A DNA stretch of 64,000 nucleotides. It comes from Halopseudomonas sp. Lineage in GTDB: Bacteria > Pseudomonadota > Gammaproteobacteria > Pseudomonadales > Pseudomonadaceae. Shown piece after piece: positions 1 to 64,000 of this stretch. The DNA lies in NCBI RefSeq assembly GCF_038130085.1, contig NZ_JAYPMU010000016.1:12465-76464 (forward strand). The letters run 5' to 3'. The position numbers and the translations under genes were made by a program. Numbering within the stretch: position 1 is the stretch's first letter; every line of letters starts with the position of its first letter. Under the pieces are notes generated by a model. That model searched no databases. It had not been told where the DNA came from and was given only the letters and a program-made list of their open reading frames with translations.

Positions 1-615
1 AATCTCATCGCCGATGCGCGTATCGGGACCGTGCCCGGTCACTACAATCGCATCTTCATCAAGCGTATAGAGTCGTTCACGGATCGATCGTTCAATCTGA
101 CGCGAGTCACCGCCCCACAGATCGGTCCGCCCAATACCGCGCCGAAACAGCGTATCGCCCGCAATCAGCAGCTTGCCTTCGGGAAACCAAAAGCTCATCG
201 ACCCCGGCGTGTGACCCGGCGTATGCAGGGCAACGCCGCAACCACAAGCCAGCTCCTCATCGTCCTGCAGCCACTGATCCGGCGCCGGAGCAGGTTTGTA
301 GGGAATGCCGAACATCTTGCATTGCATCTCCAGATTGTCCCAGAGGAACTGGTCTTCCTTGTGCAAATGCAAGGTCGCCCCAGTCAACTTCTTCAACTCG
401 CCAGAAGCGAGAAAGTGATCAAGGTGCGCGTGGGTATGAATGATGCTGATCAGCTTGAGCCCCAGTTCATTGAGGCGCTTGACGATAAACTCATGGTCCC
501 CGCCCGGATCAACCACAATAGCCTTCTTGCTGATCGGATCACCGATCAAGGTGCAGTTGCACTGCAACGGACCAACGGGAAAGGTTTCGCGGATCAAGGT
601 TGGAGCTGGGTTCAT
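1..615 (-). CDS. MBL-fold metallo-hydrolase (glyoxalase II/YcbL-like), 3' end runs off the window
   Basis: Not in the ORF track. Manual minus-strand translation from the ATG at 615 gives MNPAPTLIRETFPVGPLQCNCTLIGDPISKKAIVVDPGGD...HTHAHLDH...HTPGHTPGS...GDTLF...GHG, the HxHxDH metallo-beta-lactamase motif set. Confidence 0.9.
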   Translation of the reverse strand, partial: MNPAPTLIRETFPVGPLQCNCTLIGDPISKKAIVVDPGGDHEFIVKRLNELGLKLISIIHTHAHLDHFLASGELKKLTGATLHLHKEDQFLWDNLEMQCKMFGIPYKPAPAPDQWLQDDEELACGCGVALHTPGHTPGSMSFWFPEGKLLIAGDTLFRRGIGRTDLWGGDSRQIERSIRERLYTLDEDAIVVTGHGPDTRIGDEI

Positions 616-823
616 GGTGCTTCCGACATCAGACAGACTGGAGGCTACGCAGCTGCGCAACCAGTGTACTTAGCCGCAAAGTATAGGGAGCTCAACTCAT
701 ATGAGCCAGTCACTAGCACAAGCCTTCAGAAGCCCAAAGCCTATGCGCTACGCCAACAACCTGAAAGCCACCCATTAAAAAAGCGTGCACCAAGCACGAA
801 TTCAGCCGCATGCCCCACCCGCA

Positions 824-3118
824 CTAGCTGACATCCGCCGTCGCTTCGATAGCCAGCACCCAAGCCTCAAACTTATCCGCCGGCATCGGCGGCGAGAATA
901 GGTATCCCTGGGCCTGGTCGCAGCCAAGTCCACGCAGCGTGCCCAACGTTTCGCTATCTTCGATACCCTCGGCGGTGGTCTTCAACCCCAGACTCGCCGC
1001 CATCTGCACCACCGCCTGCACAATGGCGGCGTTCTGAGAGTTGAGCGTCACATCACGCACAAATGACTGATCGACCTTCAACTTATCGACCATGAAGCGC
1101 TGCAGGTAGGTCAGATTCGAATAGCCCGTACCGAAGTCGTCGATCGCCAGGCGCACACCGAGCCGGCGCAAGCGCGCCAGCAGATCGACGAACTGCTCTG
1201 GCTCATTGATCAGCGCTGACTCAGTGATTTCCAGCTCGAGCAAATTGGCTGGCGTGCCATGCACCTCCAGTGCCCGTGCCAACACGTGGTCCACATCCCC
1301 ACGGCCAAATTGCTTGGCCGAGATATTGATCGCCAGTGTCAGCTCGTTGAACGCTGGCTGAGCGTGCCAGCGGGTCAGAGTTGCACAGGCCTGATCAATC
1401 ACCCAGCTACCGATCTCAATGATCAGTCCGGCCTTCTCGGCGATCGGAATAAACACTCCCGGGGAGACAAAGCCACGAACCGGATGCACCCAGCGAATCA
1501 AGGCCTCGGCTCCCACCACGCGCTCGGTGTGCATGTCCAGAATCGGCTGCAAGTACAGCTCGAACTCGTTGCGCTGCACCGCGCCATGCAGATCGTTGGT
1601 CAGTAGGATCTCCTCGTGCAACTGGCCATCCATCGCACTATCAAAAAAGCGGATTGCGTTCTGCCCAGCTTCCTTCGCGCTTTTTACCGCCAGACTGGCC
1701 TGTTTCAGTAGATGCTCGAAACTATCGCCGTCGTTGGGGTATAGCGCCACCCCAATAGACGCGGTGATATTCAGCTCTATACCTGCCAGTTGATAGGGCC
1801 TGGCCATACTTTGCAGCAGCCCAGCGGCAATACTGCTGGCACTTGCCACTCCTTCCTGCAATGGCAGCAACAGCAGAAACTCGTCACGCGAAACCCGCGC
1901 CAGCGATGGATTGGCGTTGCTGGCATCTGCCAATCGGGCTGCAACCAGACTCAACAGTTCGTCCCCCTTGGTATAACCAAAAGCATCGTTTATCCCGGAA
2001 AAGCGGTCGATATTGACTAGCATCAGCGCATGCATGCGGCCGTCGCGCAGTGCTACCCGAGCCAGCCGCTCGATACCAAAACGATTCAGCGCTCCGGTAA
2101 GACGATCATGTGTCGCCTGCTGGATCAGTTGCTGCTCTGCCTCACGAATGTCCGTTTCGTCAGACAGCACTACCTGAATCGCTGGCTCACCTGCCCACTC
2201 AGTCACCCAACAGGTCAGACGCAGCTGAAGGGTTCTCCCTGTGTGATCTTTCAGCGCCTGAACCCAGGACAAATTCTCCAGCTCGCCCGAGCGTAACTTT
2301 TCCAATCGCTGACCAAGCAGTTGGCGATCAAAATCATTGAGCGCCAAGCGCGCCCAATTGTCCGGAATCTGCGCATGACCTTTCAGGCCGAACAGACGCA
2401 AGGCTACCGGGTTGGCGTAAACAAAATGCTCTCCGACCATGATCAACACACCCTGGTGCGACCCATCAGTCAGCCGCAGAAACTGTGAACTCATGCGCTC
2501 CGCGTCACGCGCAGCGCGGTCAACACAGGCGTACAACAACGCCAAGCCGAGCATCAGCCTAACCAAGGTAACGATCTCTGCCTGAACCGGCTGAAACTCA
2601 ACACCCCAAATCGGCGTTATCCACCAGCACAAGGCGTTTACCAGCAGCAGAACCGCGGCCAATTTTTCAGCGGGTGGCCCCTGCCGCAGCAGCCGGGCAA
2701 CAAACACCGCAACGACGGAAAAAATGGCTGCAATGGTCAACACCGCCAGTCGTGGTGACACACTCAGGGCCACCATCAATGCCACGAACATGACTAAGCC
2801 GGACATCAAGAAATGCCACAACCGATAGCCAGCGCCGTGCATCAGCGATACACCGTACAACAGGAACAGCATGCTCAAGGCACCGTGAGCACACCAGATG
2901 ACGCCGCCCAGCCAGTTCAGCGATGAGTCGCTGAAATACAGCAGGTAGGACGGCACCCACACAGCGCCGACCATAAAGAAAAGGCCAATCCAACGGGTAA
3001 ACGGTTGTCCTCTACCCCGCTTCCACGCCAATAGCAGGGCGCCGCCAACGGCGAGGTTAACGGCCATGGAATACAGCATGAATAACGGCATGAAACCTAC
3101 TCCAGCGGCAGCCGTCAT
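824..3118 (-). CDS. Membrane-anchored PAS-GGDEF(degenerate)-EAL c-di-GMP phosphodiesterase
   Basis: About 200 aa hydrophobic multi-TM N-terminus, a PAS-like segment, HDRLTGALNR start of GGDEF with signature SRDEF, and EALIRW, EITES and DDFGTGYS EAL motifs. Confidence 0.9.
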   Translation of the reverse strand: MTAAAGVGFMPLFMLYSMAVNLAVGGALLLAWKRGRGQPFTRWIGLFFMVGAVWVPSYLLYFSDSSLNWLGGVIWCAHGALSMLFLLYGVSLMHGAGYRLWHFLMSGLVMFVALMVALSVSPRLAVLTIAAIFSVVAVFVARLLRQGPPAEKLAAVLLLVNALCWWITPIWGVEFQPVQAEIVTLVRLMLGLALLYACVDRAARDAERMSSQFLRLTDGSHQGVLIMVGEHFVYANPVALRLFGLKGHAQIPDNWARLALNDFDRQLLGQRLEKLRSGELENLSWVQALKDHTGRTLQLRLTCWVTEWAGEPAIQVVLSDETDIREAEQQLIQQATHDRLTGALNRFGIERLARVALRDGRMHALMLVNIDRFSGINDAFGYTKGDELLSLVAARLADASNANPSLARVSRDEFLLLLPLQEGVASASSIAAGLLQSMARPYQLAGIELNITASIGVALYPNDGDSFEHLLKQASLAVKSAKEAGQNAIRFFDSAMDGQLHEEILLTNDLHGAVQRNEFELYLQPILDMHTERVVGAEALIRWVHPVRGFVSPGVFIPIAEKAGLIIEIGSWVIDQACATLTRWHAQPAFNELTLAINISAKQFGRGDVDHVLARALEVHGTPANLLELEITESALINEPEQFVDLLARLRRLGVRLAIDDFGTGYSNLTYLQRFMVDKLKVDQSFVRDVTLNSQNAAIVQAVVQMAASLGLKTTAEGIEDSETLGTLRGLGCDQAQGYLFSPPMPADKFEAWVLAIEATADVS

Positions 3119-3324
3119 CGCTGTTTAGACGGCGTATTCAGAACAAGGACGCACACACCCTGCTCAAGGTATAGCACCGAGCCATGATTTATTCCTTGTC
3201 AAAGCGGACAGACCCGCGCAATCCAATTGCCCCGCAGTAGTCCCTGCGAACCATGCTGTCGATTGGGTAGCCCAAGGCAGCGGATACTCTGCTATCGTTC
3301 TCTGCAAAACCAAGAAAGAACCCC

Positions 3325-5106
3325 GTGACACTATTCATTTCCGCAGCCCTTCTCCGCTACCTCGCCAGGCTAGGCCTTGTTGTCTTGGCCCTGTTTGCGG
3401 CTGCGACTCACGCTCAGGCTGCGCAAGGCGCCATCGACGTTCAACGCCCTAATACAGAGCTGCTCGGCCGTCATTTCTCACTGCTGGTTGAGCGCGACGG
3501 GCCACTGAACATCGACCAGGCCTACGACCGCTTCAGCACCGGTCAACTGCCCAAAGGCGCCTACGACGTTCTCAGCTTCGGCCTCAACTCGGAGCCACTG
3601 TGGCTATTTCTGCGTCTAAGCAACGGCGGCGAGACCCCGGTAAACAAACAACTGAGTATTGAGGCATCCTGGCTGGACCGGATCGAGCTCTACCTTTACC
3701 AGGGCAGTACGCTCACCCACTCCTCGCTAATGGGCGACGCTTTGCCATACGCCGCCCGTCCGCAGCCCAGCAACTACTTCGTCAACAGCCTGGACATCCC
3801 GCCCGGGGATAGCGTGCTGATCCTGCGGATCAGCAGCTCCGACCCTATGGTGCTGCCAATTCGGCTGTCGGATCACGCCTACCTCCACACACTGGAGCGC
3901 CTGGACGCCTACCACTACGGCTTTCTGTATGGCCTTGTCGTTGCTTTGATGCTCTACAACCTGCTGCTTTTTCTTCGCCTGCGCAGCCCGCCATACCTGT
4001 TCTACTCCATCTACATGCTGGCCTTTGTGACCATGAATATCGCCTATAGCGGGCACGGCTTTGCCTGGTTATGGAGCGACAGCGTCACCCTGCAGAAGTG
4101 GTCAAACGCGCTGTTCATGATCCTCTACTCAGTTGCCGGACTGAGCTTTGCCGTGTACTTCCTCGACGTCCGCTCTCACGCGCGACGGCTGGCGCGGCTG
4201 ATCGACGCCTACGTCTACTCCGTGGTGTTCAGCATCTTCTTCTGCATCGCGTTCAACCTCCACGCCCTCGCCATCGTCCTGTCGTTTGTCTACGTATTCA
4301 TATTCACCATCGGTGTGCTTTTGCTTGGTATCCACGCGGTACTCAAGCGCCGCCCATCCGCCGATTACTTTCTGGCAGCGACCCTGATTGGTGCCATCGG
4401 TGCAGGCATCAGCTGCATTACGGTCTGGGGCTGGATTCCGTTCACCCGTTTCACCTATCTGGCAGTGGAACTGGGGTTGTCGCTCGAGGCGGTCTTGCTA
4501 TCGCTAGCGGTTGCCGACCGGTTCAACCTGGTTCGACAAAAGAAGGAAGTGGCGGAGCGCCTGGCCCGCATTGATCCACTGACCGAGCTCTATAACCGCA
4601 GGGCCTCCCGGGAGCTGCTGCTTCCGCATTGGGAGGTTGGCAACCGTCAAGGCCAGCCGCTCTCGGTAATCATCATCGACATCGACCATTTCAAGCAGAT
4701 CAACGACAGCTATGGTCACGACGCTGGCGATCAGGTGATCGTGCAGGTTGCCAACCTGATCAAACGCAACTCACGCGCGGATGACATTGCCGTGCGCTGG
4801 GGTGGCGAAGAGTTTCTGATTTACCTGCCCGGAACCCGACTGCAGCAGGCGGGCATGATCGCAGAACGTTTGCGCTGCGACGTTGGGCAACAGGAATTTA
4901 CCTGTAATGGCAGTCGGTTCTCGGTGACCTGCAGCTTTGGCGTTGCAGAAAGAAGCAGCACCGACACACAGCCGGAGCAGCTGTTCAAGCGGGCAGATGA
5001 ATTGCTCTATCAGGCCAAGCAGTCAGGTCGCAACCAAGTGATGCTGGATATGCAGAACACCCCGCCTGCAGAGGTAGAGCGCAGCCTCAACCACGCAGCT
5101 GACTGA
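3325..5106 (+). CDS. 7TM-DISM sensor diguanylate cyclase
   Basis: Signal/periplasmic DISMED2-like region, 7TM region (YGLVVALMLYNLLLF), and DPLTELYNRR...RADD...GGEEF, an intact active site with an RxxD I-site. Confidence 0.9.
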   Translation: MTLFISAALLRYLARLGLVVLALFAAATHAQAAQGAIDVQRPNTELLGRHFSLLVERDGPLNIDQAYDRFSTGQLPKGAYDVLSFGLNSEPLWLFLRLSNGGETPVNKQLSIEASWLDRIELYLYQGSTLTHSSLMGDALPYAARPQPSNYFVNSLDIPPGDSVLILRISSSDPMVLPIRLSDHAYLHTLERLDAYHYGFLYGLVVALMLYNLLLFLRLRSPPYLFYSIYMLAFVTMNIAYSGHGFAWLWSDSVTLQKWSNALFMILYSVAGLSFAVYFLDVRSHARRLARLIDAYVYSVVFSIFFCIAFNLHALAIVLSFVYVFIFTIGVLLLGIHAVLKRRPSADYFLAATLIGAIGAGISCITVWGWIPFTRFTYLAVELGLSLEAVLLSLAVADRFNLVRQKKEVAERLARIDPLTELYNRRASRELLLPHWEVGNRQGQPLSVIIIDIDHFKQINDSYGHDAGDQVIVQVANLIKRNSRADDIAVRWGGEEFLIYLPGTRLQQAGMIAERLRCDVGQQEFTCNGSRFSVTCSFGVAERSSTDTQPEQLFKRADELLYQAKQSGRNQVMLDMQNTPPAEVERSLNHAAD

Positions 5107-5123
5107 CTCCCACAGGCTACTCG

Positions 5124-5496
5124 TCAGGCGCGCCGCGGGGCATCCAGGGCACGCTGGACGCTTCCTGTCAGCACCTCAGCACTCAAGGGCTTGACCAGAT
5201 AGTCCATCGCGCCGGCAGCCAGGACCTCGGCAATCTTGGCCGGCTCACCATCTGCACTCATCACCAGAATCGGCAGGGTCCCCATCGCTGACTGCGTTTT
5301 TATGCGCCGCAGCAACTCCAGCCCCGACATGTCTGGCAGGCCCAAATCAAGCAACAGCAGATCCGGCTGTTGCTCAAGCAGCTGCAACGCATCAAGGCCG
5401 CAGGTGGCGATGCAGACGGTGTAGAGCTGGCAGAGATGGCTGGCCACAACGCGCGCGGTGGTGACATCATCCTCGACGATCAGAATACGCTGGCCG

Positions 5497-5504
<8 letters not shown>
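5124..5504 (-). CDS. Single-domain response regulator (REC)
   Basis: ILIVEDD...LLLLDLGLPDMSG...SA...GAMDYLVKP receiver motifs. Confidence 0.9.
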
Positions 5505-9126
<3,622 letters not shown>

Positions 9127-9137
9127 GGCTCACTCCA

Positions 9138-11234
9138 TCAACTGTCGCCATCAGGTTCGCTGACAAAACGCTGCATGAAGGCCTCAAAGTCAGACCGGTT
9201 CAATGGCCTGCTGAACAGGTATCCCTGATAAAAGTCGCATCCCAGACTGCTCAACAGCATCTGCTGCTCTTCATTCTCGATACCTTCCGCGACTACCTGC
9301 AGGCCCAGATTACGGGCAATCCGCAAGATGCCGTCGCACAGGTGATAGTCCGCGCCAAAGTCTCGCAGGCTGGCGACGAACGACTTATCGATTTTGAGCA
9401 GCTTCACCGGGTAGTGCTTAAGGTAGGAAAGGGACGAGTAGCCGGTACCGAAATCGTCGATGGCGATTTCTATGCCCAGCCCCTGATAGGAGTCGAGAAT
9501 CCGCCGGGTGACCTGCGAGTGATCCATCAGCGAATGCTCGGTGATCTCGATCACCAGATTGCGACCGCTGAGACCGTGATGATGCAGAGCGCGAGTCATC
9601 GAACCGATGCTTTCGTCATGGTCATAGAACTCGTACGGCGATTTGTTGATGCTGAGCTGAAAGTTCTGACCGAACAGCGCCACCCACTCAGCCAGTGAGC
9701 TCAGCGCCTGATCGGTTACCCAATTGCCGAGCTGCTTGATCAGCCCGTACTTCTCCGCTAGCGGAATAAAGCGGTCTGGCGGTACAAAGCCCAGCTCTGG
9801 GTGGCGCCAGCGAATCAACGCCTCAGCCTTGACTACACGCAGGGTATGGGCGTCGAGAATCGGCTGATAGTGCAACTCCAACTCGCGATTTTCGATTGCC
9901 AGGCTGAGCGCCTGCACCAGCGAGTAATCCTCAGGTCGGTCGCTCTCAGCGATACCGGAGAAGAAACGGAACTGCGACTTGCCCTTCTTCTTGGCGCCGT
10001 ACATCGCGTGATCCGCTTTTTGCAGCAGACTCTTGAGGTCGCCACCATCATCAGGGAAAACAGCAATACCGATGCTGCAGGTCATCGCGATCATGGTGCC
10101 GTCGATCTCCACCACCGCGCCAACCTGATCAATGATCTTCTGCGCGGTGTCCTGGATACCGCTGGTAGAGGAAAAACCGGACAGGCAAACAATGAACTCG
10201 TCGCCACCGAAGCGCGCCAGTTCATCGGATTCACGCAGGCAGCCCTTGAGCGTTGTGGCGACGTGAAACAGCAGCTTGTCGCCGAAGTCATGGCCATAGG
10301 TATCGTTGTAGATCTTGAAGTTGTCAATATCCAGCAACAGCAACGCAAAGCGCTTCTCGCACAGGCTGGACATGCGCACCAAGTCGTCGACGTAACGACT
10401 GAATCCCTCGCGGTTGAACAACTGGGTCGTTGCGTCGAAGTTGGCCTGCTTCCAGATCATCTCCTCGTGGATGATCTCCTTGGTGATGTCGCGGGCAATC
10501 TTGCACACACCACAGACCCGGCGGCGGCTGTCGTAGACCGGCGAAATCGACACCGATACGTAAATTGGCGCGCCATCCTTCTTCAAACGGGTCGTGCGAA
10601 AGTGACGGATGTGTTCGCCGCGGCGAATCGCCTCAAGAATGCGCTGCTCTTCCTTCAGCCGATCCGGCGGAAACAGGCGGGTAATCGGCTGGCCAATCAT
10701 TTCGGCGCTGCTGTAGCCAAACATCTGCTCGGCCGCCGGATTCCATGTCTGCACGTTGCCCTGCAGGTCTTTACTGATAATGGCGTCTTCGGAGGACTCG
10801 ATCAGTGCCTGATAGCGGGCGATTTCCTGCTCGGTACGCACCTGCGCGGTGATGTCACGAGCGATGCTGGATACCCCGACCACCAGACCATCCCAGCTGC
10901 GTATGGGTGACGCGGTGACCGATACGTTGAGCAGGCTGCCGTCCTTGTGCACACGCTGGGTATGAAAGTGATCGACCTTTCCGCCCTTGGCTATCTGCGA
11001 CAGGATCGCCGACTCTTCCAGCTCCTTGCCTTCGGGAAACAGAAGAATCATCTTCGCGCCGATCATCTCCTCGGCCGTATACCCGAAGATACGCTCGGCA
11101 GCGAGGTTCCAGCTTAGAATGGTCCCAGCCAGATCCTTGCTGATGATGGCATCATCCGAGCCCTCGACAATCGCCTTGAATTGAGAATTCTGGTCGAAGC
11201 CCGAAAGACCCAGCGTTTTACTGAGCGAATCCAT
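9138..11234 (-). CDS. PAS-PAS-GGDEF-EAL protein
   Basis: Two near-duplicate PAS domains (SDDAIISKDL / SEDAIISKDL), intact GGDEF with RESD I-site, EALIRW, DDFGTGYSSL. Start placed at MDSLSK (11234); the ORF-track extension to 11405 looks non-coding. Confidence 0.9.
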   Translation of the reverse strand: MDSLSKTLGLSGFDQNSQFKAIVEGSDDAIISKDLAGTILSWNLAAERIFGYTAEEMIGAKMILLFPEGKELEESAILSQIAKGGKVDHFHTQRVHKDGSLLNVSVTASPIRSWDGLVVGVSSIARDITAQVRTEQEIARYQALIESSEDAIISKDLQGNVQTWNPAAEQMFGYSSAEMIGQPITRLFPPDRLKEEQRILEAIRRGEHIRHFRTTRLKKDGAPIYVSVSISPVYDSRRRVCGVCKIARDITKEIIHEEMIWKQANFDATTQLFNREGFSRYVDDLVRMSSLCEKRFALLLLDIDNFKIYNDTYGHDFGDKLLFHVATTLKGCLRESDELARFGGDEFIVCLSGFSSTSGIQDTAQKIIDQVGAVVEIDGTMIAMTCSIGIAVFPDDGGDLKSLLQKADHAMYGAKKKGKSQFRFFSGIAESDRPEDYSLVQALSLAIENRELELHYQPILDAHTLRVVKAEALIRWRHPELGFVPPDRFIPLAEKYGLIKQLGNWVTDQALSSLAEWVALFGQNFQLSINKSPYEFYDHDESIGSMTRALHHHGLSGRNLVIEITEHSLMDHSQVTRRILDSYQGLGIEIAIDDFGTGYSSLSYLKHYPVKLLKIDKSFVASLRDFGADYHLCDGILRIARNLGLQVVAEGIENEEQQMLLSSLGCDFYQGYLFSRPLNRSDFEAFMQRFVSEPDGDS

Positions 11235-11571
11235 TGGCACGTCCTCGTACGTCACACGCACAAACCACCTAACGAACCCGGGCATCACAGGATGCCTTGC
11301 AGCCCAGCTTAGACAATCATGGCAAAACCGTAGCACCTGGTCGCAAATTACCGCCGTGCGAAGCCGACCGCCCGACAGCAGGTCACCAATACGCCAGAAA
11401 AACACGCCGCGCGATGCGCAATCCGCCGCATTGTCGCCTAGAGGTCATTTCGGCCGAAACCGCTATGCTAGAGTCCGACGCAACAGCTGAACCGGCGGGA
11501 ACACCCGTCAATTGAGCTGTTGCAATAAAACCCAATAACAACCCCATCAATCGGTTCCAACGGAGTCACGT

Positions 11572-12330
11572 ATGGAATACAAGAAGGTTTTAATTACCGG
11601 TGCAGGTGGTGATCTCGGGGCCGCGCTGTGCCGTCGCTTTGCTCAGGCAGGCAGTGCCATTGTGGCGGTCAACCGCTCACAGGCCCCAGTGCAGAAGCTG
11701 GCCGCCGAACTCGGCGACAGCGTGGACTTCAGTTCCTACTTTGTCGATTTTGCCGATCTGGAAGCACTGGACAAACTGGTGCCCACCATCCTCGCCGAGC
11801 ATCCGGATATTGATCTGCTGGTGCTTAACGCCGGTATCGACGTGCCGCAAAAGCTGACCAAGCCGGATTGGCGACTGGCCAAGCAGCACTTCGACGTGAA
11901 CGTGATTTCCAGCTATGTGATTCTGTCCCACGCAGCGCCGCTGCTGATCGAACGCAACAGCGGTCGCATTGCGGTGGTCTCAAGCATGGCCAGTTACGCC
12001 GGCTTCCCCTACGAGCACGCCTACAACGGCTCCAAGGCGGCGGCGCGCATGCTGGTTGACGGCATCCGCGCGGAGCTGACCAACACCAATGTCGAAGTCA
12101 CCGGCATCTACCCGGGCTTCCTGGAAGGCCGCATGGCCGCCAGCAACGCCTGGACCGTCGACAGCGTCGTCAGTCTCGCTGACGCCTCCGAGACCATCTA
12201 CCAGGGTCTGGTCGCCGAGAAGCCGGAAATACGCTTCCCGGAAGAGCTGGCGGCGATGGTTGATCAGGTCGTCAGCCTGTCGGTCGAAGAGCGCAATGGG
12301 CTGGTCAACAGCATGATGAAGCACGACTGA
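11572..12330 (+). CDS. SDR family oxidoreductase
   Basis: TGAGGDLG Rossmann motif, LNAG, and YNGSK (YxxxK). Confidence 0.9.
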   Translation: MEYKKVLITGAGGDLGAALCRRFAQAGSAIVAVNRSQAPVQKLAAELGDSVDFSSYFVDFADLEALDKLVPTILAEHPDIDLLVLNAGIDVPQKLTKPDWRLAKQHFDVNVISSYVILSHAAPLLIERNSGRIAVVSSMASYAGFPYEHAYNGSKAAARMLVDGIRAELTNTNVEVTGIYPGFLEGRMAASNAWTVDSVVSLADASETIYQGLVAEKPEIRFPEELAAMVDQVVSLSVEERNGLVNSMMKHD

Positions 12331-12349
12331 GCGGGCCGGACGCCTGCGC

Positions 12350-12718
12350 TCAGGCGTCGCGCGCAAAGCGCTGCCGCACCCTAAAGGGCGGCAGCCACAC
12401 CTCACGCCGACAGGTCCACAACTCGTAGGTCGGCACAAACTGATCCGGCGCATCCAGCGTACCCAGATGCACCTCCATGTCGTCGCCGCTGCGTGAATAC
12501 ACCGACGACCCGCAGACTGGGCAGAAATGGCGCCCGGCGTAATCCGCAGTCCTACCCGTCACCTGAACCGCCGCCGACGTAAAGATCGCCGAAGCATGAA
12601 ACAGTGCGCCGTGGTGCTTGCGGCAATCCAGGCAATGGCAAACACCGACGCGCAGTGGCTCGCCTACGGCAACCAGCCGCACAGCCCCGCACAAGCAACC
12701 ACCGCTGACGCTTGGCAT
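12350..12718 (-). CDS. GFA/CENP-V family protein
   Basis: GGCLCGAV, CHCLDCRK and HFCPVCGS zinc motifs; start at MPSVSG (12718). Confidence 0.88.
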   Translation of the reverse strand: MPSVSGGCLCGAVRLVAVGEPLRVGVCHCLDCRKHHGALFHASAIFTSAAVQVTGRTADYAGRHFCPVCGSSVYSRSGDDMEVHLGTLDAPDQFVPTYELWTCRREVWLPPFRVRQRFARDA

Positions 12719-12740
12719 TCCTGCCTCCCGATCCGCCCCG

Positions 12741-13613
12741 TTAGTGACCAAAGCCAAACTGTTTAGGCCAATCCCGCCGGGTGAATACCTGGCCGTTATC
12801 GCGCACCCGGCGCACTTCATCCAGATCCAGCCGACAAATCAGCCACTGACTGCTGTCCGGGCATAACTCGGGGCTTTCGGCGACGATGCCGCTGGCCGGC
12901 ATGCCGTAATCCGAGGGCACATAGAGCGCAGCGCGGCCGTTGTTCTCGTCCAGTGCAGGTGACCACGGGGCCATACCGACAGTGGGTGCCTGCAGCACCG
13001 CGATCTGGTTTTCCAGCGCCCGCGCCTGCGCGCCAATGCGCACCCGGTAGAAGCCCGCCACCGTATCGGTACAGCTGGGCGCCAGAATCAGATCGGCGCC
13101 CTGCTCGGCCAGCGCCCGCGCCAGCATGGGGAATTCGTTGTCGTAGCAGATCAAAATGCCGAGCTTACCGAGTGCGGTATCGAACACCCGCAATTCGCTG
13201 CCGGCGGCGATGTTCCACTGTTCCAGTTCGAAGCGGGTCATCATCAGCTTGTCCTGACTGCCAAGGCAGCCCTCGGGGCCAAACAACCAGGCGCGGTTGC
13301 GATATTGCCCGTCAGCGTCCAGCACCGGCAGCGAGCCCGGCTGCAGATAGACGTTACAGTCCCGCGCGATCTGCTCACACAGCGCCAGCCAGCGAGGCGC
13401 CAGCGGCTGGATGCCGGCAATCGAGGCGTGCAGATCGCTGCGCTCGGCGGCGGGCAGCTGGCCGCTGAGCACCAGTCCGGCGTACTCCGGCAGCAGCAGC
13501 AGTTGGGCGCCCTGCTCGGCTGCCTGCTGGCACAGGCTCGTCAGGTGCTCGGCGTAGGCATCCCACGTCTCCAGCAGGTCAATGTGGTACTGGCAGGCAG
13601 CGAGGGTAAGCAT
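12741..13613 (-). CDS. Carbon-nitrogen hydrolase (nitrilase superfamily, RimI-associated subgroup)
   Basis: Catalytic triad motifs LLPEY, QDKLMMTRFE and ICYDNEFP. Confidence 0.88.
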   Translation of the reverse strand: MLTLAACQYHIDLLETWDAYAEHLTSLCQQAAEQGAQLLLLPEYAGLVLSGQLPAAERSDLHASIAGIQPLAPRWLALCEQIARDCNVYLQPGSLPVLDADGQYRNRAWLFGPEGCLGSQDKLMMTRFELEQWNIAAGSELRVFDTALGKLGILICYDNEFPMLARALAEQGADLILAPSCTDTVAGFYRVRIGAQARALENQIAVLQAPTVGMAPWSPALDENNGRAALYVPSDYGMPASGIVAESPELCPDSSQWLICRLDLDEVRRVRDNGQVFTRRDWPKQFGFGH

Positions 13614-14200
13614 TAGATAAGCTCCTTGAGCCAGAACGACATCGGCTTGGCCGACTCGTCGGCCTCATCCAGATCACGCCAGTGATACACCGTCGCCAAC
13701 TCAGGATGGTGCTGATAGCCGCGGTGCGTCCAGAAGTCGTCAAGTGGCTGGTAATCCGCCGGCCGCCGCGGGTGATCGGCCGGGCGTTGCACCGCGCAGA
13801 ACGCTGACCAGTCGAAACGGCCAAGCCGGCGGGCATGCCCTTCCCGCTCGGCAAAGAACCGCACGCCGAGCCCCTTGCCACGCCATTCGGGCAGCACCAC
13901 CGACTCGGCACAGTAGAAGATGCGCTCACAGTCCCAACCCTGCGCAACGAAGGGCCGCTTGAACTCCTCGGTCTCATCTGCCAACGGCAGCGCAGTCGAG
14001 GCACCAACCACCTGACCTTGGTCCTGCACCAGCACACACAGACTGTCCGGGCTGCGCAGGTAGGTCGACAGATACTCCGCCTCGTACTCGCGACTGCCGT
14101 CGTACAGATAGGGAAACTCGCGAAACACGCGGATGCGCAGGTCTGCCAGGGCATCAATCCAGGGCGCAATCTGCTGCCCGCTGAGCAGGTGGATATCCAT
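13613..14200 (-). CDS. GNAT family N-acetyltransferase
   Basis: LRIRVFREFPYLYDG and ESVVLPEWRGKGLG (acetyl-CoA binding R/QxxGxG). The stop codon overlaps the nitrilase start by 1 nt. Confidence 0.87.
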   Translation of the reverse strand: MDIHLLSGQQIAPWIDALADLRIRVFREFPYLYDGSREYEAEYLSTYLRSPDSLCVLVQDQGQVVGASTALPLADETEEFKRPFVAQGWDCERIFYCAESVVLPEWRGKGLGVRFFAEREGHARRLGRFDWSAFCAVQRPADHPRRPADYQPLDDFWTHRGYQHHPELATVYHWRDLDEADESAKPMSFWLKELI

Positions 14201-14299
14201 GCTGAAACTCACTGCCAATTTGTCTCGCCGGCGTCTGTACCGGCACCTGCGGGCAACTTATCATGCCTGCAACCTAACCTCTAACCGGAGCCATCAAAC

Positions 14300-14698
14300 G
14301 TGACCACCCAAGCCCTGATTCAGGCCTACTACGACGCCTTCAACGCCGCGGACATGCCCGCTTTCCTTGCCCTGCTCAGCGACGACGTGGTGCACGACAT
14401 TAACCAGGGCGAGCGCCAGATCGGCAAAGCGGTATTCGCCGACTTTATGGACAAGATGAATCGCTGCTACCGCGAACAGCTGACCGACCTGGTCATCATG
14501 GTCAGCGCCGACGGCAGCCGTGCAGCCGCCGAGTTTGTCGTCAACGGCGAATACCTCGCGGACGACGAAGGTCTGCCGCCCGCCAATGGCCAGAAGTATG
14601 TGCTGCCAGCAGGTGCGTTCTTCGAGGTAAAAGACGGCAAGGTCGCGCGCATCAGCAACTACTACAACCTGAACGACTGGGTCGCGCAGGTCTGCTGA
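14300..14698 (+). CDS. Ketosteroid isomerase-related / SnoaL-like (NTF2 fold) protein
   Basis: YYDAFNAAD...LLSDDVVHDINQG...GAFFEVKDGKVARISNYY. Confidence 0.85.
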   Translation: MTTQALIQAYYDAFNAADMPAFLALLSDDVVHDINQGERQIGKAVFADFMDKMNRCYREQLTDLVIMVSADGSRAAAEFVVNGEYLADDEGLPPANGQKYVLPAGAFFEVKDGKVARISNYYNLNDWVAQVC

Positions 14699-14719
14699 AA
14701 ATCGGCAATCGCCAGACAG

Positions 14720-14748
14720 CAAAACGCCCGGCAAAACCGGGCGTTTTG
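14720..14748. terminator. Bidirectional intrinsic terminator
   Basis: CAAAACGCCCGG-CAAAA-CCGGGCGTTTTG between convergent genes. Confidence 0.8.
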
Positions 14749-14765
14749 GGTACTGCAACGAACGC

Positions 14766-16127
14766 TTAGCGCACGCCGGACTGACGCAGGGCAGTCGGAG
14801 TGAAGTCGACGCTGGCCATCTCGTTCTCATACGAGTAGTTGCGACGCTCTTCGTTGTTCATGCCCATCGCCAGATAGCGGCCGGCAATCAGGTCGTACAG
14901 AGTTTCCATGGTGTAACCCGGAACCTCGTCAACAAAGCGCTGAACCGCATGCGCTTCAGCTACACGCCACATTTCGCCACGACCGTCGTAGTGGTCGATG
15001 TGGGCAGCTTGCCAGGTGTCCTCGTCGAGGAAGAAGTGACGCTTGGCGTAGATGTGACGCTCGCTCGGCTTAACGGTAGCAACCACATCCCACACACGAT
15101 GCAACTCATAGCGAGTCAGATCAGAGTTGATGTGACCAGCCTTGAGAATGTCATCGTACTTGAGCTTGTTGGAGCCCAGTTCAAAGCTGTTGTAGGCGAT
15201 GAACATTTCGCGCTTGCCATTGAGCTGCCAGTCGTAACGGTTCGGAGCACCGTTGTACAGATCCAGGTTGTCGGACGTACGCATGCCGTCAGCTGCGGTA
15301 CCCGGACCGTCGTAGGAAACCTGCGGAGCGCGACGAACGCGACGCTGACCAGCGTTGTAAATCCAGGCCATACGCGGCGTGGCAACCTGGTTGATGGTTT
15401 CGTGAACCAGCAACACGTTACCGGCCAGACGCGCGGGATCGGTTACCTGCTGCTTGAAGTAGTACAGCATGTCGGTCGGTTCACCGGCCTTGTAGTCGGT
15501 CAGGCCGCTCGGCAGCGCGTACTGCTCGACGAAACGCACGACGTTGAAGTTACCGTTGACCTGCGGGGTAGCCTGAGTGACGACGCGATCAAAGGTTTCG
15601 CCACGGTAGCGGGTGATCTGGTTCCAGATCACTTCCAGACCGTCGGACGGAATCGGGAAGGCGTAAGCCAGGCTGTAGTTGTTCAGGCCGTTGCCACCTT
15701 CGACCAGCGTGGTGTTTACCGCGTTGCTCTTGGCTGCGTCATACACCTTCTGCGGCAGTGCAGCGGAACGATGAGTCGGGTACACCGGCATCTTGAAGGT
15801 GTCGGGGTAGCGCTTGAACATGGCGATCTGGCCCGGCGCCAGGTTGTCAGCGTACTGCTCGTAGTTAGCAGCAGTGATGACAAACAGCGGCTGCTCGCCA
15901 GCGTATGGGTTGGACAGGAAGCCGTTGGCATCGACCGCCGCAGCGTCGGTTGCCAGACCGCCAGTCCAGGCGGGGATGGTGCCAGCTGCGTTACCGGCAA
16001 CCTCTGCGCCAACCGGCGTCAGGCTGGTGCCGAGTTTGGCTGCTTCCTGCTCACTTACCGCGGCATAAGCGGACTGCGCTACCAGCGCCGTCGCCAGAAG
16101 TGAAGAAACGATAAAGGTGGGTTTCAT
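14766..16127 (-). CDS. DUF1329 domain exported protein
   Basis: Signal peptide, LGTSLTPVGAE..GNAAGTIPAWTGG, WIYNAGQRRVRRAP, and YELHRVW. Confidence 0.88.
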   Translation of the reverse strand: MKPTFIVSSLLATALVAQSAYAAVSEQEAAKLGTSLTPVGAEVAGNAAGTIPAWTGGLATDAAAVDANGFLSNPYAGEQPLFVITAANYEQYADNLAPGQIAMFKRYPDTFKMPVYPTHRSAALPQKVYDAAKSNAVNTTLVEGGNGLNNYSLAYAFPIPSDGLEVIWNQITRYRGETFDRVVTQATPQVNGNFNVVRFVEQYALPSGLTDYKAGEPTDMLYYFKQQVTDPARLAGNVLLVHETINQVATPRMAWIYNAGQRRVRRAPQVSYDGPGTAADGMRTSDNLDLYNGAPNRYDWQLNGKREMFIAYNSFELGSNKLKYDDILKAGHINSDLTRYELHRVWDVVATVKPSERHIYAKRHFFLDEDTWQAAHIDHYDGRGEMWRVAEAHAVQRFVDEVPGYTMETLYDLIAGRYLAMGMNNEERRNYSYENEMASVDFTPTALRQSGVR

Positions 16128-16517
16128 TGAATCGCCCTGTTCTGCTTTTGTGTTTGGGGTAACCGGTCTCAGCGCGTGGCTGCAACGATCATGACCGGTG
16201 TTCGTCCCTCAAGGAGCACGCACTGTGCCTGCGGCCAGTTTTCGGACGCACAACATCGCCCACATCGCTCGGTGATTAATGGACCGGGCAACGCAGCGAT
16301 TGGATTTATTAGGATTCTTATAAGACTTGAGAGGGCGTCGACTCTACTGGTTGCAAGCAAGCTAATCAAGCCCGTTCGTCCCACAGCAGCAGTGAAAAAT
16401 ACAGCAACAAAAAACGCAATAACGGCTCTATTTCGGCACTTACAGACCAAAAATCAAAAAAGCACCTAAGCCCGCCATGAGACATATGTCTTATTGTGGC
16501 GCACGCTCTCAGAAAAC

Positions 16518-16552
16518 AAAAAAACCGCAGCGGTGTCCCACTGCGGTTTTTT
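16518..16552 (-). terminator. Intrinsic terminator after the acyl-CoA ligase gene
   Basis: Minus strand reads CCGCAGTGG-GACA-CCGCTGCGG followed by a U-tract. Confidence 0.8.
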
Positions 16553-16565
16553 GTTTAAAGCCGGA

Positions 16566-18251
16566 TCAAGACAGCGAGGAAATGCACTCCGCACCGGCGT
16601 CCAGCCAGCCGACGATATCGCTACGAATGCGCTTCTTGTCGAGCTTGCCAACACTGGTTTTCGGGATTTCGGCAACCACGGCAATCTGACGTGGGATCGC
16701 CCACTTGTTGATGTGGCCTTCCTCGACAAACGGCGTCAGGTGCTCAGCGATGGCTTGAGCCGTGACGGTCTGACCGGCTGCGGGGATGATCAGCGCAAAC
16801 GGACGCTCGTCCCAGCGTGGGTCAGGCACACCGACCACGGCCACTTCGGCTACCAGCGGGCTGCGGCTGATCAGGTCTTCCAGCTCCAGCGAGGAAAGCC
16901 ATTCGCCGCCAGTCTTGATCACGTCCTTGATACGGTCACGGATGTCGATAAAACCGGTCGGGCTGATGGTTGCCACGTCGCCGGTGTGCATCCAGCCGCC
17001 GGCCCACAGCTCCTGGCTCTTCTCCGGCTCACGGAAGTAAGCCTGGGTCAGCCACGGAGCGCGCAAGACCAGCTCACCCTGGGTTTCGCCGTCCTTCGGC
17101 AGCAGCGAGCCGTCCGGCCCCATGATCTGCGCTTCAACCAGCGGGCCAGGTACACCGGCCTTGATGCGATGCGCAATCTGCTCGTCTTCCGACGCCTGCT
17201 CCAGCTCCAGGTTAATGTAACCGGCGGAGATCATTGGGCACGTCTCGGACATGCCGTAGGCTGCACCCAACTGCATACCCTTGGCCTTGGCTGCCAGATA
17301 CAGCGAGCGGTTCAGGGCGCTGCCGCCGATGATGACGCGCATGCCACCGAAGTCAAAGTCTTTCGCGCCCTGGGCATTGAGCACCATCTGCAGGATGGTC
17401 GGCACACAGTGCGAGAAGGTGACCTTGTGATCCTTGATCAACTGTACCAGGCGCTCCGGCTCGTATCGGCCCGGATAAACCTGCTTGATACCCAGCATGG
17501 TGGCGGTGTAAGGAATGCCCCAAGCGTGCACATGGAACATCGGCGTAATCGGCATGTAGACATCGCGATTACCAAGCTGGCGCACGCTGTCCAGCGCTCC
17601 CAGCGAAGCAGCCTGACCCAGCGTGTGCAAAACCAACTGACGGTGGGTGAAGTACACCCCTTTCGGGTTACCGGTGGTGCCGGTGGTATAGAAGGTAGTG
17701 GCGACCGAGTTCTCGTCGAAATCGGCGAACTCGTATGTCGGCTCGGCAGCAGCCAGCAGCTGCTCGTACTCACCAGCAAAGCCCGGCAGATCTGCGGTCT
17801 TGTCTTCTTCGTCGGTCAGCAGGATGGTCGTGGTGACGGTGGTCAGGTCGTTCTCGATGGCCTTGTAGATCGGCACGAACTCGCTGTTGATCAGCACCAC
17901 GACATCTTCAGCGTGGTTCATTGTGTAGAGAATCTGATCAGGCGACAGGCGGACGTTGATGGTGTGCATCACCGCACCCAGCATCGGAACCGCGAACATG
18001 CACTCCAGATAACGGTGGCTGTCCCAGTCCATCATCGCAACGGTATCGCCCGCTTTCACGCCGGCTTTGGTCAGGGCGTTCGCCAGGCGGCAGACGCGCT
18101 CGTTGAAGGTGCGATAGTCGTAACGAACAAGATCCCGATAGATGATTTCCTGCGTGCGCTCGTAGCGCTGCCCTGTCAGCAGCAGGTTCTTGATCAGCAA
18201 CGGAGTGGAGCGCGCCTCTTCGGTCGGCTTGAGGATACGAGTATTGAGCAT
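16566..18251 (-). CDS. Medium/long-chain fatty acid-CoA ligase
   Basis: FYTTGTTGNPKGV AMP-binding motif, YGMSET, GWMHTGD, DRIKDVIKTGGE; start at MLNTRI (18251). Confidence 0.92.
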   Translation of the reverse strand: MLNTRILKPTEEARSTPLLIKNLLLTGQRYERTQEIIYRDLVRYDYRTFNERVCRLANALTKAGVKAGDTVAMMDWDSHRYLECMFAVPMLGAVMHTINVRLSPDQILYTMNHAEDVVVLINSEFVPIYKAIENDLTTVTTTILLTDEEDKTADLPGFAGEYEQLLAAAEPTYEFADFDENSVATTFYTTGTTGNPKGVYFTHRQLVLHTLGQAASLGALDSVRQLGNRDVYMPITPMFHVHAWGIPYTATMLGIKQVYPGRYEPERLVQLIKDHKVTFSHCVPTILQMVLNAQGAKDFDFGGMRVIIGGSALNRSLYLAAKAKGMQLGAAYGMSETCPMISAGYINLELEQASEDEQIAHRIKAGVPGPLVEAQIMGPDGSLLPKDGETQGELVLRAPWLTQAYFREPEKSQELWAGGWMHTGDVATISPTGFIDIRDRIKDVIKTGGEWLSSLELEDLISRSPLVAEVAVVGVPDPRWDERPFALIIPAAGQTVTAQAIAEHLTPFVEEGHINKWAIPRQIAVVAEIPKTSVGKLDKKRIRSDIVGWLDAGAECISSLS

Positions 18252-18478
18252 TGAATGACCTACTGTTTTTGGGATTGTCAGGACATGGATCGGTCGTAAT
18301 ACGCAACCGGGCAAATGCAATTCATTCCAGAGTAGCCCAGCCAGCGCAAGCGGAAATTATCATACGGATTTTCTTTGCGACCATCATGCGTATAATTGTA
18401 AACAAAGTCGTTTTATGACTGAACTCAGCTTCATAGTTTCAACAACACCCACGCAATAACATCAAGTCAGGAGCCGGT

Positions 18479-19660
18479 ATGTCGGACCAAAGCATCGTAA
18501 TCGTCAGTGGCGTTCGCACCCCTATGGGTGGTTTCCAGGGCAGCCTGTCCAGCATCAGCGCAGTTGACCTGGGCGCCATCAGCATTCGCGAAGCCGTCAG
18601 CCGTGCCGGCATTACTGCCGATGCGGTAGAAGAAGTGATCATGGGCTGCGTGCTGCCCGCCGGTCTGAAGCAGGGTCCGGCCCGTCAGGCCAGTCTGAAC
18701 GCCGGCCTGCCGGCCGCGACCGGCTGCACTACCATCAACAAGCTGTGCGGCTCCGGCATGAAGGCCGTGATGCAGGCCCACGATGCGCTCAAGGCAGGCA
18801 GCAACAGCATCATGGTTGCCGGTGGCATGGAAAGCATGTCCAACGCCCCCTACATCATTGAGAAAGCCCGCACCGGCCTGCGCATGGGCCACGGCGAAAT
18901 CAAGGACCACATGTTCTTCGACGGCTTGGAAGACGCCCGTACCGGTCGCCTGATGGGCTCCTTCGCCCAGGACACCGCCGACCAGAACGGTCTGACCCGC
19001 GAAGACATGGACGCCTACGCAATCGAGTCGCTGAAGCGCGCTCAAGCGGCCATTGAAAGCGGCGTGCTGGCCAATGAAATCATTCCGGTCACCGTCAAGA
19101 CCCGCAAGGGCGACGTTGTTGTCAAAGACGACGAGCAGCCGCTGAACGCCAATCTGGACAAGATCCCGACCCTCAAGCCTGCGTTCAAAAAAGACGGTAC
19201 CGTGACCGCCGCCAACGCCAGCTCCATCTCCGACGGCGCCAGCGCCATCGTCATGATGACGGCCGCCGAAGCCGAGCGCCGCGGCATCAAGCCGCTGGCC
19301 CGCATCGTTGGCCACGCGACCCAGAGCCAGGCCCCCAGCGAGTTCACCCTGGCCCCGATCGGCGCCATGACCAACCTGTTCAACAAGACCGGCTGGACTG
19401 CCGCTGACGTCGACCTGTTCGAGATCAACGAAGCCTTCGCCATGGTTACCATGCTGGCCATGCGTGAGCACGGTCTGGACCACGCCAAGGTCAACATCTA
19501 CGGCGGCGCCTGCGCCCAGGGCCACCCCGTTGGCTCCACCGGCTCGCGCCTGATCGTCACCCTGATCAACGCCCTGCAGCAGACCGGCGGCAAGCGCGGC
19601 GTAGCCTCGCTGTGCATCGGCGGCGGTGAAGCTACCGCAGTCGCTATCGAGCTGGTGTAA
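18479..19660 (+). CDS. Acetyl-CoA C-acyltransferase (thiolase)
   Basis: INKLCGSG, EINEAF, GHPVGSTG and SLCIGGG thiolase motifs. Confidence 0.95.
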   Translation: MSDQSIVIVSGVRTPMGGFQGSLSSISAVDLGAISIREAVSRAGITADAVEEVIMGCVLPAGLKQGPARQASLNAGLPAATGCTTINKLCGSGMKAVMQAHDALKAGSNSIMVAGGMESMSNAPYIIEKARTGLRMGHGEIKDHMFFDGLEDARTGRLMGSFAQDTADQNGLTREDMDAYAIESLKRAQAAIESGVLANEIIPVTVKTRKGDVVVKDDEQPLNANLDKIPTLKPAFKKDGTVTAANASSISDGASAIVMMTAAEAERRGIKPLARIVGHATQSQAPSEFTLAPIGAMTNLFNKTGWTAADVDLFEINEAFAMVTMLAMREHGLDHAKVNIYGGACAQGHPVGSTGSRLIVTLINALQQTGGKRGVASLCIGGGEATAVAIELV

Positions 19661-19741
19661 CAATTCAGACCCGGGTCGCGCAACGCGGCCCGGGCTGTTC
19701 ACCCCCTTCCCGCACAAAATCCTGACCACGCACCACCGCGC

Positions 19742-19758
19742 CGCACCAAAATAGCGCA
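19742..19758. promoter_or_regulatory. NtrC-like binding site upstream of urtA
   Basis: CGCACCAAAATAGCGCA resembles TGCACCA-N3-TGGTGCA; weaker CGCAC half-sites flank it. Confidence 0.5.
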
Positions 19759-19879
19759 CCGCACCACCACGCAGCACCGCAGCCCAACGTCTCGGCAACC
19801 CGCTCTCGTTCTCCCAGCATCGCCCACAGCCCCCATTCCTGAGCGCTTCTGGCGTGACAATGTCAACCAATGTCAAAGC

Positions 19880-19895
19880 TGGCACGTTCTCTGCT
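19880..19895 (+). promoter_or_regulatory. sigma54 (-24/-12) promoter for urtABCDE
   Basis: TGGCAC-GTTCT-CTGCT, with GG and GC at the canonical spacing. Confidence 0.65.
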
Positions 19896-20015
19896 CTGTC
19901 CTGCCCACAGGCTGCGTCGCCAACGACGGCCTGCATGGTCAAGCGGCTTGCCGCCAGACCAGCAGCATCACGCAACAGCCAGGATTCAAGACAACAACAG
20001 AGAAAGGAAAGGAAC

Positions 20016-21314
20016 ATGACTCTGAAGAAGATCGTCAAACAGGTCGGCGCACTCGGCGTCGCCTGCAGCATGGCTCTCGGCGCACTCAGCGCTCAAGCTG
20101 AGGAAACCATCAAGGTCGGCGTACTGCACTCGCTGTCCGGCACCATGGCCATCTCGGAAACCACCCTGAAAGACACCATGCTGATGCTGATCGAAGAGCA
20201 GAACAAGAAAGGTGGCCTGCTCGGCAAACAGCTCGAACCCGTCGTAGTTGACCCGGCCTCCAACTGGCCGCTGTTCGCCGAACGCACCCGCGAGCTGCTC
20301 GAGCAGCACGGCGTCGACGCGATCTTCGGTTGCTGGACCTCCGTTTCACGCAAATCCGTTCTGCCAGTGGTTGAAGAGCTGAACGGCATCCTGTTCTACC
20401 CGGTTCAGTACGAAGGCGAAGAGTCTTCCCGCAACGTGTTCTACACCGGCGCTGCGCCGAACCAGCAAGCCATTCCGGCGGTCGACTACCTGAAGGATGA
20501 AGTCGGCGTCGAGCGCTGGGTTCTGGCCGGTACCGACTACGTCTACCCGCGCACCACCAACCGCATTCTGGAAGCCTATCTGAAGGCCAACGGTGTGGCT
20601 GAAGAAGACATCATGATCAACTACACCCCGTTCGGCCACGCTGACTGGCAGAACATCGTTGCCGAGATCAAGCGTTTCGGCAGCGCCGGCAAGAAGACCG
20701 CCGTGGTGTCCACCATCAACGGTGATGCCAACGTGCCCTTCTACCGCGAACTGGGTAACCAGGGCGTTTCCGCTGAAGACATCCCGGTTGTTGCCTTCTC
20801 TGTTGGTGAAGAAGAACTGTCCGGTATCGACACCGCTCCGCTGGTCGGCCACATGGCGGCCTGGAACTACTTCATGAGCGAAGAGACTCCGGAAAACGAA
20901 GCCTTCATCAAAGCCTGGCACGCCTACATCGGCGACACCAAGCGCGTCACCAACGACCCGATGGAAGCCCACTACATCGGCTTCAACATGTGGGTCAAAG
21001 CAGTTGAAGCTGCTGGCACCACCGATACCGACAAGGTCATCGACGCTATGGTCGGCGTTGAAGTACCGAACCTGACTGGCGGCGTCAGCAAAATGCTGCC
21101 GAACCACCACATCACCAAGCCGGTTCTGATCGGTGAAATCCAGGATGACGGCCAGTTCCTGACCGTATCCAGCACCGAAGAGCTGGTGCCGGGCGATGCC
21201 TGGTCCGACTACCTGGAAGGCAGCAAAGACCTGATCTCCGACTGGACTGCGCCGATCAGCTGCGGCAACTACAACACCCAGACCAAGAGCTGCGTCGGCA
21301 CCACCGCCGAGTAA
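20016..21314 (+). CDS. urtA: Urea ABC transporter substrate-binding protein
   Basis: IKVGVLHSLSGTMAISE, DPASNWPLFAE, GCWTSVSRKSVLP; start at MTLKK after AGGAAAGGAAC. Confidence 0.95.
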   Translation: MTLKKIVKQVGALGVACSMALGALSAQAEETIKVGVLHSLSGTMAISETTLKDTMLMLIEEQNKKGGLLGKQLEPVVVDPASNWPLFAERTRELLEQHGVDAIFGCWTSVSRKSVLPVVEELNGILFYPVQYEGEESSRNVFYTGAAPNQQAIPAVDYLKDEVGVERWVLAGTDYVYPRTTNRILEAYLKANGVAEEDIMINYTPFGHADWQNIVAEIKRFGSAGKKTAVVSTINGDANVPFYRELGNQGVSAEDIPVVAFSVGEEELSGIDTAPLVGHMAAWNYFMSEETPENEAFIKAWHAYIGDTKRVTNDPMEAHYIGFNMWVKAVEAAGTTDTDKVIDAMVGVEVPNLTGGVSKMLPNHHITKPVLIGEIQDDGQFLTVSSTEELVPGDAWSDYLEGSKDLISDWTAPISCGNYNTQTKSCVGTTAE

Positions 21315-21416
21315 TCAGCAGCCATCTGACGGCGGGCCCTGCGCCCGCCCCTGCAACCGGGGCGCCCATCACGCCCCGTTTGCACATTCAGTTCGATATT
21401 CAATCAGGACGATGCC

Positions 21417-23063
21417 ATGAACTCCATCTGCCGTCTGACACCCCGGCATGCCTTGCAGCAATGGCTTACCCGCCTGCTGCTGCTGTGCTTGTGCAGTCTG
21501 CCCCTGCACGCCAGCGCCCAGGAGGCTGAATCAGCCCCCGCAGAACCCACCTTCGACGCACTGGTCAGCCAACTGGCGACCGGCAACCTGCGCCAGCGCG
21601 CAGCCACCGTCGAGCAATTGGCCACCCATCAAGACGAACGTCTGGCCGACATTTTCAACGCCCTTGTTGCCGGCGACCTGCTGGCCAACAAGGACAAGCC
21701 ACCGGTCATCGCCATCCGCACCGGCGACCAGCTGACCAACGCCCTGGATGGCTCAGACCTGACCGGCACCGCCGGCCTGCGCCGCATTCCGGTCAACAAC
21801 AGCCTGCGTACCCAACTGCGCGGCATTGTCGCTCAGCTGAATCTGACTCACCCCAACAGCGAGAAGCGCTACGACGCCGTGCAGCGCTTTATTCGTGATG
21901 GCGTCGACGCCGACACCGCCGCACTGCTCGAGCAGCATCAGCAGAGCGAGGAGTCAGGCCGCGTTAACGACGCGATCGACGCCGCACTGGCCCTGTATGA
22001 CCTGCAAGGCGGTGACCGCGATCAGCGCATGGCCGCTATCGACACGCTCAGCGGCTCCCTCGAACAGGAAGCCCGCAACGCCCTGCGCAGCGTCGCCGAG
22101 AACGATGAAGACGCCGAACTGCGCGCCGCTGCCGCCAAGGCCATCGACTCCATTCAAGGCCGCATCGATTTCTACCGCTTTCTCGAGAACGTGTTCTTCG
22201 GTCTCAGCCTCGGCTCGATCCTGCTGCTGGCCGCCATCGGTCTGGCCATCACCTTCGGCGTGATGGGCGTGATCAACATGGCCCACGGCGAGCTGATCAT
22301 GATTGGTGCCTACACCACCTGGGGCATTCAGGTGCTGTTCCCCGATCTGATCGAGTGGAGCCTGCTGATCGCCATTCCGGCAGCCTTTCTGATCACAGCT
22401 CTGGTCGGCATCGCCATCGAACGCGGCGTGATTCGCTTCCTCTATGGCCGCCCGCTGGAAACCCTGCTGGCGACCTTCGGCCTGAGCCTGGTATTGCAGC
22501 AGGCGGTACGCACCTTGTTCAGCCCGCTCAACCGTTCGGTCAGCTCGCCGGAGTGGATCAGCGGCACCCTGAGCATCAACCCGGTGCTGTCGATCACCTA
22601 CACCCGCCTGTACATCCTGCTATTCGGTCTGGCGGTGTTCTTCGCCCTGATGGTGGTGATGAAACGCACCAGCCTTGGCCTCAAGGTTCGCGCCGTCTCG
22701 CAGAACCGTGCCATGGCCCGCGCCGTGGGCGTGCGCTCCAACTGGATCGACGCGCTTACCTTCGGTCTGGGTTCCGGTATCGCCGGGGTCGCCGGGGTCG
22801 CGCTATCACAGATCACCAACGTCGGCCCCAACCTCGGCCAGGCCTACATCATCGACTCGTTCATGGTGGTGGTATTCGGCGGCGTGGGTAACCTCTGGGG
22901 CACGCTGGTCAGCGCCATGAGCCTGGGTCTGATCAACAACTTCCTCGAGCCCTGGGCCGGCGCGATGCTCGCCAAGGTGCTGGTGCTGATCATGCTGATC
23001 CTGTTTATCCAGAAGAAACCCAAGGGACTCTTCCCGCAGAAAGGACGGGCCGCGGCTGACTGA
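21417..23063 (+). CDS. urtB: Urea ABC transporter permease UrtB
   Basis: N-terminal periplasmic extension, then GVINMAHGELIMIGAY and IIDSFMVVVFGGVG. Confidence 0.93.
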   Translation: MNSICRLTPRHALQQWLTRLLLLCLCSLPLHASAQEAESAPAEPTFDALVSQLATGNLRQRAATVEQLATHQDERLADIFNALVAGDLLANKDKPPVIAIRTGDQLTNALDGSDLTGTAGLRRIPVNNSLRTQLRGIVAQLNLTHPNSEKRYDAVQRFIRDGVDADTAALLEQHQQSEESGRVNDAIDAALALYDLQGGDRDQRMAAIDTLSGSLEQEARNALRSVAENDEDAELRAAAAKAIDSIQGRIDFYRFLENVFFGLSLGSILLLAAIGLAITFGVMGVINMAHGELIMIGAYTTWGIQVLFPDLIEWSLLIAIPAAFLITALVGIAIERGVIRFLYGRPLETLLATFGLSLVLQQAVRTLFSPLNRSVSSPEWISGTLSINPVLSITYTRLYILLFGLAVFFALMVVMKRTSLGLKVRAVSQNRAMARAVGVRSNWIDALTFGLGSGIAGVAGVALSQITNVGPNLGQAYIIDSFMVVVFGGVGNLWGTLVSAMSLGLINNFLEPWAGAMLAKVLVLIMLILFIQKKPKGLFPQKGRAAAD

Positions 23064-23107
23064 TCGCCGCCCCCCATCCACAGCCACACGAAATTAACGA
23101 GGGAAGT

Positions 23108-24205
23108 ATGCTTACCCAACGACTGTTACTCAGTGATCGGGGCGGAATGCTGGTGCTGGGCCTGGTGCTGCTCACCACCATCATCGTGCCGATTCTCAAT
23201 CTGGCGGTGCCGACCGACTCACCGCTGTACGTTTCCAACTTTACCGTCGGCCTGCTCGGCAAGTTTCTCTGCTTTGCCCTGCTGGCCCTCTCGGTGGACC
23301 TGATCTGGGGCTACGCCGGCATCCTGTCGCTCGGTCACGGCGCCTTCTTCAGCCTTGGCGGCTACGCGATGGGCATGTACCTGATGCGCCAGATCGGCGA
23401 CCGCGGCGTCTACGGCCACCCGGAGCTGATGGACTTCATGGTGGTGCTCAACTGGGACACGCTGCCCTGGTACTGGCAGGGCTTCGACATGTTCTGGTTC
23501 GCCATGCTGATGGTACTGCTGGTGCCGGGCCTGCTGGCTCTGGTGTTCGGCTGGCTGGCGTTCCGTTCACGGGTGACCGGCGTCTACTTCGCCATCATCA
23601 CCCAAGCGCTGACCTACGCGCTGATGCTCGCTTTCTTCCGCAACGAAATGGGCTTTGGCGGCAATAACGGCCTGAACGACTTCAAGGAAATCCTCGGCTT
23701 TGATCTGGCGGCCAAGACCACCCGTGTCGGGCTGTTCGTGGCATCTTCCATCGCACTGATCCTGGGTTACATGGCCTGCCGCTACATCGTCACCTCACGC
23801 ATGGGCCGGGTGATCATCGCCATCCGTGATGCCGAAAGCCGCACTCGCTTCAGCGGGTATCAGGTCGAAAGCTACAAGCTCTGGCTGTTTGTCTTCTCCG
23901 CCATGCTGGCCGCGGTGGCCGGCGCGCTCTATGTGCCGCAGGTCGGCATCATCAACCCGGGCGAGTTCTCCCCGCTCAACTCCATCGAAATGGTGGTCTG
24001 GGTCGCAACCGGCGGCCGTGGCACCCTGTTCGGCGCCATCGTCGGCGCGTTCAGCGTCAACTACGCCAAGACCTTCTTCACCACCTTCTCGCCGGAAACC
24101 TGGCTGTTCATCCTCGGCGGTCTGTTCGTACTGGTAACCCTGCTGCTGCCCAAGGGCATCGTGGGTCTGTTCGACCGCTTCAGCCGCAAGGGAGACAAAC
24201 AATGA
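23108..24205 (+). CDS. urtC: Urea ABC transporter permease UrtC
   Basis: DLIWGYAGILSLGHG, QALTYA, GFGGNNG and YVPQVGIINP. Confidence 0.93.
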   Translation: MLTQRLLLSDRGGMLVLGLVLLTTIIVPILNLAVPTDSPLYVSNFTVGLLGKFLCFALLALSVDLIWGYAGILSLGHGAFFSLGGYAMGMYLMRQIGDRGVYGHPELMDFMVVLNWDTLPWYWQGFDMFWFAMLMVLLVPGLLALVFGWLAFRSRVTGVYFAIITQALTYALMLAFFRNEMGFGGNNGLNDFKEILGFDLAAKTTRVGLFVASSIALILGYMACRYIVTSRMGRVIIAIRDAESRTRFSGYQVESYKLWLFVFSAMLAAVAGALYVPQVGIINPGEFSPLNSIEMVVWVATGGRGTLFGAIVGAFSVNYAKTFFTTFSPETWLFILGGLFVLVTLLLPKGIVGLFDRFSRKGDKQ

Positions 24206-25038
24206 ACCCGCTTGAACAACTCCGCGAAACCTGGCGCCGCGATCAGGTCTTTGACTTCGTCCAGCCTGCGCCGGACTTCTCCGCCAAGGTCGACACTACC
24301 CACGGCCCGATACTGTATGTAGAGGACGTCAGCGTCAGCTTTGACGGCTTCAAGGCGCTGAACAACCTGAACCTGTACATCGATGACGGCGAACTGCGCT
24401 GCATCATCGGCCCCAACGGCGCCGGCAAAACCACCATGATGGACGTCATCACCGGCAAGACCCGCCCGGACACCGGCAGCGTCTGGTTCGGCCAGCGCAT
24501 GAACCTGCTGAAACTGTCCGAGCACGAGATCGCTCGTGGCGGCATCGGTCGCAAGTTCCAGAAGCCGACCATCTTCGAGGCGCTCTCGGTGTTCGAGAAT
24601 CTGGAACTGGCCACCGCCTCCAACAAGCACGTCTGGTACACCCTGAATAAAAACCTGACCGGCGAACAGCTCGACCGCATCGACGAGGTGCTCAAGCTGA
24701 TCGGCCTGAAAGAGCAGTTCCGCATGGAAGCCGGCGCCCTCTCCCACGGCCAGAAGCAATGGCTGGAGATCGGCATGCTGTTGATGCAGAACCCGCGCGT
24801 GCTGCTGGTCGACGAACCGGTAGCCGGCATGACCGGCGAAGAGGTCGAACACACCGCCGAGCTGCTGACCTCGCTGGCTGGCCGTCACTCGGTGATCGTG
24901 GTCGAGCATGATATGGCGTTCGTGCGCTCCATCGCCCGCAAGGTCACCGTGCTGCACCAAGGCTCGGTGCTGGCCGAAGGCACCATGGATCAGGTGCAGA
25001 ATGACCCGCGTGTGGTCGAAGTCTATTTGGGGGAATGA
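24202..25038 (+). CDS. urtD: Urea ABC transporter ATP-binding protein UrtD
   Basis: GPNGAGKT, LSHGQKQWLEIG and LLVDEPVAG. Confidence 0.93.
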   Translation: MNPLEQLRETWRRDQVFDFVQPAPDFSAKVDTTHGPILYVEDVSVSFDGFKALNNLNLYIDDGELRCIIGPNGAGKTTMMDVITGKTRPDTGSVWFGQRMNLLKLSEHEIARGGIGRKFQKPTIFEALSVFENLELATASNKHVWYTLNKNLTGEQLDRIDEVLKLIGLKEQFRMEAGALSHGQKQWLEIGMLLMQNPRVLLVDEPVAGMTGEEVEHTAELLTSLAGRHSVIVVEHDMAFVRSIARKVTVLHQGSVLAEGTMDQVQNDPRVVEVYLGE

Positions 25039-25736
25039 CCATGCTCAGCATTCAAGGTATCAACCAGTTCTACAACCAGAGCCACATTCTCTGGGACCTC
25101 GACCTCGAGCTGAAAGAAGGCAGCTGCAGCTGCCTGCTCGGCCGTAACGGCGTCGGCAAGACCACCCTGCTCAAATGCATCACCGGCCTGCTGCCGGTGA
25201 AAAGCGGGCAGATCAGCCTGATGGGCCGCGACATTACCAAGCTCTCGACCGAGAACCGCGCCCGCTCCGGGATCGGTTACGTGCCGCAGGGGCGCGAGAT
25301 CTTTCCGCTGCTGACGGTGGAAGAGAACCTGAAAATCTCACTCGGTGCCCGTCCCGACCGCGCCCGGCAGATTCCAGCGCATATCTACGAACTGTTCCCG
25401 GTACTCAAGGAAATGAAACACCGCCGAGGCGGCGACCTGTCCGGTGGTCAGCAGCAGCAACTGGCGATTGGCCGCGCGCTGGTGCTCGACCCCAAGCTGC
25501 TGATTCTCGATGAGCCGACCGAGGGCATTCAGCCCAACATCGTGCGCGACATCAGCGACGTCATCCGCAAGCTCAACACCGAGCTGGGGCTGACCGTGCT
25601 GCTAGTCGAGCAGAAGCTGCCGTTTGCCCGCCGGGCGGCGGAAAGCTTCTTCATCATGGAACGTGGGCGGATGGTCGCCAACGGCCCAATGGATGATCTG
25701 AACGACGACCTGATCCAGCGTTATCTGACCGTTTGA
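25035..25736 (+). CDS. urtE: Urea ABC transporter ATP-binding protein UrtE
   Basis: GRNGVGKT, LSGGQQQQ and LDEPTEGIQP. Confidence 0.93.
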   Translation: MTMLSIQGINQFYNQSHILWDLDLELKEGSCSCLLGRNGVGKTTLLKCITGLLPVKSGQISLMGRDITKLSTENRARSGIGYVPQGREIFPLLTVEENLKISLGARPDRARQIPAHIYELFPVLKEMKHRRGGDLSGGQQQQLAIGRALVLDPKLLILDEPTEGIQPNIVRDISDVIRKLNTELGLTVLLVEQKLPFARRAAESFFIMERGRMVANGPMDDLNDDLIQRYLTV

Positions 25737-25882
25737 CCTTACCCAACGCTGCCCGCCGCAGAGGATCGCGGCGGCGCAGTGCGTTCATTAAGGCATAGAT
25801 AACGCAGGCCCTGAATTCATCTATTCCGCTCTGCAGTATTTATGGGCCACTATTCACCGGCCCGCCTTCCCCTTGCCATGTT

Positions 25883-25896
25883 CAAACAAGTGTTCG
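25883..25896. promoter_or_regulatory. Possible PsrA-type (TetR) operator
   Basis: CAAAC-AAGT-GTTCG, one mismatch to the CAAAC-N4-GTTTG PsrA box, upstream of a beta-oxidation-type SDR. Confidence 0.35.
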
Positions 25897-25941
25897 ACAC
25901 TGGCTGCCTTTTTCAACCCGCACAAACCAAGGGGACAACCC

Positions 25942-26847
25942 ATGAGCGATATCCGTTTTGACGACAAAGTCGTCATCGTAACCGGTGCCGGCGGCGGTAT
26001 TGGCCGCGCCCACGCCCTGCTGTTCGCAAAACACGGCGCCAAAGTCGTCGTTAACGACCTGGGTGGCAGCGCCAACGGCGAAGGCGCCAACAGCGAAGCC
26101 GCGCTCAAGGTTGTCGAAGAGATCAAGGCCGCTGGCGGTACCGCCATCGCCAACCCGGACAACGTCATCAACGGTGACCGCATCGTTGAGTGCGCGATGG
26201 ACAACTTCGGTCGCATCGATGTCGTCGTCAACAACGCCGGTATCCTGCGCGACAAGAGCTTCGCCAAGATGACCGATGCCGACTGGGATCTGATCTACAA
26301 AGTCCACGTCGAAGGCGCCTACAAGACCACCAAGGCCGCCTGGGACCACATGAAGAACAACAACTTCGGTCGCATTATCTTCACCTCGTCCACCTCCGGC
26401 ATCTACGGCAACTTCGGTCAGGCCAACTACGGCATGGCCAAGCTGGGTCTGTACGGTTTCACCCGTACTCTGGCTATCGAAGGCCGCAAGAACAACATCT
26501 TCGTCAACGCCATTGCCCCGACTGGCGGCACCCGCATGACCGAAGGCCTGTTCCCGGAAGGCGCGTTCGACAAGCTGAAGCCTGAACTGGTTAGCCCGCT
26601 GGTTGCTTACCTGTGCTCCGAAGAGTGCAAGGAAACCGGCAGCCTGTTCGAAGTCGGCGGCGGCTGGATGGGCAAGGTACGCTGGGAGCGCTCCCTGGGT
26701 ATCGGCTTCAACCCGGACGAAGGCTTTACCCCGGAAGACGTTGCAGCCAACTTCGAACAGCTGTGCAGCTTCGAAGGCGCCGTCCACCCGAAAGACAACA
26801 TCGAAGCCCTGCGCGAACTGATGGCCAACATCCAGAAGTTTGCCTAA
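25942..26847 (+). CDS. SDR, MFE-2/HSD17B4-like 3-hydroxyacyl-CoA dehydrogenase
   Basis: TGAGGGIG, VVVNDLGG, NNAGILRDKSF and YGNFGQANYGMAK; start at MSDIRF. Confidence 0.9.
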   Translation: MSDIRFDDKVVIVTGAGGGIGRAHALLFAKHGAKVVVNDLGGSANGEGANSEAALKVVEEIKAAGGTAIANPDNVINGDRIVECAMDNFGRIDVVVNNAGILRDKSFAKMTDADWDLIYKVHVEGAYKTTKAAWDHMKNNNFGRIIFTSSTSGIYGNFGQANYGMAKLGLYGFTRTLAIEGRKNNIFVNAIAPTGGTRMTEGLFPEGAFDKLKPELVSPLVAYLCSEECKETGSLFEVGGGWMGKVRWERSLGIGFNPDEGFTPEDVAANFEQLCSFEGAVHPKDNIEALRELMANIQKFA

Positions 26848-26891
26848 CGGCTGACGGCCAGCGCCCAGCCACGCACTGAGCGCCAGCCAAC

Positions 26892-26927
26892 AAAAAGCCC
26901 GCCCCTGAATTAGGGGCGGGCTTTTTT
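26892..26927. terminator. Bidirectional intrinsic terminator
   Basis: AAAAAGCCCGCCCCT-GAATT-AGGGGCGGGCTTTTTT between convergent genes. Confidence 0.88.
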
Positions 26928-26947
26928 ATTGCGCATTCGCTCTGGAG

Positions 26948-27523
26948 TTATTCGACCAACGCAACATGCTTGCCCGATGCGCTGCGCCCCACCCGCCCCT
27001 CTTTCATGAGCAAACCCAGGACGCTGTAGCTGAGATAGTCTTTCGAACCGCCGCCGTAATCTGATTGCAACCCCAAGTACTTCGCCGCATCCGAGTTCTT
27101 GATGCCATCCGGGTTCGCTTTAGCAAGCTCCAACACAGCCGCCTTCATCAGCTCTAAGCCCATTTGCGCCTTCTCGTAGCAGCCATCCGGGATGTTGACC
27201 TTCACCTTACGTGAAATATTGTCCGGATTAGGACGAACCCGATTCGTCAGTAGGCCACCCTGCGAACGAATGCCAAACGCCGATATCAACTCAGCCTCAA
27301 TTTTCAGCGCCTGCTCTTCCGTGAGCCCATCTGAGATGACCGTGTGCAAGACATTCATTCCCGCGCTTTGAATCTCCGCGATGACCCTTCCCTTGTCTGA
27401 GTCATCAACCTTTGCCTGATGCTCCCAAGCGCGATTCCCAGTTCCTTTGCCGATGTAAAACGGCCTGGCGGGTTTGCTCCTCGGATCTTTCAGTGCGTAT
27501 ACATAGAACGGACTTTGCGCCAT
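26948..27523 (-). CDS. GIY-YIG nuclease (LEM-3-like) with a probable C-terminal winged-helix
   Basis: FYVYALKDP...FYIGKG..NRAWEH, conserved E (ALKIEAELI) and N (LTN). The C-terminal ~65 aa has a helix-helix-helix-strand pattern. Confidence 0.8.
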   Translation of the reverse strand: MAQSPFYVYALKDPRSKPARPFYIGKGTGNRAWEHQAKVDDSDKGRVIAEIQSAGMNVLHTVISDGLTEEQALKIEAELISAFGIRSQGGLLTNRVRPNPDNISRKVKVNIPDGCYEKAQMGLELMKAAVLELAKANPDGIKNSDAAKYLGLQSDYGGGSKDYLSYSVLGLLMKEGRVGRSASGKHVALVE

Positions 27524-27675
27524 ACAACTCCCTGTCTCGTGCGGCTGACCAACCTAGCTGACCTGTAGAGATACCCCAGCCATGCCGCCAGCGCAAAACA
27601 AAACGTCCGGCGCGTCAGTAGTAGGGACCTTCAGTGCAGCCTCTCCGTTCTGCATTTGACACTCACTGAAGCGAC

Positions 27676-28425
27676 CTAACCACCCTGCAACCAACGCTTG
27701 GTAGCCCGCTGCTTGGCAGCCATAGCGATAACCCGCCCCGGCCACACTGAGCGCCAGGTCATCGTAAACGCCCCATACAGGGTGAGTGACCGCTTGCCGT
27801 CGGCATCGATTTCGGGTTTGACCAACCCCTTATCCAGCAGCGCGTCAGACTCTTCACGCAAGAACGCGGTGATCTCGGCGAAGCCCTGCTCCGCCTGATA
27901 ATCAACTGGCTGTAAATCGCCCTTCAGACGCTGCCGCAACTGCGCATGCAACGACAGCAGCTGCTCAACGACCAGCACTTCGGGGAACTGGAAGCTCTGC
28001 TTGATGGGAAGCCGCGGATAGGCTTCAGGGCGGTTGCCATTGAGAACATTCAACCAGCGGCCATCGGCGAATTTCTGCGAAAACTCGCAGTAGGTGAGAT
28101 CCGGCTGATTAGTGGCGCTGATGCCGACGACCGTTCCCGCCAACTTCAGGTGCTCGTGCCAGTAGACGCGGAAGTAGGTGTCGGTGTGGCTGTCGTGCAA
28201 CGACGAATTGCCCACGACCACGAACCCGGCATCCATCATCTGCTCATCGAAATACGGAACACCCTCGGTGCAGCGCGTGAAAAAGTCATCATCGGAAAGG
28301 GGTTCAAACTGGACGATGGTTGGAATTTTCTGCGTCCGCCAGATGATGAAGGGGCCGACCAGGTTCATGAACAGCGGCCCAATCAACAGCAAACCGAGCA
28401 GGCCCCAAAAAGCGATTTCCAGCAT
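27676..28425 (-). CDS. Hypothetical protein with an N-terminal membrane anchor
   Basis: 249-aa ORF filling the gap, with a hydrophobic N-terminus; no family recognised. Confidence 0.7.
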   Translation of the reverse strand: MLEIAFWGLLGLLLIGPLFMNLVGPFIIWRTQKIPTIVQFEPLSDDDFFTRCTEGVPYFDEQMMDAGFVVVGNSSLHDSHTDTYFRVYWHEHLKLAGTVVGISATNQPDLTYCEFSQKFADGRWLNVLNGNRPEAYPRLPIKQSFQFPEVLVVEQLLSLHAQLRQRLKGDLQPVDYQAEQGFAEITAFLREESDALLDKGLVKPEIDADGKRSLTLYGAFTMTWRSVWPGRVIAMAAKQRATKRWLQGG

Positions 28426-28550
28426 ACAAGTCCCTATGCGCAGTGTGTTTGTCCTGCTCGGACTGTAACAAACCCAAGCGCCGCCAGTTACCCGCTACCG
28501 GCCGATCCCGTTAATGGCACATTGAAACTGCGACCTACGCCCCAAAAACA

Positions 28551-28582
28551 AAAACCCCGCACTGTTTCCAGTGCGGGGCTTT
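28551..28582. terminator. Intrinsic terminator after the ornithine decarboxylase gene
   Basis: AAAACCCCGCACTG-TTTC-CAGTGCGGGGCTTT; the U-tract is on the minus strand. Confidence 0.8.
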
Positions 28583-28631
28583 CACTTCAGCTCGCTGCGT
28601 TCAGTTTCAACCGCCCGCAGGCTGAGTCGCC

Positions 28632-29795
28632 TCAGACGTAAATCGCTTCCAGCGGCGGGAAGCCGTTGAACTCGATAGCGCTATAGCTGGTGGTGTAGGC
28701 ACCGGTGGACAGCCAGTACAGGCGGTCGCCGATAGCCAGATTCAGCGGCAGGCCGTATTTGTAGTGCTCGTACATGATGTCGGCGCTGTCGCAGGTCGGG
28801 CCGGCGATCACGGCTTCTTCCAGCTCACCCTGCTTCTCGGTCCAGAGCGGGAACTTGATGGATTCGTCCATGGTTTCGATCAGGCCGGAGAACTTGCCCA
28901 CGTCGGTGTAGACCCAGCGCTCCAGTGCGGTGTGCGATTTACGCGAGACCAGTACCACTTCGCTGACCAGAATACCGGCGTTGGCAATCAGCGAACGGCC
29001 CGGCTCGAGGATGATTTCCGGCAGCTCGTCACCAAAGTCTTCCTGCAGGAAGCGGGTAATTTCTTCCGCGTAGGTCTGCAGCGTATTGGTCTTGGTGATG
29101 TAGTTGGCCGGGAAGCCGCCACCCATGTTGATCATCTTCAAGACGATGTTGTCCTCTTCCTTCAGACGCTCGAAGATCACCTTGACCTTGGCGATAGCGG
29201 CATCCCACGCGCCGATGTCGCGCTGCTGAGAACCCACGTGGAAGGAGATGCCGTAGGGCTCCAGGCCCAGCTCTTTGGCCAGCACCAGCAGGTCCATCGC
29301 CATGTCGGTCTGGCAACCGAACTTGCGCGACAGCGGCCAGTCAGCGGTAGTGGAACCTTCGGTCAGAATGCGGACATAGATTTTCGAGCCCGGTGCAGCC
29401 TTGGCAATGTTGCGCAGGTCGGCTTCGGAGTCAGTGGCGTACAGGCGCACGCCCTTTTCGTAGAAGGCACGAATGTGGCGCGCTTTCTTGATGGTGTTGC
29501 CGAAGCTGATCTGCTCCGGCTTGACGCCCAGCGCCAGTACCTTCTCCAGCTCATAGATGGAGGCGATGTCGAAGTTCGAGCCCTTGTCGCGTAGCAGCGA
29601 CAGCACTTCGTTGGCAGGGTTGGCTTTTACGGCGTAGTAGACCTTGGCGAACGGAAAGCCGTCGACCAGTTCGTCATAGGCACGGTCAATGGTTTTCAGG
29701 TCAACAACCAGAAAGGGGGTTTCGCGCTGGTCAGCGGCGGCCTTCAGACGGCTGAAGGTGTCACGATCGAAGTAGTCGTCAAGTTTGATGGACAT
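28632..29795 (-). CDS. speC: Type III (alanine racemase fold) PLP-dependent ornithine/lysine decarboxylase
   Basis: YYAVKANP (PLP lysine), FDIAS, KFG, SFHVGSQ, EPGRSL, GPTCDSAD, GAYT. Confidence 0.92.
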   Translation of the reverse strand: MSIKLDDYFDRDTFSRLKAAADQRETPFLVVDLKTIDRAYDELVDGFPFAKVYYAVKANPANEVLSLLRDKGSNFDIASIYELEKVLALGVKPEQISFGNTIKKARHIRAFYEKGVRLYATDSEADLRNIAKAAPGSKIYVRILTEGSTTADWPLSRKFGCQTDMAMDLLVLAKELGLEPYGISFHVGSQQRDIGAWDAAIAKVKVIFERLKEEDNIVLKMINMGGGFPANYITKTNTLQTYAEEITRFLQEDFGDELPEIILEPGRSLIANAGILVSEVVLVSRKSHTALERWVYTDVGKFSGLIETMDESIKFPLWTEKQGELEEAVIAGPTCDSADIMYEHYKYGLPLNLAIGDRLYWLSTGAYTTSYSAIEFNGFPPLEAIYV

Positions 29796-30111
29796 GGCGT
29801 CGGCTCCAAAGCATTAAGTTCGGGTGACGGACCGCGTGGGGACGAAAAGAGGATCAGATATGCAGGGCAGAGGTGCACACGCACGCCCCGCTCGATGAGC
29901 AGGAGCCTGAGGTACGCCTTCCGACGGAAGCGACTCTGAACGCTTTCAGCCAACACACAACCCGGGGGTGCGAACGTCTGATCAGTATCCCCACTTTGGT
30001 TCGCCTACTTCCCAAGGCGTGCGCCGAAAGCAATAAGTCCGCTCTGTTCCGCGGTCTTGCTGTCTCGTCGTCAGTACTTGAGCCGTATGGATCGTGCCAG
30101 CCTCAACGTTC
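29796..30111 (-). ncRNA. Candidate structured 5' leader of the ornithine decarboxylase gene
   Basis: About 315 nt between the predicted promoter and the ATG, with hairpins UUGAG(G)CUG...CGGCUCAA (30078-30106) and CGCCU-UGGGAAGU-AGGCG (30002-30019). Confidence 0.45.
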
Positions 30112-30118
30112 GGAGCGA

Positions 30119-30147
30119 ACCTTAAAACCAAGCGACCCGGCGGTCAA
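30119..30147 (-). promoter_or_regulatory. sigma70-like promoter for the decarboxylase leader
   Basis: Minus strand reads TTGACC-N17-TAAGGT. Confidence 0.6.
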
Positions 30148-30232
30148 TAGCAGGCGACCATTTATCTGGGACAACACCATTCCAGAGATTCTCCCGAGGC
30201 AAGCCTTGCACCTTCTTAATTGTTGCAAGACG

Positions 30233-30255
30233 TAATGAGAACACCTATCATTTGC
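30233..30255. promoter_or_regulatory. Fur-box-like site upstream of exbB
   Basis: TAATGAGAACACCTATCATTTGC, 12/19 matches to GATAATGATAATCATTATC, directly upstream of a TonB operon. Confidence 0.55.
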
Positions 30256-30283
30256 ACCTCAATTTTCTCTCCGGAGACCTCCA

Positions 30284-31120
30284 GTGACAGTAGAAGCCAC
30301 CACGCCAACCGCAATCGAACCCGCAGCCACCGCGCTCGGCACCGCCGTTCCTGATGCTGCTATCGACGCAGCGGCAACCAGTGCTGCTGCGGATCCCTCT
30401 CTGACTACCGCCCCCCTGGATGCCAGTCTGAACGCTGCGGTTGACAGTGTTGAGACAGCAACCACGCTGGTCGATACCCTGCGCGAATGGCTGATTGTCG
30501 GCGGCCCAGTGGTCTGGATTCTGCTGGGTATGTCGGTTATCGCACTGAGCATCCTGCTGATCAAACTGTGGCAGTTCTACCTGCCGGCGCCCGAAGGCGC
30601 CCGCGCGGTACGCCGCAGTCTGGCGCTGTGGCACCGGGGCCAGGCCGATGAGGCCATCGCCCAACTGAACACTCGCCAGACTGTGCCAGCCGTATTGCTG
30701 CTGGCGATGCGTGGCAAGCGCAGCGGCACCGACCAGGAACTGCTGCGCGAAGAGCTGGAGCGCGTTGCCAGCTTCCGCCTGAACCAGTTGAAAATGCTGC
30801 TGCGCCCGCTCGAAGTGATCGCCAACCTGGCGCCGCTGCTCGGCCTGCTGGGTACCGTTCTGGGCATGATCGTCGCGTTCCAGAACATGGAAGCGGCTGG
30901 CAGCCGCGTTGATCCGTCCGTTCTGTCCGGCGGTATCTGGCAGGCGCTGCTGACCACGGCAGTGGGTCTGGCAGTCGCCATTCCGGTGGTTGCGGTGCAC
31001 AGCTGGCTGGAGCGCCGCGTAGAACGCATCGCCGCCAGTCTGAACGATGCCGTCACCCAGGTGTTCACCCACCAGCCCAAGCCCCCGGTCAGCAGCGGAA
31101 AAGTCGCCAATGCAGCTTGA
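30284..31120 (+). CDS. exbB: MotA/TolQ/ExbB proton channel protein
   Basis: IANLAPLLGLLGTVLGMI and GIWQALLTTAVGLAVAIP. Confidence 0.92.
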   Translation: MTVEATTPTAIEPAATALGTAVPDAAIDAAATSAAADPSLTTAPLDASLNAAVDSVETATTLVDTLREWLIVGGPVVWILLGMSVIALSILLIKLWQFYLPAPEGARAVRRSLALWHRGQADEAIAQLNTRQTVPAVLLLAMRGKRSGTDQELLREELERVASFRLNQLKMLLRPLEVIANLAPLLGLLGTVLGMIVAFQNMEAAGSRVDPSVLSGGIWQALLTTAVGLAVAIPVVAVHSWLERRVERIAASLNDAVTQVFTHQPKPPVSSGKVANAA

Positions 31121-31505
31121 AGCCTTCCCGGGCAAGAAGCGTCGCGGCATCAGCCTGACACCACTGATTGATGTGGTGTTCATCCTGCTGCTGTTCTTCA
31201 TGCTCTCCTCCAACTTCATGCACTGGCGGCAGATCACCCTGTCGTCAGCGGAACAGTCCGAGCAGACGCCGGACAAGATTGAAGTGGTGCGCGTGGAGTC
31301 CGATGCAGGCCGCGTAAGCCACGCAGGCAAGAGCTATCAGCTGCAGGATCTGACTGCGCTGAGCGCGCTGGTTGCCGCCAACCCGGATGCGGTCTTCGCC
31401 GTTGAAGCCGCGCCCGAGGTCAAGACTCAGACGCTGGTGTCGCTACTCGACCAACTGCACCGCGCCGGTGCCCAGAAGGTCTCCATGACCGGAGTGCTGC
31501 CATGA
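31110..31505 (+). CDS. exbD: ExbD/TolR family protein
   Basis: SLTPLIDVVFILLLFFML; start at MQLEAF overlaps the exbB 3' end. Confidence 0.9.
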   Translation: MQLEAFPGKKRRGISLTPLIDVVFILLLFFMLSSNFMHWRQITLSSAEQSEQTPDKIEVVRVESDAGRVSHAGKSYQLQDLTALSALVAANPDAVFAVEAAPEVKTQTLVSLLDQLHRAGAQKVSMTGVLP

Positions 31506-31930
31506 AGCTGGTTGCCGAAAACAGCACCCGCAAGGACAACGGTGACGATCAGCTGATCCCGCTGATCAATATCGTGTTCCTGATGCTGATCTTCTTCATG
31601 GTTGCCGGCCAGATCAGCCAGTCCGACGCCACCTTCGTCTCGCCACCGGAGTCGATCGCTGACGCACCGGTTGACGACAACGCGCTGCAGATTCTGATCG
31701 ATGCCGAGCTGAACATCTGGCTGAAGGACCAACAGATCACGCTGGAGGAACTGGAAGCGCCATTGATCGATGCGTTCGAGCAGGTGGAAGACCCGGAAAG
31801 CTTTACCCTGGCGGTCAAGGCCGATGGCGAGGTACCCGTCGAGAACCTGCAAGCGCTGCTGCAGCGCATCAAGGCCGCTGGTTTTCGCCGCGTCACCCTG
31901 CTGACCCAGCCGGGCGAGGCGCTACCATGA
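31502..31930 (+). CDS. exbD: ExbD/TolR family protein (second paralogue)
   Basis: LIPLINIVFLMLIFFMVAG (Asn at the usual TM Asp position) and KADG. Confidence 0.88.
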   Translation: MKLVAENSTRKDNGDDQLIPLINIVFLMLIFFMVAGQISQSDATFVSPPESIADAPVDDNALQILIDAELNIWLKDQQITLEELEAPLIDAFEQVEDPESFTLAVKADGEVPVENLQALLQRIKAAGFRRVTLLTQPGEALP

Positions 31931-32676
31931 TCCGCACACATCACTGGATCGGTGCGGTCCTGCTGGCAGCCCTCGCACATATCGCAGTTTTCGCGCTGCT
32001 GGCGTTCAATCCGCCCAAGGGCACCGCTGCGGCGCAGGGCGAGATGGGTATCGAGATTGACCTGGGCATGCTCGGCGACCTGGGCCAAGCTCAGGAAACA
32101 CAGCAGCCCAAGGAAGTCGCGCCACCCAAGCCAACACCACCGCCACCGCCGCCGGAACCAACGCCGGAACCGCCGCGCCAGCAGGCCCAGGCGCGGGTGC
32201 AAGCCAAGCCCAAGCCGCGCCCTGAGCCGCCACGCGAGCAGGTCGAAGCGCCCCAGCCGGCCCCAGAGCCTGCGCCGGCAGCACCTGCAGTCGAGACTGG
32301 TCAGAGCGACGCCAATCAGGCACAGCTCAAACAGTCTACCGGCGTCGGCAACGCCGCCACCGCTGGCGGCATGGGCGGCGCGTCTACCGATTACAAGGCC
32401 AAGATCGCGGCCAGCCTGGCACGTCACAAGCACTACCCTCGCGCCTCACGTCGGCGCCGCGAAGAAGGCGAGGTCATCCTGAGCTTCGTTATTCACCGAG
32501 ACGGCACGGTGACCGACGCACGTGTCAGCAAGAGCTCCGGAGTCACCAGGCTGGATCAGGCTGCGCTGAAAACGCTGGAAAATGCGTCTCCGTTCCCGCC
32601 CTTCAGCGACGACATGACAGAAACACAAATGAGCGTACGCGCGCCGATCGACTTCACGGTGGTCAATCGCCGCTGA
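31927..32676 (+). CDS. tonB: Energy transducer TonB
   Basis: N-terminal TM, Pro-rich linker, and YPRASRRRREEGEV..F.I..DG.V..SSG..LD.AA TonB C-domain. Confidence 0.92.
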   Translation: MIRTHHWIGAVLLAALAHIAVFALLAFNPPKGTAAAQGEMGIEIDLGMLGDLGQAQETQQPKEVAPPKPTPPPPPPEPTPEPPRQQAQARVQAKPKPRPEPPREQVEAPQPAPEPAPAAPAVETGQSDANQAQLKQSTGVGNAATAGGMGGASTDYKAKIAASLARHKHYPRASRRRREEGEVILSFVIHRDGTVTDARVSKSSGVTRLDQAALKTLENASPFPPFSDDMTETQMSVRAPIDFTVVNRR

Positions 32677-32828
32677 ACCGTAAGCCAAAGAGCAAGAGCA
32701 GTGCCTGAAAGGATCAAACCGTAACGCGGCGTTAAGCCTCGGCGATTTCCTGCAAGCGGACGCATTCCAGAGAAGAATGCGCCGCCGCCAACAAGGAAAA
32801 AGCCACATACTCCAGGAAGCAAGAGAGC

Positions 32829-35075
32829 ATGACCAACACGACCCTAAACGCCGTCACTCAACGTGGCAGCGATCTCAGCATGCGCAAAATTGCCGGCCCC
32901 CACAGTCTGGTAGCCACCTCGCTGGCGCTGGCCATCTCCGGCGGTATCGCCAATCCGCTGTATGCCGAGGAAGTCAGTCTCGACACCCTGCACGTCGAAG
33001 ACACCGGCATCCAGGCCGACGCCAACCCCTACGCCGAAGAAGCCGCACCGTACAAGGCCCGCACCCTGTCTGACAGCCGTCGCACCCGCGATATTGCAGA
33101 CACGCCGCAGACCATGACCGTGATCACCCGCAGCGCCATCGAAGACTCCGGCAAGACCGAACTCAAAGATCTGCTGAGTGCGCAGCCGGGCATCACCCTC
33201 GGTACCGGCGAAGGCGGCAACTCCTTCGGTGACCGCTACATCATTCGTGGCTACGAAGCCCGCAGCGACATCTACACCGACGGTCTGCGTGACCCGGGCC
33301 TGATCACCCGCGAAACCTTCGCGCTGGAGCAGGTTGAAATCGCCAAGGGTCCGAGCTCGACCTTTGCCGGTCGCGGTTCTACCGGCGGTGCAGTCAACAG
33401 CGTGACCAAGAAAGCCAACCTGTGGGACGACTTCACCACCGTCGAAGGCGGTCTGGGCACCGACGACTTCGAGCGTTACACCCTGGACACCAACCACGTC
33501 TTGACCGACGACCTGGCCATCCGCTTCAACGGCCTGTACACAGAAGCCGAAGTACCGGACCGCGGCCCGGCCGAGAAGCGTCGCACCGGCGCCCTGATCT
33601 CCGGCATCTACCAGCCGCTGGATGAGTTCAAGGTTCTCGCCGACTACTACTACGCGCGCAGCGATGACCGCACCGACCCGGGCACCTTTATGACCAACGG
33701 CAAGCCGGACGATGATGGCAAGTACGTTGGCCAGAGTGGTCTGGACTTCCAGCGCACTGGCGCCGACATCTTCACTCTGGGCTTCGAATGGGAGCTGGGT
33801 GACGGCCTCAAGCTGGAGAACAAGAGCCGTATCGGTTCAACCGAGAACAGCTACATCATTTCCGCCTACAGCTCGCGCAGCGGCGGCACTCGCGCCTTTA
33901 CCGGCTGGCAGGAAAACGACTACATCGGCAACCAGACCAACCTGACCATCGACAAGATGTGGGGCGAGGTGCGCCACACTCTGGTTACCGGTCTGGAGTT
34001 TGCCAACGAGCAGACCGATGCCGGCGGCTACACCGTCACACCGAGCAGCGTACCGGTTAACCCGTATAACCCCGACAACAGCGCCTGGAGCGGCACCACC
34101 AGCCGCAACGATGCGGTCACCAAGCTGGAGCTGGAAACCGTCTCGGCTTATGTGATGGACACCATCACCCTGAACGAGGACTGGGAAGTCTTCGGTGGCG
34201 TGCGCTATGACCGCTTCGACTACTTCATGGACAAGGCCGAGAGCACCGGCCGCGGCGGCGTAATCATTCCGGCCGCCACCTACAAGTACAACGATGCGTT
34301 CTGGAACGGCCATCTGGGTGTGGTCTACTCGCCCTGGGAGCACGGTAACGTCTACCTGAGCTGGAGCACCTCCTCCAACATCAACGGCGGCGAAGCTGAC
34401 GCTGGCACCAACTGCGGCTACGGCGGCATCTGCACCGACGACGCCGGCAACTACGCCCAGGCCGAGCCTGAGCAGTCCACCAACTGGGAGCTGGGTACCA
34501 AGTGGAACCTGCTGGACCACCGCCTGCTGCTGACCGCAGCCGTGTTCCAGACCACCAAGGATGACGTCATCGAAGGCGGCAACGACTCCTATCAGAGCGG
34601 TGGTAGCCTGAACACCGGCAAGAACCGCGTGCACGGTGTGGAACTCGGCCTGGCCGGTAACCTCACCGACAAGCTGAGCGGCCAGATCGGCGCGGCGATC
34701 ATGAACTCCGAGACCATGGAGTCCTTTGATCCGACCAACGAAGGTCTGCCCAAGGCCAACTTCGCCGAGAAGAGCGCCAATGCCCAGCTGCGCTACCAGC
34801 TGACCCCGGCCTTCGCCTTCGGCGGCACCATGACCTACTCGAGCGAAATCCATGGCGGCCAACCGGATGCCGGGGCGACCAACCGCATCGTGCTGGACGG
34901 CTACACCGTCTACGACCTGTTCGCCAGCTACCAGGTCAGCGAGAACCTGGACCTGCGCGCCAACCTGCAAAACCTGTTCAACGAGGACTACTACACCGCG
35001 GTGTACCGCGGCGGCAGCATCGTGTACAAGGGTGACGCACGCAACGCCCAGCTGACTGCCCGTTACAAGTTCTAA
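32829..35075 (+). CDS. TonB-dependent outer membrane receptor (Fiu/PiuA-like)
   Basis: Signal peptide, plug (PGITLGTGEGG..GD..IRGY..D.YTDGLRD; EQVEIAKGPSSTFAGRGSTGGAVN), and C-terminal aromatic YKF. Confidence 0.92.
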   Translation: MTNTTLNAVTQRGSDLSMRKIAGPHSLVATSLALAISGGIANPLYAEEVSLDTLHVEDTGIQADANPYAEEAAPYKARTLSDSRRTRDIADTPQTMTVITRSAIEDSGKTELKDLLSAQPGITLGTGEGGNSFGDRYIIRGYEARSDIYTDGLRDPGLITRETFALEQVEIAKGPSSTFAGRGSTGGAVNSVTKKANLWDDFTTVEGGLGTDDFERYTLDTNHVLTDDLAIRFNGLYTEAEVPDRGPAEKRRTGALISGIYQPLDEFKVLADYYYARSDDRTDPGTFMTNGKPDDDGKYVGQSGLDFQRTGADIFTLGFEWELGDGLKLENKSRIGSTENSYIISAYSSRSGGTRAFTGWQENDYIGNQTNLTIDKMWGEVRHTLVTGLEFANEQTDAGGYTVTPSSVPVNPYNPDNSAWSGTTSRNDAVTKLELETVSAYVMDTITLNEDWEVFGGVRYDRFDYFMDKAESTGRGGVIIPAATYKYNDAFWNGHLGVVYSPWEHGNVYLSWSTSSNINGGEADAGTNCGYGGICTDDAGNYAQAEPEQSTNWELGTKWNLLDHRLLLTAAVFQTTKDDVIEGGNDSYQSGGSLNTGKNRVHGVELGLAGNLTDKLSGQIGAAIMNSETMESFDPTNEGLPKANFAEKSANAQLRYQLTPAFAFGGTMTYSSEIHGGQPDAGATNRIVLDGYTVYDLFASYQVSENLDLRANLQNLFNEDYYTAVYRGGSIVYKGDARNAQLTARYKF

Positions 35076-35147
35076 CGGCGCAGGGCTGAGCACGAAAACA
35101 GCGGCGGAGAGCACTCCGCCGCTGTTCCGTTTCCGAGGACTACCGTC

Positions 35148-35831
35148 ATGATCATCGTCATTCCCGGTGTTTTCAGCAGCACCGAGGTAGAGCGCATTCG
35201 CAGCCATCTGGACGCCGCCGACTGGCAGGATGGCAACACCACCGCAGGTCAACAGGCCAAGCAGGTCAAGCAGAACCAGCAGTTGCCGCTCGACAGCCAA
35301 CTGACCCGTCAGTTAGGCGAGATCATTCTGTCCACGCTCGGCAAACACCCGACGTTTATATCTGCGGCATTGCCGCTGAAGATTTTCCCGCCGATGTTCA
35401 ATCGCTACCGCACCGGCGAAACCTACGGCCTGCACGTGGACAACGCGATCCGCTACGCGCCCGGCAGCCCGACCCCAATCCGTACCGACCTGTCGGCCAC
35501 CCTGTTCCTCTGCGACCCGCAGGAATACGAAGGTGGCGAACTGGTCATTGAAGACAACTTCGGCAGCCAGCGCATCAAGCTGGAGGCCGGTGATCTGGTG
35601 CTCTACCCGTCCACCAGCCTGCACACAGTAACGCCGGTCAGCAGCGGCGCGCGTACCTGCGCGGTGTTCTGGCTGCAGAGCATGGTGCGCAGCAACCAGC
35701 AGCGCGAAACCCTGTTCGAACTGGACCAGAGCGTACAAGCGCTGACCGCCGAGCTGGGCGCCAGTCACAGTGAAGTCGTGCGCCTGTCCGGCGTCTATCA
35801 CAACCTGATTCGCCAGTGGGCGGACACCTGA
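35148..35831 (+). CDS. piuC: PKHD-type Fe(II)/2-oxoglutarate dioxygenase (PiuC/YbiX)
   Basis: DWQDGNTTAG, PPMFNRY, HVDNA, YEGGEL, LYPSTSLH and HNLIRQWA. Confidence 0.92.
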   Translation: MIIVIPGVFSSTEVERIRSHLDAADWQDGNTTAGQQAKQVKQNQQLPLDSQLTRQLGEIILSTLGKHPTFISAALPLKIFPPMFNRYRTGETYGLHVDNAIRYAPGSPTPIRTDLSATLFLCDPQEYEGGELVIEDNFGSQRIKLEAGDLVLYPSTSLHTVTPVSSGARTCAVFWLQSMVRSNQQRETLFELDQSVQALTAELGASHSEVVRLSGVYHNLIRQWADT

Positions 35832-35844
35832 GCACAAGACCCCG

Positions 35845-36960
35845 ATGAGCCTGCCAGACCACTCCCCGCTGCGTCCGCCACTGACCGCAATCCCGCGTGA
35901 CCTGGTCAGCGTTACCGACTACGCGCGCTACGCCCGCGAGTTCATCGCCCCACCGGTGCTGGACTACATCGCCGGCGGCGGCGCCGACGAGCTGACGCTC
36001 AAGCGTAACCGCCAGCAACTGGATGAGCTGATGATCCTGCCGAGGCCGCTGGTCGACTGCACCCGCGGCGGCACCCACACCACGGTACTGGGAGAGGCGT
36101 TGCGCCATCCGCTGCTGCTGGCTCCGGTTGCCTTCCAGCGGCTGGTGCATCCGGATGGCGAACTGGCCACCGCTACCGCAGCCAGCGTGTTGGAAACCGG
36201 CATGGTGGTCAGCACGCTGGCTAGCCAACCGCTGGAAGACATCGCCACGCGTCTGGAAAGCCCGCGCTGGTTTCAGCTCTACATGCAACAGAGCCGTGAC
36301 TTCACCCTGAGTCTGGTCCGCCGAGCCGAGGCCGCCGGGTACAGCCAGTTAATGATCACCGTGGACGCACCGCTGCACGGCATCCGCAACCGCGCGCAAC
36401 GGGCCGGTTACGAGCTGCCGGCCGGCGTTGAGGCAGTCAACCTGAAGGACCGCCCGCCGCTGCCGAGCGCCAGCTTCGCCCCCAGCCAGAGTATCGTCTT
36501 CCAAGGCATGATGAGCGAAGTACCGACCTGGGACGATATCGCCTGGCTGCAGCAGCAAACGCGTCTGCCGATTACCCTCAAGGGGCTGCTGCACCCGGCT
36601 GATGTAAAACGCGCGCAGGACATGGGACTGGCCGGTGCCGTCATCTCCAACCACGGCGGCCGCGCGCTGGATTGCGTGCCCAGCGCCATCGAAATGCTGC
36701 CACGTATCCGTCAGACCGTTGGTGCGGATTTCTGCCTGCTGCTGGACGGCGCCATCGAACGTGGCACCGACATCTTCAAGGCCATCGCTCTGGGTGCCAA
36801 CGCCGTACTGCTCGGCCGCCCGCAGCTCTATGCGCTGGCCGTCGCTGGCCCGCTGGGGGTGGCGCACATGCTGCGAGTGCTGCGTGAAGAGCTTGAAGTG
36901 ACCATGGCGCTGGCCGGCACGCCGACCCTTGCCGATATCACCGCAGATGCGTTGATGTAA
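35845..36960 (+). CDS. FMN-dependent alpha-hydroxy acid oxidase/dehydrogenase
   Basis: DYIAGGGADE, LAPVAFQ, WFQLY, TVDAP, KG, SNHGGR and GRP. Confidence 0.9.
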   Translation: MSLPDHSPLRPPLTAIPRDLVSVTDYARYAREFIAPPVLDYIAGGGADELTLKRNRQQLDELMILPRPLVDCTRGGTHTTVLGEALRHPLLLAPVAFQRLVHPDGELATATAASVLETGMVVSTLASQPLEDIATRLESPRWFQLYMQQSRDFTLSLVRRAEAAGYSQLMITVDAPLHGIRNRAQRAGYELPAGVEAVNLKDRPPLPSASFAPSQSIVFQGMMSEVPTWDDIAWLQQQTRLPITLKGLLHPADVKRAQDMGLAGAVISNHGGRALDCVPSAIEMLPRIRQTVGADFCLLLDGAIERGTDIFKAIALGANAVLLGRPQLYALAVAGPLGVAHMLRVLREELEVTMALAGTPTLADITADALM

Positions 36961-36970
36961 GACCCCGCAG

Positions 36971-36990
36971 GGGCACAGCGTGCTGTGCCC
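36971..36990. repeat. 20-bp REP-like palindrome, copy 1
   Basis: GGGCACAGCGTGCTGTGCCC, the exact reverse complement of 56773-56792. Confidence 0.7.
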
Positions 36991-37011
36991 GCATGTGCCT
37001 CACAACAGAGA

Positions 37012-37884
37012 TCAAACCCCCTCCGGTCGCCGCTGCCGCTCGTACAGGAAGCTCAGCACTTGCGAGCGGAAGTGGTTGTAACGCTCGTCACTGGCCAGCG
37101 CCAGCCGCTCGCGGGGCCGCGGCAGATCCACTTCCAGCACCTCGCCAACCGTCGCGGACGGGCCGTTGGTCATCATCACGATCTTGTCCGACAGCAGCAC
37201 CGCTTCGTCCACGTCATGGGTGACCATGATCACCGTGTTGTTCAGCTCGGCCTGAATCTCCATCACCGAATCCTGCAGGTGGGCGCGGGTCAGCGCATCC
37301 AGCGCCCCGAAGGGCTCATCCATGAGCAGCACTGAGGGCTCCATTGCCAACGCCCTTGCTATTCCAACCCGTTGCTTCATACCCCCGGAGATCTCCGCCG
37401 GGTATTTGTGAATCGCGTGATCCATGTGCACCAGCTTGAGGTTGTGTTCGATCCACTCGCGCATTTCCTGCTTGCTCTTGCGGCCCTTGAACACGGTTTT
37501 CACCGCCAGTTCGACGTTCTGGTAACAGGTCAGCCAGGGCAGCAGCGCGTGGTTCTGAAAGACCACCGCACGCTCGGGGCCCGGCTCGTTGACCTCTTTG
37601 CCATTGAGGATGGCGCCGCCCTCGGTGGCGCGATACAGGCCGGCGACGATGTTCAGCACTGTCGACTTGCCGCAGCCGGAGTGGCCGATGACCGAGACGA
37701 ACTCGCCCTTGGCAATCTTCAGGTTAACGTTGTCGAGCGCCCGGAACGGCCCCTTGCGGCTTGGGAACTCAATCGACACACCAGACAGTTCGAGAAAGCT
37801 CGGCGGCCGAGCCGGGGTGGTCAGCGTGCTGTCTTCAGCGGCTTCCAGCGGTGCTTTACGCAGTGCGATAACAGACATGGTCAA
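37012..37884 (-). CDS. nrtD: Nitrate/nitrite-type ABC transporter ATP-binding protein
   Basis: GHSGCGKST, VFQNHALLPW, ISGGMKQRVGIARAL and MDEPFGALDALTR. Confidence 0.88.
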   Translation of the reverse strand: MTMSVIALRKAPLEAAEDSTLTTPARPPSFLELSGVSIEFPSRKGPFRALDNVNLKIAKGEFVSVIGHSGCGKSTVLNIVAGLYRATEGGAILNGKEVNEPGPERAVVFQNHALLPWLTCYQNVELAVKTVFKGRKSKQEMREWIEHNLKLVHMDHAIHKYPAEISGGMKQRVGIARALAMEPSVLLMDEPFGALDALTRAHLQDSVMEIQAELNNTVIMVTHDVDEAVLLSDKIVMMTNGPSATVGEVLEVDLPRPRERLALASDERYNHFRSQVLSFLYERQRRPEGV

Positions 37885-37896
37885 TTCTCCTGAAAC

Positions 37897-38916
37897 TCAG
37901 TTGCCGGCAACTTTCTGGTGGGACAGCAGGCCTTGCAGGGTCAGCATCAGCCAATCAAGCAGGAAGCCAATGATGCCGATGGTGATCACCGCCACCATGA
38001 TGCGGCCAAGCGAATCGGAACTGCCGTTCTGGAACTCATCCCAGACGAACTTGCCGAGACCCGGGTTCTGCGCCAGCATCTCGGCGGCGATCAGCACCAT
38101 CCAACCCACCCCGAGCGACAGGCGCAGGCCGGTGAAGATCATCGGCAGCGCCGCAGGGATGGCGATGCGAAACACCTGAGTGCTCCAGTTCAGACGGATT
38201 ACCCGGCCGACGTTGATCCAGTCCTTGTCGATGGAGGCCACCGCCACCGCTGTGTTGATCAGCGTCGGCCACAGCGAGCAGAGCGTTACGGTCACCGCCG
38301 AGGTAATGAACGACTTCTGAAACAACGGATCGTCGGAGATGTACACCGCACTCACCACCATGGTGACAATCGGCAACCAGGCCAGCGGCGACACCGGTTT
38401 GAAAATCTGCACCAGCGGGCTGATCGCGCCATACAGCTTCGGGCTCAGGCCGCAGGCCACACCCACCGGAATGGCAATCAGACTGGCCAGCACAAAGCCG
38501 GTAAACACCGTAAGCAGGCTGGTGCCGATCTGATCAATAAACGTCGGCTTGCCGGTGTAGTCACGAATGCGCACCTCGGCGGTCGGATCGCGTTCCAGTT
38601 TGGCGGCGTTGCGCTCTTCCTGACGCTGGTAAAAAGCATCGGCCTTGGCGCGCTCGGCCTGATGCTCATCGACCAGATTGACCGCCTGCTCCCAGACAGC
38701 AGCCGGACCCGGCAGTACGCCGAGACTGGTTTTGACCTGCGAGGCGCCAACCGACCACACCAGCAGGAACACCAGCAGTGCAATCAGCGGCAGCCCTGCC
38801 TTGTTGAACAGCTCGGTGGCCTGCTCGCGCGCATCCTCGCCGCGACACAGCCGCACCACGGGCACCATCCAGTTGAGCCCGGCGGTTTCCAGATAGTTGA
38901 TCAGCTTGTTGCTCAT
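37897..38916 (-). CDS. nrtB: Nitrate/nitrite-type ABC transporter permease
   Basis: FKPVSPLAWLP, WPTLINTA, LRLSLGVGWMVLIAAEM and GLGKFVWDE. Confidence 0.88.
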   Translation of the reverse strand: MSNKLINYLETAGLNWMVPVVRLCRGEDAREQATELFNKAGLPLIALLVFLLVWSVGASQVKTSLGVLPGPAAVWEQAVNLVDEHQAERAKADAFYQRQEERNAAKLERDPTAEVRIRDYTGKPTFIDQIGTSLLTVFTGFVLASLIAIPVGVACGLSPKLYGAISPLVQIFKPVSPLAWLPIVTMVVSAVYISDDPLFQKSFITSAVTVTLCSLWPTLINTAVAVASIDKDWINVGRVIRLNWSTQVFRIAIPAALPMIFTGLRLSLGVGWMVLIAAEMLAQNPGLGKFVWDEFQNGSSDSLGRIMVAVITIGIIGFLLDWLMLTLQGLLSHQKVAGN

Positions 38917-38976
38917 AGCGTCATACCTCTGCCATCAGGGTGGAAGGGCTCCGACGCCACGCCGGAGCCGCTCGAA

Positions 38977-40359
38977 TTACAGCTGTTCGTCGCCCTTGAG
39001 CCCGATCGCAAACTGTTGCAGATAGGCGTTCGGTTGAGTGCCGTCGTAGGTGACACCGTCGATGAACTCGTTGGTCGGGGCCTTGAAGCCGGTTTCGGTG
39101 GCAAAGTCGGGGAACGCATCAGCCGCCAGCTTGCCCTCGGCGATCAGCTCCTGCGCTGCCTGAGCGTAGATATCCGGGCGGTAGACCTTCTTCGCTACGT
39201 CCATGTACCAGCTGTCCGGCTGGGCTGTGCCGATCTGGCCCCAGCGGCGCATCTGGGTCAGATACCAGATCGCGTCGGAGTAGAACGGGTAGGTCGCGTT
39301 GTAGCGGAAGAACACGTTGAAGTCCGGAACCTCTCGCTTGTCGCCCTTCTCGTACTCAAAGGTGCCGGTCATCGAGTTGGCAATCACCTCGGCGTCAGCG
39401 CCCACGTAGGTCGACTGCGACAGGATCTGCACCGCTTCGGCACGATTGGCGTTGTTGTCCGCATCCAGCCACGCGGCTGCACGGATCAGCGCCTTGACCA
39501 CGGCGATGTGAGTATTGGGGTTCTCATCCGCCCATTTCTGGCTGACGCCGAACACCTTCTCCGGGTTGTTCTTCCAGATTTCGTAGTCAGTGATCACCGG
39601 CACACCGATGCCCTTGAACACCGCTTGCTGGTTCCACGGCTCACCCACGCAATAGCCATTGATGGTGCCGGCTTCCATGGTGGCCGGCATCTGCGGCGGC
39701 GGGGTCACCGAAAGCAACGCATCGGCATTGATCTGGCCCGAGGTGTCGCCGCGGGCCGGTGCGTAGTAGCCGGGGCTGATGCCACCCGCCGCCAGCCAGT
39801 AACGCAGCTCGTAGTTGTGAGTGGAAACCGGGAACACCATGCCCATGTTGAATGGCTTGCCGGCAGCGCGGTATTGCTCGATCACCGGCTTCAGCGCAGC
39901 GGCGCTGATCGGGTGCTGGGGCTTACCGTCGGCATCCAGCGGGATGTGCTTCTTCATCTCTTCCCAGACGTCGTTCGACACGGTGATGCCGTTGCCGTTG
40001 AGGTCCATCGAGAAGGCGGTGATCACATCAGCCTGAGTGCCAAAGCCAATGGTCGCGCCAAGCGGCTGACCGGCCAGCATGTGCGCGCCGTCCAGCTCAC
40101 CGTCGATGACCCGGTCGAGCAGCACCTTCCAGTTGGCTTGCGCCTCAAGGGTGACGTACAGCCCTTCGTCTTCAAAAAAGCCCTTCTCGTAGGCAATCGC
40201 CAGCGGGGCCATGTCGGTCAGTTTGATAAAGCCGAACTTGAGGTCTTCCTTCTCCAGATTCTCGACCGCCTGTACCGCGGTCGACAGTAGACTGCCGAGG
40301 CCCAGCGAAACAGCCAGTGACAGAGTGGCAGCGAGAGACTTGCGCTTGAACGTGTTCAT
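38977..40359 (-). CDS. nrtA: CmpA/NrtA family substrate-binding protein (nitrate/nitrite/cyanate type)
   Basis: [43 protein letters not shown], and NPEKVF (Lys as in NrtA rather than Glu as in CmpA). Confidence 0.88.
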
Positions 40360-40400
40360 AGTCGTGCTCCGTTAAACAATGATCAGTGAGAGGCCGTGGT

Positions 40401-41627
40401 TCAGAAGGCGACCTGCGCCATCAGCCAGAGCTTGTCGGTATCGGTGGCAAATTCGTCGGCGTTGTAACTGGCGTACTTGGCGACCAGGGTGACATCGCCA
40501 AACTTGCGCGCGGCCAGCAGGTCCAGTTCGCTGCCGTAGTCGGCGCCGCCCTTGTCGGCGGAGAAGTCGTGGTAGACCGCCTGCAGCTTGAAGCCGGCGA
40601 GGCTGCCGCCGAGCTGCAGATACATGTCTTCCAAGCCGTTGGCCGGGGTATTGAGGAACTTGTCTGCCCAGCCGTTGAACGCGTGGCCGGTTGCCAGCGG
40701 CGTGCTGAAGGCCGAGTCGTCCGCGCCCAGCAGCTCGTAACCACCGAGCAGCTGCAGCCCACCGACGTTCACACCCAGCTCAGCCAGCCAGTAATCGGCG
40801 CCGATGTTGTTGCCGTCCTCGTAATCGCTCTGGCGTGCGTACTCCAGTGCGTAGCTGAGGCTGGTGCGCTCGCTGAGCTTGGGTGCGCCGGTCAGACGCA
40901 GGCCCAGGGTCTTGTTGGACGCAGCCGGCGCATCCTCCAGATCCAGGAAGTAGCCGTAACCGGTGATCTTGACCAGATCAAAACCGCCGTAGGCCAGGTT
41001 GACGAAATGGGCCTTGGTGTCCAGGTCGCCCTTCGGCGAATCCTCACCGAAGATGCGGTTGACGTTGTAGACATAGGCATAGTTGAGGGTGGTGTCGGCC
41101 AGACTGCTGTTGCTCAGGCTGAAGCCATCGTAGGTCTGTTCGTTCTGACGCCAGCCGACGTTGCCGATAAAACGGGCGTTGTCGTAGATGATGCGCTGAC
41201 GGCCAAACTTCAGGGTGGTGGCGTCCAGCCCGGCATAGCTCAGCCAGGCCTGGTTGATCTCGGTGCCTTCCGGGTCGGCGACGACCGGATACTGGGTCTT
41301 CGCGCTCGGCAGGCCGGTGGCGTTGTTGTAACGCTCGCTGCCAATGACGGTGACATCATCTGCTTCGACGAAGGCGCCAAAGCCGCGATACGGCGCAGTC
41401 GCAAAGTTGATGCGGGTGCGCAGAGTGGAGGCACCGGCGCTCTTGTCGATGCCATCCTGATCCACATATTCATAACGGTAACGCAGGTCCAGCCCCGCCT
41501 TGCCACCGGTTACCGCCTCACTGATGGAGCCCGCCTCGGCCAACACCAGACTGCTGCCCATCGCCAGCACGGCCCCCATCAGCCATGCCCCAGTTACCCC
41601 TGCCCGCAGTTTCATTTGCTCGCTCAT
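40401..41627 (-). CDS. Outer membrane beta-barrel, alginate export (AlgE)-like family
   Basis: Signal peptide, LDLRYRYEYVD, KFGRQRI..DNARFIGNVGWRQNEQTYDG, TPLATGHAFNGWADKF, and C-terminal Phe; start at MSEQMK (41627). Confidence 0.82.
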   Translation of the reverse strand: MSEQMKLRAGVTGAWLMGAVLAMGSSLVLAEAGSISEAVTGGKAGLDLRYRYEYVDQDGIDKSAGASTLRTRINFATAPYRGFGAFVEADDVTVIGSERYNNATGLPSAKTQYPVVADPEGTEINQAWLSYAGLDATTLKFGRQRIIYDNARFIGNVGWRQNEQTYDGFSLSNSSLADTTLNYAYVYNVNRIFGEDSPKGDLDTKAHFVNLAYGGFDLVKITGYGYFLDLEDAPAASNKTLGLRLTGAPKLSERTSLSYALEYARQSDYEDGNNIGADYWLAELGVNVGGLQLLGGYELLGADDSAFSTPLATGHAFNGWADKFLNTPANGLEDMYLQLGGSLAGFKLQAVYHDFSADKGGADYGSELDLLAARKFGDVTLVAKYASYNADEFATDTDKLWLMAQVAF

Positions 41628-41654
41628 GCACACCCCTCCCCAAAAAACGCGCAC

Positions 41655-41749
41655 AAAAAAAGGCGTCCACAAACACCGCTGCTGCTGCAGGAGTGTTGGT
41701 GGACGCCTTTGCCCGATAAATCTGTGTGGTCGGAGTTCCCGCCATTGGG
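41655..41749 (-). promoter_or_regulatory. ANTAR (NasT/NasR-type) dual-hairpin antitermination leader with overlapping terminator
   Basis: P1 is CCC-AAUGGC-GGG (41738-41749) and P2 is GGGC-AAAGGC-GUCC (41701-41714), both hexaloops with A1/G4. P2 overlaps the 5' arm of the terminator GGCGUCCAC...GUGGACGCC-U7 (41655-41710). Confidence 0.85.
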
Positions 41750-41771
41750 ATGCCCGACACTGAGGGCAGAG

Positions 41772-41787
41772 AGCAAGCCCTGTGCCA
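41772..41787 (-). promoter_or_regulatory. sigma54 promoter for the porin-nrt operon
   Basis: Minus strand reads TGGCAC-AGGGC-TTGCT, a perfect -24/-12 consensus. Confidence 0.88.
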
Positions 41788-41853
41788 GATTTCATAACCT
41801 ACTGATTCAATGCAAAAAACCTATTCCAGAGCAATTCTGGTTCAGGGCAAAAG

Positions 41854-41901
41854 TGCATTTGCACAGTGCATTGATCAAAAAATGCGCACTGGCGCTGTGC
41901 G
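41854..41901. promoter_or_regulatory. Tandem NtrC-like enhancer sites
   Basis: TGCATTTGCACAGTGCA (41854-41870) and CGCACTGGCGCTGTGCG (41885-41901) have centres 31 bp apart and lie about 100-135 bp upstream of the sigma54 start. Confidence 0.6.
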
Positions 41902-41981
41902 ATTTTTCATCACGTTGCCGCAGGCGGCCGGCACCGAAAACATCGCGGGAAAAATGCCGGAGGCGTAACGCACTGGCATCG

Positions 41982-41998
41982 CGCACCAAAAAGGAGCA
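41982..41998. promoter_or_regulatory. NtrC-like site upstream of the guanidine operon
   Basis: CGCACCAAAAAGGAGCA. Confidence 0.5.
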
Positions 41999-42081
41999 AT
42001 GCACTACAAGCAGGCACCCCTGTCCGCGCACCGTCATGGAGCCAAAACCTCAACGCCCGTATTCCGCGGTTTTGCCCATTC

Positions 42082-42097
42082 TGGTCTGCATATTGCT
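42082..42097 (+). promoter_or_regulatory. Probable sigma54 promoter for the guanidine operon
   Basis: TGGTCT-GCATA-TTGCT, with GG and GC at the canonical spacing. Confidence 0.6.
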
Positions 42098-42147
42098 TTG
42101 CACTGAGTGTTCGCACTCCGCACTACCGCGCAACACACAATTTGCAA

Positions 42148-42246
42148 ATAGAGCGCTAGGGTTCCGGCCGCTGTAGCGGTGACTGGTCCGAGAGCACTCG
42201 ACCTTTCAGATAAAGGTTACACGGCGGGATAAAAGCCCGGGAGACG
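42148..42246 (+). ncRNA. Guanidine-I riboswitch (ykkC-yxkD subtype 1)
   Basis: GCGCTAGGGTTCCGG...GACTGGTCCGAGAGC...ACACGGCGGGATAAAAGCCCGGGAG matches the hallmark conserved segments, and it sits upstream of a urea/guanidine carboxylase operon. Confidence 0.95.
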
Positions 42247-42298
42247 ATTGGCAACACTGCCAGGAGTGCTCCACGTGACATTGACTGAGAGGTTCCCG

Positions 42299-43342
42299 AT
42301 GAAAAGATTCCCCGCCCTGCTGCTCAGCTCCCTGCTGCTGTCGTCCGCCGCCCAGGCGCAAGATAGCTTCAAGGTCTGCTGGTCGATCTACGCCGGCTGG
42401 ATGCCCTGGGCCTACGGTGCCGAAAGCGGCATCGTCAAGAAGTGGGCCGACAAGTACGACATCGCCATTGATGTGGTGCAGATCAACGATTACATCGAGT
42501 CGATCAACCAATACACAGCGGGTGAGTTCGACGCCTGCACCATGACCAACATGGATGCGCTGACCATCCCGGCCGCTGGCGGCGTCGACAGCACTGCACT
42601 GATCGTCGGCGACTTCTCCAACGGCAATGACGGCATCGTGCTCAAGGGCGAAAGCGAACTGGCCGCCATCAAAGGCCAGAACGTCAACCTGGTCGAGCTG
42701 AGCGTGTCCCACTATCTGCTGGCCCGCGCGCTGGACTCGGTGGGCCTGAGCGAAGCCGATGTGCAGGTGGTCAACACCTCGGACGCCGACATGGTCGCCG
42801 TCTACGGCACCGACGACGTCACCTCGGTCGCGACCTGGAATCCGCTGCTGAGCGAAATCAGCCAGCAACCGAACAGCACGGTGGTGTTCGACTCGGCGCA
42901 GATTCCGGGCGAGATCATCGACCTGCTGGTGATCAACACCGACACCCTCAGCGCCCACCCGGAACTGGGCAAGGCCCTGACCGGCGCCTGGTACGAAATC
43001 ATGGCGACCATGAGCAGCGACAGCGAGCAAGGCGTTGCCGCGCGCAGCTACATGGCCGAGGCCTCCGGCACCGATCTGGACGGTTATGAAGCCCAGTTGG
43101 CCGCAACCAAGATGTTCTACACCCCGGCCGCGGCGCTGGAGCTGACCAACAGCGTGCAACTCACGCAAACCATGCAGTACGTGGCGGAGTTTTCCTTCGA
43201 CCACGGCCTGCTCGGCGACGGCGCGCCGGATGCCGGTTTTATCGGCGTGCAGATGCCCGCCGGCGACTACGGCGACAGCAGCAACCTGAAGCTGCGCTTT
43301 GACCCGACCTACATGCAGATGGCTGCTGACGGCCAGCTCTGA
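42299..43342 (+). CDS. Urea-carboxylase-associated ABC substrate-binding protein (putative guanidine-binding)
   Basis: FKVCWSIYAGWMPW, NDYIESINQY, MTNMDALTIPAAGGVD, DFSNGNDG and LSVSHYLL; start at MKRFPA. Confidence 0.9.
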   Translation: MKRFPALLLSSLLLSSAAQAQDSFKVCWSIYAGWMPWAYGAESGIVKKWADKYDIAIDVVQINDYIESINQYTAGEFDACTMTNMDALTIPAAGGVDSTALIVGDFSNGNDGIVLKGESELAAIKGQNVNLVELSVSHYLLARALDSVGLSEADVQVVNTSDADMVAVYGTDDVTSVATWNPLLSEISQQPNSTVVFDSAQIPGEIIDLLVINTDTLSAHPELGKALTGAWYEIMATMSSDSEQGVAARSYMAEASGTDLDGYEAQLAATKMFYTPAAALELTNSVQLTQTMQYVAEFSFDHGLLGDGAPDAGFIGVQMPAGDYGDSSNLKLRFDPTYMQMAADGQL

Positions 43343-43387
43343 GCCCTGAACCAGACCGGGCGCGAACGGGCGCCCAGCGGGATGCAT

Positions 43388-44206
43388 ATGAAGCGACTGA
43401 TCAACCTCACACCGCCACCGGCCAGCAAACTGTTTCTCGGGCTGCTGCCGTTCGCCCTGCTGCTCCTGCTCTACGTAGTAGCCTCGGACGCGCGGCTGGC
43501 CGAGAACGCCAACGACAAGCTGCTGCCCGCCTTCAGCCAGATGGGCGAAGCCATCGACCGGATGGCGTTGGAGCCGAGCAAACGCACCGGTGAGTACCTG
43601 TTCTGGCAGGACACCGCCAGCAGCCTCAAGCGCCTCGGCCTGGGCGTGCTGATCGCTGCGGCCATTGGTCTGGCGCTGGGGCTGTTTACCGGCGCACTGC
43701 CGCTGGTGCACGCCGGTGTCAGCCCGCTGCTGACGGTGGTGTCGCTGATACCACCGCTGGCGATTCTGCCGGTGCTGTTCATTCTGTTCGGCCTCGGTGA
43801 AGCCTCCAAGGTGATCCTGATCGCCATCGGTATTACCCCGTTTATCGCCCGTGATCTGCAGCGCCGCACCCAGGAAATCCCCAGCGAGCAACTGGTCAAG
43901 GCGCAGACCCTCGGTGCCAACACCAGCCAGATCATGGTCCGCGTGCTGCTGCCGCAGCTGATGCCGAAACTGATCGACGCGGTGCGTCTGTCGCTCGGTG
44001 CCGGCTGGCTGTTCCTGATCGCCGCCGAAGCCATCGCCGCCACCGATGGCCTCGGTTACCGGATCTTTCTGGTCCGCCGCTATATGTCGATGGACGTGAT
44101 CCTGCCGTATGTCGCCTGGATCACCCTGCTGGCCTTCCTGTTCGACTGGCTGCTGGCGACCCTGTCGCGCCGCCTGTTCCCGTGGAATGCCCAAGGAGCC
44201 CACTGA
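43388..44206 (+). CDS. ABC transporter permease (guanidine operon)
   Basis: IPPLAILPVLFILFGLGEASKV, KAQTLGA and WLFLIAAEAIA. Confidence 0.9.
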   Translation: MKRLINLTPPPASKLFLGLLPFALLLLLYVVASDARLAENANDKLLPAFSQMGEAIDRMALEPSKRTGEYLFWQDTASSLKRLGLGVLIAAAIGLALGLFTGALPLVHAGVSPLLTVVSLIPPLAILPVLFILFGLGEASKVILIAIGITPFIARDLQRRTQEIPSEQLVKAQTLGANTSQIMVRVLLPQLMPKLIDAVRLSLGAGWLFLIAAEAIAATDGLGYRIFLVRRYMSMDVILPYVAWITLLAFLFDWLLATLSRRLFPWNAQGAH

Positions 44207-44988
44207 TGATCGAAGTAAAGAACGTCGGCAAGAGCTACGACGGTAACCCGGTGCTCGAACGCCTGAACGTCACCGTCAAGGAAGGCGAGTTCGTCACCCT
44301 GGTCGGCGCCTCCGGCTGCGGCAAGAGCACCTTCCTGAAAATGCTGCTGGGCACCGAGTCCCCAACCAGCGGCGAGCTGCTGCTCGACGGCAAGCCGATT
44401 GCTTCGGAACCCGGCCCAGACCGCGGCATCGTCTTCCAGCAGTATTCGGTTTTCCCGCACATGACCGTGCTGGAGAACGTCATGGCGGCGGTCGGCTTTG
44501 CACAGCGCGGGCTGACCGGCTACCTGTTCGGCAGCAAGCGCAAGCAGGCCCGCCTTGATGCCGAAGCCATCCTCACCGAAGTCGGCCTTGGCCACGCGCT
44601 GAAGAAGTACCCGCACGAGCTGTCTGGCGGGATGAAGCAGCGTCTGGCGATTGCCCAGGCGCTGCTCGGCAAGCCGCGCATTCTGCTGCTGGATGAGCCC
44701 TTTGGCGCACTCGACCCAGGTATCCGCGCCGACATGCACGAACTGGTGCTGCGCCTCTGGCAGGAACACAAGCTGACCATCTTTATGGTCACTCACGATA
44801 TCAAGGAAGGCTTCCACCTCGGCACCCGCTTGTGGGTGTTCGACAAGCTGCGCCACGACCCGCACGCACCGCAAGCCTATGGCGCCACCATCACCTACGA
44901 CCTGCCGATCGACCATAGCGCCCGGCAGCCAGCGCCGCAGAACACCGAACAAACCATTGCCCCGCTGCTGGCCGAAGCCGCCAGCTGA
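44206..44988 (+). CDS. ABC transporter ATP-binding protein (guanidine operon)
   Basis: GASGCGKST, LSGGMKQR and LDEPFGALD; the start overlaps the permease stop (TGATG). Confidence 0.92.
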   Translation: MIEVKNVGKSYDGNPVLERLNVTVKEGEFVTLVGASGCGKSTFLKMLLGTESPTSGELLLDGKPIASEPGPDRGIVFQQYSVFPHMTVLENVMAAVGFAQRGLTGYLFGSKRKQARLDAEAILTEVGLGHALKKYPHELSGGMKQRLAIAQALLGKPRILLLDEPFGALDPGIRADMHELVLRLWQEHKLTIFMVTHDIKEGFHLGTRLWVFDKLRHDPHAPQAYGATITYDLPIDHSARQPAPQNTEQTIAPLLAEAAS

Positions 44989-45014
44989 GCCACCGAATCA
45001 CGGAGACAAGGCAG

Positions 45015-45731
45015 ATGACTCTGAAGACCTACACCACTGAAATCGCCGGCGCCAGCCACTGGTCCCTGCGCGTGCGCAAGGGCACCCTGATGCGCCTGAC
45101 CGATCTGGCCGGTAATGCCAACGTCGGCATGCTGTTCTACAACCCGGAAAACCTGCTGGAGCGTTACAACGCGCCAGACACCCTCAAGTGCCAACACACC
45201 TTCAAGCTGACCCGCGGCAATTGCCTGTATTCCGACATGGGCCGCATCTTCGCCTCCATCGTTGAAGACGATCTGGGCTGGCACGAAAGCGTCTGTGGCA
45301 ACAGCAACGCCGCTCAGGTAGCCGAGCGCTGGGGCGCACGCGACTACCAGAACGCCCGCAATGAATGGCACCAGAACGGCTACGACGCCTTTCTGGTCGA
45401 GCTGGCCAAGTACGGTCTGGGCCGCGCCGACATGGCCGCCAACCTGAACCTGTTCAGCAAGGTCGCCACCGATGACGAAGGCCGTATGCAACTGGTTTCC
45501 GGCCACAGCAAGGCCGGCAGCCAGGTCGCCCTGCGCTTCGAGATGGACACCTTGGTCGTGCTGCACACCTGCCCGCACCCGCTCAGCAGCGCCGACAGCT
45601 ACCCCTACAACCCGGTCCGCATCGAGCTGAGCCAGGCCGCGCCGGTCAGCGATGACGACTTCTGCCGCAACTTCCGCCCGGAAAACCAGCGCGGCTTCCA
45701 GAACAACGCCCTGTACCACCTGGGCAAGTAA
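45015..45731 (+). CDS. cgdA: Carboxyguanidine deiminase subunit A (urea amidolyase-associated protein, DUF1989)
   Basis: [29 protein letters not shown] and HTCPHPL. Confidence 0.88.
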
Positions 45732-45742
45732 GCGAGGACACC

Positions 45743-46384
45743 ATGATCAAGCACAGCTCCCGCCTCCCCGAACAGGCCCTCTCCCGCACCACCATCGGCG
45801 CTGGCGATTACTACATCGGCATCGTCAAGGCCGGCCAGACCATGCGCCTGCTCGACCTGGAAGGCAATCAGGCCGCCGACACCCTGTTCTTCAGCGCCGC
45901 CAATCCGGTCGAGCGCTACAGCGCCACCGACACCATCCGCGAGCAGGGCAACGTCTACCTGACCGCCGGCTCGGTGATTCGCTCGAACGAAAACAACCCG
46001 ATGCTGGAAATCGTCGCCGATACCTGCGGCCGTCACGACACGCTGGGCGGTGCCTGCGCCAGCGAAAGCAACACCGTGCGCTACGACCTGGAAAAGCGCT
46101 GCATGCACTCGTGCCGAGACAGCTGGATGCTGGCCGTGGCCGAGAACCCGCAATACGGCATCAGCAAGCGCGACATCACCCACAACATCAACTTCTTTAT
46201 GAACGTGCCGGTGACCGCCGAAGGCGGCCTGACCTTTGAGGACGGCATCTCCGGCGCCGGCAAGTACGTCGAGCTGACCGCGCTGACGGACGTGGTGATC
46301 CTGATCTCCAACTGCCCGCAGCTGAACAACCCGTGCAACGGCTATAACCCGACGCCGGTTGAATTACTGGTCTGGTCTGAGTAA
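45743..46384 (+). CDS. cgdB: Carboxyguanidine deiminase subunit B (DUF1989)
   Basis: [31 protein letters not shown] and [17 protein letters not shown]. Confidence 0.9.
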
Positions 46385-46409
46385 CCCGTACAACGAGACA
46401 TCACAGCTT

Positions 46410-46456
46410 CAGTGGACGGCCACTGTCGTAAACAAAGCAGCCTGGGACGGCCCGGC
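46410..46456 (+). ncRNA. Guanidine-II riboswitch (mini-ykkC)
   Basis: Two hairpins, each with an ACGR tetraloop closed by G-C: CAGUGG-ACGG-CCACUG (46410-46425) and GCC(U)GGG-ACGG-CCCGGC (46440-46456). They are joined by a 14-nt A-rich linker and end 13 nt before the uca ATG. Confidence 0.88.
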
Positions 46457-46469
46457 AAAGGCTAGCGAC

Positions 46470-49400
46470 ATGTTCAACAAGGTTCTGATCGCCAACCGTG
46501 GCGCCATCGCCACCCGCATCATCCGCACCCTGCGCAACCTGGGTATCGGCTCAGTCGCCGTCTACGCCGAATGCGACGCCGACAGCCTGCACGTACGGCT
46601 CGCTGACGAGGCCTACAGCCTCGGCGAAGGCGCCGCTGCCGACACCTATCTGCAGGTCGACAAACTGCTGGCCATCGCCGCCGACACCGGCGCCCAGGCC
46701 ATCCACCCCGGTTACGGCTTCCTCAGTGAGAACGCCAACTTCGTGCGCCGCTGCGAGGCCGCTGGGGTCGCCTTTATCGGCCCGACGCCCGAGCAAATGC
46801 TGGCCTTCGGTCTCAAGCACCGCGCCCGCGAGTTGGCAGAACAAGCCAATGTGCCGCTGCTGCCGGGCACCGATCTGTTGACCGATCTGGCGGCAGCCAA
46901 GGCAGAAGCCGCGCGTATCGGCTATCCGGTCATGCTCAAGAGCACCGCCGGTGGCGGCGGTATCGGCATGCAGCTGTGTCACAGCGAAGACGAACTGACC
47001 GGTGCCTTCGACAGCGTCAAGCGCCTTGGCGCCAGCAACTTTGCCGACGACGGCGTGTTCCTGGAGAAATTCATCGCCCGCGCCCGCCATATCGAGGTGC
47101 AGGTGTTTGCCGACGGCAAGGGCAACGCGCTGGCACTCGGTGAGCGCGACTGCTCCAGCCAGCGCCGCAATCAGAAAGTGGTGGAAGAATGCCCGGCACC
47201 GAACCTGAGCGACGCGGTCCGCAGCGAGCTGCACGCCACTGCTGAAAAGCTGCTGTCCAGCGTCAGCTACCGCAACGCCGGTACCGTCGAGTTCATTTAC
47301 GACGCCGACAGTCACCAGTTCTACTTCCTTGAAGTTAACACCCGCCTGCAGGTTGAGCACGGCGTGACCGAAGAGGTGTTCGGCGTTGATCTGGTCGAGT
47401 GGATGGTACGTCTGGCCGCCGGCGAGGAGCTGGAACTGAACGCGCGCCGCGCCAGCCTCGTGCCCAAGGGCCATTCCATTCAGGTGCGTCTGTACGCCGA
47501 AGACCCGTTCCGCGACTTTCAGCCCTGTGCAGGCCTGCTCAGCGAAGCGGCTTTCCCCTCCGGTGACGGCATCCGCATTGACCACTGGATCGAATCCGGG
47601 CTGGAAGTACCGCCCTACTTCGACCCGATGCTGGCCAAGGTGATTGTCCACGCGGAGGACCGCGCCGCTGCGCTGACCAAGCTGCAGGACACCCTGGACG
47701 CCACCCGCCTGTACGGCAGCGAAACCAACCTCGACTACCTGCGTGCGCTGACCCGCGACCCGGCGCTGCTGGCTGGCGAGGTCACCACTCGCTACCTCAA
47801 CAGCTTCCGCTTCCAGCCGGCGCGCATCGACGTGCTGGCTGGCGGCACCCAGACCACCATTCAGGACTTTCCGGGCCGCACCGGCAGCTGGGATGTTGGC
47901 GTGCCGCCGTCCGGCCCCTTCGACAGCTACGCCTTCCGCCTTGGCAACCGCCTGCTGAACAACCCGGCCGACACGGCGGGGCTGGAAATCACCCTGCAAG
48001 GCCCAACCCTGCGTTTTGCCAGCGCCAGCCAGATCGTGCTGAGCGGCGCTGCGATTGACGCCAAGCTGGATGACCAGCCGATTGCCTCCTGGCAGGTGAT
48101 TGATATTGCCGCAGGGCAAACCCTGACCCTTGGCCGCATCAAGGACGCCGGTGCCCGAGCCTATCTGGCAGTGCTCGGCGGTCTGCAATGCCCGGATTAT
48201 CTCGGTTCCAAATCCACCTTCACCCTCGGTCAGTTCGGCGGCCACAACGGCCGCGCGCTGCGCACCGGTGACGTGCTGCACCTGAGCGCAGGCGTCAGCC
48301 CGGTTGCGCCTGCTGAGGTACCCAGCGCGCTGCGCCCGGCGATCAGCAACCAGTGGGAGCTGCGGGTGATCTACGGCCCGCATGGCGCGCCGGACTTTTT
48401 CACCGGCAAGGACATCGACAGCTTTTTCGCCACCGACTGGGAGATTCACTACAACTCAAGCCGCACGGGCGTGCGTCTCATAGGCCCGAAACCGGAATGG
48501 GCACGCAAGGACGGCGGCGAAGCCGGCCTGCACCCGTCCAACATTCACGACAACGCTTACGCCTTCGGCACCGTCGATTTCACCGGCGACATGCCGGTGA
48601 TCCTCGGCCCGGACGGCCCGTCGCTCGGTGGTTTTGTCTGCCCGGCCACCGTCATCACCGCCGACCTGTGGAAGCTCGGCCAGCTGCGCGCCGGCGACAA
48701 AGTGCGCTTTGTACCGGTCAGCATTGAGCAGGCGGTTGCGCTGGAGGCGGCGCAGATCGAACAGATCGATGCACTGACCTCCAAGCCGGTCGAATGGCAG
48801 CCGGTGGCGGTCGACAGCCCCATTCTAAAGCGTCTGCCCGCCGAGCAGTTCGGTGACGAGATCGTCTACCGCGCCGCCGGTGACCACTTCCTGCTGGTCG
48901 AATACGGCGAGCAGATGCTGGATATCCGCCTGCGTTTCCGCGCCCACGCGCTGATGCAGTGGCTGCAGCAAAACCCGGTGGCCGGCCTGCGTGAGCTGAC
49001 CCCGGGCATCCGCTCGCTGCAGGTGCATTTCGACAGCCAGCAATTGAGCCATGACGCGCTGCTCGAGCATCTGTTCAAGGCCGAACAGGCACTGTCGGAA
49101 CGCCTGAACGAACTGGCCGTACCCTCGCGCATCGTGCACATCCCGCTGTCGTGGGACGACAAGGCCTGCCAGCTGGCGATCGAAAAATACACCCAGTCGG
49201 TGCGCAAGAACGCGCCCTGGTGCCCAAGTAATCTGGAGTTCATCCGCCGCATCAACGGGCTGGACAGCATCGACGACGTCAAGAAGGTGCTGTTCGAGGC
49301 GTCCTATCTGGTCATGGGCCTCGGCGACGTCTACCTCGGTGCGCCGGTGGCCACGCCGACCGACCCACGCCACCGTCTGGTGACCACCAAGTACAACCCG

Positions 49401-50084
49401 GCGCGCACCTGGACCGCCGAAAACTCGGTCGGCATCGGCGGCTCCTACCTCTGCGTCTACGGCATGGAAGGGCCCGGCGGTTATCAGTTCGTCGGTCGCA
49501 CCCTGCAGATGTGGAACCGCTATCGCCAGACCCGCGAGTTCAGCAAGCCATGGCTGCTGCGCTTCTTTGATCAGATCCGCTTTTATGAGGTCAGCCACGA
49601 GGAGCTGCAGCAGATTCGCCGCGACTTCCCGCAGGGCCGCTATCCGCTGCGCATCGAGGAAAGCCAGTTCAGCCTCGCCGAGCACGAAGCCTTCATTAAC
49701 GACAACGCCGACGACATCGAAGCCTTCAAGCAGCAGCGCAACGCGGCCTTCGCCGAAGAACTCCGCCAGTGGCACGCCAACGGCCAGTTCAACTTCGAGA
49801 GCGAAGAGCTGGAGAGTAACGATGAGGATGTCAGCTGGCCGGAGGACAGCGTCGGTGTCGACAGCCCGGTATCCGGCAGTCTGTGGCAGGCCGAGGTCAA
49901 GGTCGGCGATACGGTCAAGGCCGGCCAAACCCTGCTGATTCTCGAATCGATGAAGATGGAAATCCCGCTGCAGGCGCCGTGCGATGGCGTGGTGACCCAT
50001 GTATTGCAGCAGCCCGGTGGCCGCGTGCAGGCCGGTCAGCCGCTGGTAGTGCTGCGCGACGAGGCACTGGAACCGGTCGCCTGA
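46470..50084 (+). CDS. uca: Urea/guanidine carboxylase (biotin carboxylase, carboxyltransferase, BCCP)
   Basis: KVLIANRGAIA, HPGYGFLSEN, EVNTRLQVEH, HPSNIHDNAY..G.VDFTGD, PSLGGFVCP, KYNPARTWT and ESMKME; start at MFNKVL. Confidence 0.95.
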   Translation: MFNKVLIANRGAIATRIIRTLRNLGIGSVAVYAECDADSLHVRLADEAYSLGEGAAADTYLQVDKLLAIAADTGAQAIHPGYGFLSENANFVRRCEAAGVAFIGPTPEQMLAFGLKHRARELAEQANVPLLPGTDLLTDLAAAKAEAARIGYPVMLKSTAGGGGIGMQLCHSEDELTGAFDSVKRLGASNFADDGVFLEKFIARARHIEVQVFADGKGNALALGERDCSSQRRNQKVVEECPAPNLSDAVRSELHATAEKLLSSVSYRNAGTVEFIYDADSHQFYFLEVNTRLQVEHGVTEEVFGVDLVEWMVRLAAGEELELNARRASLVPKGHSIQVRLYAEDPFRDFQPCAGLLSEAAFPSGDGIRIDHWIESGLEVPPYFDPMLAKVIVHAEDRAAALTKLQDTLDATRLYGSETNLDYLRALTRDPALLAGEVTTRYLNSFRFQPARIDVLAGGTQTTIQDFPGRTGSWDVGVPPSGPFDSYAFRLGNRLLNNPADTAGLEITLQGPTLRFASASQIVLSGAAIDAKLDDQPIASWQVIDIAAGQTLTLGRIKDAGARAYLAVLGGLQCPDYLGSKSTFTLGQFGGHNGRALRTGDVLHLSAGVSPVAPAEVPSALRPAISNQWELRVIYGPHGAPDFFTGKDIDSFFATDWEIHYNSSRTGVRLIGPKPEWARKDGGEAGLHPSNIHDNAYAFGTVDFTGDMPVILGPDGPSLGGFVCPATVITADLWKLGQLRAGDKVRFVPVSIEQAVALEAAQIEQIDALTSKPVEWQPVAVDSPILKRLPAEQFGDEIVYRAAGDHFLLVEYGEQMLDIRLRFRAHALMQWLQQNPVAGLRELTPGIRSLQVHFDSQQLSHDALLEHLFKAEQALSERLNELAVPSRIVHIPLSWDDKACQLAIEKYTQSVRKNAPWCPSNLEFIRRINGLDSIDDVKKVLFEASYLVMGLGDVYLGAPVATPTDPRHRLVTTKYNPARTWTAENSVGIGGSYLCVYGMEGPGGYQFVGRTLQMWNRYRQTREFSKPWLLRFFDQIRFYEVSHEELQQIRRDFPQGRYPLRIEESQFSLAEHEAFINDNADDIEAFKQQRNAAFAEELRQWHANGQFNFESEELESNDEDVSWPEDSVGVDSPVSGSLWQAEVKVGDTVKAGQTLLILESMKMEIPLQAPCDGVVTHVLQQPGGRVQAGQPLVVLRDEALEPVA

Positions 50085-50097
50085 GGCAGAAAAAAAC

Positions 50098-50139
50098 AGA
50101 CGCTACCTGATGCTTTAAAAGCATCAGGTAGCGTCTTTT
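50098..50139. terminator. Long perfect inverted repeat / terminator after uca
   Basis: AGACGCTACCTGATGCTTT-A-AAAGCATCAGGTAGCGTCT, 19-bp arms followed by TTT. Confidence 0.75.
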
Positions 50140-50234
50140 CGTATCAGCTTACAAACTACTCAAGCGTGCACTCGCGCGTTTCAATGAGCCTCCCCAACCG
50201 ACAATAAAATTCGGCTCACCGAAAGGAGTAGATC

Positions 50235-51665
50235 ATGCTATCCGCCCTCAGCGACCTGCTGTGGAGCAAGATTCTGATTGCCATGCTGGTCGGCATCGGA
50301 GTCTGGTTCACCATCGCCACCCGCTTCGTTCAGTTTCGTTACTTCGGCAAGATGTTCGGCATTCTCACCGCCAACCATCATGAGGCGGACGGACGCCACC
50401 TCAGTTCCTTTCAAGCCCTGATCCTGTCGGTTGCCGGCCGGGTTGGCGGCGGCAATATCGCCGGCGTTGCGGTGGCCATTACCCTCGGTGGCCCCGGCGC
50501 CATCTTCTGGATGTGGGTTGTCGGCCTGATGGGCATGGCAACCAGCTTCATCGAATGTACCCTCGCCCAGCTGTACAAGACCGCCGAGCCGGATGGTGCC
50601 TACCGTGGCGGCCCGGCCCACTACATCGAACGCGGTCTGGGTCGTAACTGGAAGTGGCTGGCGATGGTTTACTCGGTGCTGCTGCTGGTGACCTTCGGTA
50701 TCGGCTTTATCGCCCTGCAGTCCTACGCAGTCGCCACCTCGCTCCAGGATGCGTTCAGCATTCCGCTGTACTACAGCGGTATCGGTCTGGCACTGGTGGT
50801 CGGCCTGATTATCTTCGGCGGCGTCAAACGTATCGCTCAGGTCGCTGAGGTGCTGGTGCCGATCATGGCTGGCGGTTACCTGCTAATCGCCGTGGTGGTG
50901 CTCGGTCTGAACTTCAGCGAGATTCCCGCCACCCTCAAGCTGATCGTGGAAAGCGCCTTCGGCATTGGCCCGGTGGTCGGCGGCGGTATCGGCGCGGCGA
51001 TTCTGATGGGCGTCAAGCGCGGCCTGTTCTCCAACGAAGCGGGCCTCGGCAGCGCGCCCAACGTGGCGGCGGTGGCCTTTGTTCCGCACCCGGCCAATCA
51101 GGGCGTGGTGCAGTCGTTCTCGGTATTTATCGACACCATCGTGCTGTGTACCTGTACCGCGCTGATCATTCTGATGGGCACCGCGTATGACCCGACGCTG
51201 GCCGATGCCAGTCAGGGCGTGGCCTTGACCCAGGCGTCGCTGGCCACCCACATCGGCGAATGGGGTCGCGTCTTCGTCAGTATCGCGATGCTGCTGTTCG
51301 GCTTCAGCACCGTGCTCTACAACTACTACCTCGGTGAAAACAGCGTCAGCTACCTGACCACCGGTCGCAGCAACGAGTTCGTCATGAACGGCTTCCGGGT
51401 GGTGGTGATCTGCCTGTGCTGTCTGGGCGCGATCATGGATCTGGGCACCGTATTCGGCTTCGCCGACCTGACCATGGGCCTGCTGGCACTGGTCAACCTG
51501 ATTGCCCTGACCATGCTGTTCAAGACCGGCAAGCGCGTGCTCGCGGACTACGACCGTCAGCTCAAGAGCGGCAACAAAACGCCGACCTTCCACGCGGAAG
51601 AGTACGCCGACCTGGATCTGGACCACGAGTCCTGGCCGGCCAGCCAGCGCAAAGACAACCACTGA
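50235..51665 (+). CDS. Alanine/glycine:cation symporter (AGCS) family amino acid transporter
   Basis: GRVGGGNIAGVA, GGPGAIFWMW, GVKRGLFSNEAGLGSAPN and FIDTIVLCTCT. Confidence 0.92.
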   Translation: MLSALSDLLWSKILIAMLVGIGVWFTIATRFVQFRYFGKMFGILTANHHEADGRHLSSFQALILSVAGRVGGGNIAGVAVAITLGGPGAIFWMWVVGLMGMATSFIECTLAQLYKTAEPDGAYRGGPAHYIERGLGRNWKWLAMVYSVLLLVTFGIGFIALQSYAVATSLQDAFSIPLYYSGIGLALVVGLIIFGGVKRIAQVAEVLVPIMAGGYLLIAVVVLGLNFSEIPATLKLIVESAFGIGPVVGGGIGAAILMGVKRGLFSNEAGLGSAPNVAAVAFVPHPANQGVVQSFSVFIDTIVLCTCTALIILMGTAYDPTLADASQGVALTQASLATHIGEWGRVFVSIAMLLFGFSTVLYNYYLGENSVSYLTTGRSNEFVMNGFRVVVICLCCLGAIMDLGTVFGFADLTMGLLALVNLIALTMLFKTGKRVLADYDRQLKSGNKTPTFHAEEYADLDLDHESWPASQRKDNH

Positions 51666-51719
51666 CCCCTGCCCCGAGCGCCGGGTCCCCGGCGCTCCGT
51701 TTCCTCTGGAAGCACACCC

Positions 51720-53123
51720 ATGAATACCCGTTCAGAACACGATCTGCTTGGTGATCTCGATGTACCCGACGATGCCTGGTACGGCATCCAGACCCTGCGT
51801 GCGGCGGCCAACTTCGCCATTACCGGGGTGCCAATTTCGCATTTCCCGGAGCTGATTCAGGCACTGGCGCAGGTGAAGCAGGCCTCAGCGCTGACCAACC
51901 GCGACTTCGGCCTGCTCAGTCAAGAGAAGACCGACGCCATCGTCTCCGCCTGCGAAGACATCGCCAGCGGTCTGTATCACGATCAGTTCATCGTCGACGT
52001 CATTCAGGGCGGCGCCGGTACCTCGACCAACATGAACGCCAACGAGGTAATCGCCAACGTCGCGCTGGCCAAGCTGGGGCACGGTCGTGGCGAGTACCGC
52101 CACCTGCACCCGAACGACGACGTCAACCGCTCGCAATCCACCAACGACGCCTACCCAACCGCCGCCTGCCTCGGCATCCAGTTTGCCGCCGACAGTTTCG
52201 TGCCGGCGCTGGCTTCGCTGAAGGCCGCACTGGAAGACAAGGGCCGCGAGTTCGCGCACATCCTGAAGATGGGCCGCACCCAGCTGCAGGACGCCGTGCC
52301 GATGACACTCGGGCAGGAATTCGATGCCTTTGCCGTCAACCTCGGCGAAGACATCGACCGCATCCGCGAAGCCTGCGCACTGCTGTGTGAGGTCAACCTC
52401 GGCGGCACCGCCATCGGTACCGGCATCAACACGCCCGACGGCTATTCGGCCAAGGTAGTTGCGCGGCTGGCCGAGGTGTCGGGCAAGCCGCTGATCCCGG
52501 CCTGCAACCTGGTCGAGGCGACCTCAGACATGGGCGCCTTTGTGTTCTTCTCCGGCATTCTCAAGCGCCTGGCAATCAAACTGAGCAAGATGAGCAACGA
52601 CCTGCGCCTGCTCTCCAGCGGCCCGCGCACCGGTCTGGGCGAGATCCAGCTGCCGCCCATGCAGCCGGGCTCCTCAATCATGCCGGGCAAGGTCAACCCG
52701 GTGATTCCCGAGGCGATGAACCAGACTGCCTATCAGGTAATCGCTGCCGATCTGGCGGTGACCCTGGCCGCCGAGGCCGGGCAGCTGCAGCTCAACGCGA
52801 TGGAGCCGATGATCATCTACAACCTGCTCAACTCGCTGAAGATGCTCAAGGAAGCCTGCCAGATGCTCGAACATCGCTGCATTCGTGGCATCATCGCCAA
52901 CGAGCAGGCCTGCGCTGCCCACGTCGACAACAGCATCGGGATCATCACCGCGCTGGTGCCGCACATCGGCTACAGCAACGCCTCGCGCATCGCCCACACG
53001 GCGCTGATGACCGGCAGCACGGTCAAGGCACTGATCATCGAGGAGAACCTGATGAGCGAATCGGAACTCAACCGACTGTTGAGCCCGCAATCCATGCTGG
53101 CCCCGCAAAAGGCCGCCTCATGA
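51720..53123 (+). CDS. aspA: Aspartate ammonia-lyase
   Basis: QGGAGTSTNMNANE, HPNDDVNRSQSTND, KMGRTQLQDAVP and GSSIMPGKVNP. Confidence 0.93.
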   Translation: MNTRSEHDLLGDLDVPDDAWYGIQTLRAAANFAITGVPISHFPELIQALAQVKQASALTNRDFGLLSQEKTDAIVSACEDIASGLYHDQFIVDVIQGGAGTSTNMNANEVIANVALAKLGHGRGEYRHLHPNDDVNRSQSTNDAYPTAACLGIQFAADSFVPALASLKAALEDKGREFAHILKMGRTQLQDAVPMTLGQEFDAFAVNLGEDIDRIREACALLCEVNLGGTAIGTGINTPDGYSAKVVARLAEVSGKPLIPACNLVEATSDMGAFVFFSGILKRLAIKLSKMSNDLRLLSSGPRTGLGEIQLPPMQPGSSIMPGKVNPVIPEAMNQTAYQVIAADLAVTLAAEAGQLQLNAMEPMIIYNLLNSLKMLKEACQMLEHRCIRGIIANEQACAAHVDNSIGIITALVPHIGYSNASRIAHTALMTGSTVKALIIEENLMSESELNRLLSPQSMLAPQKAAS

Positions 53124-54145
53124 CCGCCGAGGTGCTGATCCTGCACACCGGCGGCACTATCGGCATGGTGCCCGGCCCGCATGGGCTGGCACCGGCCCCC
53201 GGTTTGCGCCAGCGGATCGAGCAACAGCTGGGCAGCAGTCTGCACCAGTTGCCCAGCTTCGATCTGCTGGAGATCGACCCGCTGATCGACAGCGCCAACA
53301 TCACCCCGGCGCACTGGCAGCAGCTCGCCGCGCTGCTGGCCGAACACTGGGACCGCTATCGCGGCTTCATCATTCTGCACGGCACCGACACCGTGGCTTA
53401 CAGCGCTGCGGCGCTTGCGTTCATGCTCGGCGCCAGCGAACGCAACGTGCTGTTCACCGGCTCGCAGGTCCCGCTCGGGCTGCCGCGCAGCGACGCGGTA
53501 GCGCACCTGCAGGCAGCGCTGCAACTGGCAGCCGGGCCGCGCCTGCGCAATGTCGGCCTGGTGTTCAACAACCGGCTGCTCAACGGCAGCCGTCTGCGCA
53601 AGGTCAGCAGCCAGCAGTTTCACGCCTTCGACACTCCCAACGCGGCGCCGCTGGCTGAGCTGAATATCCGTCCGCAACTTCATACCGAGCGTCTGCTGGG
53701 CGACGACGTCGCCAGCCGCCATCCACACGAAGCAGCCGCGCTCGACTTCCAGCCGGGGGCGGTGGCCATGCTCTGCTTGCACCCGTCGATGCCGGCAGCG
53801 CTGTACGACGCGATTCTGGCCGACAGTAACTGCAAGGCGGTGGTGTTGCAGAGCTTTGGCGCCGGCAACGTGCCCAGCCGCGACCCGGCGTTTGATGCTT
53901 TTATCAAACGCGCCAACGCGCGCGGCAAGGTCGTGGTCAACGTGACCCAGTGCCTGCAGGGTGGCATCAGCCCCGGCGCCTACGCGGCAAGCGCTGGACT
54001 GCAGGATCAGGGGGTACTGAGTGGCGGTGACATGACGCCGGAAGCAGCGTTCTGCAAACTGCACTGGTTGCTGGCAGGCGGTCGTGACGCCGCCGCTGTA
54101 ACACGCGACTGGTCACTCAACCTGAGCGACGAACAGACGATCTAA
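53120..54145 (+). CDS. ansA: Type I (cytoplasmic) L-asparaginase
   Basis: HTGGTIGM, DSAN, HGTDT, TGSQ and FGAGN; no signal peptide. Confidence 0.9.
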   Translation: MTAEVLILHTGGTIGMVPGPHGLAPAPGLRQRIEQQLGSSLHQLPSFDLLEIDPLIDSANITPAHWQQLAALLAEHWDRYRGFIILHGTDTVAYSAAALAFMLGASERNVLFTGSQVPLGLPRSDAVAHLQAALQLAAGPRLRNVGLVFNNRLLNGSRLRKVSSQQFHAFDTPNAAPLAELNIRPQLHTERLLGDDVASRHPHEAAALDFQPGAVAMLCLHPSMPAALYDAILADSNCKAVVLQSFGAGNVPSRDPAFDAFIKRANARGKVVVNVTQCLQGGISPGAYAASAGLQDQGVLSGGDMTPEAAFCKLHWLLAGGRDAAAVTRDWSLNLSDEQTI

Positions 54146-54969
54146 AACCGCGCCCGGAAGTGCCACTCGCCCGGGCCGATGTCGTTGCGGATCGCCGCGC
54201 GGATATCCGCATCCAGCGCCGGGTCGTCACAACTGTAGAGCCCACACAGCGCCAGCACGCGCTGACGATCCACTTCACGCCCCAGATATTCGTACAGCAC
54301 CCGGGTGCAGCACGGCACCCGCTCGCCGCTGCCGGAGACGCCGATGCGCAGACCGGTCAGCCGGTCCACCCGGTTGCGGAACGACGGGTAGAGCACCGTC
54401 TGGGTCATCTCGAAATTGGTCAGGGTTTCATAGTCGGCGAGAAAGATACGGTCTGACAGAAACTGCACCATGCCCCGGTACACACCGTGAAATGGCTTGC
54501 TGCCCGGCCGCTCGCGAATCCGCTCGGTGCGCTGGTAGTAGGTCTTGCCCTCGTGCTCTTCCAGACACACCAACGTGCGCAGAATGCTGCCGGGATAGGC
54601 CATCGACAGGTAGTACTCGAAGTAATAGCCCAGATACTTGTCGAGCCCGCTCTGGCCGACGTTGTTGAGTCGCTGCAGGTATTGCTGCTCGAGCGAGTTC
54701 GGCTGAGAGGCCGCAGGCGTCGCTCGCTCGGTCTGCTGCGGGCGCACCTGAATCAGCCGCTGGAACTGGCCGTGGGGCAACAGCATCTCGTGCACTTCAA
54801 CGCCGAAGAAGTCACACAGCCGACGCATGGTGCTGTCGGACGGGCGATTGACACCATTGAGATAGCGATTGAACTGCGGGCGGTTGATACCCAGCCGTCG
54901 ACACACCTCGGCAGTGGACTTGTAGTAGCTGCACAGCAGCCGCAGATTGTCGCCAAAATCGTCGTGCAT
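54142..54969 (-). CDS. XRE-family HTH transcriptional regulator with an uncharacterised C-terminal domain
   Basis: [33 protein letters not shown]; start at MHDDF. Confidence 0.85.
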
Positions 54970-55166
54970 GGTCGCCCTCACTCGTGATCGCCATGGTAGT
55001 CCAATCCGCCGGCGCACAACACCTGCCGAGCGGCGGACGCTGTACACGTTTTAGCCTTTGTCATCCCCCGCCCGATCAGCGACAATACGCAGCTATTTTT
55101 CAAGCCTCGTCCGGACCCGGCCTGCACAGTGCAGCGACCGCGTCCCGCCACTACTCAGTAGCCGAC

Positions 55167-56753
55167 ATGTCCAACGCCATCGAAAAAGAAGTCGCCAAAC
55201 GGCGCACCTTCGCCATCATCTCCCACCCGGATGCGGGTAAGACCACCATCACCGAACGTCTGCTGCTCATGGGGCAGGCGATCAGCGTGGCCGGTACAGT
55301 CAAATCGCGTAAGTCCGACCGCCACGCCACCTCCGACTGGATGGCGATGGAAAAGGAGCGGGGCATTTCGGTGACCACCTCGGTGATGCAGTTCCCCTAT
55401 CGCGATGCGATGGTCAACCTGCTCGATACCCCCGGCCACGAAGACTTCTCGGAAGATACCTACCGCACCCTGACCGCGGTGGACTCGGCGCTGATGGTGC
55501 TCGACGGCGGTAAGGGTGTCGAGCCACGCACCATTGCGCTGATGGACGTCTGCCGCCTGCGCGACACGCCCATCGTCAGCTTCGTCAACAAACTCGACCG
55601 CGACATCCGCGACCCGATCGAGCTGCTCGATGAGATCGAAGCGGTCCTGAACATCAAGGCTGCACCGATCACCTGGCCGATCGGCTGCTACCGCGACTTC
55701 AAGGGTGTGTATCACCTGGCCGACGACAAAATCATCGTCTACGTTCCGGGCCACGGCCACGAGCGCACCGAGCAGCAGGTTATCGACGGCCTGGACTCGG
55801 ACGAAGCCCGTGCGCACCTGGGCGATCTGTACGACAACTTCGTCGAAGAGCTGGAGTTGGTGCAAGGCGCCTGCCACGAGTTCGATCAGGACGCCTTCAT
55901 CAAGGGCGAAATGACCCCGGTGTTCTTCGGTACCGCACTGGGCAACTTCGGTGTGGATCAGGTGCTGGACGCGATCGTCGACTGGGCTCCGCGCCCGCAG
56001 CCGCGTTCCAGCCACGAGCGCGAGGTGCAGCCGACCGAAGCGCCGTTCACCGGTTTTGTGTTCAAGATTCAGGCGAACATGGACCCGAAACACCGCGACC
56101 GCATTGCCTTCGTGCGTATCTGCTCCGGCCGCTACGAAAAAGGCATGAAGCTGCACCACGTGCGCACCGGCAAGGAAGTGCGCATCGCCGACGCGCTGAC
56201 CTTCTTCGCCGCCGAGCGTGAGCATCTGGAAGAAGCCTGGGCGGGCGACATCATCGGTCTGCATAACCACGGCACCATCCAGATCGGCGACACCTTCACC
56301 GAAGGCGAAAAGATCGGCTTTACCGGCATCCCGCACTTTGCCCCGGAACTGTTCCGCCGCGTGCGCCTGAAAGACCCGCTGAAATCCAAGCAGCTGCGTC
56401 AGGGTCTGCAGGAGCTGGCCGAGGAAGGCGCGACTCAGGTGTTCTTCCCCGAGCGCAACAACGACATCATCCTCGGCGCGGTCGGTGTGCTGCAGTTTGA
56501 CGTCGTGGCCGAGCGCCTGAAGCAGGAATACAAGGTCGAGTGCATTTACGAGCCGGTCAACGTCTGGTCCGCCCGCTGGGTCGACTCCAATGATCGCAAG
56601 AAACTCGACGAGTTCAGCAAGAAGGCCACCGAGAACCTCGCCATTGATGGCGGCGGCCACCTGACCTATCTGGCGCCGACCCGCGTCAACCTGAGTCTGA
56701 CCGAGGAACGCTGGCCGGAAATCGAATTCCGCGCCACCCGCGAGCACCACTGA
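55167..56753 (+). CDS. prfC: Peptide chain release factor 3
   Basis: [46 protein letters not shown] and GVLQFDVV. Confidence 0.97.
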
Positions 56754-56766
56754 CACGCGCAGACAA

Positions 56767-56797
56767 GCGCCCGGGCACAGCACGCTGTGCCCGGGCG
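56767..56797. repeat. REP-like palindrome, copy 2 (extended arms)
   Basis: GCGCCCGGGCACAGCACGCTGTGCCCGGGCG; its core is the reverse complement of 36971-36990. Confidence 0.7.
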
Positions 56798-56858
56798 TAA
56801 TATCAGGCGCGTAGAAGGCGTGCTTGCCGCCGCCGGCCAGCGCGCGTAGCGTAACCCC

Positions 56859-57656
56859 ATGCGCTATATCGACACCCACACCCACCTCGACTTCGCCGTT
56901 TTCGACCCTGATCGTGATCAGGTACTGAGCGACTGCGCGCGCCTTGGCGTTGAGCGATTGGTGCTGCTGGGTGTCACCCAGACCAACTGGGATGCGGTAT
57001 GGCGGCTGTGCCAACAACACGCCAACCTGTTCGCCGCCTTTGGCCTGCACCCGATGTTCATGAGCGAACACCGTGCCGAGCACATCCCCGCACTGCAGCA
57101 CGCTGTGGCCGAACGCCTGCACAATCCGCACTGCTGCGCCGTGGGTGAATACGGGCTGGATTACTGGGACAAGAGTGCCGACCGCCACGCCCAGCAACAA
57201 CTGTTCGAGGCGCAACTGCAACTGGCGGTCGATTGCCAGTTGCCGAGCCTGCTGCACGTGCGCCGCGCCCACGCCGATGTGATTGCCACACTAAAGCGCT
57301 ATCGCCCGGCGCGCGGCGGTATCATCCACGCCTTCAGTGGCAGTCCGGAAGAGGCCCGCGAGTACCACAAGCTGGGCTTCAAGCTGGGTCTGGGCGGCGC
57401 CGCGACCTGGCCACAGGCAAGCCGACTGCGCCAGACCGTCGCCCAACTGCCAGCCGATCAACTGGTGCTGGAAACCGACTCCCCCGACATGGCCCCGGCC
57501 TTCCACCCACACCAGCGCAACAGCCCCACCCTGCTGCCGCAGATCGCCGCGGAGCTGGCCGCGCTGCGCGGCGAATCACTGGAACACTTCAGTGCCCGGT
57601 GCTGGCAGAACAGTTGCGAGCTGTTTCAATGGTCGCCGCCAGACCCTGCGGCTTGA
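56859..57656 (+). CDS. TatD family hydrolase
   Basis: IDTHTHLD, GLHP, VGEYGLD, LHVR, HAFSGS and LETDSPD. Confidence 0.93.
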   Translation: MRYIDTHTHLDFAVFDPDRDQVLSDCARLGVERLVLLGVTQTNWDAVWRLCQQHANLFAAFGLHPMFMSEHRAEHIPALQHAVAERLHNPHCCAVGEYGLDYWDKSADRHAQQQLFEAQLQLAVDCQLPSLLHVRRAHADVIATLKRYRPARGGIIHAFSGSPEEAREYHKLGFKLGLGGAATWPQASRLRQTVAQLPADQLVLETDSPDMAPAFHPHQRNSPTLLPQIAAELAALRGESLEHFSARCWQNSCELFQWSPPDPAA

Positions 57657-57690
57657 TAGAGTTGTAGCCTGTTCCAAGGAGGATCGAACC

Positions 57691-58161
57691 ATGCCCTACG
57701 GCATTGCCCTGTTTCTGATCTGGCTGGTACTGCTGCTGCGCTTTCCGCGCGTCATGTTGCCGGTCAGTGCCGTCATTGCCGGCCTCGCCCTGCTGCTCGG
57801 TGCGATCATGGGCGTACTGCAGTGGCAGCAAAGCCAGCGTATCGAGCAGCTCGCCTTCGAGCTCAGCTACCAACCCGAAAGGTGCCCGTTTGGCCAGCCG
57901 CTGGCGGTCAGCATCCACAATGGCGGTGAACGCAGCGCACGCAATGTCAGCTGGCAGCTGTGGGTCAATCAACCCGGTTACAACTCCAACCTGGTCGATG
58001 TAGCGAGCAACGACCAACGCTTCACCCTCGCCAGCGAGCTGGCACCCGGTGCCGACACCCGGGTCTGCTACAGTCTGCCGCGGCTGCGCCGTGGCTATCG
58101 AGAGTCCGAACTGGAATACCGTGCCGATGCGGTGCGGGCCGACTTCATCCAAGAACAATAA
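57691..58161 (+). CDS. Hypothetical membrane-anchored protein
   Basis: Strong RBS (AAGGAGG), two N-terminal TM segments and a soluble C-terminus. Confidence 0.75.
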   Translation: MPYGIALFLIWLVLLLRFPRVMLPVSAVIAGLALLLGAIMGVLQWQQSQRIEQLAFELSYQPERCPFGQPLAVSIHNGGERSARNVSWQLWVNQPGYNSNLVDVASNDQRFTLASELAPGADTRVCYSLPRLRRGYRESELEYRADAVRADFIQEQ

Positions 58162-58171
58162 GGAGCGTTTC

Positions 58172-58990
58172 ATGACCCAACCCGTCGCCCTGATCACCGG
58201 CTGTTCCTCAGGCATCGGCCAGGCATTGGCCCTGACCTGCCTGCAGGCCGGCTATCAGGTGTTCGCTGCCGCGCGGCGTGTGGAAAGCCTGGCACCATTG
58301 ACCGACAAGGGTGCCATTGCCATCGCGCTGGATGTGAACGACGCCGAACAGCGCCAGCAATGTGTCGAACAGATTCGCACCCAGGCTGGACGTCTGGACC
58401 TGCTGGTCAATAACGCGGGCTACGGCGCGATGGGCCCGATCATGGATGCTGACCGCGACACCCTGCTGCACCAGTTCGACACCAACGTCTTTGCTCCGCT
58501 GCAGCTGGTTCGCGACAGCGCCGAATTGCTGCGCACCGCCAAGGGCCTGATCGTCAACATTGGCAGCGTATCCGGGGTTACCACCACGCCCTTCTCTGGC
58601 GTCTACTGCGCGTCCAAGGCGGCGCTGCACGCGATCTCCGATGCGCTGCGCATGGAACTGCATCCGTTTGGGATTCAGGTTATGACCGTCATGCCGGGCG
58701 CCATCGCCTCGGACTTCGGCAACAACGCCACCGCGGCGATCACCATGGCCGAAGGGTCCTGGTTCAAACCGTGGGAAAAGGCAGTACAGGCGCGCGCCAA
58801 GGCCTCGCAGAACGCTCGCTCGACCAGTGCCCAGGACTTCGCCAGCGAGCTGCTTGGCTACATCCGCAATCCGATTCGCCCGGAAAACGTGCTGATCGGC
58901 TCCGGCGCACGCAGCATGGTGCGCCTCAAGCGCTGGCTGCCAACCTCGATCCTCGACAAGCGGATGCGCAAGCGCTTCAAGCTCGAATGA
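58172..58990 (+). CDS. SDR family oxidoreductase
   Basis: TGCSSGIG, NNAGYG and YCASK; start at MTQPV after AAGGAG. Confidence 0.92.
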   Translation: MTQPVALITGCSSGIGQALALTCLQAGYQVFAAARRVESLAPLTDKGAIAIALDVNDAEQRQQCVEQIRTQAGRLDLLVNNAGYGAMGPIMDADRDTLLHQFDTNVFAPLQLVRDSAELLRTAKGLIVNIGSVSGVTTTPFSGVYCASKAALHAISDALRMELHPFGIQVMTVMPGAIASDFGNNATAAITMAEGSWFKPWEKAVQARAKASQNARSTSAQDFASELLGYIRNPIRPENVLIGSGARSMVRLKRWLPTSILDKRMRKRFKLE

Positions 58991-60022
58991 TCAGAAGCCC
59001 GCGTCGGCATAGAGCAGGCGCTCGGCCTGCTGGTCCGCCACCTCTGAAGGTGAACGACCTTCAGCACGGCTCTGCTCGAAGATCGAGTCGAGCCGACTGC
59101 CGATGCCCTTGACCCGACCGGCAATATCGCCGCCGCCCACGCCGCGGTGGGTCAACCCCACGTGCAACAGACCACCCGCGTTGATCACGTAGTCAGGCGC
59201 ATAGAGAATCTCGCGAATCACCAATTGATCGGCCAGCTCAGGATCACCCAGTTGATTGTTGGCCGCTCCGGCCACCACCGCGCAGCGCAGTTGGGTAATG
59301 CTACGCTGGTTTATCGAGCCTCCCAGTCCGCAGGGTGCAAACACGTCACAGGGCGTCTCGTAAACCGCATCCGGTGCCAGCGGCTGGGCGCCCAGCTCTT
59401 CTTCCGCCAGCCGTACCTTGCCCTGATCCAGATCCGCTACCAGCAACTCGGCACCTTCGGCCTGCAGCAACTGCGCGAGTGCATAGCCCACATTGCCGAG
59501 CCCCTGGAGGGTAACCCGCACCCCGCTTAGCGAGTCTTGCCCGAGTCGCGCGCGCACCGCCGAACGTATCCCGGCCAACACGCCAAGCGCCGTGTGCGGT
59601 GAGGGATCCCCGGCGTGGGTGGTGCTGGTCACGTGAGCAGTGTGCTGGGCAATGCAGTCCATGTCGGCACTGCTGGTGCCGCTGTCCATCGCGGTGATGT
59701 AACCACCGCGCAGAGATTCGATACAGCGGCCGAACGCCTCAAACAGCGCCGCGCGATCGGCGGTATGTGGCTGCCGCAGGATCACCGCCTTGCCGCCGCC
59801 CTGATCCAAACCTGCCAGTGCCGCCTTGTAGCTCATCCCCCGGGCCAGGCGCATGGCATCGGCGATGGCGTCTTCGACGCTGTTGTAGGCGAGGTAACGA
59901 CAGCCTCCGAGCGCCGGTCCCAGGCGGGTATTGTGGATCGCCACCACCGCTTCCAGACCGGTCGCCTCGTCGGAAAAGAAGTGCAATCCTTCCATACGTT
60001 CGGCACGCATCGCTGTAAACAT
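58991..60022 (-). CDS. ldh: Glu/Leu/Phe/Val dehydrogenase (leucine dehydrogenase)
   Basis: LGPALGGCR, RGMSYKAA, GGGK, QGLGNVG, GAANNQL and DYVINAGG. Confidence 0.9.
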   Translation of the reverse strand: MFTAMRAERMEGLHFFSDEATGLEAVVAIHNTRLGPALGGCRYLAYNSVEDAIADAMRLARGMSYKAALAGLDQGGGKAVILRQPHTADRAALFEAFGRCIESLRGGYITAMDSGTSSADMDCIAQHTAHVTSTTHAGDPSPHTALGVLAGIRSAVRARLGQDSLSGVRVTLQGLGNVGYALAQLLQAEGAELLVADLDQGKVRLAEEELGAQPLAPDAVYETPCDVFAPCGLGGSINQRSITQLRCAVVAGAANNQLGDPELADQLVIREILYAPDYVINAGGLLHVGLTHRGVGGGDIAGRVKGIGSRLDSIFEQSRAEGRSPSEVADQQAERLLYADAGF

Positions 60023-60132
60023 GTACGCTCTCCCGCTTTTTCCGGTTGTCTGAAACAACCATACACACTAAACCCGCTCCTTGCCTGCGCCTCTTTGGCA
60101 AACTTGGCATCCCCTGTATTCGGAGGTTTTAC

Positions 60133-61002
60133 ATGCGCTGGTTGCTCCCCTTTTTCACCGTGATGCTGATGGTTGTCGTCAGCACCCCTGATGCCGAGGC
60201 CCGTCGCCTGGGTGGCGGCAAGAGCTTCGGCAGTGCGCCGACCCACCAGAGCGCACCTGCTCAGCGGCAGACAGCGCCACGCGACCAGCAAGCCGCACCA
60301 GCCCGCCAGCAACCGGCTGCCGGCGCGGCCACCTCTGGTGCCAGCCGCTGGCTCGGCCCGCTGGCCGGTATCGCGGCCGGCGGCCTGTTGGCATCCATGC
60401 TGTTCGGTGACGGTTTCGAGGGTATTCAGCTGTTCGACATTCTGCTGTTCGGCCTGATTGCCTTTGTCCTGTTCAAGCTGTTCAGCCGTCGCCCGCAGGC
60501 GGCCCAACAGCGCCAGCCCCAATGGCAGCCCGCCGGCGGTGCACCGATGCAGCGCGAGCCCGTGCAGAACTGGGAGCCAGCGCGCACCGCGCAGCCCGCA
60601 GCCGCGGCAGCAGCAGCAGCACCGATTGACGCTCCGGCCTGGTTCGACGCCGAGGTATTCCTGCGTGGCGCCAAGGAGCACTTCTACACCCTGCAGCGTC
60701 ACTGGCGTGACGGCGACAGCGCCGGCATGGCCGAGTACCTGTCCCCCGAGCTGCTGCAGCAATTGCTGGCCGCACGCGAGGAGTCCCCGCCGACCGCCAA
60801 TGGCTTCGTCGACGAACTGACCGCCCGCCTGGACGGCGTTACCCAGACCGAAGGCCGTACCCTGGTCACCGTCAGCTTCAACGGCCTGGACCGTGACAGC
60901 GCTGACGACGCCGGCCAGTGGTTCGACGAGAGCTGGGCGCTGGAGCGCGCCGATGGTGACAACCAGCCGTGGATCATCACTGGTATTCGCCAGAACGACT
61001 GA
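60133..61002 (+). CDS. Tim44-like domain protein
   Basis: AEARRLGGGKSFG, WLGPLAGIAAGGLLASM, and the Tim44 C-terminal pattern (F..GAK..F..LQ..W; ESW.LER..W.I.GIRQ). Confidence 0.9.
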   Translation: MRWLLPFFTVMLMVVVSTPDAEARRLGGGKSFGSAPTHQSAPAQRQTAPRDQQAAPARQQPAAGAATSGASRWLGPLAGIAAGGLLASMLFGDGFEGIQLFDILLFGLIAFVLFKLFSRRPQAAQQRQPQWQPAGGAPMQREPVQNWEPARTAQPAAAAAAAAPIDAPAWFDAEVFLRGAKEHFYTLQRHWRDGDSAGMAEYLSPELLQQLLAAREESPPTANGFVDELTARLDGVTQTEGRTLVTVSFNGLDRDSADDAGQWFDESWALERADGDNQPWIITGIRQND

Positions 61003-61013
61003 TCTGCGCGCAT

Positions 61014-61051
61014 AAAAAAAGCCCTTGCCGGTCCCCGGCAAGGGCTTTTTT
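61014..61051. terminator. Bidirectional intrinsic terminator
   Basis: A7-GCCCTTGCCGG-TCC-CCGGCAAGGGC-T6. Confidence 0.9.
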
Positions 61052-61069
61052 GTTGGCTGCGCGTCTGTC

Positions 61070-61627
61070 TCAGCGGCGCACCGGACGCTTCTGCAGTTTG
61101 CGCTGCAGGGTACGACGGTGCATGCCCAGTGCCCGCGCAGTCGCAGAGATGTTGCCATCGTGCTCGGCCAGCACGCGCTGAATATGCTCCCACTGCAGCC
61201 GATCAACCGACATCGGATGCTCCGGCACCAATGATTCCGGATCGGCCTGTTCCGATAGCAGCGCGGTCAGCACGTCATCGGCATCGGCCGGCTTGCACAG
61301 GTAGTTGCAGGCGCCGCGCTTGATCGCCTCCACCGCGGTGGCGATGCTCGAGTAGCCAGTCAGAATGACGATGCGCAGATCCGGATACAGCTCCAGCAGC
61401 TTGGGCATCAGAACCAGACCGGAATCCCCTTCCATCTTCAGATCCAGTACCGCGTAATCCGGCCGACGCTCGCGCGCAATACGCATTGCCTCTTCCGCCC
61501 CACCGGCGGTTTCGACCTGTAGGCCGCGACGGCTCAATGCCCGCGCCATGACCCGGGTAAAGGTCGGGTCATCATCAACCATCAACAACAACGGCTGATC
61601 TTCCTGGTTAATCTCTTCAGTCATCAA
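61070..61627 (-). CDS. regA: RegA/PrrA/RoxR response regulator
   Basis: LTGYSSIATAVEAIKRGACNYLCKP and MSVDRLQWEHIQRVL...NISATARALGMHRRTLQRKL. Confidence 0.95.
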   Translation of the reverse strand: MMTEEINQEDQPLLLMVDDDPTFTRVMARALSRRGLQVETAGGAEEAMRIARERRPDYAVLDLKMEGDSGLVLMPKLLELYPDLRIVILTGYSSIATAVEAIKRGACNYLCKPADADDVLTALLSEQADPESLVPEHPMSVDRLQWEHIQRVLAEHDGNISATARALGMHRRTLQRKLQKRPVRR

Positions 61628-62892
61628 TGTTCTCCTGTCACCACCGGCAACCGTACTTCGGTCAGGGTACCACCGCCATCCTGATTAAACAGCTTTACGC
61701 TGCCGCCCAGCCGCGAAACGGCCGCCTGACTGAGGAACAGTCCAAGCCCAAAGCCCTTCTTGCCCTTGGTCGTCACAAAGGCCGTGCCCAACTGCTCAGC
61801 GATATGCAGCGGCACACCGGGGCCGTGATCACGAATCCGCAGGGTCAACTGGCTGCTGTCCCAGTGCAGGCTGATCTGAATGTTGTCCGGGCAGGCGTCA
61901 GCTGCGTTGTTGAGCAGATTGAGAATGCCCTGCCCCAACTCGGGCGTCGCGCGCAGCTGTGGCGCGCTGCCCTCGGGCAACGGCAGCATCTGCCAGGAGG
62001 CCTCCGGGCGCATCAGCTGCCAGCGCGCCAGCAGCGCGCGCAGCCATTCGTCGCCAGGCAGCACTTTCTCCGGCTGGCGGCGACTGTCTTCGGCACTGCG
62101 CACCATGTGCTGCAGGCTCTCCTTGCAAAGTTTGACCTGCTCCTGCAGCACCGCCAGATCTTCCTGCAGCTGCGGGTCCGAGTGGTCCTTGCTGATCTCC
62201 TTGAGCAGCACACTCATGGTCGACAGCGGGGTCGACAGTTCATGTGCCGCCCCCGCAGCCACACTGGCAATACCCAGCAGCTGGGCGTCACGCACGCTCT
62301 GCTCGCGACGCTCGGCCAGGCGATCGGCGTGCTGGCGCAGGGCGTCGGCCATGCGCACCACAAACAGGCTGATCAGACCGGCGCTCATGGCGAAGTTGAG
62401 CCACATGCCGATCACGTGCAGGTTCACCAGTCCGCCGGCCAGCGGAATATCGAAGGCATTGAGCGGCATGTACCAGATCAGCAACGCGCTGTAGGACGTC
62501 ACCGCCACGATCGCCAGCACCGCGGTAAAGAACCAGGGCAGCGTCGCGGCTGCGATGGTCAGCGGCACCAGATAGTAAGAAACGAAGGGATTGGTCGGGC
62601 CGCCCGAGTAGTAGAGCAATACGCTGTGGATAGCCATGTCGAACAGCAGCTGCAGGGCGTACTCGATACTGGTGACCGGCCAGTTACTGCGCAGGCGCAG
62701 CAGGGTCAGGATACTCACCGCCGCCGACACACTGAGGGTGATCAATAGCGGCGTCCACGGCAGCGGGAACCAGCCACTCAGATAAGCGGCCATCACCGAG
62801 ATACTCTGGGCCAGCAGTACCAGCAGGCGGATCAACACCACGCGCCAGAGATTTTGACTGGAGGGAGACAGGGCCAGGGTGTTAGGGCTCAT
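61624..62892 (-). CDS. regB: RegB/PrrB/RoxS redox sensor kinase
   Basis: GGPTNPF quinone-binding motif, AAHELSTPL, NLLNNAADA and GLGLFLS; start at MSPNT. Confidence 0.93.
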   Translation of the reverse strand: MSPNTLALSPSSQNLWRVVLIRLLVLLAQSISVMAAYLSGWFPLPWTPLLITLSVSAAVSILTLLRLRSNWPVTSIEYALQLLFDMAIHSVLLYYSGGPTNPFVSYYLVPLTIAAATLPWFFTAVLAIVAVTSYSALLIWYMPLNAFDIPLAGGLVNLHVIGMWLNFAMSAGLISLFVVRMADALRQHADRLAERREQSVRDAQLLGIASVAAGAAHELSTPLSTMSVLLKEISKDHSDPQLQEDLAVLQEQVKLCKESLQHMVRSAEDSRRQPEKVLPGDEWLRALLARWQLMRPEASWQMLPLPEGSAPQLRATPELGQGILNLLNNAADACPDNIQISLHWDSSQLTLRIRDHGPGVPLHIAEQLGTAFVTTKGKKGFGLGLFLSQAAVSRLGGSVKLFNQDGGGTLTEVRLPVVTGEH

Positions 62893-62952
62893 GAGCGATC
62901 GGTGCGGCACGCAAAAAACTCCAGTATAGGCAGCCCGCACAGCGGGGCCGAG

Positions 62953-62967
62953 GTGACACAGGGTCGC
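62953..62967. promoter_or_regulatory. Possible RegA/RoxR binding site
   Basis: GTGAC-ACAGG-GTCGC, close to GCGRC-N5-GYCGC. Confidence 0.3.
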
Positions 62968-62992
62968 ACAAACCGGCGCGACCGGGAATCGG

Positions 62993-63019
62993 GAACCTGT
63001 GCCTCTGGCACGGGTCTGA
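62993..63019 (+). promoter_or_regulatory. sigmaE/AlgU-type promoter for the SIMPL gene
   Basis: GAACCT-N16-TCTGA versus consensus GAACTT-N16/17-TCTGA. Confidence 0.55.
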
Positions 63020-63044
63020 CACAGCACTGAACAAGGAGAACGCC

Positions 63045-63746
63045 ATGCGTAAACTGTTTCTGCCAATAACCGGCCTGCTGCTCGCCGGGTCCCTGATGGC
63101 CAGCGCCGCCCAGGCGGATGACGTCCGTTACAACCAGATTTCCCTGCGCGCGCAGGTTGAACAGGCGGTCAACCACGACACCATGCAGGTCACCTTCTAC
63201 ACCGAAGCCCAGGACCGGGATCCGGCCAAACTGGCCGAAACCATCACCCGCCGCCTCAACGCCGGGCTGGAAACCGCACGCAAGGCCAACGGCATCCGGG
63301 TCAGCAGCGGCAACCGCAGCAGCCATCCGGTGTATGACGAGAAGGGTGAAAACATTGTCGGTTGGCGTGAGCGCGGGGAGATCAGCATTGAAGGCAGCGA
63401 CTTTGCAGCCATTTCCGCGCTGACCGGCGAGATGCTCGGCGAGCTGAGCCTCAGCAGCATGCAGTTCAGCCTGTCCTCCGATAGCCGCCGGCAGACCGAA
63501 GACCAGTTAATCGCCAAGGCCATCGAAGCGTTCAAGGCCCGTGCCGACATTGCCACCCGCAGCCTCGGCGGCAGCGATTACAAGATCGTCAACCTGAACC
63601 TCAACACCCAGTACGTGCAGCCGCTGCGTTACCGCGCGGAGAAGGTCATGATGGCCGCCGACATGGGTGGCAGTGCGCCGCAGGTCGAAGGCGGCCAGTC
63701 CGACGTGACCGTCAGCGCGGACGGCGTCATCGAAGTGCGCGACTAA
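63045..63746 (+). CDS. SIMPL domain (DUF541) periplasmic protein
   Basis: Signal peptide, YNQISLRAQV, AIEAFKARAD and GGQSDVTVSADG.IE. Confidence 0.88.
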   Translation: MRKLFLPITGLLLAGSLMASAAQADDVRYNQISLRAQVEQAVNHDTMQVTFYTEAQDRDPAKLAETITRRLNAGLETARKANGIRVSSGNRSSHPVYDEKGENIVGWRERGEISIEGSDFAAISALTGEMLGELSLSSMQFSLSSDSRRQTEDQLIAKAIEAFKARADIATRSLGGSDYKIVNLNLNTQYVQPLRYRAEKVMMAADMGGSAPQVEGGQSDVTVSADGVIEVRD

Positions 63747-63771
63747 CCCCTGCCCGCCCCTTCATGCGTCC

Positions 63772-63987
63772 TCACGGGCGCATGAAGGCATATTCTTCGT
63801 CATCGTCCAGATTGCTGGCCAAAAAGCTCAGTTCGCTGGCGATGTCCTGCTGAGTGCGCCCCTTCTTGTAGACCGCAATCACTTCGCTCATCAGCGCGCG
63901 GGCCAGCGCCTGCTCGTCGTAACCTGCTGCGGCAGCCTTCTCAATGGCCTCAGCCATCACCTGTTGGGCAATTTTATAGGCAGACAT
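63772..63987 (-). CDS. Small hypothetical protein
   Basis: 71-aa ORF with an RBS (AAGGAGAG), ending in DDDEEYAFMRP. Confidence 0.75.
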   Translation of the reverse strand: MSAYKIAQQVMAEAIEKAAAAGYDEQALARALMSEVIAVYKKGRTQQDIASELSFLASNLDDDEEYAFMRP

Positions 63988-64000
63988 GTCATCTCTCCTT

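What the first reader, a model, noticed from the sequence alone, without database searches (positions are those of the whole stretch)
29796..30147. Long structured 5' leader on the ornithine decarboxylase gene: riboswitch-like candidate
Seen: a sigma70-like promoter (TTGACC-N17-TAAGGT, 30147-30119) puts the start about 315 nt upstream of the ODC ATG. The 5' half has defined hairpins (UUGAG/CUCAA with inner CUG/CGG; CGCCU-UGGGAAGU-AGGCG) and purine-rich linkers (GUACUGACGACGAGACAGCAAG; AACCAAAGUGGGGAUAC) typical of ligand-binding RNAs. Established: polyamine biosynthesis genes are often controlled by leaders (speF motif, spermidine-sensing SAM-I variants, SpeFL arrest peptide), but this sequence resembles none of those I can recall. 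Inference: a cis-regulatory RNA sensing a polyamine, ornithine or a related metabolite, either an orphan motif or a new one.
Basis: partly seen in the sequence, partly recalled or inferred. Interest (0 to 1): 0.65.

Follow-up and report, generated by a model that had tools for sequence, protein, structure and literature searches.

The report
Conserved structured leader RNA before ODC
The ornithine decarboxylase gene of this Halopseudomonas, and of every Pseudomonas-family genome examined, is preceded by an almost invariant ~140-base folded RNA that matches no catalogued RNA family and looks like an undescribed riboswitch-type sensor controlling polyamine synthesis.

Summary
The promoter (TTGACC-N17-TAAGGT, 30147-30119) and the hairpins are at the stated coordinates.

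Conservation starts at the -35 box. It travels with the ODC gene even where the upstream neighbour differs.

The functional core is a ~140-nt domain, window 30111-29972, minus strand. Its parts are:
- A closing helix P1 with compensatory changes.
- A long variable-length stem (63 different sequences, 21-75 nt, all hairpins).
- The hairpin CGCCU-UGGGAAGU-AGGCG.
- Junction strands in which 78 of 109 columns are invariant across 68 distinct sequences from 19 genera.

A covariance model finds one copy upstream of ODC in 74 of 74 Pseudomonadaceae loci. It finds none in about 690 genomes of other families, including four that carry ODC orthologues.

Rfam 15 has no match. No conserved uORF exists. 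No paper in the library mentions it.

The 3' ~150 nt of this window's leader is a Halopseudomonas-type inserted domain, not part of the core.

Best reading: a new cis-regulatory, riboswitch-like leader. Its ligand, and whether it switches the gene on or off, are untested. The expression platform is only partly resolved.

The parts
30142..30147 (-). -35 box, TTGACC
   Evidence: Read directly. TTGAYC or TTGNNN occurs at the same place in 73 of 73 distinct family sequences, with a 17-nt spacer in 72 of them.
30119..30124 (-). -10 box, TAAGGT (TAAAGT in most other genera). The inferred transcription start is at about 30113-30111.
   Evidence: The box ends 7-10 nt before the first G of P1 in all 73 sequences. 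The start is inferred, not mapped.
29972..30111 (-). Conserved RNA domain (candidate aptamer), from P1 to P1.
   Evidence: Model R1 scores 132-167 bits in 74 of 74 ODC-upstream loci. 78 of 109 columns outside the variable stem are invariant. There is no Rfam match.
30105..30111 (-). P1, 5' strand, GAACGUU
   Evidence: It pairs with 29972-29978. All cells are paired. Two pairs covary: UA 26 / CG 21 / UG 21, and CG 38 / UG 23 / UA 5.
29972..29978 (-). P1, 3' strand, GACGUUC
   Evidence: The U.G pairs fit only the ODC-sense strand.
30082..30101 (-). Candidate hairpin P2 (GCUG/CGGC) with the invariant loop G(A/C)ACGAUCCAU.
Evidence: It is invariant, so it cannot be tested by covariation.
30075..30085 (-). 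CGGCUCAAGUA, an invariant strand complementary to the translation initiation region.
   Evidence: Its duplex with UGCUUUGGAGCCG scores -13 to -15 kcal/mol, against about -7.5 for shuffles, in Halopseudomonas-type leaders. It pairs with 29814-29800 in the unconstrained minimum-energy fold. The match is weak in other genera.
30020..30073 (-). P3, with base UG-A-CGACGAG / UUCGGCG-CA, and its variable distal stem Pvar (30062-30028).
   Evidence: The base pair shows UA 66 / CG 1 / UG 1. Pvar has 63 distinct sequences of 21-75 nt, and almost all fold as a hairpin that extends P3 (mean z -2.35).
30002..30019 (-). P4 hairpin, CGCCU-UGGGAAGU-AGGCG
Evidence: The closing pair shows CG 13 / UG 51 / other 4. 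The remainder is invariant.
29985..29999 (-). CCAAAGUGGGGAUAC: candidate P5 (CCA/UGG) plus an invariant G-run.
   Evidence: It is invariant. It is complementary to C-rich or U-rich motifs in the platform. In this window the partner is CGUCCCCACG at 29835-29844, at -15.6 against -12.0 kcal/mol, p=0.03.
29961..29971 (-). C-run, GCACCCCCGGG, directly after P1.
   Evidence: A run of three or more C starts within 8 nt of the domain's end in 44 of 66 distinct leaders. In others it follows an inserted hairpin. Its role is not settled.
29828..29964 (-). Inserted domain of the Halopseudomonas type. It is closed by the long-range stem CGGGUUGUGUGUUGGC (29949-29964) / GUCCCCACGCGGUCCG (29828-29843). Inside it lie the hairpin CGCUUCCGUCGGAAGGCG (29915-29932) and a variable hairpin (29882-29912).
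   Evidence: RNAalifold on 25 species; the changes are mostly GC to GU. The domain is absent by a clean deletion in one Halopseudomonas species (L078), and absent in most other genera.
29793..29814 (-). Translation initiation region, AUGCUUUGGAGCCGACGCCAUG. The Shine-Dalgarno GGAG is at 29804-29807 and the ATG at 29793-29795.
   Evidence: It is nearly invariant in 30 Halopseudomonas species, including bases outside the Shine-Dalgarno sequence.
28632..29795 (-). Controlled gene: a 387-aa PLP-dependent lysine/ornithine decarboxylase-family enzyme (ODC). It appears monocistronic, with a terminator-like hairpin and T-run at 28542-28582.
   Evidence: Pfam Orn_Arg_deC_N, 1.1e-54. The closest solved structure is the L/ODC 5GJM, 7.8e-53. 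The terminator was read.

Best explanation
The finding is the 5' leader of the ODC mRNA. It carries a ~140-nt structured RNA domain at window 30111-29972 (minus strand).

Architecture of the domain:
- A closing helix, P1.
- A long stem, P3, with a freely variable tip.
- The hairpin P4.
- Invariant junction strands.

Distribution. The domain is conserved in front of the ODC gene throughout the family Pseudomonadaceae and nowhere else.

Most likely function. It is a cis-acting sensor of the riboswitch type. The folded domain would bind a small ligand tied to polyamine metabolism (putrescine, spermidine, ornithine or a relative). Folding of the domain would compete with alternative pairings in which invariant strands of the domain occlude the ribosome-binding region.

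Candidate alternative pairings:
- The G-run AAAGUGGGGAWAC with platform motifs.
- In Halopseudomonas, CGGCUCAAGUA with the translation initiation region.
- In a few genera, the G-run forming a terminator-like hairpin with a C-run followed by a U tract.

In these in-silico models a folded domain leaves the start site free, so the ligand would switch the gene on. The sign of the response is weakly supported.

Shown: the conservation, the strand, helices P1 and P3, the exclusive link to ODC, and the absence of a match in Rfam.

Inferred: the transcription start, ligand binding, the identity of the ligand, and the mechanism and sign of the platform.

My confidence that this is a functional structured leader RNA is about 0.9. 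The figure given below is for the small-molecule riboswitch reading.
For: (1) Conservation exceeds that of the coding sequence and starts at the promoter.

(2) nhmmer finds the core upstream of ODC in all 23 other-genus loci tested. Model R1 finds it in 74 of 74 loci from 19 genera, at 132-167 bits. Each genome scanned whole with the model has one copy.

(3) Structure:
- P1 is 100% paired, with two pairs that change on both sides.
- 96.1% of cells are paired, against 32-44% for slid controls.
- There are 27 double-change cells, against 2.7 +/- 1.6 in shuffles, with 0 of 500 shuffles as high.
- The P3 tip has 63 different sequences of 21-75 nt, almost all hairpins.
- RNAalifold returns the same helices, but on an alignment fitted to the model.

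(4) The U.G pairs fit only the sense strand.

(5) There is no conserved uORF. The AUGs inside the core are missing in Halopseudomonas, and the indels are not multiples of three.

(6) 78 of 109 columns outside the variable stem are invariant. This pattern of invariant junctions with free stem tips is typical of ligand-binding aptamers.

(7) Alternative states:
- The unconstrained fold of this leader (-117.1 kcal/mol) sequesters the start region against 30085-30075.
- The fold with the domain enforced (-105.9 kcal/mol) leaves the start region largely unpaired; two Shine-Dalgarno bases still pair, with 29948-29949.
- Complementarity between the G-run and the platform exceeds shuffles, Wilcoxon p=2.6e-4.

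(8) Rfam 15 gives nothing at E<=10.
Against: - No ligand has been tested.
- P2, most of P4 and P5 are invariant, so they have no covariation support. One sequence breaks P2.
- The partner of the Shine-Dalgarno sequence in ensemble folds differs between genera. CGGCUCAAG is the main partner in only 8 of 66 leaders.
- G-run complementarity is individually significant in only 8 of 66 leaders, and the sequences are phylogenetically related.
- No canonical intrinsic terminator lies in this window's leader.
- Near-total invariance of whole helices also fits sequence-specific recognition by a protein.
- The transcription start and the presence of the leader in the mRNA were not observed.
Confidence: 0.5

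Rival explanations
1. The element is a protein-binding leader. The invariant strands and hairpin loops would be recognition sites for an RNA-binding regulator that represses or activates ODC translation. Candidates are an Rsm/Csr-type protein recognising GGA motifs, an antizyme-like factor, or ODC itself.
For: Whole helices and loops are invariant across 19 genera, which is more than base pairing alone requires. Several GGA-containing purine motifs are present: UUGGGAAGU in the P4 loop, GUGGGGAA, and UUUGGAG at the Shine-Dalgarno sequence. This resembles multi-site Rsm targets, a comparison I draw from memory. A 2026 paper reports that spermidine binds the GGA-rich RNAs RsmY/Z in P. aeruginosa (PMC13382137).
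Against: The size, the multi-helix junction, the closing helix P1 and the variable-length stem go beyond known Rsm sites. The element is linked to a single metabolic gene in every genome. No candidate protein gene is syntenic, since the neighbours vary.
Confidence: 0.22
2. The element is a constitutive leader with no sensor function. The fold would protect the 5' end from RNases or act as a translation enhancer or standby site, without responding to a signal.
For: The RNA would start right at the base of a stable helix, as in 5' stabiliser stem-loops. U-rich tracts precede the Shine-Dalgarno sequence in many genera. No clear switch was proven.
Against: A stabiliser hairpin does not need about 78 invariant positions, invariant junctions or a 140-nt multi-helix fold. 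Alternative pairings with the start region are enriched.
Confidence: 0.12
3. The element senses a general physical or ionic signal rather than a specific metabolite. Candidates are Mg2+ or total polycation charge, or temperature. Alternatively, the 5' part is released as a trans-acting small RNA.
For: Polyamines and Mg2+ both stabilise RNA tertiary folds, which is established knowledge. In 18 of 66 leaders a C-run plus U tract follows the domain. That arrangement could end a short transcript.
Against: The exclusive link to ODC argues for a pathway-specific signal. Most leaders lack a terminator. No second target or copy exists in the genomes scanned.
Confidence: 0.1
4. The element is a leader-peptide or arrest-peptide device, as in SpeFL or the E. 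coli speC/yqgH leader.
For: ODC genes of enterobacteria use uORF-based leaders (the literature on SpeFL; earlier notes of this scan). ORFs of 49 and 59 codons can be drawn in this window's leader.
Against: These ORFs are broken in relatives by indels that are not multiples of three, by a 1-nt indel in CACCCC(U)CGGG, and by loss of start codons. The conservation is at the nucleotide level and has no 3-base periodicity.
Confidence: 0.03

Closest known systems
Spermidine riboswitch, a SAM-I variant (Salvail et al. 2023, PMC10853860)
   Same: It is a structured 5' leader in front of polyamine-biosynthesis genes. It is the only validated natural polyamine-sensing riboswitch class I found.
   Different: - It is a SAM-I fold found in Bacillota and acts through transcription termination as an OFF switch.
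- The present RNA has no similarity to SAM-I (Rfam scan).
- The present RNA is confined to Pseudomonadaceae.
- It has no canonical terminator in most genera, and its ligand is unknown.
odc1 motif (uORF-25-1; Brewer et al. 2021, PMC8632094) and the older speF motif of alpha-proteobacteria
   Same: It is an orphan conserved leader RNA associated with a fold-III ODC gene, suspected of controlling translation initiation.
   Different: - odc1 is a single extended hairpin with a pseudoknot.
- It has two UUG start codons 2 nt apart and an 11-codon uORF.
- It occurs in alpha-proteobacteria.
- The present RNA is a ~140-nt multi-helix domain with an ATG start and no uORF, in gamma-proteobacteria. There is no sequence or model match.
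add adenine riboswitch of Vibrio vulnificus (translational ON switch; recalled from memory)
   Same: It is a working analogy only. There, the 3' part of the aptamer pairs with the Shine-Dalgarno region in the ligand-free state, and ligand-stabilised folding frees the start site. The in-silico two-state picture here has the same logic.
   Different: The fold is unrelated (a purine three-way junction of about 70 nt) and so is the ligand. Here the switch is not demonstrated, and the pairing partners differ between genera.
SpeFL-speF leader and the E. coli speC/yqgH leader
   Same: They are leaders that put ODC genes under post-initiation control by a pathway metabolite. Ornithine is the signal for SpeFL.
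   Different: Those rely on translated uORFs and precede fold-I ODCs of enterobacteria. No conserved uORF exists here.
ldcC motif (Weinberg et al. 2017, PMC5737381)
   Same: It is an orphan motif upstream of arginine, ornithine or SAM decarboxylase genes, proposed to relate to polyamine homeostasis.
   Different: It has a different lineage and structure. It gives no match here in the Rfam scan. I did not check that the family is present in the Rfam copy used.

Membership tests
Riboswitch (generic class) | Lies in the 5' untranslated leader, on the sense strand of the regulated gene. | tested here: inconclusive
   A conserved promoter lies 7-10 nt before P1 in 73 of 73 sequences. The U.G pairs fix the strand. 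The transcription start was not mapped.
Riboswitch (generic class) | A conserved aptamer fold supported by covariation, with conserved junction nucleotides. | tested here: met
   P1 and P3/Pvar covary. 78 of 109 positions outside the variable stem are invariant. P2, P4 and P5 cannot be tested because they are invariant.
Riboswitch (generic class) | An expression platform with mutually exclusive pairings. | tested here: inconclusive
   Two exclusive states are predicted for this leader, and G-run complementarity is enriched. However, the partners are heterogeneous across genera.
Riboswitch (generic class) | Direct, specific binding of a small ligand without protein. | not testable with these tools
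   This needs in-line probing, ITC or reporter assays.
Any Rfam 15 family (including speF, SAM-I, ykkC and the Pseudomonas sRNAs) | A covariance-model match. | tested here: not met
   There is no match to the leader at E<=10 in the window. There is none at the element in three other-genus loci at E<=1. The only family over the gathering score in the window is Guanidine-I, at 42145-42245.
odc1 motif (Brewer 2021) | A single long hairpin with a pseudoknot, paired UUG start codons, a conserved 11-codon uORF, and occurrence in alpha-proteobacteria. | tested here: not met
   The anatomy here is a multi-helix junction with an ATG start and no conserved uORF.
SpeFL-type arrest-peptide leader | A conserved translated uORF whose peptide senses ornithine. 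| tested here: not met
   No ORF survives the indels and the loss of start codons among relatives.
Rsm/Csr-regulated leader | Two or more GGA motifs, one in a hairpin loop and one at the Shine-Dalgarno sequence, and binding by RsmA/E. | tested here: inconclusive
   GGA-containing motifs are present in the P4 loop, the G-run and the Shine-Dalgarno region. Binding cannot be tested here.

The most novel reading that the evidence does not exclude
This would be the first riboswitch class of Gram-negative bacteria that directly senses a polyamine-pathway metabolite (putrescine, spermidine or ornithine). It would have a fold unrelated to any known aptamer. It would be present in all Pseudomonadaceae that have this ODC, including the model species of Pseudomonas. 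It would probably act as an ON-type translational switch.
Probability: 0.35. Interest if true: 0.85.

Novelty: new variant of a known kind. Interest (0 to 1): 0.7.

Why it matters
Polyamines are essential cations, and how bacteria set their level is poorly understood outside enterobacteria. Putrescine and ornithine have no validated riboswitch. The only natural polyamine riboswitch I found is a rare SAM-I variant in Bacillota.

This is a large, near-invariant orphan RNA in front of the ODC gene of an entire, intensively studied family. It is immediately testable in standard laboratory strains.

If it binds a ligand, that would add a new aptamer fold and a new node in polyamine homeostasis. If it binds a protein instead, it would reveal an unknown post-transcriptional regulator of ODC.

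Tried and rejected
- **Rfam.** The window was scanned at the gathering threshold. The leader was scanned at E<=10, and three other-genus loci at E<=1. Nothing matched the element.
- **uORF or arrest peptide.** Rejected because of indels and loss of start codons.
- **The + strand ORF at 29873-30235, or a DNA-level site.** Rejected because of strand-specific U.G pairs and covarying stems.
- **Homologues outside the family.**
  - The blastn search of relatives found none.
  - The model search of 300 genomes of the order found none.
  - The model search of 400 genomes of the class gave two weak hits, at 30 and 22 bits. Both lie inside ORFs with no ODC gene downstream, so I treat them as chance.
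  - ODC-bearing loci of four other families gave a best score of 8 bits with filters off.
- **Pseudoknot between GAUCC of the P2 loop and UGAUC/GGAUU.** Rejected. The 3' segment is a linker that varies in length, and its changes are not compensatory.
- **A single conserved anti-Shine-Dalgarno strand.** CGGCUCAAG fits well only in Halopseudomonas-type leaders.
- **Alternative pairing of the P1 strands with the platform.** No excess over shuffles.
- **Published start sites.** The P. aeruginosa tables (Wurtzel 2012) are cut in the held copy before speC.
- **Literature.** I searched by gene names, locus tags, motif names and the element's own sequence strings. Nothing was found.

Full report
**Setting**

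The window comes from a Halopseudomonas genome close to H. aestusnigri. The organism titles were given.

The gene at 28632-29795 (minus strand) encodes a 387-aa PLP-dependent decarboxylase of the lysine/ornithine decarboxylase family. Pfam Orn_Arg_deC_N scores 1.1e-54. The closest solved structure is the Selenomonas L/ODC 5GJM, at 7.8e-53.

Upstream and divergent lies an exbB-like gene at 30284-31120, with its own promoter and a Fur-box-like repeat. The 488-bp intergenic region therefore holds two divergent control regions. The finding concerns the one that serves ODC.

**Check of the observation**

Both hairpins are there too.

A blastn search of relatives found the leader in 36 of 36 genomes of the genus. 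In five of these, only query positions 151 to about 340 (window 30150-29961) and the start of ODC matched. That was the first sign of a discrete core.

Among 30 species the 190-nt core is 90-99% identical. The first 96 nt of the ODC coding sequence are only 75-83% identical.

The alignment shows conservation starting exactly at the -35 box. The gene upstream is exbB in some species and unrelated genes in others. Two blocks of about 65 and 90 nt are invariant, and they are separated by a hairpin of variable sequence.

**The element is family-wide**

- The exact 39-nt string from block 2 occurs once in each of 41 Halopseudomonas-group species and nowhere else among the 185,579 species genomes.
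- The ODC protein is 78-84% identical across Pseudomonadaceae.
- An nhmmer profile of the Halopseudomonas leader hits the region upstream of ODC in all 23 other-genus loci tested, at E 1e-27 to 1e-79. In most of them only profile positions 2 to about 187 are covered.
- I built covariance model R1 (149 positions, 28 pairs) from 28 sequences with a hand-derived structure.
- R1 scored 132-167 bits in 74 of 74 ODC-upstream loci from 19 genera.
- R1 found exactly one copy in each family genome scanned whole.
- Outside the family there was no match in about 292 genomes of the order. Among about 397 genomes of the class there were two weak hits, at 30 and 22 bits. Both lie inside ORFs with no ODC gene downstream.
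- Four other-family genomes carry ODC orthologues of 65-80% identity but nothing like the element. The best score was 8 bits with filters off.

**Structure**

- **P1.** GAACGYY pairs with RRCGUUC and closes the domain. All cells are paired. The two distal pairs show UA 26 / CG 21 / UG 21 and CG 38 / UG 23 / UA 5. Some sequences extend P1 to 8 bp through further compensated changes.
- **P3.** Its base is UG-A-CGACGAG with (C/U)UCGGCG-A-CA. It includes one compensated U-A to C-G change in one lineage.
- **Pvar.** The tip of P3 has 63 distinct sequences of 21-75 nt built from unrelated helices, for example GGUUGCC/GGCAAUCC, CAGCAAGGUCAACC/GGUUGACCUUUUUGCU and GAUCACG/CGUGAU. Almost all fold as a hairpin that continues P3.
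- **Whole-structure statistics.** 96.1% of cells pair, against 32-44% when the 3' partners are slid. There are 27 double-change cells, against 2.7 +/- 1.6 in shuffles, with 0 of 500 shuffles as high.
- **P4.** (C/U)GCCU-UGGGAAGU-AGGCG varies only at its closing pair.
- **P2 and P5.** GCUG/CGGC and CCA/UGG are invariant, so they remain hypotheses. One sequence breaks P2.
- **Invariance.** 78 of 109 columns outside Pvar are invariant across 68 distinct sequences, and 89 are at least 95% conserved.
- **Strand.** The many U.G pairs would be C.A mismatches on the other strand. The RNA is therefore the ODC-sense strand.
- **Promoter.** TTGNNN-N17-TANNNT lies 7-10 nt before P1 in 73 of 73 distinct sequences. 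The transcript is predicted to begin at the foot of P1.

**What it is not**

- It is not a member of any Rfam 15 family.
- It is not a leader peptide. The ORFs that can be drawn are destroyed by indels, and the AUGs inside the core are absent in Halopseudomonas.
- It does not correspond to the published ODC-associated motifs odc1, speF and ldcC, or to the SAM-I-variant spermidine riboswitch.
- Searches of the paper library by gene names, locus tags, topic and the element's own sequence found no description.

**The rest of this window's leader**

In most genera only 40-70 nt separate the domain from the ATG. In Halopseudomonas the distance is 156-174 nt.

The extra part is a closed domain. CGGGUUGUGUGUUGGC (29964-29949) pairs with GUCCCCACGCGGUCCG (29843-29828) around internal hairpins. 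The changes are mostly GC to GU.

One Halopseudomonas species lacks exactly this insert (L078).

**Mechanism (inferred)**

No canonical intrinsic terminator lies in the leader.

Features recurring downstream of P1:
- A C-run (CACCCC, UCCC, CUCCAC) starts within 8 nt of the domain's end in 44 of 66 leaders. In others it follows an inserted hairpin.
- The C-run is followed by a U-rich tract in 18 of 66 leaders.
- In many genera the motif GUUUUGCCAUUUGGAG is conserved at the ribosome-binding site.

Complementarity of the G-run. The invariant segment AAAGUGGGGAWAC of the domain is complementary to several platform motifs:
- The pre-Shine-Dalgarno motif GUUUUGCCAUUU.
- CGUUUCCCGAUUU in another lineage.
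- GUCCCCAC in Halopseudomonas, at -15.6 against -12.0 kcal/mol, p=0.03.

Over 66 leaders the mean duplex energy is -11.05 kcal/mol, against -10.14 for shuffles (Wilcoxon p=2.6e-4). Only 8 leaders are individually significant, and the sequences are not independent.

Halopseudomonas-specific pairing. CGGCUCAAGUA (30085-30075) matches UGCUUUGGAGCCG at the start site, at -13 to -15 kcal/mol against about -7.5 for shuffles.

Two states for this leader:
- The unconstrained minimum-energy fold (-117.1 kcal/mol) uses the pairing above and destroys the domain.
- Enforcing the domain costs 11 kcal/mol in silico and leaves the start region largely unpaired; two Shine-Dalgarno bases then pair with 29948-29949.

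Limits of the model. Across genera, the predicted partner of the Shine-Dalgarno sequence is heterogeneous. The common denominator is that a folded domain and an occluded start region are mutually exclusive. That would make a ligand which stabilises the domain an activator. I hold this sign only weakly. Rho-dependent control, or a pseudoknot between the G-run and the C-run as part of the aptamer, remain open.

**Rivals**

- A protein-binding leader is the main rival. Invariance of whole helices, and several GGA-type purine motifs, would suit sequence-specific recognition.
- A constitutive stabiliser or enhancer is less likely, given the complexity and invariance of the fold.
- A sensor of a general ionic or physical signal is less likely, given the strict link to ODC.
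- The uORF model is excluded.

**Verdict**

This is a real, strongly supported and apparently undescribed structured leader RNA of the ODC gene of Pseudomonadaceae. It has the hallmarks of an orphan riboswitch. The ligand, the transcription start and the switch mechanism still need experiments.

**Tool note**

Noticed in passing
window 30223-30284 (+ strand): The divergent exbB-like gene (30284-31120, MotA_ExbB) has a sigma70-like promoter, TTGCAA-N17-TATCAT, at 30223-30251. This promoter overlaps a Fur-box-like inverted repeat, AATGAGAACACCTATCATT, at 30234-30252. The repeat is conserved in those Halopseudomonas species in which exbB is the neighbour. The arrangement looks like ordinary iron control of an exbB-exbD-tonB operon.
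   Followed up: partly
window 42145-42245 (+ strand): A Guanidine-I riboswitch (RF00442, 93.4 bits against a gathering score of 63) is the only Rfam family over threshold in the window. Earlier notes of this scan already cover it and the guanidine carboxylase operon.
   Followed up: no
L078 (Halopseudomonas genome G032), compared with window 29964-29828: One species of the genus lacks the ~135-nt inserted domain by a clean deletion between CACCCC and the start-proximal segment. Four more genomes (G028, G014, G035, G021) show the same short blastn pattern. They are natural 'minimal leader' variants and would be useful for experiments.
   Followed up: partly
L143, L147, L149, L151, L152 (a small-genome genus of the family, 2.2-2.8 Mb): The platform contains a second copy of both P1 strands, in a hairpin (AAACGCUC...GGCGUUCUGU) that abuts the Shine-Dalgarno sequence. 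In L143 and L147 a CACCCC-U6 tract directly follows the domain. This looks like a strand-swap or terminator-type platform, different from that of other genera.
   Followed up: partly
window 28542-28582 (minus strand): A GC-rich hairpin followed by a T-run (AAAGCCCCGCACUGGAAACAGUGCGGGGUUUUUGUUUUUGG) lies 50 nt after the ODC stop codon. The ODC gene therefore appears monocistronic.
   Followed up: no
window 27676-28425 (minus strand): A 249-aa ORF downstream of ODC has no Pfam match at E<=0.001.
   Followed up: no

What the first reader, a model, noticed from the sequence alone, without database searches (positions are those of the whole stretch)
46385..46470. Second, different guanidine riboswitch (class II) inside the same operon, gating the carboxylase
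Seen: two G-ACGG-C capped hairpins with a 14-nt linker in the 85-bp cgdB-uca gap. AGCCU (46439-46443) can alternatively pair with AGGCU (46459-46463), which covers the putative SD (AAGG) just before the ATG at 46470, giving a plausible translational OFF state. Established: guanidine-II RNAs dimerise their ACGR loops on ligand binding and generally respond at higher concentration than class I. Inference: one transcript is controlled by two structurally unrelated sensors for the same ligand. Class I would turn on import and deiminase first, and class II would license the costly 1,200-aa biotin/ATP-dependent enzyme only at higher guanidine. This is a staged, two-threshold circuit layered on NtrC control.
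Basis: partly seen in the sequence, partly recalled or inferred. Interest (0 to 1): 0.72.

Follow-up and report, generated by a model that had tools for sequence, protein, structure and literature searches.

The report
Known internal guanidine-II riboswitch before carboxylase
The two small hairpins between cgdB and the carboxylase gene are a genuine guanidine-II riboswitch, but a guanidine-I leader plus an internal guanidine-II switch in this operon is a common layout already published and tested biochemically, so the find is real but ordinary.

Summary
Observation confirmed. Window 46410-46425 and 46442-46455 are two G-ACGG-C-capped hairpins. They lie in the 85-nt gap between cgdB (stop 46384) and the guanidine ("urea") carboxylase ATG (46470). 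Rfam Guanidine-II scores 22.7 bits, below its cut-off of 32. It is still the only hit in the 3.7-Mb genome. All 20 relatives tested carry a hit at the same spot (22.5-48.3 bits, 8 above cut-off). 88 of 100 cgdB-carboxylase gaps hold the motif, and the stems covary strongly. A guanidine-I aptamer (93.4 bits) heads the operon.

The layout is not new. Reiss & Strobel 2017, citing Sherlock 2017, say class-I operons often contain a class-II switch before the carboxylase gene. Sinn 2025 probed exactly this pair in Vreelandella boliviensis: KD 44 uM for class I and 93 uM for class II. In my survey 57 of 78 species loci have both.

It shows no comparative support beyond background. The staged two-threshold circuit is untested, and a two-fold KD gap in a relative argues against a large separation. 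The class-I platform here has no terminator and looks translational too. A sigma-54-type promoter upstream is real and conserved.

The parts
42082..42097 (+). Sigma-54-type promoter-like site, TGGTCTGCATATTGCT (GG and GC at the consensus -24/-12 spacing)
   Evidence: Read. The same TGG-N8-TTGCW type lies 76-135 nt upstream of the guanidine-I core in 30 of 64 related loci, against 41 of 3091 background 200-nt windows.
42145..42245 (+). Guanidine-I riboswitch aptamer (RF00442)
   Evidence: 93.4 bits against a gathering score of 63, E 1.3e-15, full model.
42285..42294 (+). Shine-Dalgarno region (GAGAGG, 42287-42292) of the binding-protein gene. It is predicted to pair with GACCUUUCAG (42200-42209), the 5' strand of an aptamer helix. 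This looks like a translational expression platform with no terminator.
   Evidence: MFE fold. No terminator-like site between 42245 and the ATG at 42299. Most related loci also lack a T-run there.
42299..43342 (+). ABC importer substrate-binding protein (TIGR03427 'putative urea ABC transporter SBP', i.e. the guanidine importer SBP)
   Evidence: 554 bits against a cut-off of 333.9. ATG and signal peptide read.
43382..44988 (+). ABC permease (43382-44206) and ATPase (about 44182-44988)
   Evidence: Pfam BPD_transp_1 and ABC_tran.
45015..46384 (+). cgdA (45015-45731) and cgdB (45743-46384), the two DUF1989 carboxyguanidine deiminase subunits
   Evidence: Pfam DUF1989 at 2e-61 and 1e-64. TIGR03425 and TIGR03424 above cut-off.
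46410..46425 (+). Guanidine-II hairpin P1: CAGUGG-ACGG-CCACUG
   Evidence: Covariation in orthologues, helix 1 94.7% paired with 5 of 6 pairs changing on both sides.
46426..46441 (+). Linker UCGUAAACAAAGCAGC. It holds two candidate anti-RBS segments. U46424-U46429 (the first two bases are the 3' end of P1) can pair with 46465-46470. G46437-U46443 (the last two bases are the 5' start of P2) can pair with 46459-46466.
   Evidence: Duplex energies of -8.3 and -10.5 kcal/mol. Structure energies.
46442..46455 (+). Guanidine-II hairpin P2: CUGGG-ACGG-CCCGG
   Evidence: Helix 2 88% paired with 4 of 6 pairs changing on both sides.
46458..46472 (+). Ribosome-binding site of the carboxylase gene: AAGG (46458-46461), spacer, ATG (46470-46472)
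   Evidence: P2 ends 14 nt before the ATG. In 84 of 88 orthologous elements that distance is 10-24 nt.
46470..50084 (+). Guanidine carboxylase (annotated type 'urea carboxylase', 1204 aa)
   Evidence: TIGR02712 at 1869 bits against a cut-off of 1304. Pfam biotin carboxylase, CT_A_B, CT_C_D and biotinyl domains.
50098..50136 (.). 18-bp perfect hairpin with T-runs on both strands: a bidirectional terminator that ends the operon

Best explanation
Window 46408-46455 is a genuine guanidine-II (mini-ykkC) riboswitch. It acts as a guanidine-dependent ON switch for translation initiation of the guanidine carboxylase gene at 46470.

Shown: two ACGG-capped hairpins with family-typical spacing, placed 14 nt before the start codon. 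Their position is orthologous to above-threshold guanidine-II elements, and the stems are maintained by compensatory changes.

Inferred from published structures of the family: two guanidinium ions bind where the two ACGR loops kiss head to head.

Inferred for this sequence: without ligand, the RBS region (46459-46470) pairs with the linker and the foot of P2 (GCAGCCU:AGGCU-A-GC), or with the foot of P1 (UGUCGU:GCGACA). With ligand, the collinear P1-P2 dimer locks both stems and stretches the linker, which frees the RBS.

The element belongs to a standard gammaproteobacterial operon: sigma-54-type promoter, guanidine-I riboswitch, ABC importer, cgdAB, guanidine-II riboswitch, carboxylase.

Its most likely role is to carry guanidine dependence to a distal cistron that an 85-nt untranslated gap uncouples from upstream translation. 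The class I element here also appears to work on translation of the first cistron only.
For: The motif is present as described. Chance expectation is 0.01 per window.

RF01068 gives the only hit in a 261-nt local scan (22.7 bits, E 0.01). It is also the only hit in the genome (E 0.034).

All 20 relatives L002-L021 carry an RF01068 hit at the same cgdB-carboxylase junction. Scores form a continuous series from 22.5 to 48.3 bits, and 8 are above the cut-off of 32.

88 of 100 cgdB-carboxylase gaps in relatives hold two ACGR hairpins. On 75 distinct sequences, 91.3% of cells pair against 70.2% in shuffles. The covariation score is 0.542 against 0.154 (0 of 500 shuffles reach it), and it is 0.05-0.11 when partners are slid by one column.

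The gene context is the guanidine carboxylase pathway under a 93-bit guanidine-I aptamer.

Energies: P1+P2 alone is -14.7 kcal/mol, and the RBS-masking alternative is -20.0 kcal/mol. The masking fold is part of the MFE of the isolated leader.

Literature: the same layout is reported as frequent (PMC5558903). In-line probing showed guanidine binding by the orthologous internal element of Vreelandella boliviensis (PMC12508155). The linker-stretching and anti-SD separation model is from PMC5558903 and PMC5486947.

The class I platform has no terminator, and its SD is paired to an aptamer strand.
Against: The Rfam score is below the curated gathering score.

The whole intergenic region is no more stable than shuffles (z +0.45). 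This is normal for so small a motif, but it gives no support.

Neither masking helix is proven. The SD-versus-P2-foot pairing shows no locus-specific complementarity (native -5.56 against mismatched -5.44 kcal/mol, 549 of 2000 permutations). SD pairing probability is 0.372 for native tails against 0.380 for swapped tails.

The linker-versus-tail pairing has only weak support, and that test is not corrected for relatedness (85 of 5000 permutations).

Enforcing P1+P2 leaves G46461-U46463 paired to a second AGC.

There are no RNA data for this organism and no binding or expression data for this sequence.
Confidence: 0.9

Rival explanations
1. Class I, with higher affinity, turns on importer and deiminase at low guanidine. 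Class II, with lower affinity and cooperative binding, licenses the costly carboxylase only at higher guanidine.
For: Both sensors sit in one operon with no terminator or sigma-70-like promoter between them. In V. boliviensis the class II KD (93 uM) is higher than the class I KD (44 uM). Class II binds two ligands cooperatively (PMC7266159).
Against: The measured gap is only about two-fold. Making the deiminase before the carboxylase that supplies its substrate has no obvious benefit. Class I here seems to gate translation of the first cistron rather than transcription, so there is no simple first-on, second-on order on one transcript. The authors who measured both stress different specificity, not different thresholds. 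Nothing in the sequence gives an affinity.
Confidence: 0.15
2. The second sensor widens ligand specificity rather than setting a threshold. Class II also responds to methylguanidine, so the carboxylase arm responds to a broader set of guanidino compounds than the class I-gated importer arm.
For: In V. boliviensis the internal class II element binds guanidine and methylguanidine equally (93 and 83 uM). Class I rejects methylguanidine.
Against: This window lacks the mgdH/mgdL methylguanidine genes of the Vreelandella operon. After the carboxylase comes a terminator and then an amino-acid carrier. The carboxylase substrate is guanidine, so sensing methylguanidine would serve little purpose here.
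Confidence: 0.15
3. The element acts mainly through Rho-dependent termination or mRNA decay of the untranslated 3.6-kb carboxylase cistron. SD masking would be only the trigger.
For: An untranslated long cistron after an 85-nt gap is a classic Rho substrate. Sinn 2025 note that translational and mRNA-level control are linked in riboswitches.
Against: There is no direct evidence and no RNA data. This reading adds to the best explanation rather than replacing it.
Confidence: 0.2
4. The two hairpins are a chance look-alike or another palindromic element (terminator or REP-like repeat) with no ligand sensing.
For: The Rfam score is sub-threshold. The fold is not unusually stable.
Against: Chance expectation is 0.01 per window. 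It is the single genome-wide hit. There is no T-run. Position and loops are conserved, with compensatory stem changes, across about 88 loci from many genera.
Confidence: 0.02

Closest known systems
Guanidine carboxylase operon of Vreelandella boliviensis (Sinn et al. 2025, Nat Commun, PMC12508155)
   Same: Guanidine-I in the 5' UTR, ABC importer, cgdA and cgdB, and guanidine-II in the cgdB-gca intergenic region. Both RNAs were shown to bind guanidine by in-line probing.
   Different: The Vreelandella operon carries mgdH, mgdL and atzF after gca. Here the operon ends at a terminator right after the carboxylase, and atzF lies on another contig. That class I was presumed to act through a terminator. 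Here no terminator is present.
[quoted passage not shown] 2021, as summarised in PMC12186494)
   Same: Importer and carboxyguanidine deiminase under guanidine-I. The carboxylase lies immediately downstream under guanidine-II.
   Different: Those operons include allophanate hydrolase behind the carboxylase, and this one does not. The primary paper was not available to me, so details were not compared.
General statement of Sherlock et al. 2017 as cited by Reiss & Strobel 2017 (PMC5558903)
   Same: [quoted passage not shown] This is the very arrangement reported in the finding.
   Different: Here, and in most of 55 related loci, the class I platform has no terminator-like T-run. Here its SD is predicted to pair with an aptamer strand, so both levels would be translational.
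Pseudomonas aeruginosa guanidine-II switching model (Reiss & Strobel 2017)
   Same: The SD is masked by linker and stem-foot nucleotides. Head-to-head P1-P2 dimerisation separates SD and anti-SD. The window offers analogous linker-RBS complementarity.
   Different: The partner segments differ. Here they are the 3' end of the linker with the P2 foot, or the P1 3' foot. In P. aeruginosa they are the linker and the 5' end of P1. None of this has been tested for this sequence.

Membership tests
Guanidine-II riboswitch (mini-ykkC, Rfam RF01068) | Two hairpins, each capped by an ACGR tetraloop closed by G-C pairs | tested here: met
   GG-ACGG-CC in both hairpins. GGACGRCC is invariant or nearly invariant in 75 orthologous sequences.
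Guanidine-II riboswitch (mini-ykkC, Rfam RF01068) | Short linker of variable sequence between the hairpins | tested here: met
   16 nt, or 14 nt with the extended P2. Orthologues have 9-24 nt with one outlier of 59, and no sequence is conserved across all of them. The Rfam consensus linker is 14 nt.
Guanidine-II riboswitch (mini-ykkC, Rfam RF01068) | Match to the family covariance model. The gathering score of 32 bits is an operational cut-off, not a biological definition. | tested here: inconclusive
   22.7 bits, below 32. It is still the only hit in the genome (E 0.034). Elements at the orthologous position in 20 relatives score 22.5-48.3 bits in a continuous series, and 8 are above the cut-off. 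The loss of score comes from an A/U-containing P1 stem (CAGUGG) and unpaired outer positions (alignment).
Guanidine-II riboswitch (mini-ykkC, Rfam RF01068) | Stems maintained by compensatory substitutions | tested here: met
   9 of 12 pairs change on both sides. The covariation score is 0.542 against 0.154 in shuffles (0 of 500 reach it) and at most 0.19 when partners are slid. Caveat: the three loop-proximal pairs were required when the hairpins were picked, but the outer pairs were not.
Guanidine-II riboswitch (mini-ykkC, Rfam RF01068) | Sits next to the ribosome-binding site of a guanidine-related gene (carboxylase or exporter) | tested here: met
   P2 ends 14 nt before the ATG of a TIGR02712 carboxylase.
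Guanidine-II riboswitch (mini-ykkC, Rfam RF01068) | Cooperative binding of guanidinium through loop-loop dimerisation | not testable with these tools
   Needs in-line probing or a structure. It has been shown for family members and for the orthologous V. boliviensis element.
Dual guanidine-I / guanidine-II guanidine carboxylase operon | Guanidine-I aptamer in the leader of importer and cgdAB | tested here: met
   RF00442 at 93.4 bits, 42145-42245. It is followed by SBP, permease, ATPase and two DUF1989 genes.
Dual guanidine-I / guanidine-II guanidine carboxylase operon | Guanidine-II between cgdB and the carboxylase gene | tested here: met
   57 of 78 species loci surveyed carry both elements.
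Dual guanidine-I / guanidine-II guanidine carboxylase operon | Allophanate hydrolase in the same operon after the carboxylase (present in the described examples) | tested here: not met
   A terminator lies at 50098-50136 and an amino-acid carrier gene follows. The only above-cut-off allophanate hydrolase is on contig C1, with no riboswitch nearby. This is a difference in gene content, not in the riboswitch layout.
Dual guanidine-I / guanidine-II guanidine carboxylase operon | Class I acts on transcription through an intrinsic terminator (as presumed in the literature) | tested here: not met
   No terminator-like site between aptamer and ATG. The SD is predicted to pair with an aptamer strand. 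Only 8 of 55 related loci show a T-run there, several of them within the start of the coding sequence.

The most novel reading that the evidence does not exclude
The two structurally unrelated guanidine sensors of this operon are both translational. They differ enough in threshold, cooperativity or ligand range to give a staged response under a nitrogen-regulated sigma-54 promoter: importer and deiminase first, then the costly carboxylase only at higher or more sustained guanidine. This would be a three-layer circuit that has not been dissected in any organism.
Probability: 0.12. Interest if true: 0.45.

Novelty: already known. Interest (0 to 1): 0.14.

Why it matters
It matters little for discovery. 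The dual class I / class II control of guanidine carboxylase operons has been reported since 2017, and both RNAs of an orthologous operon have been probed. The practical value is for annotation. In this clade (Halopseudomonas and many marine Gammaproteobacteria) the internal guanidine-II element carries an A/U-containing P1 and scores 22-28 bits, below Rfam's cut-off. Standard pipelines therefore miss it: 12 of the 20 relatives tested are below the cut-off. The open biological question of why two sensors for one ligand sit in one operon remains, but it is already posed in the literature.

Tried and rejected
1. Default Rfam scan: the element is not listed. It needed a local E-value scan.

2. 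Whole-gap MFE and z-score: not informative (z +0.45).

4. Broader test of P1 3' strand plus linker against the tail: weakly positive (85 of 5000) but not corrected for relatedness, so I do not rely on it.

5. Enforcing P1+P2 in a secondary-structure model: this does not clearly free the SD, because a second AGC in the linker can still pair with GCU. Kissing-loop tertiary effects cannot be modelled with these tools.

6. RNA-seq support for co-transcription: only DNA and metagenome runs hold the sequence.

7. Primary papers Sherlock 2017, Breaker 2017 and Sinn 2021 are not held. Their content is cited second-hand through PMC5558903 and PMC12186494.

8. My first sigma-54 pattern had the wrong spacing and found nothing. 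It was corrected.

9. Chance look-alike, terminator or REP element: rejected.
Full report
**What is there.**
The cgdB ORF ends with TAA at 46382-46384, and the 1204-aa carboxylase ORF starts with ATG at 46470, leaving an 85-nt gap. The gap holds CAGUGG-ACGG-CCACUG (46410-46425) and CUGGG-ACGG-CCCGG (46442-46455). Counted from the 5-bp P2, the linker is 16 nt. AGCCU (46439-46443) is the exact complement of AGGCU (46459-46463). AAGG (46458-46461) lies 8 nt before the ATG. The description is accurate.

**More than chance.**
- This is the only pair of G-ACGR-C-capped hairpins (4 bp or more) 5-40 nt apart on either strand of the window.
- Composition-matched shuffles give 0.01 such pairs per window.
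- Rfam's Guanidine-II model (RF01068) does not report the element at its gathering score.
- In a local scan it is the only family matched: 22.7 bits against a cut-off of 32, E 0.01, full-length 1-48.
- In the whole 3.7-Mb genome it is the only hit at E up to 1 (E 0.034).

**Context.**
- A guanidine-I aptamer (RF00442, 93.4 bits) lies at 42145-42245.
- It is followed by a TIGR03427 binding protein, a permease and an ATPase.
- Next come two DUF1989 proteins (TIGR03425 and TIGR03424, the CgdA/CgdB carboxyguanidine deiminase pair).
- After the gap comes a TIGR02712 'urea carboxylase', i.e. guanidine carboxylase.
- No terminator-like or sigma-70-like site lies between the two riboswitches.
- An 18-bp hairpin with T-runs at 50098-50136 ends the unit.
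- The closest named relatives of cgdB (97% identity) are Halopseudomonas oceani and H. pachastrellae.

**Comparative evidence.**
- A DNA search of 40 related genomes gave 22 loci with cgdB next to the carboxylase gene. 21 of these 22 loci (counting the window's own, L001) keep two ACGR hairpins just before the carboxylase start.
- A protein-seeded scan added 80 species loci from many gammaproteobacterial genera and one alphaproteobacterium.
- Overall, 88 of 100 cgdB-carboxylase gaps carry the motif. Linkers are 9-24 nt with one outlier. In 84 of 88, the 3' end of P2 lies 10-24 nt before the ATG.
- The 12 gaps without the motif are short: 6-47 nt, plus one of 82 nt.
- On 75 distinct sequences, 91.3% of stem cells pair against 70.2% in shuffles.
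- 9 of 12 pairs change on both sides. The covariation score is 0.542 against 0.154 (0 of 500 shuffles reach it). It is 0.02-0.19 when partners are slid by one to three columns.
- The three loop-proximal pairs were required by my picking rule. The outer pairs were not, and they still pair in most sequences with many compensatory types.
- Rfam scoring of 20 relatives gave an RF01068 hit at the orthologous position in every one, from 22.5 to 48.3 bits, with 8 above the cut-off.

The window's element is therefore the low-scoring end of a continuous orthologous series. Its low score comes from an A/U-containing P1 and unpaired outer positions.

**How it probably works.**
Published structures show that the two ACGR loops dimerise head to head and create two guanidinium pockets. 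The stems become collinear and the linker has to stretch along them (PMC5486947; PMC5558903). For P. aeruginosa the proposed OFF state pairs the SD with linker and stem-foot nucleotides.

In the window the RBS tail has two complementary partners:
- GCAGCCU (46437-46443) with AGGCU-A-GC (46459-46466).
- UGUCGU (46424-46429, overlapping the last two P1 pairs) with GCGACA (46465-46470, reaching the A of the ATG), at -8.3 kcal/mol.

Evaluated on the 71-nt leader:
- P1+P2 alone is -14.7 kcal/mol.
- P1 plus the extended reader helix is -20.0 kcal/mol, and that helix is part of the MFE.
- The P1-foot alternative is -16.2 to -18.3 kcal/mol.

An OFF state that needs a few kcal/mol of ligand-dependent stabilisation to be displaced is thus plausible. 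It is not demonstrated:
- Forcing P1+P2 still leaves G46461-U46463 paired to a second AGC.
- Across loci, neither SD-core pairing (0.372 native against 0.380 with swapped tails) nor P2-foot/SD complementarity (549 of 2000 permutations) exceeds background.
- Linker/tail complementarity is only weakly above background (85 of 5000, not corrected for relatedness).

**Comparison with what is known.**
- Reiss & Strobel 2017 state, citing Sherlock et al. [quoted passage not shown]
- A 2025 review describes the same layout in Raoultella, Erwinia and Klebsiella.
- Sinn et al. 2025 describe the Vreelandella boliviensis operon with guanidine-I in the 5' UTR and guanidine-II 'between cgdB and gca'. They measured apparent KDs of 44 uM (class I) and 93 uM guanidine / 83 uM methylguanidine (class II).
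- My survey agrees that the layout is the rule. Of 78 species loci with cgdB next to the carboxylase gene, 57 have both elements, 10 have class II only (7 of these have truncated upstream DNA), 7 have class I only and 4 have neither. The class I count uses a strict pattern, so it is a lower bound.

**The staged-threshold idea.**
Sequence cannot give affinities. The only measured pair differs about two-fold, and its authors point to different specificity and level of action as the open question. The class I platform here also has no terminator. Its SD (GAGAGG, 42287-42292) is predicted to pair with GACCUUUCAG (42200-42209) of the aptamer. Most related loci likewise lack a T-run there. If class I gates translation of the first cistron, a separate sensor before a distal cistron isolated by an 85-nt gap is a simpler rationale than staging. 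This is my inference and is not tested.

**The 'NtrC' layer.**
TGGTCTGCATATTGCT (42082-42097) fits the sigma-54 -24/-12 spacing. The same type of site lies 76-135 nt upstream of the class I core in 30 of 64 related loci, against 1.3% of background windows. A sigma-54 promoter is therefore supported. The activator was not identified.

**Verdict.**
- The identification as a guanidine-II riboswitch inside a guanidine-I operon is supported with high confidence.
- The arrangement is already known and has been characterised biochemically in an orthologous operon.
- The two-threshold circuit remains speculation, with weak prior support.
- Interest is low. The main practical point is that Rfam's cut-off misses this clade's variant.

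Noticed in passing
window 42082-42097: A sigma-54-type promoter (TGGTCTGCATATTGCT) lies about 50 nt before the guanidine-I aptamer. GCAC-rich repeats further upstream (41850-42050) could be enhancer-binding sites. The promoter type is conserved in 30 of 64 related loci, against 1.3% of background windows.
   Followed up: partly
window 42200-42209 with 42285-42294: The guanidine-I element has no intrinsic terminator. The SD of the binding-protein gene is predicted to pair with the 5' strand of an aptamer helix, which suggests translational rather than transcriptional control.
   Followed up: partly
own genome contig C1 176152-177819 (L115 8012-9838): Allophanate hydrolase, the last enzyme of the pathway, is not in the operon. 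It sits on another contig with no guanidine riboswitch nearby, next to a GntR/FCD regulator gene. How its expression is matched to the riboswitch-controlled steps is unclear.
   Followed up: partly
own genome contig C10 12169-12273 (L117 1501-1605): A second guanidine-I riboswitch (85.3 bits) lies directly upstream of a 352-aa NMT1-type ABC substrate-binding protein. This may be a second guanidine-responsive uptake system.
   Followed up: partly
window 46408-46430 and 24 related loci: P1 with its flanks (UUCAGYGGACGRCCRCUGUCGUA) is nearly invariant in 24 of 88 loci from many genera. The rest of the gap and the P2 foot vary. Base pairing alone does not require this, and the cause is unexplained.
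   Followed up: partly
L013, L014, L017 (relatives), cgdB-carboxylase gap: Some relatives in the same genus have gaps of 150-180 nt. Extra sequence rich in GCTTCAAGC / GCAGCTTGC repeats is inserted upstream of the guanidine-II element, and it looks like a small repeat element.
   Followed up: no
window 50098-50136: An 18-bp perfect hairpin with T-runs on both strands lies between the carboxylase gene and the amino-acid carrier gene. It looks like a strong bidirectional terminator.
   Followed up: no
window 37897-41795 (- strand): Divergent from the guanidine operon lies a porin-like gene followed by an NMT1/SsuA-like binding protein and a nitrate-type ABC permease. This is a second nitrogen-related import cluster sharing the intergenic control region.
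   Followed up: no
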